A stretch of DNA of 64,000 nucleotides, from the NCBI GenBank assembly GCA_024704765.1, contig JAKMXF010000326.1, forward strand, positions 62,001 to 126,000. Reading direction: 5' to 3'. Source of the DNA: Oopsacas minuta (Eukaryota; Animalia; Porifera). Shown in pieces: positions 1-64,000 of the stretch. Each line of letters begins with the position of its first letter. Positions within the stretch are counted from its first letter, which is position 1. The position numbers and the translations under genes are program-made. The notes under the pieces were generated by a model. The model was not told the origin of the DNA. It made no database searches and saw only the letters and a list, made by a program, of their open reading frames with translations.

Positions 1-1185
1 GTTCTGGTAACTTTTCCATCCCAGTGGGATAGAATTCTTTGGGGTGCCTTTTCCCACTGATTATTTAATACTCCAGCCATTTGAAATCATCAAATCTCTT
101 CCTTCGAAGAGATTTCTTCATCTTTCCAAACAGCCAGTAGTCGCTGGGAGCCAGATCTGGACTATACGGGGATGAGGGAGACATTCAAATCCTAAGTCGT
201 CAATTGCAGCCATTGTCTTGGGGCTTACATGGGGCCTTGCGTTGTCATGTTGCAGCAATACGCCATGTGTCAACTTGCCTCGCCTCTCACGTTTAATCGC
301 TTGACGCAATTCTTTCAATTCGTCAACGTAATAATCACTGTTTATGGTTGTCTTCTCAGACAACCAGTCGAGGTGCATAATTCTTTCCCTATCCCCAAAT
401 ACTGTTGCCATTCTCTTCCCTGCTGATTTTGCGGACTTTACCTTGATGGGTACACGTTCATGACGTCTCTTCCACTACTTCGATTGAGTTTTGCTCACTG
501 GTCCGTAATAATGAAACCAAGTTTCATACCCCGTTACTATACGATCCAAAAGTCTTCCTCTGCCTTGTATCTTGAAAGTAATTCTTTGCTAACTCTGACC
601 TTTGCGCGTTTTCTTCTTTTGAAAGAAGTTTTTGGGACCCAACGAGCAGTTACCTTCGACATTTCCAGATCTTCAGTGATAATCGTGTGTAGTGTAGCTT
701 TTGATATACCTACCTTCTCTTCTAACTCTCGCAGGCTTATCCGTCTGTCCTCGTCCAAAATTGTTTGGACCCTCTCGATATTTTGCGGGTTTTTTGAGGA
801 AGTCGGACGACCTGGACGAGGGTCATCGTAGAGTTCCTCATCGCCATTATCAAAACGTTCGATTCATCTATTTATGGGTGCTTTCGAAGGACATTCATCA
901 CCGAAAATATCCTGCATTTCACGAAGAATGCATGAGCCAGTCTTCCCCTTTTCCACAGGTACCAAATTATTTGCCGTTTTTCCTTCTTTGCTTTTGTCCA
1001 TTAGTTGAAAAAGTAGTCTATACAAATCAAACTTTATACTGAAGAATATGCTAGTAGGGTAAAGAGTATATTGTATCGAAGTTAGACAACCAGGTAAGGC
1101 TTGTAATCTGATATTAGGCTTAGAGCTGTATTAACAAGAATGTGAATTCGATACATTAGCCTCATTACTTATAGAACAACACTTG
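1..1185 (-). mobile_element. mariner (DD34D-type) transposon, disrupted transposase; 3' end lies beyond the window start
   Basis: ORFs 537-758 and 118-411 give ISLRELEEKVGISKATLHTIITEDL, KVTARWVP, HDNARPH and a frameshifted PHPPYSPDL. The 5' TIR-like end ctcattacttatagaacaacacttg is followed by TA at 1186-87. Confidence 0.9.
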
Positions 1186-1214
1186 TAACTTATAGATTAA
1201 AAATTTAGTAAATG

Positions 1215-1900
1215 ATCTCTCTTCCAGCTTGGTGAGATCACACCTTTATACCTTCTTCATTGAGTTAGTGTAGTTAGCTAGAAATTCTGGACCAAATGTT
1301 TACCATTCGGCCTCAATCAATATTTTTCCATTATGTCTTTAGGAGCCTTATATTGTAATCACTTTTTGAGTACAGCCCAAGGTTCTCAATAAGTTTGAGA
1401 TCCAGACTATTAGCTGACCAATCTATGGTGTAAATAACGATCGATTTTCGAAGATTCTGATACCTTTGATTAGTGGATACTAGAGTTGCCTTCTAACCTG
1501 CTATAATATATTTTACAGCATCTAATAATTTTAGTTTTCCTATTACAGATAGGCAAACAGTAAGTGCTTTGGCATAAGTATTACAAATATACTGATAACA
1601 TTTTTGGCTATGTTAGTTGATATAATTCACGCTAAATGTATCCATATTTCCCAATCATAAATTTTTAGCAACATCTAGTTAATTGAATAGATAATGACCT
1701 AAATAAATTTTCATATTGTTTCAACCACAAATATCAATTGCTATTGAGTAATTCTGATGCCATCTTTGAATCCACTTGTGAGGCACCCTGAGATCAATTC
1801 TTACCAAGCATAAGTACTAAAGTGGCTGCGTTAGCGAGTTACAAAGATCATAATTTTTATGCCACGACCACATTAGGTCGCCACAGTTGCTCCATATTTG
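1215..1900 (-). mobile_element. Highly decayed Tc1-like transposase remnant
   Basis: Manual minus-strand translation near 1370-1430 gives IDWSANSLDLKLIENL, matching the Tc1 WP.NSPDLNPIENL motif. Boundaries are approximate. Confidence 0.55.
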
Positions 1901-1986
1901 AAAACTAAATTCGCTTGCTACTTTTTATGTTCCATATACGGTAGTCATTCACCATATCGAATTTGAATTGTATCCAAAATGTATTA

Positions 1987-3295
1987 CAGAGTGTCTAATA
2001 AGTTCTGTTATATATCAATTCCCCAATTATTTCAAATTTATCCATTGCAAAGCCATGAAACCTTCTATTTTCGTAGGACTTATGTTCCTAATTACACATT
2101 GCAAATATCATACAATATAGCCTCCCTTTTTATGAATTACGAAAGTTAGTCTGGCCCGAAACTGATGGATAGCTTTTCGCAACTCCTCCTGTGGGATTTT
2201 CTGCCATTCACTCAACAAACTAACTTTGTGGGACTCCAAACTCTTGTGAGATTTCGCACAGGCCCTGCTCTCCAAGTTTGCCCAAACAGAATAGTCGAGT
2301 GGGTTTAAATCTGGGCTTGATGGTGGCCATTCATCCTTTACTTATGAAATCGATATTTTGCTCACGGAACCAACTCTGGGATACTTTTGAAGCATGTGCA
2401 GGCGCAGAGTCTTGTTGGTAAGTCCAAGGATGGTTTTGAAAGAGCTTCTCACCAGCAGACGCAATTTCAGGCTCCCAGACCAGCTCTCTGTACGTCTGGG
2501 AGTTTATTTTCACTCCTTGGGGGACAACAATCAGGCTTGTCCATGAGTCTGCCGACACTCCCGCCTATACCATCAGAGAAAGAGGCTTCTGGACTCTATC
2601 ATGTACTTGATGCTATCTGGGATATCCTGACTTTGAGAAGCAAATACAAGGTCGTTTTGACGATTGCTTGCCTCCTCAACCGCGAACGGCTTTTCATCTG
2701 AGAAGAGAATCTAATCTTCAGTCCCAGGAGCGAATCGGGCTATTAGTTGTATGCATCTTCCGATTCGCTTACGACGTATGGATTCGTTAAGATGGTGTAC
2801 GTTTTTCATCTTATAGGACTTCATTCCTAGGTCCTCTACAACCAATTTCGTCATCGTTTCGTGATTGACACAGAATTCACGGGACATTTTCGCATTGAAC
2901 GCCGGGGATTTCTCAGGATTCGACATCCAACACTATTCTTCAGGGCTGGTGTGCGAGCGGATCTTGGATGACCAACTCGTTTCCTGTCAGACACGCTGCC
3001 AGTCTCTATATATCGTTTTATTGTGCGATAGATCAACATGGGATCGACTTTATCATTTTTTAGCCTTTTTAGAATTTCACTGTTACTAAACCCAGATTCG
3101 TGGAAAGTGACAATTTCTGAACGAGTTTCTTCTAACATGATTTTCTGGGAAATCATCACTTGAATGATATATACTTGGTATAATTTGAAAGAGCGCCAAA
3201 ATGCTACAAGAAAATCTAGAAGATTACTTCGTAAGTATATGAATAGCTACTTTCTAAGATGCGAAAATGTATAACAGAACTTATTAGATATCCCG
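1987..3295 (-). mobile_element. maT (DD37D) Tc1/mariner element, full length, frameshifted (family A copy 1)
   Basis: TIRs cagagtgtctaataagttctgttata / tataacagaacttattagatatcccg, flanked by TA. ORF pieces 2851-3159, 2711-2926 and 2331-2558 give a paired-like HTH, GHPRS and YQQDSAPAH. Near-identical to 27224-28534. Confidence 0.93.
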
Positions 3296-3831
3296 TAGTG
3301 ATACGGTGTTTTAATTTTGAATTTGTCTGGATATTGTACTTTTGTCCGATTTCTACCCAATTTGATGAACAATCAAGTTGGATCATTGCTGGAGATGTGA
3401 AATATTGGAATTGCGTAGTTCGGGGGTTGTTTTATGTTGGTGAATACAACAATTTGATAATCAATCTTGTTCAGTTTAGAAGATATTAGTGAAAATGGCT
3501 TCAATCGATGATATGTATCATACCAGCGCCGAAAACAACAATTTTCGCTAATTTCTCCTGAACAATATAAGATTGGTTATCGAAAATGTTACCCACCGAC
3601 ATGCACTCACCACCAAACTACTCAATTCCATGTTTTCAGATATCTAGACATGATCGAACTACAGTTTTCTTCAAATTGGACGAAAAGCGGTAAAATGGAC
3701 TAAAAATCAGCAGAATTACAAAAATATATAGTGATACTACAGAATCTTCATGGATTACATCTAAAATTATACATGACGAATCAATAAAGTATAGATAATG
3801 TAATATGTAGTAAGCGACGTTTGATTTAGAC

Positions 3832-4365
3832 CAGTGTTTCTCAACCCTTTCTGTCAGTCGCCCCCTTCGATGATCGTGCTATCCCTCACCTCCCACTTCT
3901 CCCATCGCGTTTGTATATTATTATTATTATTATAATATACTATCAAATACATTTCATCATATCACCAAATACTAATACATAATGTATATATTTGTTATAT
4001 GTATAAGCTTAATGTGAAGGTGAAAATTTTTCTGATCGGGACTGAATTTGGACAAGAAGAGTGAAAGTCACTCCGTTGGTTATCTGCAGACTCTAGCCTA
4101 TTCCTCTTTTTGTGAGAAGTCCAACAACGGCTGAGAAACCCTTCCCCACGAGGTACGATGTTGGAAATGACAATATCATCATTTTCTCGCTGGCCAATAG
4201 AGCAGGGTATTGATCAGCCATTATATGGATGTTTTTTCAATTACAATTATAATTACATAACTATTTCACTCAGATATTTCAGCTGCAACCTGTGCAGAAT
4301 GAAATCATCGTTCGTTGCCCCCTATCGGCCCCTGACCGTTTTATCACCCACTTTGAGAAACACTG
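3832..4365. mobile_element. Non-autonomous hAT (Buster/Charlie-like) MITE
   Basis: TIRs cagtgtttctcaa / ttgagaaacactg; 8-bp TSD atttagac / gtttagac (1 mismatch, central TA). Confidence 0.85.
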
Positions 4366-6149
4366 GTTTAGACGAATGGGGCAACTGATGCACACTATGT
4401 CAAGTGTAGACATATTGCAATCACAACAGGATAAATTATGAAAAGTATTTTGGGGATCTGTAAAAAGGAGTTATCATTATTATACGCATTCCTGCGAATA
4501 CTATCATTTTTGCAACATTTGTGATTTTCAACGAAGTGGCGCTTACATATTTGATTTGTGCCACTTATGGCACAAGTGGTACAAATTCATAATTTATAAC
4601 TCAGCCACTTTTGTGCCTAACATTTCGAAGAATTCAAACTGGCATAAGAATTGCTCCATCTCAATAAACATTTGTGTTGGATACAAGTTGATAATTAATG
4701 AAGTCATTATGTATTCAATTAGCTAGGTAATGCTAATTGTAGGATGGATAAAAAATTGATACATTTAGCCATAATGAAGTCAACTAACATGATCAAATAG
4801 GTTTATCAAGCATAAAATCTAATACATTCACAAATGCTCTACCTATTGCCTATATCAATTATAGGAAATAATGAGGTTAGGGGAATAACTATGATTGTTT
4901 AGTACATGTGTTAGCAAGATACAGACTTTATTGGAAAGAGCAGGACAAATATTTAGTCCTTTAGAAAAAATAGGTCAGGTTATGTTAGGTGATGTTAAAA
5001 TTTCATCTTCGAAGTGGCTAGATTTCTCTATTGATCATTTCTAATGAAATTTATAGATTCATAGTTGATATCTACACATATTGCAACCAATATTAGTCGA
5101 GTATTCACCAATCATAGTTTAGCCTAAAATGAGCCGTGGATAGTTCCATGGAGTACTGATATAGACAAATGAAATAGTAGCATATCGTTTGGGTCATGGG
5201 GAGTATCATAAAATCCAAAGTGATCCTCAGACTGTCAGAGACCGTACCAAATAGTATAAATAGAATGATTAGACATTATTGTTTATACACAACTTTTCAC
5301 AACTTAAAAACAGTAATTGTATTTGTGAAACAAAATCGCCTACATTTGTTACCAGAGAGAGAACTGATGACCTATTAGCGATCATCAACAAACAGAACAC
5401 ATGCACATCCAACCAAGAGAGCAGCCGAAAAAGCTACCACAAGCTGGGAAATAGGTGAAAAGGAGTAGAATTATATTATCAGAGGTAAAGGTTGGTAAAA
5501 GGGCCACAAACACTATCCCTTCTGTTGACAGAGGGTCACACAAAACCCCGCAACCAGCTAGGTATAGTGAGAGATATTAGTGGTAATAACATATGCACTA
5601 TTACATTAAAACCTGGAATTTGAACAGAAAATATTCACGCAAACAGTTTGACCCGTGTGCCGCTTCTCTCTACACCATGCTGGCGTATCTAGTGAAACAG
5701 TGATTTCTCTCCTTGCACCTGTTCAGTACGAATTCAACTATAGTGGACAGAAATTTGTCAGATTCAATTCTACTGATGCAAAATGGAATAAATGATAGAT
5801 GTCAAGAATTATGGACCATTTGATATGAAATTACAAATGTCTTTAAAGCCTTTCTTGCTCAAATAGATACTCGTGCTGTTGTCGGTAATTAAAGCACATT
5901 TGATGTGAAATTACATATGCCTTACCAGCTCCAACAATTACTCATATGCATCAGAATCTTTTTGCTATAAAAGATTATAATTAAATACCTATGTCTAAAA
6001 TTCAAGGCTCTGAAATAATGAATGTCAACTGAACTTTTTAGGTCCCATGTATATTGCTGCCTGATTCAGTTATCATGTAAAACACATGAATATTTAGGGT
6101 ATTATACATAATAACGGATTTTACATTATAGTAGTGGTATGTATATATA

Positions 6150-6819
6150 CACTCGGGTACATCAGTTGCCTCTTATATTGGAAACGACATTTCACTCAAC
6201 ATTTTTAGGATATTATATTCAAAAGTATTCATAATACACTTTTTCATTGGAATTCAACAAGGATTTATGGGTCCTTAATTTGATTATCCAAAGACATTTT
6301 TTCAATGGGATTTTCCGGTTTTCAGGAAAGGGTTCCGATCAATGTACTTCTTATAGGCCTAGTGTTTTCAACTTAGAATTGGGTAATTTGGGTTTTGTTT
6401 GTATTAGTAATCCTGCCTTTAGGGTAACAAAGTTGTACACATAGGAAATATTTTGGTATTTGACTTTGGGTCGCCTAATAGGAGAAAAATAGCGAGTTCC
6501 ATTTTTTTTTTCCATTATCTGGGAAGGGATAATCTATAAACTATAATCTTTATTAGAAATAGATAAACAACTCCAAATAAACTAAGTATATGGTATATAG
6601 TCTTCAGCCCTATCAGATTTATACTTTTGATAATTTTACAAAGAATACGGGAAAATCCCATTACAAAGCCTGTATTTTGGGATAATTGAATTGCGCAACC
6701 TTAAACTCTTGTTGAATTCCAATGAAATGTACATTATGACTCTTTAGGTTGTAGATAACATAAAACAAAGTGAGCCAAGTGTTGTTTCTAATAGAAATGG
6801 CAACTGATGCACCCCAATG
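6150..6819. mobile_element. Non-autonomous element with long imperfect TIRs and TA flanks (Tc1/mariner-type MITE)
   Basis: Left end cactcgggtacatcagttgcc matches the reverse complement of right end ggcaactgatgcaccccaatg. Further inverted matches: ttcattggaattcaacaag (~6243 vs ~6710) and aatgggattttcc (~6305 vs ~6650). TA on both sides. Confidence 0.75.
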
Positions 6820-8742
6820 TACATAAATGCATATATCATATTAAGCCCGTCATTAATGTATGGATATTATAACCTTTAGGTAAAGAACTGGTCTAATGAC
6901 CGTGTTTTCATCATAAATATTTATGGTTTATATATCTAACAAAATCAGAAGCTGACACAACGTATATGTAAGAAATATATGAAAAGTTTCGAAAATTAGG
7001 AAGTTGGGGAGAGATGATTCCGTAAATACGTGAATAAATATCATTTATAGAGTTTCCATTTCTTGATTCAAGAATGGTTACAAAGTGACAAATTCTTTGA
7101 CTACAGAATCTTCTAAGTCATTAGGATAATAAGTTAATAATTAATGGGTTGAATATTGGATCTCATATAAATAAGTTGAGGAAAAGTTTTCAAGGAAACC
7201 AAACCGACTGCTCACATCTTGATAAGCTTCAATCGAAACATTAATTCAGCTTCCAATTTATCTATTACAACAAAGAATGTGCTATTCAAGAATTTATTCC
7301 GTGAAGAAAAGGATGTATCCTCTGGAAAAATCCCATATATCGGATTTCCAAGTCTTATTCTACTACTCTTGTTATAATCGGCACATGCACTGTTACTTTT
7401 TCTCTCTGTTCAAATATGTCGAATTGTGTTCTCAACGATACTATCAACACAACTAGTCCTTTGAGTAATGCGGTTGCGCTGTATAAATCCGTGCTTGCAC
7501 CTTGTAGGGTAATTGTGGTTTTATGAAAAGGTTCTAGAATTGTTTGCCAAATAAGTGTCAAAAGTGATGTTTCAAGGGTTTGAATCGATTTAGTCAAGTC
7601 TTGTGCTTCTACTTTGGTTCCAGGTTTCTGAGAATCATCATTTGCTAGCGTAACAAGTGCTTCGTAGATTTCTTCATAACACGACATTAATGCCATCTGG
7701 TTTCTGAAAGTGATTTAACAGTTAGTCTTCTTTCATTCCCTTCGGCTAATAAATTGGTTAGAACTTTCCAGCGCTTTGTAGAACTTGAGAAAATACGTAC
7801 ATCTTTTGAACAAATCCAAAAAATGAGGCTGCAGGTATACAACAATCAAGAGCACATTGAGCAAAGAGATTTAATGAATTAGCGCAACAGGGAACATAAA
7901 TTGCGTTTTGCTCTTTTCTTTGATAATAGCTTGAATACATCTATACTCACCAGATATATATGAAGCATTATCATAAGACTGTCCACAACAATCTTCAATG
8001 TTGACACCAATTTTCCTAAGAAATTCAAGAAGAAGATATGCAATCCCGATACCAGGGCGTATCTCTATATCAAAAAATTTCAAAAAACGCATAATTGGAT
8101 CATTCGTGTTAACATATCTATTAAGACTGCTCAATAATTTTTTTCATTTTTTGTTGCATGAGATTCTTCAACTGCTTCTATATAATTTTGGGATGCTGAT
8201 TTCAAATCTGCAATCTGTTTCTTTCTGCATGCTCTAGTTTTCATGCAATCGACAATTTAAATTTTTTCGTTTGTGGTACTTATTTAGTACATAAATTTGA
8301 TCTCCACCAAATATTTTTCTATCTATCAAGCCATTTTTCTCTTTGTATGCATCATCTGGATCCATAGTGGACCTTTGTTAGTCATAGCTGAATGATGAGC
8401 ATGTGATAAATGAGTATTTTGCAGGCCTGATTACTCAACAGGTTTTTAAAGTTAGGGCTATTTGTTTGTGCTTTGTCTATAACATGGTACCAGTGTCTCA
8501 GATAGAAGCTTTCAAGTTGTAGCCGATTGCTGTTAAAGCGCATTTCAAGAAGTTCGCAATGAGTTGTGTTTATCAGCCCAAAGATTCCTGTTGAAAGCCC
8601 CACGTTATCAAGTTTTATCACCATAAGGCATTCCTGTTTTATTCTCCACCTGGGTTAACGCCTGTTGACCATTTCGTTGTACATTCGCAGTTAGTCACTC
8701 CATGAGATACAAGAAATATTACAAAGTTAGAAAACTTGATTG

Positions 8743-9066
8743 CAGGGTTGGAAAAAATCATGATCTTTTTATTTCAATCAAATCTTCTGATTTTTTTGAT
8801 TTAATTCAGATTTTTAATTTAGACACTTTAAATATTATTTGAATGCTGGATTTAATGAAACAAACAAACTGCTAACTACATCATAGTAATGACTTCAATA
8901 GATTGTAGCCGTTACTATGATTTAGAAATGGCTTCAATCTATTGAAAACAAAAGTACCATTCTATTGTTCTCTGACAACATGACACTATTAGCGAAGTGT
9001 CAAAATTTAAATAAATCAAAAATCATCATGTTGATTTTTTGAAGTGATTTGAATCAAACAACCCTG
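8743..9066. mobile_element. hAT-type MITE inserted in the Chapaev element
   Basis: Termini cagggttg / caaccctg; perfect 8-bp TSD cttgattg (8735-8742, 9067-9074); internal gatttaaat/aaatc-type repeats. Confidence 0.88.
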
Positions 9067-9243
9067 CTTGATTGTAGTGAAGTAATGTGGGTAGATGTAG
9101 CAGAATAGGCATTTAAGCTGTATTTTCCGCTCGTCTGCTGGTAGCCTTAATTAGAATGAAGGTTTTGTTATTCAGTTGGTTTGTGTTAAGTTACATAGAC
9201 ATCAACCGACTTTCTTTCGATTCTTAACTCTTCAGATTTGATC

Positions 9244-10962
9244 ATGGCTTCTTCTAGTAGATATAAATACAAATTAACCCTGATTCATTTTGTTACATCT
9301 GTGGTGTGTACACGCTTTCGCGTCAAAGACGAAATATAACATCGTTTGTGAAGCGTACCTACATAACATACTTTGGTATCCCTCTTGGTGATCAAGATAA
9401 GAAATGGTCTCCTCATATTGTGTGCCATAACTGCGAAGAAATGCTCCGAGACTGGACAAAAGGAAAGCAGAAGGGTCTGCCTTTTGCCATTCCAATGGTG
9501 TGGCGTGAACCCCAAGATCACACAACTGACTGCTACTTTTGCATGGTCAATACAAAAGGTGTTGGCAAGAAGAGCCGACAAACGCTTTCTTATCTTAGTA
9601 TACCATCAGCTATACGACCTGTCCCGCACTCTGATAGACTTCCTCCTCCGATTTTTAGTGGTTTTGCTTTTCCTAATGATGAAGAAACTAAATTGGAAAG
9701 GGAAGAGATCGTAGAGATGGAATATCAAAAAACAGACACAGAATCAGAATCTGAAGATTCTTCTTGTGAAACCGGAGTAACTGTCCAGCAGTTTAATCAA
9801 TCAGAACTGAATGACTTAGTACGTGATTTAGATCTGCCCAAGCAAGCAGCTGAGCTCTTAGCCTCCAGGCTCAAAGAAAAACAGGTGCTGGATCAATCTG
9901 TAAAGGTTTCCTTTTTTCGAAAAAGAGAAGAACTCCTTCTGCCTTATTTTTCAGTAGAAAATAAGCTGGTATATTGCAACGATATTCCTGGTCTTCTCGG
10001 ACAACTGGGTATCTCCTCATATGATCCAGGAGAATGGCGATTGTTTTTGGACAGTTCCAAGCGCAGCCTCAAGTGTGTTCTTTTACACAATGGAAATGTT
10101 TATGGAGATGTTCCAGTTGGTCACTCCACTGTCTTGAAGGAACAGCATGATGACATTAGAATTATCATGGATTTACTCGGATATCATGATCACAACTGGA
10201 TCATTTGTGTTGACCTCAAAATGGTTAGTTTTCTGCTATGTCAGCAAAAAGGATACACTAAATTTCCATGTTATCTGTGCATGTGGGACAGCAGAGCACG
10301 TGAAAAACATTGGACACAGAAGGAGTGGTCCTTACGTGAAACATTTCAAGCTGGCATGCCTAACGTAACACATGACCCGATCGTAAGCAGAGACAAAATT
10401 GTTTTTCGGCCCCTGCACATCAAGTTAGGTCTCATGAAACAGTTCGTTAAAGCCCTAAATCCTAACAATGAATCTTTTCATCATCTTGTGTATACTTTCC
10501 CTGCTTTGTCATATGATAAATCAAAGCAGGAGTGTTTGATGGACCACAGATATGTGCACTTATTCGCGACAAAAACTTCATTCAGAAAATGAATGTCAAG
10601 GAGAAAGCTGCATGGCTATCTTTTGTGGATGTTATACAGAACTTTCTTGGTAACAGAAAGGGTCCAAACTATGAAATGCTTGTACCAAGATGCTCTCAGG
10701 GTTTCGTGATTTAGGATGCAACATGAGCATAAAAGTGCATTTTATGTACAGCCACCTGGACAAATTCCCTGAAAACCTTGGGGCTGTCAGTGACGAACAG
10801 GGAGAACGTTTCCACCAGGATCTTATGACAGTGGAAGAACGCTACCAAGGTCGATGGGATCGACATATGTTGGCAGACTATTGTTGGGGCATTAAACGTG
10901 ACTTTCCTCACAAAGTGTACAAACGCAGAGGTTATAAGAGAAAATTTTGTCCAGAGTTGTAG
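9244..10962 (+). pseudogene. Chapaev-type DDE transposase (~570 aa when frameshifts are repaired)
   Basis: ORFs 9306-10592, 10532-10714 and 10690-10962: PDSFCYICG, PHIVCHNC, PMVWREPQDHTTDCYFC, LFLDSSKRSLKCVLLHNGN, ICVDLKM, CYLC, KVHFMYSH, SDEQGERFHQD. Frameshifts near 9270, 10520 and 10690. Confidence 0.85.
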
Positions 10963-13559
10963 AATATTTGAATCTTTTACACCTTGTCATTGATCGCTTT
11001 AAGTTACTATTGTAGATTGCCATCGTTCTTTTCTATGTTAATTGCAAATTTAAAAAATCAAGTTTTACATGCATATTGCCAGCAAAACTATTGTTTTTTT
11101 ACATTCTTTTAAACATTTGTTGCCTATCTGTCTACAAATAGAATTTCTATTGGCAACGTAAAGTTTTTTGGCACCTATTTTTGATTTGAGGCTATTATTC
11201 AACTGTAAGCAGAACCTTATTTGACAAATCATGTCACTTTTTCAAAAGATTTGAATTTTGTACCAAAAAATTAAAAATCTCGATTTGCAAAGAATCTAGA
11301 GCTTGCGGAAAAAACTAAGGTCGGATTCGGATTCAGCGCCCCAAAATTAGGTAAAAACAAGTGTTGGTAAAAATGCAACTAAATTTTTGTTGAGCCTTGT
11401 AATTAGTGTGAGTTGATCTATATTAGAAATATCAGGGGTTGTGTCTACAGAAATAGAAAAGAACTTAACGCATTTAATTCCGAGACAATATTATTCAAAA
11501 CTCTTTGTCCCATCAGCAAAATGAATTCTTCACAAATAGTTGAAGACAGATATGAAGTATTACCCAGCCCTATATATCCAAATTTTTGATATAAAGGTCA
11601 ACAAATTAATCATATTTGGCAATTAATTCCAGTATCCCTAAGTAATTACCATTTTGATGAGAACCAAAATGTCCATTATCCCCACGAAACACCAACCCAC
11701 GTTCTGATAAGAATCGAATTACATCTATAATTCGATATAAAACGTCGTGCCAGTAATTTAACTCATCCCTAAATTGTTTAACTGCATTAGTATCGATTCT
11801 ACCTTCAACATTCTTATGTTGCAGATATTTTACCAAAGGCTGACTATGCATATCACTGTTCTCATACATAGTTAATACCCTATCAGCATGCTTCCAATCT
11901 CAATTACCTTCCTTAGCAAAGGAGGAATGGTTTATATCTGATTCAACAGTTTACAAGTAAAACAAAAGTGGTTACCGCATGAAGGCGAGTATATCAACGA
12001 TTTACGGAGTACCAGCTCCCAACTCTTTAAATGTCTATGGTAGGACATATTTTTCGTATAGCACACATAGAGTCTTCATTGGCATACTTATGTAGTGAAG
12101 CCATAAAGTCATCGTCAATATATTGGCAAATATGTCTACATTATTTTGCCCAATATAACTGCATTGCTTCGGCAACGTGGGACCAATTAGAAGGGTCATC
12201 ACTAAATATAGTTTCTTCATTTGCACTTGAAAAATTAGCTATTGCATCATCATGCTCAATTCGAATTCACCACTAGATTGACTAGATTATTCTTGTTGTG
12301 TCATTGATAAGCTGCTATTAATATTGTGATTGGGAACACATAGAATAGGAGGAACATCCTTTTCAGTACAAGTAGTTACGAGAAAGTTTTCTAACCCTAG
12401 ATTACTCTTTATTGACTAAGACAATGCTTTTCTGATTCATCCTTTTTCCGTCATTTGAAAGCTCTACTTTCGTAGCATCTTTCAGCCATTAAATTGGCTG
12501 TAAAATAAATCATACAAGTTCGAAAATAATATTATAAAAGGTTTATGGATTAAAGATAATGGATAAGGATTTGGGGATAAAATGTTGTTCTAATGAAATT
12601 TCTTTATAATGATTTCGTACTATACGCAAATTTAACGTAATATAAATTAAACAACAGATTATAATACTCCTAATCTATTGGGGGGAGCCTGAATTATCAA
12701 AGAGGCCGTACACTATTCAGTGATCCGATAGTTATTGAGGGGCCCCGAATTTATCGTGGGAGCTCTAAAGTCGAGGGGCCCCAGCCCCAAGGCCCCATGG
12801 TTAATACGGTCCTGTTTGTCAACCTCTGAAAATCCATCCGTGAAAAATGTTAAGATCAGTAGAATTTGGCTAGTTATTAGGTTAAATGGATGGCTTCCAT
12901 AACTTCCATTATAAAACCGTGAAAATTGAGAATGTATGAATTATAGTTAGATCGGGTTCAAATACTTGAATCTCAATTTGGATCGGTGAGGCTTGACAAA
13001 TATGCCGTTGAGACCAATCTTAACATCGGCTTGCCTGGCAAGAGATGGGCAGGCTAATAGTTGACTATTTTTCACACTTTTCTGTGATTAACCACAGACC
13101 ATGGATGATAATTAATATTAAATCAAGATAGCAAATATATAATGTACAGCCGTTTATATGCTTGAAAATTCTTTTTGCTATATCTTGCAAATGTATTGTG
13201 TATTGGTGATTATTACAATATATGGGCTTATCTATGTTGTTGATAATTGATATCATATCATAATGTCAAATCAAATATTTCAAAGGTATGGGAAGTCCGG
13301 AATGCGGTATAAACTCGCTTTCCTGATTTGCAGATAATAGTAACGATTATCAAGTAACAGAGTATATAGAAACTAACTTGACAAAAATTGTTTTAGAATA
13401 AACTCTGAAGCTAGTTTATTTATCGAGATAATATTTATTTTTTATATAGAAACAGATCAATTTTAACATTCTATATAAATATTAAGAATACACATGTTGC
13501 CACATTAATGTATACTAAGCAAACAAAATAGGTTGACATTTCCATAGTGTTCTGTGGGT

Positions 13560-13760
13560 TTTGGAAGGCCATGGTGTTCGTAGTAATTTTTTTATTCCAA
13601 CCATCTTCAAAACGTTCAATCCACAAGTAAATAGTGGATATAGAACTGTAATTGTCACTTCTCGCACTTCACCAGAATTCTCCTTACCCAATTTGCTTTT
13701 CTCCAGAAGAACGACAATGCGCTAATTTCTTTATCTGAATTTTCGGCATAAATAACATTT
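13560..13760 (-). mobile_element. Possible Tc1/mariner N-terminal HTH fragment
   Basis: Manual translation gives STIYLWIERFEDG, resembling the mariner STVY.W..RF..G motif. No catalytic region seen. Confidence 0.35.
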
Positions 13761-16700
13761 GCAAATTTACAATTATTTTTTAAGTCACTTCAATCACAAG
13801 TAGAAATAATACGCGAATAGTAGCACGAGAAGTATAGTAATCAAAGAATTTGTCCATATAATAATAATTATATTCGGTAGAAGTATGGTAATTGATGCAT
13901 TAAAATAATCAATAACTTTTGCTGTAGAGAAACATCAATTTGAAACTTTAGGATATTCAAAATCCAAAGATTGTGTACAGGCAGTAAGAAGTGAACCGGT
14001 ACAATAAAATTTGAAGTTTCGGATAATTGAGATCACGCGATTAATACATAAACAGTTAAGCAATGAGACCATGGCATAGAACCTGCTTAAGGGGATATTT
14101 TGGAAAAAGAATTTCAGATTTTTAATGTTGTCATAGGTGAAAGATAGGAGTCCTAGTTATCACAGGTGAATGATTGATAACGAAATGAACACCATAGTGC
14201 CATTATATGTCAAAGGTTAATATAGTGGCGATTGATTCATTTTTAAACAGCCAAATTCAACTAATCTTGAATAAATTTAATGAATAGAGTAGTAGAAAGG
14301 TTGACAAATATGCAGAGTTTACAATCCACTCTAGTAATTATACTTAGATCATGGATTAAAGAAGATAAAATTGCTAGTATAAAAGTAAAAATGGTTTCAT
14401 AGATCCTAATTGAGAAAAGAAGTATAAGTTGAAAAAGGTCCAGAATTAATGAATAGTACAACAAACGAGGAAAGTAAAGATAGATTCCATATCTTTTCAA
14501 AATATACTATATTATATGGAATAAATTACCGAAATATTTTAATGGTTAAAATCAATTTCAAAATGATAAAATCGATGTAATATACCCAAGATTAGTTTAG
14601 GAGTACAGAAAACTTCAATCCATGTACTAATAGAGTTATTAAGATTGTCAAAACTAGAAATGTCAATATTATCTGAAAATGAGAGAAAAAGGTACTCCAA
14701 GAAATTGGTGAAAAGTTGATCAATGGCAATTTCCTCAATAAAGACACATTCAGTTTCTGCAAACCTGCAAACTCTATTCATACTCGAAGAGTTACAAAAT
14801 TGATCTTGTCTCTTGGTAACAGTACGCGTATCTTTGCTAAGATCAGTCACTGAATTTTCCATTGCTAAAAGCTTTTCTTCCATCAATTTAATGAATGAAA
14901 GGGCATTCTTCAATATAGAAACTTTACTAATTGATTGGCTTGAAGGACAACCTAAAAATTAATCATATAAATACCATGTGGTGAATTTGATGTAACAAAT
15001 AACAATCAGGAGATAAATTATTTAGATATCGCTGTTAGTAAATAAAAAAGACCATTTTGGTAGGTACTGGCCCCTGGGTGACAGTTATGTACAAGGTTCA
15101 CTATAAGTGAAAATTAGATAAAAAGGTCATGCCTTACCCTACTAAACATGTTGCATAACAATATCTCGTAAATTGGGAGCAGGGATGTAGTATTAGCGGA
15201 ACGAATATATATATACACACATGTTTTCTGTATTGCAGATAAGGTTCATTTTTGCCAGAATAGATGTATTACCTATTTCTAGAACATTAAATTGTATACC
15301 AATAAATATTCAAAACTTTAAGGAACGTGTCAAAGCATGTGCCTAGTAAATAATAATTTAGTAAAATAAATCATTCACGATACCTTGTATAATGTAAATA
15401 TTAAATTTATCCCCTTAAAGTGAACATATGAATTGTTCTATATTCTTGTATCACCTCAAAGTGAACATATGAATTGTTCTATTTACTTGCATGCAAATAT
15501 CAAACTTTATCAAACAAAAGTTGGTTCGTTATTGAATTACCATAGAAACCATGGCTCAAAAATTTTATGACCATCCAAATATAACTCGATAATCGTAAAA
15601 TTTTGGTAAAATCAGAATAACCAATTTCACAATATACCTGACTTCACTTAACCTTGTAATACATTTTGATATGATATCTTGTACCAATGTGAGGATGCGA
15701 TATATGGTCATTCTAAGCTTGCGGAATATTCTTTAATTATTTCATATCAAAATGGATTACAAGAGTAAGGTAAGTCGTGTACATAGTGTATAATGAGTAG
15801 TAGGATGACTTCGAAATGGATACGGAATATTCTAAGGGTTGTAGAAAACAAGTTCGTTAAGATATTAGGTTTGATAACAGAATACAAATTACTCATATTC
15901 GGTGGATATTAAAATACCAAATATTCCCAAAATATTATAGATTAAACATAAAAAATGGATTCAAGCCGTTTGTAGATAAATAATAAGTTTAATCAATTCG
16001 GTTGTAAGGAGAGTATATTTATTCTTCATTGATTAAATGATTAATGCTTGACAATCTTTGTAATAATTTATTGAAGTGAAATTTCATGCTTCATAGGAAC
16101 GGAAACATTTGTAATTTTAGTATATATTCGACCTGAATCAATCAATTCTTTAGTTATCACATTGGTAATCTCTATCATGTAATTAGGTTCTGTTTCAATC
16201 AAACTGTTTCCACAGGAATACCCAAATAATTTGTTCCTCAACCACTTACTATAGTATTACGCGTGAAATAAATAGAGCACGACATTATATATTACCAAAT
16301 TGACTTCATGCTAGAGTTTGCCAATACTACTCCCTAAAGGTACTCTGTTTAGGTTGTGCGTCTCGTTTAGTTAACCTATAAACAGGTAAAATACAACTGA
16401 AAGATTGAGAATAATAGTATACAATCGAATTTCGACCTAGTATTTAAGAGCACCAGTGTGATACTTGCATAGAGTGCGAAATTGAGATATGCTTACAATA
16501 AGTTAGCTATTTAGGATTTCCCTCTTTATGTATAACCGCTTATTTTTCGAAAAAGTGAAATTTTGATGGAATGCTAATATTCTCATGTTGCCACGCAAAT
16601 GTACATCCACGCCTATTGCGGATAAACTAGTTTCAAAAGTAAAGGTATGGCAATAAATTTCCTTTGACACTACTGTATCCGCAGTGTAGCGACTTCCAAT

Positions 16701-19700
16701 TCATGAATAATACAGTTATGACATCTAATTCTAATACTAAATAAGTAATTACGTCATATATCGGTGTTGATAATATATGGCAAGTGAATAAGTATCTTAT
16801 TAACCTCTAGAGTTAGTTGCAAAAGCTGTATTATTCATTACAGAATTCGAGTATTGCTGAAACAATATTGTCAAAAATAAAGGTCTATCATCAATATATT
16901 TCCAGGTGTGGCTTGAATCTCTTTATATACATTTGAATAGAAACGGAGGAACATATCAGCATTTCATCAAATTTTCAACTTATTTGCGAAACATATACAT
17001 CGTATCGTGATACCATGTAGATATCGAAGATTTAACTTTGTACTGGATTAAAACAGCCTAGAAACCTACTTCAGCGTTTAATGTGTTCAAATGACAAGGA
17101 CAAATTTTGAGAAGACAAGCGTGCACGTGGTTAGCTTATAAATAGGTGTTGGTAATACATTTAAAAGGTATATAGTAAATATTAATCGTATTGGGACCAT
17201 AAACCTGGAGTTATAGCCATCTGCCTGTCATTCCTGGCCCTTTGGAAAGTATTTGAGTAGCAACTCTGTGTTACAAAATTCCGGATAATATCAATGTAAC
17301 ATCACTCCATAATTTCTTGAATAAAATCAATGTTAATACACCCAACCTGATGGACCTTTTGTACAGTCTCTCCATCTATGCCAATTTGTATATGTGTGGA
17401 AAGTATTTTAACCATCACAGAAAGAAAATATTCTGAGTGTTTTCAAATGTCCCAGTTCTATGGAATAGCTGAAAACTCTTTGGGAAGAGTTAAAAGCTTT
17501 TGTACTGAAATGTTCTTAAGTAATGTGGCTGTGAACTATGTTTAAGAATCTTTGCAACTTGAAAGAAAGGATGCTTCATGATAAATTAATAACCCTTTGA
17601 TTCTAAAAATAGACCAGCAATAACTACATTTGGCTATGAAGGTAGAGACGCAGTGCAAAGAAATAGTGCGTTGTAACAGTGAGTGATTTACAGGGTTTGG
17701 TAAATTGGTCTCGGGAAAATTCATATTGGGAACTAGGAAGAATTCTAGGCCGAGATGGAACATCTTCCAATGGAGCGATGAAATGGCATGAGATTAAAAA
17801 TGTGAGATCTTTGGGAATATCTTCTACACAATTATCATTCCAATTGTAAATACGAATTCGATACCGATTCAATAGCATTCTATTTGGCTGCTGGACTAAA
17901 ATCAATCATCTCCCAACATTATGGCAGTACATCCTCAATAATGCAGACAGCACCATTCCTATTACAAAATAATTTTTTTGGATAAGTGAAATGTATTGAA
18001 AAATACTATAGGACCAGGAAAACATTTTATTCTCGCATTTGGATTGGATCCAATTTTGCCTTATGGAAGATTTTATCTACTTGGATTGTTTAACCACTAG
18101 GCTCTGTTCGTATTAGCGAGTTTCTCGATACACATTCTCAGTCAGATTGAATTACTAGATTGAAGATTCAAATTGAAGGATGGAGTGACTCCTTAAATAT
18201 ATCAGTGAATACCATATGAATGCGTCATGATAGATCACATACCCCGACTCCAACATTATAATTCCACAAGATATAGTTGCAATAGCAAGCGCAATAGAAA
18301 ACCACAATTTGTGAGAACTGGTTATTCGCTCAACTAGTCGCAAACTCTTAGATATAGATATTCCTATACAATAACTTATTGATTATAAAGTAGCGGCAAT
18401 AGTTGTAGGCATTCAACAAGCCTAGAGTAAATAACTTTGCAAATTCTGTTTATAGTGTGATGGTTCACTCAATACAGGCTCATTAGAAAAAACTTGTTCA
18501 CAATAGACATTGTTGATCAAAGTTAAAAACGCCATAAAGTCATACGTATGCAAGGATTTCTGGTCAGAGTCGCCAATGATAAAGGAACCACTATATATAT
18601 TCCATAGTCTTCTGTGTTTGGTTAACAGAAAACAAAGCCAAGCAAGAGCAAATTACAATATCAATTCGGAGGGACCGTCAACTTTAAAAGCATCATTGCT
18701 AAGCGCTGTGTGGCATATGGTATACATCTTAGGAGTTTTCAGCCATTTTAAGATAAGACCCCACATATTGATTCGGGACATACTCGAGACCAAACATAAC
18801 AATCAAGCGATTTTCCCAAGTTTATACCTAAGACTTACATACTATTAACAACTCTGTTAAATTGTTAATAGACTAGATAAATTAATTACATTATATCTAG
18901 CACATCAGGTTTCAATTGTTTGATGTCAATATTATTATGAAAGGCAAAACATTGTTACATACGTATTGAATTTATGTGTATGCACTAATTGCAATTATGC
19001 GTATATGCGTACATTAGAAAAGTTAACGCAATAAGCGTATATAATATTTTCGAAGAGTAAAAGATGGAGAATTTAATAATATATGAAAAATTTAAAGCTA
19101 TGTTAAGTATACAAGGAATTTTCAATAACTTGTATGTATTTTCAAAATTATAGTTTATTTGTAATCTATTGTAAACAAGAAGGGGCTCTGTGTAAAGCCA
19201 AAGTAATCATTTCAAAGACCAAAAATAAACCTTTTATGATATTTGTCAAGTCTAAATGTATAATGCTAGATTTCCTTACTAACAATGATCAGTTACAACT
19301 GAATATAGGACGTCGACCTCGAATTCAACACGAAGAAAACCAGCGTTGAACAGTCCTAGCAGCTAAAATTTGGGAAAAAATACGAGATGATAATAGGAAC
19401 TCAGTGAACCATCAGTATGTGATTACCCTTGTGACCAGCCATAAAGTTGACATTTTGAGAGGTGTTCACTTTTACTGATATTATATACAAGAAATTGAAA
19501 ACCTTTGGGACGGATATAGGGTGTTCATCTTTATGGATTTAACAAATACAGAGTTCACTATTCACAGTAAAGAGGTTCTCATTAAAGAGAGGTTCTTCCA
19601 AATATTATTTGATACAGATAAATTTGGGCCCAGGAATGCGAGTCTACTAATGCGGCTTGTCAGAGGTGGTCATAATATTTATAAAAACCTAGAAATTTCA

Positions 19701-20154
19701 GAAAAAAACATCTTCTTGGTCATATTCTGGTTAGAGGTGCCAGAAAGTTCTAATGGAAATGACAGAAAACACCAAGGCTGGTATTGTATCTTGCAAGGGC
19801 TTCCTAAATGAGGCACCCCTTGCAAGCATGTAACTGTTATAAGTGCACACAAGAATTCCATAAAATCTGAAAATATCAGCAAAATTCGTAAATTTTTGGT
19901 TCGTCATTGTGTAGATTAATGGTGTCAGTTAAAATTCTAATTGAAATGGCCGAAACCCCTATGCTACTATTGTTACCTTTCAAGTGGGTTTCCAATTGAG
20001 GCATCTGTTGCAAAGTCATCACGTTTTAAAGTGCACTCGATTTCCAAATAATCAGAAAAATGTCAGCAAAATTTATCAATATTTGCTTCGTTATTGTGAG
20101 GTTTATAGGAGTTAGTCAAATTATTAATTGAAATGGTAGAAACCCGACCCTAGG

Positions 20155-20222
20155 CCGAATGCTCGCTAATTCGAACAGGTCCTAATTCATTCCGACCTTT
20201 TCGAATTAGCGAGGATTCAGTA
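20155..20222. repeat. Tiny pogo/Tigger-like MITE remnant
   Basis: ctcgctaattcgaa ... ttcgaattagcgag inverted repeat ending gattcagTA. Confidence 0.5.
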
Positions 20223-20539
20223 TAACTAGGTTTAGATAAACTAAGGTATACTGTAGTACATATAAAACGTCTTCACACGATAATTCATTTTAGTTCCTTT
20301 CAGATTGTTCAGCCTAGGTAAGGGTATCCAGTTTATGAAATGAGAGGTAACTGCAATTGAAATACAAGTTGTTCACTAAGAAAGAAATACATTATTTTTC
20401 ATATTTAACTCAATATTAGGGAAATAAGTGGTTGAGTTATATACAATCGCAAATTCGAATAAATCCGAAACAGAAGATTCTCAAAATTGGAAGTTTATTG
20501 CTTTTCGAATATTGTTAAAATTAAGAATATATTTATGGC

Positions 20540-21500
20540 AAAGGTCGGGGTAACAGTTATTGGCTTTTGTGTAACGACTCGGCATTTGTTCTGGACACAT
20601 TGTTGAAACCTGATCAAGTCACTGATTGTTATTACATCACGCTTATCCTTCGAATTGTTAGGGTCCCATCACAATCAGGCTGCAGAGTACAACAAATGTA
20701 TGTAGAACGTTCTGAATTAACTTTTGTAAGAGTGACAGAATTATAATAATTATCCGAGAATACACAATATCTCTTATTAGAAAATCGGACATTAAATGCA
20801 AACAATAGCTCCGGTTAAGCCTATAATATGTTCATCAAAGTAACTCTATCCACTATATATTGCCACTCTGAGGGCGATCCCAATAGATCCGCATAATTGA
20901 AAAATTTATGGCATATTTAGGCGTAAGTTTTGAATATACTGTAGAAATACCAAGCAATGTCTCCAAAGGACCATTGAATCATCTAGCGAATGTCCTCCCA
21001 GGAGGTATCTCCTATTCACTGCATAATTCAAGTGGTCTAGATGGTTTGATCATTATAAATCTGGATTAACATGGTTGCTTATTGTCGACAAATTGCCAGA
21101 AGCGTAAAATTAATTGAAATCTGTTTCTACTCATCACATTTCTCCATAAAGAACTATTGTATAAACATCATTACTCCAATAAAGCAATTTTAGGGAAACT
21201 AAAGGATCCCTTTGGATGAAAAACCCAATGAACATTCGCATTTCAGTTCTATCAGATTGCTTCCAGTTGTTGAAACGAGAATTACTAAGTAGCCAATATG
21301 AATTGCTCCTTCCAGTTGTTGAAACAAGAATTACTGAGTGTTCAATAAAAATTGCTCCGCATAAATATTAGTTTCCTGTGCCATCATATGACAAATCTGG
21401 TTAGTTAGAAAAGATCGAAGAAAAGCCAGGAGTGATATTTGATAGTTATTGTTAACCTTTGCTATTTGGGAATACTTGGATGTAGTGGGAATAGAACCTG
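20540..21500 (-). mobile_element. piggyBac (PGBD4-like) transposase remnant
   Basis: Manual translation across stops and frameshifts: ETNIYAEQ, EMRMFIG, YWSND, VMSRNRFQLILRFWQFVDN, SLDDSMVLWR..LVFLQYI, DNYYNSV, KDKRDVITIS. No TTAA-flanked TIRs recognised. Confidence 0.82.
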
Positions 21501-22199
21501 TCTTGACAAAGTATCAGGACTTGGAGGAGAATCATTAGCTACTAGGCTGGACTTGTATTATTTAAATGTGTGAGAATTGAATTCGGTGATAAATCATTTA
21601 AACTTTACGAATTTGTTAATGGAGTACCAAACCTTACAGTTTCGGATTTTGCAACTAAATTTGGTTAAACATCTTTTCCGACAGGAACCAGAGGTCATGT
21701 CGGTCATAGCGTGATAAGAACTGTGATCAACATTCAAAAAGGTTGAATAGTTAGTTTCATTCGTTGGGGGTTAGAGGCTATATGAGAGATTTCATTCACC
21801 CAAACTACTAGGAAAATAATTATCAGCTTGAATATTCGAAACACATATTTCATGAGGACATTCAGTTTCCATAGCATTTAAATCAGAAAAATCTAGTTTA
21901 CTTGTAGACGTAAATCTAACTCTGGTGAAACTGAAACTAATATCAATACCCATTGAATCAGAATTAGAATATACTCAAAAATATTACAATGATAATGTAT
22001 GCCAATTGATAAGGGTATCAGAAATAAACCAACGCAAATCAGAATATATGAAAATTTATAAAGGATAATCTCAATCACCGTCTGTCCCTAATTAAATTCC
22101 AGCAAATTCCTTTTAGTAGATTATTGAAACAATAATATTCTACCAAATATCCATTTTAGCAAAGAAAGATCAAATTGATATTTTACTAAACTTGTCAGA

Positions 22200-22500
22200 A
22201 GTGAGTATTAGAATATAGATATATTAAGAACAATGGAATTCACGAATATACGTATATGGAATATATGTTATTGTAATACTTTTAAGAGCAATACCCTTGG
22301 TAGACGTTTGGAGCAAGCCTGAACTTAGATTTAGATTTGGGAATTTTGTTAACTATATTCATAAATACAACACTAAATTTACATATATTAATGTAAAAGT
22401 GTGAAAATTCCTATTAGTTATGCTCGATATCATAGTGTGGAATTATGGAGTAATAGGTGAAAATTTGACTTCGCTATTCGCCTAAATTAATTTCTGCATT
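22200..22500 (+). repeat. Interspersed repeat, homologous to 50957-51270
   Basis: Shared gagtattagaatata..aacaatggaattcac.aatatacgtatatgg and aaagtgtgaaaat blocks. Confidence 0.6.
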
Positions 22501-22987
22501 CGATTATACGCTATTTCAAGCCTAGAAATATACTATTCTTAATTACTTACTGAACTTATAACATATCTAACCAATGTCTCAAACTTATGCTAAGATTTTA
22601 AATTTGAAAACATGAAAACCACAAATGTATATTTTCAAATAACCTTGCGATATTTCAGCATTCCTGGATTTTCGTTAATTCAATGGTATTTTTGTATTCG
22701 TATGTATTATGTGATTAATTTTAACTAGTTTGCAAAACAAATATATCTATATTTATTCATTCTCAAGCAATTTATCCGTCTATTAATATCATTATTTCAG
22801 CTCCTTGACCTACATTTTAGGTCCCCAATCTTACAATGCAAATAATTGCCAGTTGAATATTTCGCAATTTCGCAAAGTATATCTTTAGAAATTTCATTTT
22901 CAAAAATTTCTAGACCCATCCAAATGCGCCCACTTATACTTTTCTTAACATTGAACGTATGGGGCACACCTATTCGGATGAAATGTA

Positions 22988-24293
22988 CAGGGTGTCTAAT
23001 AAGTTCTGTCCTCATAAATCACATCTTATTGCATAGTTACATATGAACACACAAGCAGTTTTAGATGCATAATTTGTAACACCTTTTCGGTTCTTTCTAA
23101 CGATATAATAGGCTTCTACATATTATTATTTACACTTGTGAAAATAATGGCTGAAAAATTTAGATCCAAAATTACCGCACTTTCGAGATAGGTAGCTCAA
23201 AAAAGGAAATTTTTCAAAAGCTAAAAAATGGAAGGTTTCACCTAAGCTAATATATCGCACAATAAAACGATATAAGGATACTGGAAGCTTGAATGACAAA
23301 CCTAGATCCGGTAGTCCAAGGTCTGTAAGGACTCCAGCCTTGAAAAACAAAGTCCGCTGCCGAATTTCTCGGAATCCCCGGAGGCCCATCAGGAAAATGG
23401 CTCGTGAGTTATCGGTTAATCATGAAACGATGCGAAAGCTGGTAGTTGAGGATCTAGGGCTTAAGTCTTATAAAAGAAAGAAGGTACACCACCTTAACCC
23501 GAGTATTCGACAAAGAGGCTGGCTAAATCGAAAGCACTTCTTCAGCGGTTCGCTCCTGGACACAAGACCAGATCCTCTTCTCAGATGAGAAAATTTTCAC
23601 GATTGAAGAGGCTTGGAACAGACAAAATGATCGAATTCTTGCTACCAGTTCCACAGCAATCCCAGAAAACCTGAAATACATCAATAGAGTGCAGAAGCCA
23701 ATGTCTGTGATGGTCTGGGGTTGTGTGTCAGCAAATGCACGGATAAGTCTGATTTTTCTCCCCCAAGGGCTCAAAATCAACTCTGCGACATACCAAGAAT
23801 TGATTTTGGAACAGGAAATCAGTGTAGCTGGGCAAAATCTATTTAGAAATAACACTTGGATCTTTCAACAGGATTCTGCCCCTGCACATGCATCCAAAAG
23901 CACTCAAGACTGGTTAAGGGCAAAAAAAATCGAGTTTATTAGCAAAGACGAATGGCCCCCATCTTGTCCAGATTTGAATCCGCTCGATTATAGCGGCTGG
24001 GCTAATCTGGAGGCAAGGGCCTGTGCTAAACCTCACAAGAGTTTGGACTCTCTGAAGCTCTTCCTTCAGCGTGAATGGCGAAAATACCACCGGATGAGCT
24101 GCGAAATGCAATAGGGAACTTAGGACGCGGCTACAGGCTGTAATTTCTCAAAAGGAAGGATATATTGAGAAAACACTTTACTAAACAATTTATTACTAAA
24201 TATTTTATCAGTTAGTAAATTATCAACCAAATTGATTTAATATAAAAATATGGCAGGGAAAAACATTGAGGACACAACTCATTAGACGCCCTG
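22988..24293 (+). mobile_element. maT (DD37D) element, sister subfamily of family A
   Basis: TIRs cagggtgtctaataagttctgtcctca / tgaggacacaactcattagacgccctg with TA flanks. FSDEK motif; QQD(37 aa)D counted from QQDSAPAH to PDLNPLD in ORF 23689-24114. Confidence 0.93.
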
Positions 24294-25036
24294 TATATTT
24301 AGAAAAATTCGAATTTTCGTTATAACACTTTATACTTACTGTATTTGAATTCATTAGTATCTTTATATGAAGTAACCAATGGAGTAATTAATTTAGTACA
24401 CGCATTGTTATTCTAGTTTATAAATAAATAGGGCTGGCTGATATAATACACTCAAAAATTTAGTACTCATTTATTCTTGAACCGTAATTATTCATTAAAT
24501 CACAATACCACAGATTATGTCGTAGTCCCATCTCCAGAAGTGTAACTAAAATCTAGTGCTATTTTTGAAATCCACAGAGTCAATTTACTATAAATCAACA
24601 CATTTAAACTTGTATCTTCAGTGTAAGTATCTATTCTCCTATAATCGGCACTTTACCACACTGTGTATATATTCAGTGAAGTTGTATTAAATTCTATTTG
24701 CTTCCATGATAAACACGATAAACACATAGTTATGCGACAATTTCCAATTGCACACAGCAAAACCTTTCCTTGACAATGGACAATCAACAATTAAGATTCA
24801 ACTATTATTGACCTGAGCAACTATACTATGCAATAGTATTAGTCGGTACAATAAAAATACTGACTATCAAATGGTGAATATATGATACCAGGAATTGTAA
24901 GAGTTCGATTATTCTTCCATAGTATTTTAACAATGATTTCACATGTCGAGCAAAATTGGAAGAATTATTATTTGACTTTAGTGGGTTTCGATTACAAGGT
25001 CGCTGCGCGACAGCTTAGTGATACCAGTTAGCTTAA

Positions 25037-25820
25037 GGGTCTAGAGTAAAGGAAAACAAATGTTCTAAATCTTGGGTTAGATTCGGTTTATCAGATATCT
25101 TAACAATCTACAACCTGTGAGAAATTTCAAATCAATCGGATAAGAATTGACAGAGCCAGGTGTAATTGCATTTTCGTCTGTCAATGGTCTAAGGCTAGTC
25201 AAATTTAAAAATGGCCCCAAGATCGAGGATAGTAGCATCAACATATGTAGCTATCAATGTGTTCTAGATGGTTATAGGTATGAGGGAGATTTTAAGGTCT
25301 CGCACCGGATAGAACAAAGTCTCTAAGAGGTTTGGAGGAGATTGTGAGCCGAACTTTATACAGGCGGGTGCAAATAGAACAATCGGGCTGTGTCATCCCG
25401 TATAAACATATCTTATCTACATATAACTGTTTAGAACACATAGACATCTCAAATTATGTTGCTGCCACTGTCCGAGAATTCGAGGTCACTACAAGGCCGC
25501 TCACAAAAGTGGTCACCTAAAGTTAAGGACTGTTGCATAATCATATTCTGAGAAAACAATGTGTTCTAAACGGTTGTACGTACCTAAGCTATGTTTCTAA
25601 ATGATAAATTGTTTTTCGAATTCTTGGCTGCATCCTTTGCTGGAGCTCGACTCTCGCTTTCGCACCGGTCAGCCAAGAATCAAAAGACAATTTGCCATTT
25701 AGATAATTGTGAGCCGCCTTGAAGAGCATGGACAGACGAAAATGCAACCTCACGTGGCTGAGTCAAATCTTACCGGGTTGCTTTGAAATCTTTACCCAAG
25801 GTGTAGATATGTCAGATCTC
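25037..25820. mobile_element. Non-autonomous foldback/MITE-like element, TTAA-flanked (Kolobok-like?)
   Basis: Diverged inverted arms: aagaattgacagagccaggtgtaattgcattttcgtctgtc (25142) vs gacagacgaaaatgcaacctcacgtggctgagtcaaatctt (~25731). TTAA at 25033 and 25821. Confidence 0.45.
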
Positions 25821-25899
25821 TTAACAGGAAGATCCCATTCAGTAAATGTTTATAGCGTTAGGAGTCGCTACGGGGCAGAATATAATAGGCACTAAGTGC

Positions 25900-27040
25900 T
25901 TCGAACTCATAGAATAGTAAAATTTTAGGATTATATTTTCCATGGTTAGATATTAAACAAGGAGACTTTTAAGGATAATAAGGGAGACATGATCATGTTT
26001 AAGAAAAGTATAGGAACAACTCATTGAATGCTATATTTGAAGGTCCTTTTTAGTCGCTTGAAAGACGTTGTATTAGTATTCATGTGATGACACAGAAAGA
26101 AGCGGTAATATAAATTGATGTAAGATGTATGATAACATCAAACACAATCTTCCCTGAAGGAACTTGAGTCATTCTTAGGTTTGATTAACTACTACAGGGA
26201 TGTAAGTCCTGAGTTTGCCAAAGGAGCTCCTCCCCTATACTATCTGATGGAAAGTGGGAGTCCCGTGAGCTTTGAGGGAGCCTCGGAAGTTTGCTTCAGG
26301 GACTTGTGTCAAGTGCATACTTCTAATTCAGTCATCCCAGCATTTCCCCAAGGGGATAAACCAATATATTGGAGTATGCGAATCTGTAAAGTTCATAAGA
26401 AATATTGCATTGTTAATATGTCAGGCAGCATGCAGCAGGAAAATAGAGGGTAGAGAAACACGAATAAACTGAATACATCATTTCCACAGTGGAAATTCGA
26501 TTAGATAAATTGCAAAGATATATCAGAGTGATTTACAATCAGGGGTAACAGAGGGGCGCACAACCAGTAGATTAAAATATGTACAAATTTAGAAAAGAAT
26601 ACTATCACTGGACAAATGGAGTGAAATATATTGTCGCCTCAACAAATGGTGAATGTGCAGATTTGAGTTGGCAAAAATTCGGGTCACCCTTGGGCTACCA
26701 CCCTAGGGTCATGTATGAATTCTCCTAAACCTCATAGGAGTTGATCAAATTTGATGCATCAAAGTTATCAAATTTAGCGCGCAACATATCCATCAAGATT
26801 TTTAGATACGATTCACCTGTAAATAAACCTTGATAGCAATCTAAAATTCTAAGAATGTGGACCTAATACGCTATAAACAGACTTAATGGGCATTATTTAC
26901 ATTTATCTAGGAAAATGCCTAGCAAAATTCCTAACAGGGCCAAGAACGAACTAAATTTCTTTGATGAAATTGTGAGAGAGAGTCTCCAGAAAATTTACAC
27001 TACCTCAACAAAAGACAGGGAGGAATTTTCTAAGTTACCT
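25900..27040 (+). mobile_element. Ty3/Gypsy pol remnant (end of RT, connection, RNase H)
   Basis: LKVLFSRLKD, ELESFLGLINYYRD, PLYYLM, VIPAFPQGDKP. Many stops; no LTRs found; boundaries approximate. Confidence 0.7.
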
Positions 27041-27223
27041 CTTCTCTGAAAATGTGAAAATTTGATTAATTTGACTTCTTATAACATAAACGATGGAGTA
27101 CACAATTTATCAGTTGATTGTAAAGTCAAATTATATTACTTGATAGTTAAATATATACATAATTAAGAGTTATACCACCATTTTAACATTTGATCTATCT
27201 TAGACAATTATTAAACTATTCTA

Positions 27224-28534
27224 CAGGGTGTCTAATAAGTTCTGTTATACATTTTCGCGCCTTAGACAGTAGTCTTAATATACTTATAAAGTAATCTTCT
27301 AGATTTTCTTGTACCATTTTTGGCGCTCTTTCGAATTATACCAAGTATATATCATTCAAGTTGATGATTTACCAGAAAATCATGTTAGAAGAAATTCGTC
27401 CAAAAATTGTCACTTTTCATGAATCTGGGTTTAGCAACAGTGAAATTCTAAAAAGGCTAAAAAATGATAAAGTCAATCCCATGCTGATCTATCGCACAAT
27501 AAAACGCTATATAGAGACTGGGAGTGTGTCTGACAGGAAACGAGTTGGTCGTCCAAGATCCGCTCGCACACCAGCCCTGAAGAATAGTGTTAGATGTCGA
27601 ATCCTGAGAAATCCCCGGCGTTCAATGCGAAAAATGTCTCGTGAATTCTGTGTCAATCACAAAATGATGCGGAAATTGGTTGTAGAGGACCTAGGAATGA
27701 AGTCCTATAAGATGAAAAACGTACACCATCTTAATGACTCCATATGTCGTAAGCGACTCGAAAGATGCATACAACTAATAGCCCGAATCGCTCCTGGGAC
27801 TGAAGATCAGATTTTCTTCTCAGATGAGAAGCTGTTCACGGTTGAGGAGGCAAGCAATCGTCAAAACGACCGTATACTTGCTTCTCGAAGTCAGGATATC
27901 CCAGATAGCATCAAGTACATTGATAGAGTCTAGAAGCCTCTTTCTCTGATGGTATGGGCGGGTGTGTCGGCAGACTCACGGACAAACCTGATTTTTGTCC
28001 CCCAAGGAGTGAAAATAAACTCCCAGACGTACAGAGAGCTGGTCTTGGAGCCTGATATTGCGTCTGCTGGTGAGAAGCTCTTTCAAAACCATCCTTAGAC
28101 TTACCAACAAGACTCTGCGCCTGCACATGCTTCAAAAGTATCCGAGGGTTGGTTCCGAGAGCAAAATATCGATTTCATAAGTAAGGATGAATGGCCACCA
28201 TCAAGCCCAGATTTAAACCTACTCGACTATTCTGTTTGAGCAAACTTGGAGAGCAGGGCCTGTGCGAAATCTCACAAGAGTTTGGAGTCCCTCAAAGTTA
28301 GTTTGTTGAGTGAATGGCAGAAAATCCCACAGGAGGAGCTGCGAAAAGCTGTCCATCAGTTTCGGGGCAGACTAGCTTCCGTAATTCATAAAAAGAGAGG
28401 CTATATTGAATGATATTTGTAATTTGTAATTAGGAACATAAGTCCTTAGAAAATAGAAGGTTTCATGGCTTTACAATGGATACATTTGAAATCTTTGGGG
28501 AATTGATATATAACAGAACTTATTAGACACCCTG
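27224..28534 (+). mobile_element. maT (DD37D) element, full length (family A copy 2)
   Basis: TIRs cagggtgtctaataagttctgttata / tataacagaacttattagacaccctg with TA flanks. ORF 27361-27933 (190 aa, FSDEK) ends at an in-frame TAG where copy 1 has CAG; further stops follow. Confidence 0.95.
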
Positions 28535-29033
28535 TATATAAAAAAAATTGCTCTGTATATAAAATATTCACAAATATGTATTATCATTATAACCGAAGAT
28601 GTTTGCACGATTCTAGCTTGTTTTGGTTAACTTAGAAGTGTAAAGAGCACCTCAATATAACCAATAAAATTAAATTAGTAATTTGCATACTGTGGTTATA
28701 ACCAACAACGGCTCAATTGTATGATGGCAAACAAATAAGTAGCAAAATATGAATTTATAACTGATATGTCCTAATTACTGAAATGGTCGAATAAAAAGTG
28801 TGACTAAAAGGGGTAACGATTTATAGAGAATAAAATGTATAGATGTTATGGTCAAACAATCGCAGAGATGAAAACAGACATTTGATTTTTCCAGTAAGAA
28901 TATCGATGGTTTCAATCAACATACTGTAAACTATCTGAATACCGTTTTGTTGTAACAAGAATGATAAATTTCTCTAAGAATTTAAGTGGGGAAAATAAAA
29001 TTATGGTTACTTGACAACATTAATACAGTGAAC

Positions 29034-29110
29034 TCCGTTTAATAGGGACACATCGGTTCCAGCAATTTTGTCCCGATTATGCTGAGTTTCCCAATTAACC
29101 AGAGATTTTC
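29034..29110 (+). repeat. pogo/Tigger-like terminus
   Basis: TA-cagtgaactccgtttaatagggacac resembles a Tigger-type TIR; partner end not found. Confidence 0.4.
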
Positions 29111-30139
29111 TATTAATGATACTAAAGAGAAGAATTATTCGATATTTTCAGTCGCAGATCACTGTAAAGCAATTTAACTTTCTATGGATGAGCAAAACCA
29201 AAAAAATGCACAAATTCGAAATTTTCGTATTGTTTAGTGCGATATGTTTTGCGACATTACCTTGCTTAATAAAAACATGTAGCGCATTATCTACCGCAAT
29301 GTTAAAACTGGTGGCGCCATTTTAGCTTATAGGAGTTTAGATTATTGAGATATTTTGAAATTTTATCAACTTCTATTCTACTTAACCAATTCTAGTGTAT
29401 CAGTAGGAAATTTGGGGATGAACCTTTATGCAATTTTGATATTCTTATATCTGCTAGCCTCCCTGGGATCTGCATATCTCCCAAGTGACGGAAATTTGAA
29501 CATCAAACTTTTAGACCCGCGGGTTTCAAAGAAAACGCTTGTATTTCGGTTGAATTCTTGCATATAGTAGTATATTCATACATTAATTTGATAGCACTCT
29601 GCATGCTCTGCAGTTGCACTTTGCACACACAAAGCACATGTCACGTACATCTGACCACCTTGTCGTCCATTCGTTCCTTCTCAACTCTTCTCAGATGCCA
29701 AATTTGCAGAAATTATTCATAATTCTAATAATTGACCCAGGGCTTGACAAAAGGCGAGTCTTTGCGATAATATCATTATCAAATCATATTTTTTAATGTA
29801 TATTTGTATACATGTACAGTCAACTCAGCTTTCGGTATAGTCACAAAATTTGCTTAATCTGTGAAACCTGACTACCGAATGCCAATTCGTAACTCAATCA
29901 GGACGAATTTCATTTATCTTCTACCTTTTTTGCAACAATCTACAACTCGCTACCAATGAGCCAGTAATCTTCCAAAGCTGGTTATGCCAGTGCACCCGCT
30001 AAAGCCAAATCGGGTATGATTAAGATATATTATAACTAAGTCATTCTTTCCACTTCCAGTTTGTAGGAAATACAGGGTATTAAGATAATGATGCTCAAAT
30101 TTTCTACGCCAGAATTCTGAAAACTTACGAACAATATAC

Positions 30140-30960
30140 TACAGCGATTAGTACTTTCCAATGTAAAACCTTCAAGTTATATACACAATTTAATCCTTTT
30201 AGAAATCCCTGATACCGCTTTCTCCAATGTCGTAGCTGGAATCCGTAAGAGAGCCAGCTCTAGGTCTTTACGAGCATTGAAATGTTGGTAGAAGTGCCGA
30301 TAACCTCTACATCATGGTTTTAGGATAGACCACAGATTTTCTATCGGATTCCGATCTGGAGACTCACTTGTCAATGGGCCTGGACATTGTGACTGCACCA
30401 CTGTTGAGATATTCCCCAAGTGTGTATTGGAGCGGAGTCCTGAAGAAACATTGCTCGTGATATGTCTATTATCATCCTTCGTGTCAAAATATCCTTAGGT
30501 TGAGGTAGTAAATAGCTATCAATGACTATTTCAATATCACTTTCACATAGTATTTCGCATTAACTGCTTGATCATTGGGAGTGATATGAAGTTCTGATAC
30601 CGACGGATAGGAGATCAATTGTCATGATGTTGACGCCGAAGAATTCTAAAACCCGCTCTTATGTCATTCCTCTCAAAATATCCGAACAAGAGCATCCAAG
30701 CTCTGCTTCTCGTTGTTGTAATAGATCACTTGACAATAAATATAAGATAAATATGGGAAAAATATACATTGACCAGAAATTGTATTGGTGTTCTCAGTGG
30801 AAGGAATGAGTGGAATTCTATGTAATAAGTATAGTTTTTAAGCATATTAGAATGAAATATTGAAACTCCAATTTCAGCGATTAGTCTACGTATATTAAAG
30901 ATTTCGGGAATTTCTTGGCTTTCCAGACGCTGATTCAAGCTCCGGCGCCAGTGCACGTAA
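30140..30960 (-). mobile_element. Decayed Tc1 (DD37E-like) transposase remnant related to 54808-56546
   Basis: Manual translation: SELHITPNDQAVNAKYYV, SRAMFLQDSAPIHT, SPDRNPIENLWSILK. Parallels SELHFV..QTVNSQYYV and SRAIFMQDGAPAHT in the 55.9-56.3 kb element. Confidence 0.7.
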
Positions 30961-32301
30961 AAATGTATAGATAATATATCAAAATTGGCTAAATAGTTTC
31001 CTGCAAGGTATTTAAAGATGCTTTGTTCATTTCTTGGAGATAATAAATGATAATTCTTATCAAAGAATGCGCAAATATTTCCTTTCGTTGTGAACCAACA
31101 CCATAATTTCGAATTCGAGAGAAATCAAAAACCTTTTAAATACTATTATTATTCTATACCATATCTGATAGATTATATTCAATTCAAATCCGATAAAACC
31201 CAGAGGAAGATTTAGTTAATTACCTTAATAAAGTACATTAATATAGTAGTGTAAGAATAAAGTTAGGCTATAGTACATCAATTTCTTAACACACTTGTAG
31301 ATTTTAGTCAGTTTAGAAAATTCCACTCATTACGATAAGCAGGAAGCAAACAACTTCGTTGTAACAAGAGTTTACTGGATGTATTCTAGATCAGGTCTTG
31401 AAATTTGGAATACAAATAATAAATTGGTATTCAATAGGGTGTCAAAGACTATCCTAAATGAATAAACTTTTGGAAATGTATAATGTGGCAGACACAGCTA
31501 TGAGTAATATACTTGGCCCTCAAGATTTACAAGATAGCGGAACATTGCGATAATCAACAAACAGCATTATTTAGAATGCATAAGATAGTAGGAATTACAA
31601 ACCTTGATCAGACTTGGGCATTACTACCAATTGTAATTGTTGATATCCATACTTAATTGCATCTCTTCTCTTCTGTTCAGACAGAGTATGTTTAAGCCTC
31701 TTAACACTATCGTCGTTACTAGTATCCAAATTTGACATACCATTTCTGCTCTAAAGATAATTAACTAAATAATAAAATTACAAGATGGTTTAGAAAAATA
31801 TAAAACTTAACATTCACATAAAGAAAGAGAACGACGCTGGCTATATTATGATGACAGGGATTGGAAATCGAGTTACGAATTATTATGACAGTATATAAAT
31901 CTCAGCAATAGTGCACTTATTGCAGAAGGAATACATCGCATATATGTGAAAACACGGTACAGTACACATTCGCAAATCATAATCATAGGCCCGAAAGGTT
32001 ATACAACTTTCGGGAAATGCTCCAAAATGTTCAAAATGACATATTTGCACAAGGTTTGACTGTGGACAAAGACTAAATACTATATTACACATACAGGAAG
32101 CAATTTCATTGGTTATACAACTATTGAAAAAAGTCCCTGGAACATGAACTAAGTAATCCTGAAGCAGGCAAAGGTTTGTGTCGGATCAAACGCTAGGGAA
32201 TAAAGGGGATCGCGAAATATTCTATTGCGCCTCATAAGTGGTTTGAAGAAGATATAATTGAGGGACCATGAGTTACCTATCTGTAAAACTTGTTCAATGA
32301 G

Positions 32302-33622
32302 ACTTAGGGCTTTCAATATGTTCCAGACCCTACATCACAATTGCACAATTATGCATTCATATTCTAATTCGTGTATATTCTTATTTACCCATTACATTGA
32401 TCTATGAAATACAGTTTAAATTATTCAATTCGGACTAGTAATATGTAAATATCACAAAGTCTTCTATAGTATATTCTATAGACTTTTTGATAACATGGCT
32501 TCTCCAGACTTCAATTTGAAATTTGAACAAAGGGCGGTAATAAAGTTCTGTACAAGGTTTAGTGGAACGCCGATGGATATACATGAAAAGATGTTGAAAG
32601 CATATTCACATGATGTTCTTTCGTATTCATGTGTGAAAGAATGGGCCAAGAGATTTAGGGATGGTAGAAAAACCTGGAAGATGCGGAGAAATCGGGACGC
32701 CCTATTCTCGTTATCACGCCACATATCATCGATATGGTTAAGAATATTGTAGATAACGATCCCTACTCAACTATTCCTGAGACAGCCCTATATATCGATA
32801 TCTCAACGGGATGTGTCGATGATATTTTGATCAACCATCTTGAATATACAAAGATTTCTTCCAGGTGGACGCCGCACATTCTCAAGAGAAGTAGAAGATT
32901 GTCCGTCTCTCTTATGCGAAGGAATTATTGAAATTGTATCAGTATGCTGACTATCGCAGGCTAGCTGAAATCTGCACTGGTAATGAGACCTGGAATAAAT
33001 ATACTGAGCCTCTGAGAAAAGAACAGAACAAAACGTGGCTTCCTATATGTGCTACCCCAAGCACTAATCCCAGGCCTGACTTCCGTGCAATGAAGGTTCT
33101 ATACTGTAAATTCTCTGTGCTCATGGTATAGTAGCTCCCATTTGTGTCCCAAAGAAGCGTACAATGAGTGGAAAATTTTACGCAGAGGAATGTTTGACGG
33201 AGGTAGAGAATCATTACTTTTCGAAGAGACAAAGTAGTACAGCCGAAGGCATCCAAATATTGCACAATTATGCCAGACCTCACAAATCTAAGATTGTCGG
33301 TGAAATACTGAGTGAAATGGGGGTGGTTGTGGTACCCCATCATCCATATAGCCCTCATCTATCGCCATGTGATTTTTGGCTTTTCAGTTTAGTCAAAAAG
33401 CACTTGGTAGGTAAAGTTTTGACACAAGACTTGCACTCGGATAAGAGCTTCATAAGACCCTTAAATACATCAAAACAAACAATTTCTGATGTGGATAGAA
33501 AGGTTCAAGCTATGTCTCACAAAAGTGCGGATATTTCGAGCATACCATGAAATAATATATTCAATTGTAATCTTATCTATGATTTTAGAGTAATGGGTCT
33601 GGAACATATTGAATGCCTCAAG
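32302..33622 (+). mobile_element. mariner (DD34D-type) element, full length, multiply disrupted
   Basis: TIRs acttagggctttcaatatgttccagaccc / gggtctggaacatattgaatgcctcaag. Motifs EQRAVIKFC, KISSRWTPH, TGNETW, HNYARPH, PHHPYSPHLSPCDFWLF. Confidence 0.92.
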
Positions 33623-34579
33623 TAAATTAAATCAAAGCTAAGTATTGTTAATTATAGAAAATTACCCTGTATGTATATGAGAGCAACAAATACTTATTTT
33701 TATATTAATAATACGTAGAATTCAATTGTAACAAATTTGAAGAATTCGTTATAAAAATCGAAAGTTTAGAATTCAATAAAATCAAAGGAAAATCATGACA
33801 TAAGAGAATACTATAACAAATCGTATAAATTCTTAGAATTCTTTATGAGACATTCTTAATGATGATATTGAAAAAGCCCCTAAATAATATTGTAAATAAA
33901 TTATAGCAATAAGCAAAATGAGCTAAATCAATTTGGAATGCTACAGTATTAGTCCCAGTATGCTAAAATATAGTTTTAGATATCAATAAAATGGATTTCA
34001 GGAACTATTTGAGAGAAAATGATTAATACTTTCAGAAATAGGGTCATTTATTTGAGTCTCGAAGATTCCACTGTATATAGGGTATAACCTAGTGAATACG
34101 GCGATCGAAGGACGAAATCTATATCAAGCCATTGCAATCAATCCGTCAATTTGACCAATACAAATATATTGAGCCAAAAAGTTAACACTATTTGTATAGT
34201 ATAAATATTTGTCATTAGAAACCTGACCAACCAGACCGAATCTTACGCCATGCGTAGGATAGAGTATAGAATGTTGGCATTATTGTGATGTGTTTGCATT
34301 AGTGCAGAACTCCTAAAGAAAGTAATACCAATTGAAATAGCTATTGTAGGGCCTCAGGACAAGAGTCGTGGTATTGATGTATTTCTCCATAGTCTACTAT
34401 ACATAAGGCTCCCAGCTACTACTGGCGGCTGAAGTATGAAATAAAACAGTGGGAAAAAGGGACTCCTAAAGAATTCTATACCACTGGGCTGGAAAAGTTG
34501 CCGGAACGATGGAAACGATGTATAAAGTTAAAGGGAGAATTTATCGAAACATTTGATAATCAATTATGATAAGTATAGG

Positions 34580-36172
34580 AAGAGCTGGATTCAGTCAGCC
34601 AGTTAACCGGTTAACCGTCGCTATATATCAGTTAACTGCTAGGATAAAATATATTCGGTTAACCGAAAAGTGTCATTTCAACCAAAATGTTTAGTGTTCC
34701 TAAGCGTTTGAGAGATTCAAAATAAAATATACACGAACTTTGCTAGTTTGGTATTTATGAGATGTTACATTTTAGGTCCGTATTCTCAAATTTCAATAGT
34801 TTAGAAATATAACATCGCATCATGATTGTATATATCAGGGGTTCTCAACCAGGGGTACGCCAGGTGTTTTGGAGGAGTACATCAGATGTTTTCGAGGTGT
34901 CTGCTGAACCAACTATACACGCATAGAATTACTATGAAATTCTGTCTGGTAATTACTTCTGATTGGAGACTTGTCAAAAGTAAACCGTAATTATGACAGT
35001 ATTGTTTAGTTAATTAGGATAGATTGCTAATTACCAGTGTATATTTTGACGCGTTTATGAATGGACAAATATATGCTGGGTGGATACAATTTATGAGCTT
35101 CATTTGACTATACCATCTTAGGGTTTCAATTTCTAGATATAAATTCTAAAATTAATAGTTGTTTAACATAATTTCACATCGAGTTCAAATTTGAACAGTT
35201 ACTCAAATAGCAAATTCATTACCTAAGGAATCAGGGGAAAAACGAAAATATAATGATAATTTTATTCAACACGGTTTCACACTTAGGCTGAAAAATGGAC
35301 GCGAACTACCACAGTGCGTAGTGTGCTTTAAGGTCCTTTCTGATCAATCGATGAAGCCAAGCTTAATTAAGAGGCATCTTAGCAGATGTCATCCAGAGTT
35401 AGTAGATAAAGATACTGCATTCTTCAAACGAATGGAAATCGGAGCGTAGAGGGTGCGTTTAGATAAGAGTGGTCATGTAAATCAAATAAATCAAGCAAGC
35501 CTTCGTGCCTCATATATGGTCGCTCTGAGAATCACTCAAGAGAAAGCTCCACATACAATCGCTGAATTCTACAGTACGAGATGCATCTGAAACTTTGCCA
35601 TTGATGAAGTTCTGGTCTAGAATGAGTCAACATTTCCCTAGTGTCGCTGCCATGGCTGTGCGTAGGCTGCTGATGTTTTCAAGTACATATCTCTGCGAAC
35701 AAGGATTCTCGGCACTGTTAAATATTAAAAACAAACATCGTGCTCATTTATGCGTAGAGCCTGACCTCTGTGTAGCTTTATCTAAAACCGAACCAAGAAT
35801 TGACGAACTTGTAAAAGCAAAGCAGGCCCAGCCATCTCATTAATCTTTGTCTTAATAATTCAACTTTTTTAAATACGTAAATTATGTTGTATTCATGATA
35901 TTACAATTATATCAACGTATAATAATTTAGCGGAATGTTGCTAAAATTTGAATCGAGGGTACCTGGACATTTCCTTTCGCGTCAGGGGGTACGCAGTTCG
36001 TAAAAGGTTGAGAACCCCTGGTATATATAATAACTATGTATTGATATTTTCAATTTTAGTCACAAAACATCATTGATTGTATTAAGAATAAATGCAGTGG
36101 TTAACCGGTTAACCGCTACTATCCAAACGGTTTTAACCACCTCCTTAATTCGGTCAACCAACCCCAGCCCTG
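34580..36172. mobile_element. Non-autonomous hAT-like element (CAGGGCTG termini), apparent 7-bp TSD
   Basis: Ends aagagctgg / ccagccctg; gtatagg duplicated at 34573-34579 and 36173-36179; ggttaacc subterminal repeats; same family as 51891-52739. Confidence 0.75.
34836..36020 (+). mobile_element. Buster/Charlie hAT internal-deletion derivative
   Basis: TIRs caggggttctcaacc / ggttgagaacccctg; perfect TSD gtatatat. N-terminal zinc finger (PQCVVC..MKPS.IKRHL..H) joined to the C-terminal dimerisation region (FSSTYLCEQGFS..IKNK). Confidence 0.93.
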
Positions 36173-37799
36173 GTATAGGTTTACTATATAAATTATAAAA
36201 AAAATCTCATTATTTATTGAACACCCCTTGTACTTATCCATAAATTCTTATATACAGTTGGTTGCCATTATAGCCATACAATATGCATGCATATTTATCT
36301 CACAAGAAGAACCACACCAAATTGAGCAAGCAATAATTTCCTAAATGAGAATGTTAATCAGTGAGTCTAGTACAAATAATTACAAAGATAAATGTATTAA
36401 ACCTTCCTCCAATCCTGCATTAAGACAAATTATAGGGCCAAAAGGCTGTAAATTATTCGCCAGTGCCAAATAATTACTATTCTGCTAAATATATATATGT
36501 AGTTAGGATCCACGAAGTATAATGATGATGCAATTAGTTGAACCTTTATCAAATTGTATAAATTACCGACCTAATATTGTTTCTAGAACGGGTCTTAGTT
36601 TCACTGTAGGGAGTTTAGGGTTAGACATGAACAAAAATATTAAAATAAAATGAAAATATTCAATTATTCTTTACCCACAATCATTCTAGATAATGTATAC
36701 ATAGCCTAGTGGGTCAACTACATCACTATCCACCATAGATCCTAACTAAAGGGACATACTTAGCAAATTGATAAATATTAGGGAACTGGGAATTAATTGA
36801 AGAGAATTTTGGATCTTCTAATGTTGCTTAACACAGCAACGAGGCATGTGGGAATGACGACCATTAACTCAAAGAATGGTAAGAAAATGAATTAAAAGAA
36901 TAGTATGAAACGGGAATTACAGCCAACTTTCAATGCGAGAAGTAGGTATGATGTAATGAATAATAAATATCCAAACACATGTGGCAAGTTACAATGAATG
37001 TGGACTTACACCAGTATATTCGCGAATACACGAATTTTGCACTTATACAGCACACAGATGTGGAACAGAGATGTATCAAACCCAATCTACCCATTTTCAA
37101 ATGATTAAACTGTTACCACAATTCTCGTTAAATTCCTCTAATATTGGAGGGAGGATTTGTAGTTGCATGCTTTATTAGAGAAATATTTGGGCTGGTGTCC
37201 TAACACTGTAGTTAGTTTGAAAAACTTTTCTTGAATCCGAGATAATCGAGGGATGGTAGAGAAGGAGACGTAAAATGTAATGTCAGTACCATAATTGTAT
37301 GAATTCGTGAGTAATAAGTTGTTGAATAGTAGGTAGTAGGAAGATAATATTTATTTGTACAATTTGTAATCTGATAGAATGTAAAGTAAAAATCAAATAG
37401 AAGGGGTTCACATTCTATAGAAATTTCTAAAAAACACACTCTTTGAAGGTATGTAATCTACAAAGTTGCAAGTTTAGAATAAAGATTCTAGATTGGTTAA
37501 AATGCTGGTAGTAATGTGCTTGGCTAGTGGGCAGTCAAATGGTTGTCAAAGCAGCATCAGGATGGTCACTTGGGGTGCATGCAAACCTCACCATGTAGAA
37601 TGTATTAGTAGTCAGTATTTGCATAAACTGATAACAAATATTAAAATTCATTTTGAACTCCGGAGAATATACATCTGATTATAGTATGGCTGGAGAGAGA
37701 GAATTACGCAGGAAATCCGCCAGAGTTTGCAATCTCGAAGGAAAACTGGTTAATGCTAATCAAGATAAAATTGTTTGTTATTCAATAATTTCCCCCTCC

Positions 37800-38490
37800 G
37801 AAATATAAAGGCGAAAGAAGTCGCCAAGGCCACCTATCCTCTATCTCCTGTAGACAAGGGGCACCAGTTCAAATAATCAGTGATAATGGGGCTGAATTCA
37901 CAAACAAATTACAAGGAGATGCACAAATCATAGACTGCAAAATAATCGCCCTACCTTCCTCAGACAAATGGATTAGTTGAATCATCCCATAAAGCTCTCA
38001 AAGAGTCCCTTATATAAACTTAGGATGGGAAAAAGAAAATTGGTCTGATTGTGTGGATGAAATTATTTTTAGCTGAATATAAGGCTAAGAGAAGAAACGC
38101 ACATCTCTGCTTTCGTACTGATGCACGGTTCTCGTAATCTCCAACTGCCAATCCAAACAGAGAATCTTGCAGCAATTTATCATAATGCTGGAGAATTAAG
38201 CCTAGAATTAACAAGAAATGAATACATCCTTGAGTTAACAAACTTCACACGAAGAGCTCTAATGGAAAATCAAGACATTGCTAGCAAAGCTCTCACATAC
38301 CCTAAAGCACAAATGAAAAAGCAGCATGATAAACAACTGACCGCAGGAGGACTAAAGCAAAAGATATTTGAAGAAGGAGCTCATCGAAAAAATACTTACC
38401 AGAAGAGAAGAGGAGGGAGGCCGATGAAAATTGCTCAGTCCCTATCCAGTGGACAAAGTAAATCGTTCAAACTTCAAAATCTGAGGGAAT
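37800..38490 (+). mobile_element. Ty3/Gypsy integrase remnant
   Basis: CRQGAPVQIISDNGAEFTN and PYLPQTNGLVE motifs of the retroviral-type integrase core, followed by ORF 38121-38492. Confidence 0.75.
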
Positions 38491-38680
38491 AAAAAATTCA
38501 ACTTGGGAAAAAAACTATGGAAACCACGCCAATTAAGGGCAATTCTCTAACAACAATAACATTTAGATTGCGATTGTGCAAACAGCCATATCTTCGTGTC
38601 AGTTAAAATCATCCGATTTTCCCTCCGAAACAGATAGATTTGTCCATTCCTAAAGAAGTAGAGAAAAAGTTTTAGATGTA

Positions 38681-38762
38681 CAGTAGACTCTCGTTAATAG
38701 GTACACCAAGGGACTACCATAATTTGTACTCCTTAACCGTGTTCTTATTAACGAGACTCTAG
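38681..38762. repeat. Tiny pogo-like MITE
   Basis: TA-cagtagactctcgttaatag ... ttattaacgagactctag-TA. Confidence 0.55.
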
Positions 38763-40929
38763 TATATTTAGTACACATACAGACAGAATCATCACTCCTT
38801 AAAATCAACTCAGAAATATAATCTCAACCTCAAGCACCACTAGTATAGGTTGCGTCACAAATTCAAAACATTCTGTTGAAGATATCTGCTTAACTTGGGG
38901 TGGCCATTACAATGGTATAGAATTGGTAACAGGTGTTCCAAAGATAATTTCTTGACTATGTTAAGTTTACATAAAGTGGAATTACTCGCAGTCCATAATC
39001 TGACTGAAGAATATCTAAATGAAACTCTTCAATATGTGTTTTCAATGATCGCGAAAGAGACTTTGATAAACTGAGACCGTGGATTGCTCCTACTAAGAGT
39101 ACTCATTAACATCTTTGAATGTAATTTCTTGGGCTATGAAGATAAGATGGCCAAGTTCTTCAAAGCTAATCTTTAGGGTCAGGACGTTTACACTATAGTT
39201 TTCGAACGCTGGGTTGTTGCTATCAATCTGATAAAAACTTAAACTTGTCTTAAGTGCAAACGTTTATTTCAAATTGTCAAACCAAGATAAATATCCAAAT
39301 TGAAACAAGCCGTAATTGTTGATAATTGTAAAACCTCATGATAGATTGAACATCTATCAAAAGATATTTTCAGAGGACACTGCCACCAAATTTCTTGAGG
39401 TAGGACATTTTACTACTTGTTTGGCAGCCAGGTTGATAGGCTTAACATAGTATGCCAACTTATCATTAAAAATGGGGGCACCATGTGCAGGGAATGCTAA
39501 ATTTACTATACAACATGGATGTTTGACAGATTATGCTAGGGGAAGCAGTATTGGGGGGGGTGGGGCAAATTCTGAAATAACAGAACAATCTGCAACCAAA
39601 TATTGGTTAACACATGAAGGATGAAGTTATTAGTAGCACAGTGGAACTCCGGAAATGAACAAAATGGACATTAACTGTAGGATTGCGATTATATGAGTAA
39701 TAGATGATTATCATTTTACATAAATCAATATATTCTTGTAGTGCCAAAGGATTAGTTAATCGCAACATAGAAAGCTGAGCATGTGGGTATGAATGCACAT
39801 GGAGTTATAGAAACCAATTATAAGCAAACATTGCGATGCGATTAAAGCAGTATTCAGATTGAAAGAGTGAATAATTTCGCAATAGAATTTAGCTGAAAGG
39901 TAAAATAAGAATAAATTTGTAAAATTCTATACAATTTCAGAATTCTACAGTTCTAACTTCATTATTCAACGAGCACTATGATTGCCATTATACACCTAGA
40001 GTGTATTCAAGAAAAACCTTCGGGGCCAATACATTAGTTGTACTTGAGGAATCACGAGCTGAAATTTTTGAGATATTCATGAAATTCTCGAATTGTAGTT
40101 TGTTCATTATAACTGTAAGAACTACTTGCGATTCGAAAAATTTACGGGGCTAAATAAATATATATAACAACAGCCGTAGCCTACTTGAGAGGTATACATC
40201 TTTTGATCAAGGTCCTAAAATCTGATTCTAGTAGCAAAATTGGATCTACATTAGATTAGTATGTAAAATAATTTCCATCTCTTTTGCAAATTCCTTCTTC
40301 AAAGTTAACTCAGGGAATATAGGTGAATATAATTTTACGTCAATAGGAGGACCTTGCCCAATATGTCATGACTCCTTTTCCACAGAGTATAATAGAAATT
40401 TGAGGGATTTGTAATGTATGCCCTAGTTGGGTCTGACCAGCACAATTTCTAACATAAAGCATCCACATAATCGTATAGTTACTGAAATCTCACATACCGT
40501 AATAGAGAATTCAATTTCTGATTCCATAATTTTAGATCGATATTTTGATTTTTAGTACCAAATATCATTTAGCGAATTTAAAAATTGTTACAGTGATTAA
40601 CAGTCTTCGTCGAACAAGGTACAACGGTGCACTTAATCGGTTAACCAACCCCAGTAATATAAAATAATGTAAATGAAATGAAACAAGACATTTATGGATA
40701 AATTCACACTTGGGTGGAAATAGTGTTAACATAAAAATACACCATTGTTCAAAACTGTATATTCTTGTCACTGATGACTTCATCATTCGTTCATTCCTGA
40801 ACAATTATAGATACCATTCAAATTTTTCCTTAAAAATAGCGTCTGGCATTGGAATATTCTCTTCAGATTGATCGAATATTTGCATATACCTTGGAAAAAC
40901 TAGGAAGTGAACAGTGGAGATTCATTAAG

Positions 40930-42620
40930 ATTTATCCATGTTGACGTTATCATTTAGTCATCACCAACGAGAATTAGTTGAGCAAAATTTATTGATGATT
41001 ATGTCAAGGAAAGTAACTTAAACATTGTTTGTTGATCTAACATATATACATACATATTTTCATTCACTTAGAATGTTACCATCACTATTGTATTATTAGA
41101 TATATATAAATATGGCATAGATGCAAGCGTCAACTTATGGCAAAGAGATTAAATGTCTCTATATCAGGTCACAGAAAAGGGAAGCGATCAATTTTTCTAG
41201 AGGATTGACAAGAACGAATCAACATCAATGGATACTCTGGGACCTAAACGTAAGCAACTAACAAGTACAACATCAACAAAGGATATGGATATAAAAAAAA
41301 ACAGTATTTTATGATGACAAGATCAGAACAATTCAAAGAACTAAACCTTAGTAATCTTTAAACATAGATACTTTCAAAAGTGTCAGGGCCACGTAAGATC
41401 AATGAAAAGTGATCTTTAGGAGAAATTTTACGAAATGAATCATGATATAACAGGGATTATGAGTAACGTCGCTGCAAGTTCGTTAATGAAGTAAAAGGAA
41501 ATCTAACTGAGAAGTCTGACCAAATACTATAGTATGCAATAACATACTGAGGCTTATTGATACAACTAATGAAGTTCGGAACCTGGATTATACAAATACA
41601 AGCCTGAGAATAGGTATGAAGGGAGTGGCTGTTTCCTGAAGATATGCACAGATTTCGACCTTAATCAACCTTGATCTTCTACAACAACTTGGAACGAAAA
41701 ATATATCGATTCTAGTGTGAAAAGAGTGTGTATTTGGTATTGTACCTGAAGTTCAAGAAAATTACACAAATCTCAAAACTTTATGGATTAATAGCCACAT
41801 TCATCTAATGAGCAGACCTTACGCTATTGCTACATATGTAAAGCTGTGTAACAAATTACTTGGGTTGATGTCACATAGTTCCATGCATCCATGCAGTTGA
41901 TGTGGCATTGATAAGTATAACCTTGACAAAAGGTACATAAAGAATCATAGGTAATCTTCGTCAACCTTTAGAATAATTATGGAGTGGGGACTGTTAAAGG
42001 AATGCAAAGGATTCGGTAATGCAGTTCAACAATCAATAATTTCCTGTAACGATGAAGCACCCTTACTGGAGATAATTCCTCTCCATGAGCTCCATTTGAT
42101 CATTAGGCCAGTTAACTCTCTCTATGAGGCACTAAGCAAGGTATAGAGTGAATATGAAACATGGTTGTCGTTATCTAACATAAAGAAAATCGAGTATTAC
42201 TAGAGGATCATTTGAAGCAAAATAAAGCAGAAAGCTATAAAATGCACTTCAAGAAGCATGCCCAAGACTACAATAATTATAGTGCCACCTTTCTATCCTT
42301 CAAGGAAGTTATTACTGCATGTTACAGCATGCACCTTGATAAGAACTATAGGAGAAAATTGATGATTTTATTAGGAACTATATCAAACTGATATAAATGT
42401 TACAAGAAAGTTCATGCTGTTATCTACAATGTCAGCGAATTTTAAGAGTTGAAGGGGATGGAACTTGCTCCTTGGAGTGAACAGACATCGGAATCCTTAC
42501 AACACGATTCTAATCTAGTCTCAAAACTACCACGTGAAAGCCCTAAACAACGTGGAATATGGAAAAAGATTGCTTCAAGCTGCTCATATACAATAGCAAA
42601 CATTCACAGTTTGTGTTATA
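40930..42620 (+). pseudogene. Heavily decayed Chapaev/Transib/RAG-lineage transposase
   Basis: Manual translation across lesions: GM.GSGCFLKIC, DSSVKR, IVPEVQENYTNLKTLW, AT.VKLCNKLLGLMSHSSMHPCS*C, ELHLII.PVN, KVHAVIYNV, LAPWSEQTSESLQHD. Termini not found. Confidence 0.65.
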
Positions 42621-42750
42621 GGAAAAAACAATTAGAGTTATTATCTTTCCATGTGCAAATTTAGAGAAAGACTACATTATGTTTACGATAATTAATTTAG
42701 AAGCTACCCCACATTATAACACAGGCTATTACCCAAAAATAATTAATATA

Positions 42751-44102
42751 CAGGGTGGGTCACGGGAAATCGGTTGAAATAGAATGATCATGACTCGGCA
42801 CACGTATGTCCATTTCCGATTGCCAACATTTCATTTTGTAGCTAGAAGAATGCTATTTTGTGTTAAATTAACAATTAGATCAATAGGAAGTTATGACAAG
42901 GCTGAAACTGGAAGAAAGGACAAATGTCTTAAAATGGTACTACAAAAATCATGGTTCCAATGTTACAACGCAGAGAAGATTTAGAAAATTCTATAGCTCT
43001 AGAACTGCTCCTAAACCAGATACTATCAAAAATATTGTCAAGAGGTCTGAGGAGAATGGTACTATAATTGATACAACTAGATCAGGACCATGCCAGACAA
43101 TGAGGACCCCCATTAACATCGAAAAAGTGAAGCGGAAACTTGCGGATTCACCACATAGTTCATCAAGGAGGCTTTCAAGAGAACTTCAATTGTCAGGACA
43201 ACAGTCAGGAGGATTCGTGTAGATGATCTCAATCTCTTCTCATATAAGTTACAGATCCTACAGAAGCAATCTACAGTCCCAAAAATGAAGAGATTGACTT
43301 TTGCAAAGCTTATTGCAGGGAAGGTTGAGGAGAAGGAAATTGACATCGATAGTATTGACTGGAGTGGCGAGGTGCATTTCACCTTCCTGGACATGTTAAT
43401 AACAGAACAAGAGGATTTGGGGTGAGAAAAAACAGATCCACTTGATAGTAAGCATTTAACACAAGAAAAGGTCACTGTCTGTTGTGCAGTTGGCTCCAAG
43501 AGGATTATTGGTCCGTATTTAATGAAAATAATGAAGGGTCAAGAGTGACCGTGAATGATGTCCGATATCTTGATGTGTTAAAGTCCTACTACATTCCAAC
43601 TCTCAAAAGACGTAAGGAACTTGGTAGTATAACATTTCAACAAGATGACGCACCCCCACATATAACTAAAGTTGTTCTTGACTTTCTTAGAGAGAAATTT
43701 GACAAACAGCTGATTTCACGAAACTGTGACTTCTTTTGGCCACCTTACAGCCCAGATCTAAACCCATGTGATTTTTATTTATGGGGATACCTGAAGAGCA
43801 AGGTTTACTCCAATCCTATCCCTGAGACTACTGAAGACCTCAAGAGAAACATTCGCTGGGAAATAAGACGGATCAAGGCAGAAACACTGAAAAAAGTCTC
43901 AGAAAATATCCTCACGAGATTGCAGAAAGTGATATCTTTACATGGGAGCTAGATCGAGCATTGTATTAATGGATAGATACTCTACAAGATGAAAATTAAA
44001 ATATCACTTTATAAACCTTATTATACTTACAGAATTGACTTATATTTTTTGTTTAGAAATTATACAAAATTTGTTTCAACCGGTTTCCCGCGGCCCACTC
44101 TG
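42751..44102 (+). mobile_element. DD41D (rosa-type) Tc1/mariner element, full length, frameshifted
   Basis: TIRs cagggtgggtcacgggaaatcggttgaaa / tttcaaccggtttcccgcggcccactctg with TA flanks. 41 residues counted between QQD and PDLNPCD in ORF 43482-43952. Confidence 0.93.
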
Positions 44103-46278
44103 TATATTGTGGTACATCAGGACGAAAATTCTATAAATTGAATGTAATTTGGCGTACTTGTAAATATAAATATGAATTTCCTAATGTTTGACATGTTAAT
44201 TCCATCTATTAAATTCAAACCGAATATGGAGTAATGAAGACGTAATCACGGAGGAATCTCTATACTGATGCACCTCCAAATCTAAATTGCTGAAATAGAT
44301 GAAATATTCAATCTAAATGAAGAAAATATCTTAAAAACAGATAACCTTTGAAAATATAAAAAAATGGCATCAATAATTACGTTAAGAATGATCAATTAAG
44401 GACGTCATCAGTATGAGGAATCATGTTATTGAGTGATCAAATTTTGATGGCAATGGAACACTTGTATTTCAGTGGCATGAAAAATTCAGTCCAACCACGT
44501 GTGTAAAGGGATCAGATGATCAAATCTTTGATTGAGAATAAATGAAGAACTATCATATATTATAGCAGGATTTTTCCAGAAAAATTAAAGACTTATGCAT
44601 TTTGGGCCTCTGCCTGTGTTTATCTAGTAATCCAAAATCTATTAAGTAAGTATGTAAGTTGTTCCCAAATTGGACGGTAACACTACTTAGTTCGGAAACT
44701 GCTTTGAACAATCGTAAAGAGCGCTAGGACTACACTTGACACGCATGAAACCAACTGACAAGCAGCTCAGCCGGCGGAATCTTGCACCAGAACGCGGTTG
44801 GTACATCTTTAAGCGACACTCACGAGACCGCCTGACATTAAGCCCTCAGGACACAAAGCACCCCCGACCAGAGCTACAAATGGGTCACATGAAGTGACCC
44901 ATGACACAAGTGACCCATCAAACGATTGAGTTATGGCCAACTGCAAGAGTGCATAAACAAGAGGTCAACAAGGACACTTTTCGATGCTGCTACCACTACT
45001 CTATGGTAAGTGAGACTTCAAACGGAGCACTTTCGTATAACGGCTCTGGTTGAAAGGGACCATTACCATCCCACCGGGCCTGAAAGTAAGGGTGACCAAG
45101 AAAGAGGATTTATCCTGGACAGTACTGGATTGTCGCCAAAATTCGTAAATTGTGTAGGCTTTTGAAATACACTAAAATTGCTCAGGAGTCACAAAATTAT
45201 TATTGGAAGAGAAAGATATTGAGATTATGTAACCATGGATCAACTCCCAAGTAAGATGATGTTCTATTTACCCAAATCCTATATCTCATCCTCTTAGAAA
45301 CTGCATACAGGTATATATATAATACAGCAACCTTCGGAATAAACGAAATCGGCTGTATTCACAAATAGCGAATAATGAGAGTAGTCTTTGTGAAATCCGC
45401 TGGAGCATTTTCACAACAGATCTAGTACGACGGCCAGTCGAAAGGTTTTGTCGTTCATTTACTTACATAACAGGCATTACATATTAGACAGTCACATTTT
45501 TGAAATACTCACCTTGAACCTCTATACAAGTTTTCATCGGTGGAAACCAGGTACCAACGCATATTTTCCATGGGTATCACCTCAATTGCTATGAAAAGTG
45601 CCCCGGTCAAATCTTCATTACTGAAAAATCTCCTCCCACCAAGTTGATCTTTCAGCATTGGGAATACCCCGCATCGCAAATGGCTAGGTCTGGACTGTAG
45701 GGTGGGTGGGGAAGCGTTCCGATATTAAAATTCTCTAAAACCTCACGAGTTCTTAGTGCTGTATGTGATGAAGCATTATCGTGGTGAAGCAGGATTCCTC
45801 GGACATCTGACTTCTCACGTTGTTTTTCGATTGCACGGAATAATTTCGGAAGACATGTTGTCCTATACCAATCAGCGGTAATTGTCTTCCTATCCTCACG
45901 TACAATTCCTTCAACAAATCCATTATTTCTAAAGAAAATCGCCCACATCTACTATCCAACTGATCTAATTACACGGACCTTTGTTGGAGGTAAACCACCT
46001 TCTTCGACCCAGTCCTTAGATTGGCCTTCGTTTCTGGGTCATAGTGGCATAGCCATGTCTCATCGCCAGTGAGTATTTCAGAAACAGCTCTAGAAGTTCC
46101 ATTAGCAAATCGTTTAAGCATAATTTTGCAACAACCCACTCGGCACTTTTTCTGATCGGACGACAAAGAATGCGGGATTCAACGTGCACATAACTTTTCA
46201 AGACCGAGCTTTTTTTGTAGTTGACGTTTATAATCCCCGATGACAATTTGGTTTCACGTTCCAACTGGGCGTAAGTAA

Positions 46279-49200
46279 CACAGTGTGCCAAAATTGCCAT
46301 AATGGCGTATTAGGGTAACCATTACAACTAGGCATGTTTTATGTGGTCTATATAGTAAATCGACACCATAAATTTCAAAAATTCAATTTAAATTTTCCGT
46401 AGTATTACCACTATTGGGAATATGACGTCATTTCGGTGATTTCATTATTTTTAACATTCATGGTTCAATAATATTATTTGTGATTTCTATTATTGAATTA
46501 ATGGTATAAAGTCAAGCTTCCTATTAGAAAGATTATAGCATATCTATAATAAGCTATTATATAATAATGAACCAGGGGTGTAGTTTTTCCCTTTACTACA
46601 TATTGAGGGGATTATACCTTGTGGAAAAACTGTTACTAAATATATAAACTCAATCTCTAATATTCTTTAATTAATTATCATTCTCCAACACTATGCTATT
46701 ATATAAGATATCTTGGGTGCTATTTAGGTCATTTGCACTAGAATTCCTCGTTTTGGTGGATGTAAAACGATTCTGCACTAATAGGGGATCACTACAACAC
46801 AGAAGGCGAACTAGAATATCTCGTACATTGTCAGAGAATGATGTTTTTCTGGCAAGATTTTCCCGATACCACCTCACGAACTTATTACAAGCTCTAAACA
46901 TTCCTCTGATAGATTCTGTAATCCCCTGCCATTATTGTATTCTCCAATAATCTTGAAAGAATGGGAAAGTAGCTTGTGTAAAGAGGGGGTGATGTTCGCC
47001 CATGGAAACTGAACTAAGATGTATTCATACGTTTCGTTACACAATTCTTCCATTTTGCTACAATTAATTAAGTTACCGCTGTTCACAAGTCGTAACACCA
47101 CAGATAGATTAGTCTGGATCTTCTCTAATAAGAGTTTATCAGATAGATTAATCGAGGAAGTCGCCCATTTTAAAAAGTCTCGCTTATCCAAAAAGCAATC
47201 ACGTGCGATGTTCCTAGTAGTTGATGTACCGCCCTGACTTGAAGGAATATCCACACTGAAACTACACTTCTCTAGAAGAATTGCTCGAATCCGCCTCATA
47301 GATGCATTTACTTTGTCATTAGATGGTGACCATACCTTGTGATCCGCATCAAGATGGTATATTAATAACATATACCACCGGAATACACATAGGTAGGCAT
47401 GCAAAGGGGAGGCAGCAATTATATTGATGTCAGATGTGGGTTTGTGAGTTATACCCAAGCGTTGTTTGGATGGGAGTTTGAGGAAGTGATCCTCATTAAC
47501 ATCATCAAAGAGTTGCCAAGCATCGCTAATTAACCTGTTTATGGGGAATCCAGAACGAACCCAGTCAATGCTTTTGATTTCTTCGTCAGATGCAGTACAT
47601 AGATGACAAGAAGCTCCTCCAGCACCATCTAACAGTCCAGCCATTTTGGTGTCAAGGAGAGAACGGACAAAATCAACTTGTACATGTCCTCCTGTTAGGA
47701 ATAATCCTTTCACCAATATTCGGTCGGTTTGGGGATTGACAATTTTATCCATGATAAAATGAACATTATTATAATCCTCTTTCAATGCTATCAACGCAAC
47801 CGGTCTGAAACAAAAGGGGGAATTAGGAGAATGGTTGTAGAAGACATTGTTTCCAAGTGTATCTGCTATTGATAATATTTTGAATCCAAATAAGATGAAA
47901 CATTTAGTACTAAAGACAGGGTTATTATTTTGTTGGTTATAGGTGCGATGAGACCCGGAACCATCTAATCCATCTGATATCTTAACTGTGAGTGGATATT
48001 GTGAAATAGAAATTGGCACTAAGGTTGAAATCAAGCGTTCGACTGTAAGCTTTAGTTTCGAATGATAGGAGATACAAGTTCCAATTGAGAAACCTTCTGG
48101 ATCATGGACTATCTCAATCTCATCAATCAAAGTTATTCCTCTATGATATCTGGAGACAAGCTCATAGGATGGTAATTTGACTTGACATTTGAGGACTTTT
48201 TTAAATTTTTATATTTGCTCGCTCCAATCTCTAAACAGTACAACAGAAAGGCAGATTTATCGATTGGCGCTTTGTGCAAGATTCCACTAAAAGAACCCTT
48301 GTTGATAATCTCCTTACACACTTGTGAAGAATCTCGATCGTAAGAATTGTTAGATATTAATTCTAAAGCCAGAGCAGCTAGTTGTTTAGGCTCGACATTT
48401 TCTCTTTCAGCTAAGAAATGAATATGGTCTAAAAGAATGCTCAGTCTAGATCTGGAAGTTTGAAGATTGCAATCAAGTAAATGCTTTCTAGAATCATGGA
48501 CAATTTCTTCAGAGAAATTTCAACTTTCAGAAATAGAAACTTTACGAAAAGGTTCTAATCCAGGATTGAGTGAAATTCTCTTCTTTCTCGGAATGGAAGT
48601 TGATAGAGGTGCAGTATATGATGGAAGGTCAAATTCTCCCAGGTCTCAAGATCACTCTTCTTCCGATAATACTCTCTGGATGATATAAGGGACTTGAATT
48701 TATATAGAATAGTATCATGTTCTTCCTGTGAAATATTATTATCATCAATAAGATACTGCGTAGTGGCTTTAGGGCTTTTGCCCATTGAAATATAGCTAAG
48801 ATATGCTTCTTTGTTGGTCACAACAGATGCCATTACTTCACTAGGAGCTATTATTAGACAGAAAAAGATCAAAATTATTTTCGTGCATCATCTAAATTTG
48901 CATGAGGGCAAGAATATATAGAATTTACTTGAATTTCAAAAAAATCCTAAAAATACATTTTCCGATTTTTTGTCTGGTCCAAGCATTGATGTACTCAAAA
49001 ATATATTTGTGCACCCCGGTGCACGTCTGAAAATTGGTGTATAATTTCAAAAAAGTAAGCACTATAAGCGATTAACAATAAATTATCGTCTTCTTTTGTC
49101 ACCTGATAGATGCAGCACTCCAAACACTATACTAAAACTAAATATTTCACTCCAGGCCTTTAAAACTAGACAGCCATCAAAATTTTTTGGAAACAATGAT

Positions 49201-49504
49201 ACTTGTAATAATTGCATAAACTGATCTAATATAAGAAATATGTCAAATTGATGATTAACTACGAACGTTATACAGTATATATTTGGAAGAAAATCGTTGC
49301 TAAGGTAGTTAGGTATTTACTCTTGCGGTTAGCTATTCAAAATAATCTACAATATGCTTACTTTAGCTCGCTGTAATCGAAATTCCTATGGGTCATACAT
49401 ACAGTCGTCAATATTTTCCTACTAATTCGACGATGGAGATTCATAAAAACGTAGTTAAATTCGTAATTGAAATTTTGCCTAATACGCCATATCGGCACAC
49501 TGTG
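46279..49504 (-). mobile_element. Transib/RAG1-like transposon with RSS-type heptamer termini
   Basis: Both ends begin CACAGTGTGCC (46279-46289; reverse complement 49494-49504). 5-bp TSD agtaa (46274-78) / agcaa (49505-09). Shared ATGGCGTATTAGG block inside each end. Confidence 0.93.
46671..48833 (-). pseudogene. RAG1-core-like / Transib transposase (~720 aa reconstructed)
   Basis: KISDGLDGSG (D600-like), PNSPFCFRPV, SLLDTKM (D708-like), CHLC, SLHKLLSH, LSEECLE-ACNK (E962-like; 1-nt deletion near 46891), RENLARKTS..LVRLLCCSDP. Lesions: frameshifts near 48620, 48200-48130 and 46890; TGA at 48520-22. Confidence 0.9.
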
Positions 49505-50956
49505 AGCAACATGAGGGTCTTTTGTTAATTCGTCCAACACTAGCTCTACATTTTCGAACGTTTGTTTAATGCTGGGCCTACCAGGATAGGGACCATCTTC
49601 AAGAATAAAATTTTCATTAATAAACTCTGAGTACCATCGCGCAAATATTTTCAAACTAGGAGCTATATTTGGAAAATGCTTCTGCATGGTTTCGTGTATT
49701 TACAAAGGGCTCTCTTAAGTTTGAGTTAAATTAAAATAATAGCGCCAAAATCGCGTGTTGTGAGGTCAGATTCTGGTCGAGGAACCATGCAAGCCATAGC
49801 TTTTTAGAAATTAAGCAATTCGAAAAGTACAAAAGATGAACAAATGAAATTTGTTGTGTATGTAATAATATGGGTCTAAATAGATATAAAACAAACTGAT
49901 TAGAAAAAATATGTGATTTGATAACAAACGATAAATCTTTTGAGTGCCCTCCGTATATATAGCTGATCTGTAATATAGTACAGTGTCATAAATACAAAAA
50001 ACTCATACCCTCATTCGAGAAGGTGAGTTTTCGTTAAAATACAGTATAGCTGAATGACACAAGTGATTGGTTTGTAATAACCATTTTTCGGGTAAAACTA
50101 CCTGTTAGATAACGCCACATCGAATAGATGAAAACTTCTTCATGTCTGCTGCACCAAATACCATAGGATATCATGATCTTAGTCATTCAATACTATGTAC
50201 TTTAGAAATGTGTGCCGCCTTCATGCCAGCAAAGCCGAGCGAAATTAGTCAAATTTGTGAATAATCGGGTTAAGTCGATCAAATTACTAATTTGAATTCA
50301 ATAACATAGTAAATAAAGAACTTGTAACTGCCAAAACGAGTGTAGTTAACCGATCACCGCTGAGATTTACATTCGTAATGAAATGAACCAATTTACCCAT
50401 TCATTATCACAAATTTCCAGACCAAAAACAAGAGGATAGCACCTTTTACGTCAGAAAATCACAGAATTTACCAGGAAGTGTTTGGTAGTAGAAAATGCTG
50501 ATACAAAGTCTCTTCTATGTTCTCCCCAAGAAATTTAAAATGAAATCGGCCCTACCGAATTACCCGAAACCCACAATTTGGGAGTTTTTCCAGAAATTTC
50601 CAATATAATATTTTCATTGTGTTAGGTTTGTATTGGAAATTTATTGTTGTATTTGTCACCAGGGTATTGTTAAGAGGTTTGCACCACCAGCAATATACCG
50701 GAACCGATTTCTGCACAGCCGGTGCGAGGATTTAATGAAAGTATTGTTGTTGATAGGCATAATTATCAGACTCTACTGTTATATCCTTCGATATCTATTC
50801 AAGTTATGTAAATGAGTGTCTATATTTCAGCCTCTAGTATAATATTATCGTTTATTTTAAGGAAAAAAAAGGGCCGTTGGCTCGCGCTTCACGATGAACT
50901 CGGCCAATTGAACGTCGAGGTATCCATTATTTCCAAAGTGACGGTCCCCTTTGAGT

Positions 50957-51270
50957 ATTAGAATATATATATTCGTAAAACAATGGAATTCACAAATATA
51001 CGTATATGGCATAAATTTTATTGAAAAATTTTGTATAATTTGTTTGCTATATATTCTAAATATAACAATAATTTACAAATGACATATCCCAAAGTGTGAA
51101 AATCGGATTCAGCATGTTCGACATAATTCATGAGGTTGTATAGAACTCTTTTACTTCGTTGATAAACACGATGAATTCGTAGTTATGCAACAATTTCAAA
51201 ATTGAATATAGTAAACAACAGACAAACAGACAAACAGACAAACAACAATTGAGATTAAATAATATAGACT
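50957..51270 (+). repeat. Non-autonomous repeat with an ACAG-type microsatellite tail (Helentron/HINE-like?)
   Basis: Homologous to 22200-22500; ends acagacaaacagacaaacagacaaac...aatatagac. Confidence 0.45.
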
Positions 51271-51539
51271 TGATCTATTTTAGCATGTCTGTTAAACGCA
51301 CTGCTACTACCCCCACCTGTGGTGATAGCCAACAAAAACAATTTAGTATTCAGGATTTTACAGTTTTCTTCATTTGTCTGAGGTTTCAAGAATCGGACAT
51401 GATTGGTCTTCAAATGTAATTACTGAAGTACACACACACATAAAACCTTGTGGATCAGCAGAATCAATCATTCCATTACACCAGTCCTTTCCTAACACAG
51501 CCGCAATGATTGGTTGTAATAAAACGTTAGTGCAAAATT

Positions 51540-52850
51540 AAAGGGAGTTGCTCCTGCTACCATAGTTGTACACTGATATGCTCATCTAAAAGCTCTTGCC
51601 TGCACAGATACAGTTAGCTCTCTAAAGGAGATCAGAAATTTTGAAACAGCTCTCCATCGGCTGTGGAATTTTTCGCGGTTTCTCCACGTAAATCTTTAAA
51701 GCTGGCTAAGCTACAGAAAATTGTCAGAACTCAAAGTCTGAGGCTAGCCAAAGCATGTAAAATAGGTGGTTTTCTCATGACACTGCCACCACAGTTGCGA
51801 TATCTGAAAGTTCTACTGGATGGATGGCACTCACTATTTTGCAATCGAAAATAACGATGCCACCGTTTATGGCATCCTCTATATTACAAGCAGGGCTGGG
51901 GTTAGTTAACCAACTTTAGGGTGAGGTTAAAATTCAGTATGTCCTGGCGGTTAACGAAGTGAAAGATTGTATAAATTTTGTAAGCATTTATTATATAATT
52001 CATGGTAAATGAATATAATTATAAACTAATAGTTTTTCTGTTCATATTAGATGGATAAGAGAAACTAAAAGTTTTACGAAATCGCTGATTATCGACTAAG
52101 CAATACGACAACCCACAGGTAGCCCACGTTACACAAAATTCTTCAGTTTTAGTAAATCCTTCCTCATTACAAGAAACCCACCTATCTATCATTCTCTGTC
52201 GCTTAACGCAGAATCTTGTAAATTTTTTATCAGAAATATCATGTTTTTTTTCTTTTAGATAGAACATTAATGTACTAGTGCTTGTAGTTGCAGCAAAGGT
52301 GCTATTACAAATTTTCTCATCAGTATCGAGGGCCAAACATATTGTTTTTCCTTCTCAATCTTGATATTCCCTCTTCACGTATCTCTAAACCCAAGATGGG
52401 GTACAATTCATGAATTAATTATGATGGAATATAATATAATACCAATTATAATCTTAGTAGTTAAAACTAGTATGAATAGTATATAAGATTATAATACCTA
52501 TGTTAAAAGATTGAATACACATCAACAATTGAGATATACACTTCATCTTCCCGAGAAGGTATATCTTATAACCGAGTTCTACTGTAGTCAATTCAAAATG
52601 ATGCTACGTAGGAACATAAATACTACCTATTCAATATATCAGAAACTACGTCCAAGTTAGCTGACTACAAAATTTTTATAACTACTAACCGATTTTAACA
52701 ACGGTTAACCAGTTAGCCAGGCAACCGAAAACAGCCCTGTTACAAGTAATTAGAATTATATAATACGTTTGCATTTGCTAAAATCGGCAGTGAAAAGCCT
52801 CAAGAAGCTCTGCTATATATATTTCAAAGCAAGGACTTAAATTGTTCACA
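51540..52850 (+). mobile_element. hAT (ZNF862-like) transposase fragment, interrupted at 51891
   Basis: FETALHRLW/EFFAVSPRK..LAKLQ..LRLAKAC..RWFSHD..DATVYGIL, recalled as the ZNF862-type hAT middle region. Confidence 0.55.
51891..52739 (-). mobile_element. hAT deletion derivative with a BED-finger remnant, 7-bp TSD
   Basis: TIRs cagggctg / cagccctg; ttacaag duplicated at 51884-51890 and 52740-52746. ORF 52019-52336 region gives ICL..KICNSTFAATTSTSTLMFYLKEKKH (BED-like). Confidence 0.82.
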
Positions 52851-54807
52851 TATTACATCAGAATTGGAAGAATGCATCAATGGACAAAAAGATCCTGGGA
52901 TGGAACAAACAGACGAACAGACTATGGTAATTGTGGCCAAATGGATGTCAGAAAAGAGACAACGGATGTGACCAATCTATATTTGACCCATATATTCAAG
53001 AAACCCATCGATTATAGTGAAAAAAATAGGATGGTGTTTGAAGAGCGAATTAATGAAAGATTAGAAATGAACCAGTTTTGGAAATAATTTCCTCTAATTA
53101 TTATCTAGAAACATTACTGCGCAATTGGGAAGTACTATATATTAACAATTGATGTAGCAGCTGCCACTGCGGGGTAAAATGCTGCCACAGAGGGGAAAAA
53201 TAAAAAATCCCTGATTGTCGCTGAAACTGGGCAAATTCATAGATTCAATTTTCAAAAACTGGGGAAAATACCGGCGTTGCGGTGGTATGTTTCAGTTTTT
53301 GACATTAGAATACTGCCTTTATTTTATCAAATTTTGGCACCTGACTATGATTTCAGGTCAAAAATCAAAAAGATTCAATAAATTTTGTTTCTAAATTACA
53401 AAATGGGTGAATTTTAATGAAAATTTTGTCAACCAGGAATTTAAAATAAATTAGATCTAAGTAGAAGTTACAAATTGATTTTGATTAGAAAGCAAATTAC
53501 ATCAAACTGAGAGTGCAAACTCTCATAAATTTGGAAAGAGGACGGTCTGGCCGGATTACATATCAAAATCCAACCCACGCCACAAAATGCGGCTTAAAAA
53601 GGCCAAAAATGACTGCTTTATGGCACAGATATATTAAAATTACTCGTATAACCAATTACGGCTGAAGTTTTAGGTTCGTAATGAAAAGTATCACTAAAGT
53701 TTAATACCTACACCAAATATATAGCTTATAACTCTTCACTAAAAGTATGGTGCGGATATATAAGGTGGCACATTTCCATTCTTTGATGAAATAGAGTAGT
53801 TACATGAGTTATGTATGATATATACACTCCTATAGGTTTGAATTAATTGGATACCAATTAAAAGTTGGACCAATAGAGTTTCTGAAAGAGCGAATTTCTT
53901 CCCAAGTAGACAGATTTAAAACATCAGATTTAAGATAATGCGCCATTTGTTTTATCCCAGGTTAAGATGATAAGCTATGAAAGTAGACTTTTAAGGGAAA
54001 CTTTCTTAGTTATATTTTTTAATATTTCTCCTGAATAGATTTTCCAGGCAATGTATGCAATATTTATCAACCCGAGTTCTTCAATTGCAACAATATACAA
54101 AAGCAATTAAATATAGCGAATAACCGAAATATTTTCAGGTTATGCTAAATGGCGGATAGAACTCCAAGAGTGCATATCAGTATTTTAGGGTGGTATTCGG
54201 TGGTAATTGATTTTCGCGGTTTCGATTAAGGAAATATTAATTTTTAAAAAACATATATTTATCATCTTATCAGTACCGAAATATCTAATCTGATATTCAT
54301 ATTAACCGAAAAATGAGTTATGCGAATAATTTCAATATGTTCCTCTACTTAAATTAATAAGAATAATTATTATACTTTGAAATTTTGATCTATAACTAAT
54401 GTCGTTGATTAGAAGGAGAGAGTCACTTGTATATAGAGAGATTTAGTACAAGACAAGTACGACATTTGTGTACAGATTTCTGTATACTATGTAATGAGTA
54501 AGATCCATCCTTTGACTTTACAAGAATTATAATTTCTTTTAAGTTACATTTGGTTTAAGAGAATGATCCACGCAGAAAAAACTATATAGCATATTGTTGT
54601 TACCATGTCAAGTGTTTGTGTATGAATTCTTGAATTCAGAAACTGACTAAGGTTGGCATATTTTGCAAATACTAACCTATAACTTGACAACTCACAGTTA
54701 TGGCCCATTGATCTTACAGACATATTGTATATGTATATCCGCCACTGATAATAGATTCGACATGAAATCTCGCAGTATAATATATCAGTCATCAATAATA
54801 GCATATA

Positions 54808-56546
54808 CAGGGTGTCCCATAATTATTGTCGTATCCGATATTTGTGGATATTCGTTTACCGTATTTCCAGTTTGCTTTCAATTTGTATAGTTCTTCACAT
54901 ACAAGTACTAGTGTGAATTGTCATTAGAATTTATATGGAATCTTATAGTTTCTCCAGTGAATTTATCACAATCGAATATTTCATCAACTTGTTTAATTAT
55001 TTAATCATGAATGTCAAAAATTCCTCCGAAACTCTTCATAACAGGGAAGTCGGAATGATTATTGGTGGGATGGTGCAGAAAGATGTCGCTAAGACCTTAA
55101 AAAACCACTCAGAACGATACAGCGTTTGTGGGCACGATATAGACGAGGTCAAGATCTAGGACATAAGGTCAGTGCTGGGCGTCCAAAAACTGATCACAAG
55201 GGAGGCGAAGATAGTCATACCAAATCTCTTGGCAAAATCCGTCAATCCACTAGAAAAATCTAAGTTGACTAATTCATGAATAATGAATAATTCATGAATT
55301 ATTGAATAATTCATTATACACTAGGTTAAAAATGAATAATTCATTTTGAATAATTCATGAATAATTCATTTTGAATTATTCATTATTCTTGAGGATATTT
55401 CAATGAATTAGTCAACTTAGATGCATAGTATTATTCAATCACTCAACAAACTATATTCTTAGCATATCTTAAATTATCATGAATTCTTCATGAAGTACAA
55501 TGATTTATGAAGTATTTAAATTAATTATTCATGAATTATCCGAAAAGAATTATTCATGAATTATTCAAAAAGAATTATTCATGAATTATTCAAAACGAAT
55601 TATCCATGAATTATTCATTATTCTTGAGGATATTTCTATGAATTAGTCAACTTAGAGAAAAATCGCGACAAAACTCAAGCGAAAGGGTTAAGGTATCTCT
55701 AAATCGACTATTCACCGCTATTTGAAGGAAACGATTGGAGTGACTGCCTATAAAAGACCCAAAATTCCAAATTGACGGAAAAACAGAGGGAAAATCGGCT
55801 AAATTTTGTATTTAAAGGGAAATTGGAATTTGGATGAGTGGAAACGAGTCCTATGGAGTGATGAATCACCATATGAACTATTTCATCCCAGTTCCGCCCA
55901 AAATGATAGGGTTTGGTTCACTGACAACTCCAAAGTACCTCCTCGTGAAGTTATCAAAAACCCCCCAAAAGTGATGGTCTGGCCATTATGAGCTATCGTC
56001 GCCTCTCAGAATTACATTTCGTTCTTCCTAAACAGACTGTAAACTCTCAATATTATGTAGAAGAGATATTGGAAAATCTTATCGACTTGCGATGGGTCGT
56101 TCAAAAACGGCAGGCAGCATTCTGACCAAGAAATTACTACCTAACATGTCTCGGGCCATATTTATGCAAGACGGGGCACCAGCACACACTGCCAGTCGCA
56201 CACAGGAATGGTACAAAAACAACATGCCCGCTTTCTGGGCCAAAGTCGAATGGCCTGGCAATTCACCGGATTTAAATCCGATAGAAAATTTATGGAGTAT
56301 TTGCAGGAGGAGTTGAATGAGATGAAACCCTCAACCAAGCTCAATCAGTTAGCAGAAAATCTCAAAAGTAGCTGGAGGGACATTAATCCATTGATCTTAG
56401 AAAATTTAGTTGCTGGAATGCCAGCACGTATTGATAAATGTATACAATTGAAAGGAGGATATATTGGAAAATAATTGTCTTCTTTTCTCAATTAATGGCA
56501 ATAATAACAAAGATGAAAGATACGACAATAATTATGGGACACCGTG
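54808..56546 (+). mobile_element. Tc1-like DD37E element interrupted by a MITE
   Basis: TIRs cagggtgtcccataattattgtcgtatc / gatacgacaataattatgggacaccgtg. Motif WSDES; 37 residues counted between MQD and PDLNPIE. Confidence 0.92.
55260..55655. mobile_element. Foldback-like MITE built from gaataattcat repeats, 8-bp TSD
   Basis: TIR ctaagttgactaattcat / atgaattagtcaacttag; TSD agaaaaat (55252-59, 55656-63). Removing it restores the host frame RQSTRKIATKLKRKG. Confidence 0.85.
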
Positions 56547-59500
56547 AATGGTCACTTACAAAATTGACTCATTACCATCAGAGATATCATACAAACTAGT
56601 TGTAAGTGTATGGGAGGTCGGATATGCAGATAAAATTATTTGGCCATGACATTGAAGATTACCAAGGAATAGGTGAATATTGGCAAAAATATGCCATCCA
56701 TGGTAACTAATAGAATGTCCATTTGGCCAGGAAATAGTTAGTAGAAATAAATAATGAGTAATGTCAAGAGGAAAAATACATTTATTCAGCCCAAAATAAG
56801 CGTGTAAATATTATTGCAACAATTAGAATTCTTTAGGATTGACTTGACGTATCCCTAGTCAAGTCAATCAATCAGTACAATTGCGTTAGTATAAAAATTC
56901 AATGGTTTGGGTTTACTTGAATTTAGCAACTAGTTTTGGAAGTATTGAATTGTAAATAAAGAGGATATCTAACTAAATAGCTGAGTAATTGATGCTCATT
57001 CCGTAATAAATCAGTTTCAAAATGTTATATTTACTCAAAAAATGTAGGGAGAAGGTAAAATGGAAGTGAAATTGGGTTCAAATACGAGAGAAATACCTAT
57101 GACCACTAGAATACAATGAGTGACCAGACAATTTAGGATCTTTCGATCAAAGATAGTACGATTCGGATCCATATCCATTTTGAGAAATCAGGATCGGATA
57201 AAAACATACTGATCATTCCCAATATTTACAAGAAATAGTGCTTTAGTCTAAATTAAGACTGACTAAGAAGGATGGAAGATCAATGCTTTATAAAACATGG
57301 TCAAAAGAGGGCTCGAGAAAGCATTAGTTATCATACACTTGCGTAAAAGCCTACGTAAGCAAATAGCAGCAATCTGAACAAGTTGTTTCAATTAATTGTG
57401 CTTGAAATATTATATCTTTGATATCTAAAGTGAGCAAATAAATTGAAAAATGGAAGGGAGAGGCAGCGATACTGGAATTCCATTTGAAATATATCTGCCA
57501 GAATATGTAAAATAAATATATCAATGCATATTTGGGTGTATCCATAAGCGTAGAATTAGCCAAAGTAAGGGGGGCTAGCCTCCCTAATGCTCATGAGTGG
57601 GGGGCGGCCCCCCCACTTTACTAGAGGTCGATCTAGCCTCCCAGAACAAGAGGTTGAATCCACCAAGTAAATTAAAGGTAGCCGCATCATATTCTCAATT
57701 GAATCTCCCATTTGACTTTCATTTTGTTTAGAATTATGGATAAACTTGTTCGAGGAGAGCCCAAAAGAGCACGTATAGAAGAATCAAAAAGAGTGGGCAG
57801 CTCAGCCATAGACTCAGAATATAATTCATTTTAGTATAATTTAGTATTGAAATAGATTATTGAGTTACTACAAATTATCAATCAAATAGTCTATTGCTTT
57901 GACAATTTATCCCGAGACTGATGTCGGGGCAGTGGTCCCCTCTACTTTTCTGGGAAAAATTAAAACTCTACGCCTGTGGGTGCATCACATGCCCTTGTGT
58001 TGAAAATTCAAATCGCCTTATACTTGAAATGGCTTGTGAGTTGCTGTGGATTCACACAGGGCATACCAGTTACGGCTGATGCGGGTAGGGCCGTAAGCCA
58101 GTACCTCTTTTCAAAGTGATCTAGCGTTGAAGTACCACTTAAGGATTGCTAGCACTGCTATACCGCCTCTACCTGTTCCAAAATATACAATTCGTAAAGT
58201 ATATTATAAAAGAATAAACTATAAAGGAACATTTTTCATGAATTTCACTGGTCATAAAATATTAATGGTATGTGAATACACTATCCAAGAATATTTACCA
58301 CAAGGGAATATATTCTCTAGGTCCGGAAAGAATTGATATATTATGTATCAACTGTAGTCAAGATATAGTAGTATTATGTTAACGAGTTTGTAGAGTAAAA
58401 TCAGATGACGTCAAAAACATGGAAATAGTTTGTAGAGAAAGATTATGTGTATTAGTAAATATAAATTACATATTTATCCAGTGTACTAGTTGGCGCCACT
58501 ACTAGACATCACTGTGGATAACGATGTCTAACATGTACCTGGTCTAAGACAATCAATTAGCAACATTGCTTCAATGTATAGGATATTTTGGATAAGAAAT
58601 TAGGACAAATAGACTCAGCATATATAACTTCCATTCAATCGTAGTAAATATTTCAAGTCAAATTCAACTGTTTGCGAAATATTAGCAGTATATAAATGCT
58701 ATATGAAAGGAGGAAAAACAAGAGTATGTTTCTGGTGTATTCAGGAACAACAACGTAAGTAATAGTAAGTAATGGTGAGTTTGAAGTCTCTTAGATAATT
58801 GACAGCAATATGTTACGTGGTTGTCATGTAACAAGTGAACTAAATTAATATCAAACACATAAGAATCCCTAGATGTATGTTTTCTGAATTGATAAATAAG
58901 TGCTTAAACATTAAAATAGCAAATAAAGATTAGAGTAACTTTCTAATTATATTATATTTCGATTTCTAAGGTTTCACTGAAGTTAGCAATTTCCGTTAAA
59001 CTTTGCAGTTACTGATTTAGTCGTTACTTAATAATTTTGCTAAAAATTAGGGAATTCTTTTGCCAATCTCAATCTTTTGACTAGTTCTACACATGTCTAT
59101 ATAGCGTTTAGCATATCTGACTTATATCTAGATGTTTATTACTCAAGGTGCACCCAAATTTGGGTGAAAACCAAACATAAAGTACTGAAAACAATCACCT
59201 TAACAAGATCAAATATGATACCATTAAATATACTTCGAACCAATACAAATTATACTTGATACATCAATATCGTATTGAGAACACGAAAAGGCGAAAGCCA
59301 TATATGAAATTTCAACAAAGTGGGAAATGATGTACACTAATGTACATGGAGCATTGATGTTAAAGAAAATGAATATATAATCATTCCTTACAAAATCAAT
59401 CTTGGCATCGTGTTTCCTTGGAATTAAATGAGGGACTGAAATAGAAGACAAGGTAGGAACAGGATTATCGTTTAGTTGATCCGACATCACTGTATACGGA

Positions 59501-60530
59501 GTTGAGCAAGAGAGAGGTATAGAAAAGATATTATCACCAGGGTATTGTGAAGACATATAATAGAAAACGAGAAGATAATAATGAGTACTGAACAAAAAAA
59601 GGATAGCAGGAATGTGCTAACAATGAGCATATAATACGAGTATAAAGTTGGCGGAGTATTCAACGGAGCACGCTTATAACATAAATGTGACACTAATCGC
59701 CTATTTATATCAGAAAAAATGGTATCATGAAATAAAGGATTCATGGACACTGATGTGTCCACCAAAATGTTCAATTTTTACTTTTTGTGTGCAGTTTTAC
59801 CGAGCATGTAAAAAAATTTCCACATATTTTTCATAATTGAGAAACTTAACCCATTATTATGGCATTAGGACAATCCGGATAGGATCGGGAGAGGATCATC
59901 GAAACATTTAAACAGCAGGATCGGGATCGAAATTATCGATAATTCTTGAAAGATCTGACTCTTTCCAATGTAATTGTAATATATCCAGACATAATAACGT
60001 GCACAGATAATTACTAACTAGAAATTCTCATTTCAATTCATACTTAAATTAACTAGAGATATTAAAAAGTACATTGCCAAACGCTTCCCATACTCTTGGT
60101 ATAACTAAGAATTTCTGACTCAATTAAGACATCACTTACATAAATTCCCAGTATATATCGGTTTCCAACAAACATATTCATTATGGCAGGATATATAGTT
60201 AGACATGTGGCCGAAACCCCATGATATACAAGCAGATAAATGGAATGTGGCTTTACATAATGGCATTCGAGATACGTATTTCATAGATTGTACAGGTCTA
60301 TGAATCATGGTTAGTCTAACTAAATTTAGGTTACAAGTGTGTTCAATACGTTTGTCGCATACTAATGTTGGATTTAAGGATAAATCTCAGATCAGGACTC
60401 AGGCCAGGATAATGAGCAGATGATTACAGCTTTATAATCTAGCCAGGCCGAAAGCCACAAATCCTTCTCCTCCTGCACTCTGTGATCTTGCGATTAAAGA
60501 GTTCAAAGATGATTTTCATGATTGATTATA

Positions 60531-61842
60531 CAGGGTGGCCCTGAAGTCCTGTCCCATTGGTAAAGTGGAATAGCTGGACTAAACTGTATACTATAGGCTG
60601 GCAATTTTTACTCGTCTTACAGAATACTATCAGAAATATATAATATCTTTACTACTTAATATAACCTCCTCGTTTTTTTACTACGGCTCCCAATCATCCA
60701 GAAAACGCTCCAACCGCGGCACGAATGCTTTCCTGAGGTATTTTGTTCCACTCCCTTGTTAAAGACCGCTTCAAACACTCGCATAGAGATATGAGACTTG
60801 GCGCAAGCATTGGTCTCCAGGATGGACCAAATTGCAAAGTCCATCGGGTTCAGGTCTGGACTATAAGGAGGCCATTCTGTCATCTGAATAAATCCTGGAA
60901 AATTGTGTTGGAGCCAGGTTTGGGTACTATTGGCGGTATGAGCCGGTGCTCCATCCTGCTGGAATATAAACAGTTCTCCATTAAACATTGTTTGACCTAG
61001 ATTCTGCAATACAGACTCCGAGATAAACTCCCGATAGGTGGTGGCATTTATTTTTACTCCAGGGGGACAAATATCAATGGTGTCCGACCAGTTGCCGAGA
61101 CACCAGCCCATACCATCACAGATTGAGGTTTCTGTATGCGACTCACGTATCGATACTTTTCTGGGATACTAGAACGTGTTGCCGATATGATCCTGTCATT
61201 TTGAGAGTTTGTAACTTCCTGAATAGTGAATATCTTCTCATCGGAAAACAGAGTCGTTTCGAGACCGTGATTTGCGTGCCGCTCAAGCAACCCTTTACAT
61301 CTAGACATTCGTTTTTGCTTAACTTGGTCTGTTAGATGATGGACCTTCGTTCTTTTGAAGGAATACATTCCCAGCTTAGTATTCACGACGTTTTGTATGG
61401 TATGGCGTGGCACCTGAAGATCTACAGCCATCTTCCTCATGGATCGACGCGGGTTAACTCGGATTCGCCCCCGTACCCTCTTGACAAGCCTGGGAGTCGT
61501 AAGTGAGGAAGGACGACCGGATCTAGCCTTGTCCTTTACTCCCCCTATTTGCTTGTACCTCAAGATCGTCCGATATACAAACTTCCGTCGACTCCTGGGC
61601 ATATGAGCAACTTTAAAATTTCTCCTGGAGCTTTACCATTTTCAAATAACCGAATAATTCCTGCTCTCTCGACTTCCATTAGCTCAACTAAGTGCTAGAG
61701 GAAGTGAACCAGGAATATGCTTAGTAATATTTGTATTACTGACTCAATTGGTTCGATTACAACATTAAATCATGTATAGTGAATCTAGTATCTTCATTTC
61801 CTTGTATTATAAAAGATGGGACAGAACTTTGGGGCCACCCTG
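60531..61842 (-). mobile_element. maT (DD37D) element, third distinct family, near-intact
   Basis: TIRs cagggtggccctgaagtcctgtccca / tgggacagaactttggggccaccctg with TA flanks. ORFs 61054-61602 and 60656-61111; FSDEK; QQD(37)D counted. Confidence 0.95.
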
Positions 61843-62959
61843 TACAACTAATGAAGAATCTGGTGAGTAGTTATTTCTTGTTCAGTTTTAGGATCATGTA
61901 TGTTTAAATGATAGATGTATATTAATATTCCTTCTTGTATTCTTCCCTTAGGTGCCCACTTAACTCTTCCAAGACTGCATTTTACAGATAAAAATGTTTC
62001 TTGTAATTAGTGCCTAGAAGATGATTGTCAACACATCAAAGCTTTAGAATCGCTTTAAAAGACGAATGTTTCCTTCTTCTTGTCCTCTAACAATAAGATT
62101 TCGTTATCTTCATAAATTTTGAAGGAGGTTCATGTGTTCTACACCAAGAAAATCTATATACTTTTAAATTATCTGGTAATCACTCTTATTGCATTGATTG
62201 TACAGGCCCTTTCCTAGAAAAGAAATCTATGAGTGTGTATCAGCAAACACAAGCACCAAATATACACAGAAAAATCTCAGATTATAATACAATGGTAATC
62301 AATACTGTAACAAACACACCCATTCCACATTCTCTGACGCTAAAATTGAAACAAGTTTATTGTAGTCAGTTATCCAATGGACTTGATCTACTTTAAGATT
62401 TGAAATCAGAAATACTTATGGTAACTATTTTGTACCAGTAATCCTACAAAATGGTAATAATAGCGTAATATAATGACAAAAGCAAATAGGTTTGTATTCT
62501 ATTACTATACATTGTATTTTATATAGTTCTCACCACGTTGGGTATTTTTAGTCTGTACAGTAATTTGTGATGGTCCATGTCAATATGAGAAAGGTTATCA
62601 AGGTCATGACACACCTTCTATTAAATCAGAATTACAGCTAACTAATCCATTACGGACTCCTTCATGAGTATAATAAGGCATCCATTATATACGTTATTGT
62701 CACTACAATTATTCAACAATCTATTAAGTCAAGCTTAGGTTGTCTTTCTTGTGAAAGTGTATTATCCACGTTTATTTGTTTTAGATGACAGTAGAAATTG
62801 TATGTAGCAACAGAAAGGCTACTGAATAGAGTCCCGCTAATTTTTTAACCTATACAGTGAATACCTGTAGGCGTAATAAATTAATGCTAAATGTATTACT
62901 ATGTATATAATACACATATCAAACTTATTATTATTATACGAATTTCTGTATTGATATTC

Positions 62960-64000
62960 GGAAAAGATACTCTTGAAGAAGAAACAGGATTGTCCTGGTC
63001 ATAAATGAACTTTGTATGAACCTAAGCGTGGGCGTTTACTTCGCAAAAAACGAATTTAGGAAGAAGAGCGTCTTAAGAAACAGAGGTATCGACAAGCCAT
63101 TCTGAGATCTTCCAAATCTGATTACAAGACCTCTCAGCGCTTAAAGTATCTGCGATCTCTTCAAGCTAATCTAAGAGAAAGTGTATCTGAGGATCGATCC
63201 GCTAAGCGCAGAGATCTCTACCGTGCCGGTAAAGCTAATCTGGGACAAATTGAATCTGATGATAGATCCGCTGGGCGATTAGAGTACCAGCGAGTTCTTC
63301 ATGCTAATTTCAGAAGCAAAGAGTCTGAGCACGAGCACAATGTTCGTCTGCGGTCTAAGATGAGTTATGCTAAAAGTAAGTGATTAACTTCTAAGAGATT
63401 TCTTAACTTAGATCGATCGCAACTTACATGTAAGGTTAGTGATACTATCGTATCCCAACATTAACTCGATTACATATCCTTTTGCTGTAATTTATGCGCT
63501 GCAGTGTTTTGGCGATATGAAAAACTATCTGCCAGCACTAAGGCATGTATTAAGTTCTCCCTTTGTTGTGGGGTGCGGAGGGTTGTTTTACCCCCTTTAG
63601 ATTCCACATCTGAGCTGCTGACTCACTTAAAGCTTCTGGTTAAAGACCTGGCGAATTCAGGAGTAATACATGTGCCCATAAGACAAGTCTTGTGATTATT
63701 CGTTTAGAGCCAACGGTGATAACGAACTGGGCAACGCTAAGCTTGGTGTCTATTCGCTCAGTATAAATGGGGTAGTACACCATTCAATTGGTAGATTAAT
63801 CCCCGAATTAGGAGAGCCGCCTAAATTCGCTCAAATATATGTCCACGACGGGACCCAAGAAGCTGAGTTAGAAAAGCGTTTGAGACACATGGGCGTACTG
63901 TCTCCCTGAATTGAAGGGAGTACAACAGATGTTAGACGAGGTTAACCCAAATGTTCTTGCTTCAGACATGCTATAGATCATATGTGTAGCATGAATGCAA
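62960..64000 (+). mobile_element. Helitron RepHel N-terminal region (runs off the window end)
   Basis: Charged repeats (EEERLKKQR..RLEYQRVLHANFRSKESE), CCG..VVLPPL, GVYSLSINGVVHHSIGRLIPELGEPPKFAQIYVHD, LQQMLDEVNP. These are typical pre-Rep Helitron motifs. Confidence 0.82.

Follow-up and report, generated by a model that had tools for sequence, protein, structure and literature searches.

The 3,226 bp at positions 46279-49504 of the window (the whole 64,000-nucleotide stretch of Oopsacas minuta DNA that was analyzed) raise the question of what kind of RAG1-like transposon they hold, how complete it is, and how near it stands to the ancestry of RAG1. We are highly confident that they represent a dead member of a multi-copy, moderately young family of Transib cut-and-paste transposons in O. 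minuta, one that is Subgroup I-like and has lost CTT1. Transibs were described by Kapitonov and Jurka as 3-4 kb elements with a ~700-aa transposase, a target site duplication (TSD) of 5 bp and a CACAATG-like heptamer, and the locus is assigned to them because its size, its single ~700-aa transposase, its 5-bp TSD and its RSS-like bipartite ends fit that definition (Kapitonov and Jurka, 2005; PMC1131882). The preliminary description of this DNA, made from the sequence, had proposed a single-gene Transib/RAG1-like transposon, and this reading is borne out by Transib homology, RSS-type heptamers, the 5-bp TSD and the lack of a second gene. The features of the element and of its other genomic copies are collected in Table 1.

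Table 1. Positions and properties of the element, its lesions and its other genomic copies (positions are those of the window unless a copy is named).
Feature	Position	Strand	Remarks
Left TSD copy, AGTAA	46274..46278	.	Removal of one copy restores the mariner-like ORF
Right TSD copy, AGCAA (one substitution)	49505..49509	.	Matches the left copy at 4 of 5 positions
Gene-3' TIR, long form	46279..46314	+	CACAGTG 46279-46285, 16-nt spacer, inner 13-mer ATGGCGTATTAGG 46302-46314
Gene-5' TIR, short form	49478..49504	-	CACAGTG 49504-49498, 7-nt spacer, inner 13-mer ATGGCGTATTAGG 49490-49478
Transib transposase pseudogene, single exon, ~721 codons	46671..48833	-	tblastn of P0001: four HSPs in three frames
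Lesion 1, 1-nt deletion, frameshift near codon 70	~48622	-	Private; L001, L002 and L003 have an extra T
Lesion 2, nonsense TGA	48520..48522	-	Private; CGA in L001, CGG in L002
Lesion 3, 1-nt deletion in an A-run, frameshift near codon 205	~48204	-	Common to L002
Lesion 4, 1-nt deletion, frameshift near codon 640	~46894	-	Common to L002
Copy L001	L001:4248-7474		97.1% to window (BLAST); aligns first to last base and no further; perfect TSD CAGTA/CAGTA
Copy L002			94.8% to window (BLAST); truncated; terminus CACAGTG
Copy L003			95.8% to window (BLAST); internally deleted; terminus TACAGTG

Boundaries, ends and copies of the element

The element starts at 46279 with CACAGTGTGCC, and the same 11 bases are read on the reverse complement from 49504, which agrees with the RSS-type CACAGTG heptamers first noted at both termini. 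A second block, ATGGCGTATTAGG, is common to both ends and lies interior to the heptamers; a search for a 36-nt terminal pattern gave one occurrence in the window and none in 100 shuffles. The two terminal inverted repeats (TIRs) are asymmetric, the inner 13-mer beginning at nt 15 in the gene-5' TIR and at nt 24 in the gene-3' TIR, and this difference in spacer (7 vs. 16 nt) is constant across four copies. The short form in L001 and L002 is identical to that of the window copy, and the long form recurs in L001 and L003. A sister family in the same genome, represented by contig L004, shares the asymmetry and has an equivalent long-form layout with a different inner TIR motif, ATGGGGAAATAGG. Within the 16-nt spacer of the long form are two TGCC-A/T-rich units, and to judge from the sequence the extra 9 nt look as if the unit next to the heptamer had been duplicated in tandem.

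The flanking DNA provides a record of the insertion itself. The two window TSD copies match at four of five positions. They lie within a minus-strand gene for a Tc1/mariner-like transposase, itself decayed and recognizable by a weak DDE_3 match and an HHDNA...PYSPDL motif, which the element interrupts. Excision of one 5-bp copy fuses ...DPHVA to YAQLERETKL... in one frame, and as the mariner-like ORF is thereby restored, the locus supplies its own empty site for testing a duplication of 5 bp, upholding the TSD (AGTAA/AGCAA) that had been proposed. The Transib has thus inserted into an older Tc1/mariner-like element.

The best database matches to a 418-aa ORF piece of the window element were O. 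minuta proteins, and the contigs behind three fragmentary matches (93-95% identity) in assembly GCA_024704765.1 yielded copies L001-L003. That the boundaries are complete, as was claimed at the outset, follows from the end-to-end alignment of L001 and from L002 and L003 stopping at the same termini; one of the three, L001, has a perfect 5-bp TSD, with one of its heptamers mutated to CACAATG. Logan contigs (four runs of one sample), which are short and in which copies are collapsed, so that they are not specific to the window locus, exit the element at 46278/46279 and at 49504-49506 into at least five different flanks per side. Because the genomic copies and the Logan contigs agree, both the boundaries and the multi-copy nature of the element are confirmed twice outside the window.

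With regard to mechanism, the structures of HzTransib and RAG lead us to expect that a dimer of the ~720-aa DDE transposase would bind both bipartite ends, would nick the CAC border of each heptamer and would then hairpin the flanking DNA, and that the excised ends would be joined to a target with a 5-bp stagger, thereby producing the TSD.

A broken transposase gene and an intact sister element

The transposase frame, whose start codon is at 48833 and whose stop codon ends at 46671, spans an NBD-like N-terminal region, an RNase H fold bearing D-D-E, and the ligands of ZnC2/ZnH2. In an alignment of 84 sequences the 418-aa piece has D, D and E as well as C, C, H and H at the invariant columns, in keeping with the ~720-aa frame with DDE, C-x2-C and H-x4-H that had been described. 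Outside the ORF the element has 671 nt on the upstream side and ~407 nt on the downstream side. There is no RAG2-like second gene, as the sole other frame of at least 90 codons outside the transposase path is a 91-codon frame on the antisense strand. Lesions were located by aligning the copies, with the intact relative P0001 as reference; the "about four" originally counted are exactly four, comprising three -1 frameshifts and one CGA>TGA stop. The stop is a CpG transition, and lesion 4 sits six codons past the catalytic E. As a consequence of the three frameshifts and the stop, the window copy cannot make transposase; with its ends intact, it could nonetheless be mobilized in trans should its own family still have an intact transposase. 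Among the four copies read (the window copy, L001, L002 and L003) there was no intact member of the family.

The distribution of lesions among copies bears on when the window copy ceased to be autonomous. Two of its four lesions (~48204 and ~46894) are also present in L002, at a different locus, a third indel is shared by L001 and L002, and an internal-deletion derivative with its joint at 46431>48095 is present in the reads (Logan contigs). The pair in common with L002 hints, though without proof, that the window copy came from an already defective template and was moved in trans. We regard it as quite possible, if somewhat short of probable, that the copy was non-autonomous at insertion in this way. 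Against such a history, the shared ~48204 site is in an A-run, where recurrent slippage or an assembly error is plausible, the mosaic pattern of sharing (window with L002, L001 with L002) also fits gene conversion among copies, and the two private lesions indicate that decay went on in place. The lesions of L001 differ from those of the window copy.

We think it improbable that the frameshifts, in whole or in part, are errors of assembly and that the locus is nearer to intact than it appears. All three are single-base deletions and lesion 3, being in a homopolymer, could be such an error; in addition, at 48196 and 46892 the absent base is present in some read variants. These imply that neither site is broken in every copy, and as the contigs are short and collapsed the extra-base variants are equally attributable to other copies. 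Moreover, the TGA stop is a substitution, and the ~46894 deletion is outside a homopolymer and was seen independently in L002.

At L004:2328-5439 in the same assembly there is a 3,112-bp element with an uninterrupted 710-aa ORF (P0001), CACAGTG at both ends and a perfect TSD (TAGAG/TAGAG), from which we infer that a Transib of the window lineage was recently active in the O. minuta genome. P0001 has 76% amino acid identity to the window family, and 33 sequences fall in its 90% cluster. The earlier suggestion that intact copies may exist elsewhere in the genome consequently holds in part: an intact relative was found, but it belongs to a sister family with another inner TIR motif.

Homology and placement within the Transibs

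At the level of the single sequence, the 418-aa piece matched HzTransib (6PQN; E 1.4e-16) and, far more weakly, mouse RAG1 (E 0.1), and amphioxus RAG1L (BbRAG1L, 6B40) was not among its matches up to E 10. A family profile built from 23 relatives matched HzTransib (E 2e-59, 205 bits), BbRAG1L (E 2e-32, 115 bits) and mouse RAG1 (E ~1e-21, ~80 bits). The alignment of this profile with RAG1 extends back to residue 374, in the nonamer-binding domain (NBD), and the isolated NBD structure matched the profile marginally (E 0.04). An AlphaFold2 model of P0001 (pLDDT 84.7) had a TMt of 0.83 to the HzTransib hairpin-forming complex, 0.74 to BbRAG1L and 0.67-0.76 to RAG1, the last over up to ~650 aligned columns in Foldseek. 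The Pfam RAG1 model matched none of the three window ORF pieces, nor P0001, but does match two of the relatives (P0005 and P0114). In public annotation some relatives are named "Dna-mediated transposase" or are said to contain a RAG1 RNase H domain.

The position of the window family within the superfamily is indicated by the zinc-binding region. The alignment of the window family with HzTransib is split by a gap at profile positions 408-457, a region through which RAG1 and BbRAG1L align. Correspondingly, the C-x2-C to PLH distance is 64 aa in the window piece and in all of its close relatives vs. 26-31 aa in insect-type Transibs (Manduca sexta and the cluster containing Sitophilus oryzae). 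In a quick maximum likelihood tree P0001 and the window piece form a pair (SH-aLRT 100) within a 21-row clade (100), and the short-ZnB insect clade is separate from it with a support of 100. The protein thus lies outside the insect HzTransib-type group, in a lineage of its own with a long ZnB.

Tao et al. (2022; PMC9435367) identified the ZnB segment as the alpha11-alpha12 region that binds RAG2 in RAG1. By their account it is kept in RAG1L, in bacterial Transibs and in those of Subgroup I, and is lost in Subgroup II, HzTransib included; to Subgroup I, which is RAG1L-proximal, they further assigned a CTT1 tail and TIRs that are asymmetric. The window family has asymmetric 5'/3' TIRs and, in an insert of ~35 aa, the equivalent of the alpha11-alpha12 region. 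The CTT1 tail is lacking: the CTT1-like knuckle C-x2-C-G-x2-G-H-x4-C is absent from the window copy and from P0001, and is found in about half of the sister families (e.g., P0005, P0009, P0025, and P0036). We accordingly describe the lineage as "Subgroup I-like" with CTT1 lost, a provisional placement that rests on HMM scores and these features and not on the tree. The relatives that we fetched share almost no 5-mers with RAG1 or BbRAG1L. When homologues were sought a second time from P0114, which Pfam RAG1 recognizes best among the relatives, the matches all came from its own krill-like lineage. Bacterial and archaeal genomes, scanned for an outgroup, yielded nothing, no protein named as RAG1L or Subgroup I emerged from the database searches, and no TIRs were definable in the ENA relative L005. 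It is conceivable, though on present evidence rather doubtful, that the glass-sponge Transibs form a deep, still-mobile RAG1L-proximal lineage characterized by the ZnB segment to which RAG2 binds in vertebrates, the NBD-like region and a 9-bp end difference derived from duplication.

A stronger claim would be that the element is the remnant of a RAG1L-RAG2L (ProtoRAG-type) transposon from which RAG2L was lost, and that it is nearer to the RAG ancestor than ordinary Transibs are. The retention of the ZnB insert (a RAG2 contact in RAG1), the NBD-like region and the asymmetric ends is consistent with such an origin, as are the ~650 model columns that Foldseek aligns with the RAG1 core. However, bacterial Transibs and those of Subgroup I keep these same features (Tao et al., 2022; PMC9435367), a RAG1-type N-terminal non-core region is absent, neither the window copy nor the intact 3,112-bp sister has a RAG2-like ORF, and the profile scores (205 bits for HzTransib, 115 bits for BbRAG1L) point away from RAG1L. 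We judge this origin extremely unlikely, and a RAGL/ProtoRAG identity was rejected in view of the single gene and of a transposase that scores highest against HzTransib, then BbRAG1L, then RAG1. Also rejected were a Chapaev/CMC element, for the TSDs are 5 bp and not 2-4 bp, and a domesticated gene, for the element is multi-copy and broken and has TIRs and a TSD.

Sponge Transibs in relation to known systems

The kind of element is already known and the window copy itself is ordinary; it is the host and the lineage that are of interest. We found no paper tying Transib or RAG1 to Oopsacas, and judging by titles and abstracts none of the literature retrieved for Transib with sponge terms is about sponge Transibs. 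Porifera are absent from the species table in the supplement of Tao et al. (2022), and sponges are unmentioned in Kapitonov and Jurka (2005), in Kapitonov and Koonin (2015), and in Martin et al. (2020, 2023). In public databases sponge Transib proteins appear under automatic names only. The elements characterized here extend well-bounded, recently active Transibs to Porifera (Hexactinellida), a phylum not found in these papers on RAG/Transib evolution, and characters regarded as ancestral to RAG1L persist in their lineage, namely the ZnB insert, the NBD-like region and asymmetric ends. The intact sister element would be usable for biochemical tests of end-pairing rules, and if its transposase enforces the pairing of a short with a long end, it would offer a simple RAG2-free system in which to address the origin of a 12/23-type rule.

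Relative to the Transib superfamily as a whole, the window element is typical in that its only gene, which is intronless, is for a DDE transposase of ~700 aa with homology to the RAG1 core, in that RAG2 is lacking, and in its length (3-4 kb in the superfamily), 5-bp TSD, CAC-initial TIRs and bipartite ends. Asymmetry of the ends is also seen in some Transibs, certain families having RSS12/23-like ends (PMC1131882). There are two departures: the heptamer is the exact RSS consensus CACAGTG and not the Transib consensus CACAATG, and the sponge TSDs (AGTAA, CAGTA, and TAGAG) are not GC-rich, in contrast to the GC-rich target preference of classical Transibs (PMC1131882).

Of individual systems, the sponge transposase is closest among solved structures, by both sequence and fold, to HzTransib, with which it shares the DDE and zinc ligands. 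HzTransib of Helicoverpa zea (PDB 6PQN) is the biochemically and structurally characterized Transib. Identity in the structural alignment is only 21-22%, and unlike HzTransib the sponge protein has ~200 extra N-terminal residues, an NBD-like segment among them, as well as the ~35-aa ZnB insert. With the Subgroup I Transibs of ctenophores and Hydra (Transib-9; PMC9435367) it has in common the asymmetric TIRs, the alpha11-alpha12 equivalent and an NBD-equivalent region, and differs in that the window/P0001 lineage is without the CTT1 knuckle, a tail like which is carried by sister sponge families. Unlike ProtoRAG and other RAGL elements, it is without a convergent RAG1L-RAG2L gene pair. Its likeness to them is in the 5-bp TSD, the CAC heptamer, the RAG1-like fold and the 9-bp difference between its spacers, which matches the 4/13 layout of AanRAGL (PMC9435367).

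Insertion site and probable internally deleted copies

The window Transib is inserted inside an older Tc1/mariner-like transposase gene, in which the motifs GDETWLCHYDPETK and HHDNASSHTA...PYSPDLAICD are present, and taking out the element together with one copy of its TSD restores the reading frame of that gene. In one Logan contig, window position 46431 is joined to 48095, with 1,663 nt skipped and three other letters in between, and a break at 46431 also occurs in other Logan contigs. Judging from this joint and these breaks, the reads appear to contain non-autonomous derivatives of the window Transib family that arose by internal deletion.

Coordinates of the transposon features
Feature	Location	Strand	Observations
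N-terminal segment of window transposase	window 48304-48489 region	minus	aligned to RAG1 nonamer-binding domain (profile-to-RAG1 alignment)
Tc1/mariner-like transposase gene, older than Transib, frameshifted	window ~45500-46278 + 49505-~49700	minus	motifs, weak Pfam DDE_3 match
Sister-family Transib, 3,112 bp	L004:2328-5439 (O. minuta JAKMXF010000332.1)		710-aa ORF, CACAGTG at each end, perfect TAGAG TSD

Sister element and closest outgroup

The sister-family Transib on contig L004 is apparently intact. A 9-nt end asymmetry is common to this element and the window family, whereas the inner motif differs.

In the tree, the closest outgroup to the sponge clade is P0114/P0123, which lies above the Pfam RAG1 threshold (47.7 bits) and shares 65% identity with a protein from the krill Meganyctiphanes norvegica. 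The host distribution of Transib elements is reported to be patchy and prone to horizontal transfer, and a krill-like outgroup next to the sponge clade fits this pattern.

N-terminal regions and likeness to RAG proteins

In the profile-to-RAG1 alignment, the GRPR position reads S-R-K-H in the N-terminal segment of the window transposase, so conservation does not extend to the AT-hook-like motif itself. The 1,174-aa relative P0226 comes from metagenome contigs in ENA, with 31 members in its cluster at 90%, and lies on a long branch of the tree. It has ~370 additional N-terminal residues, in which a Pfam search found no domain; it also has the long ZnB insert and, at its C terminus, a CCHC knuckle. 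In its length, P0226 recalls RAG1L.
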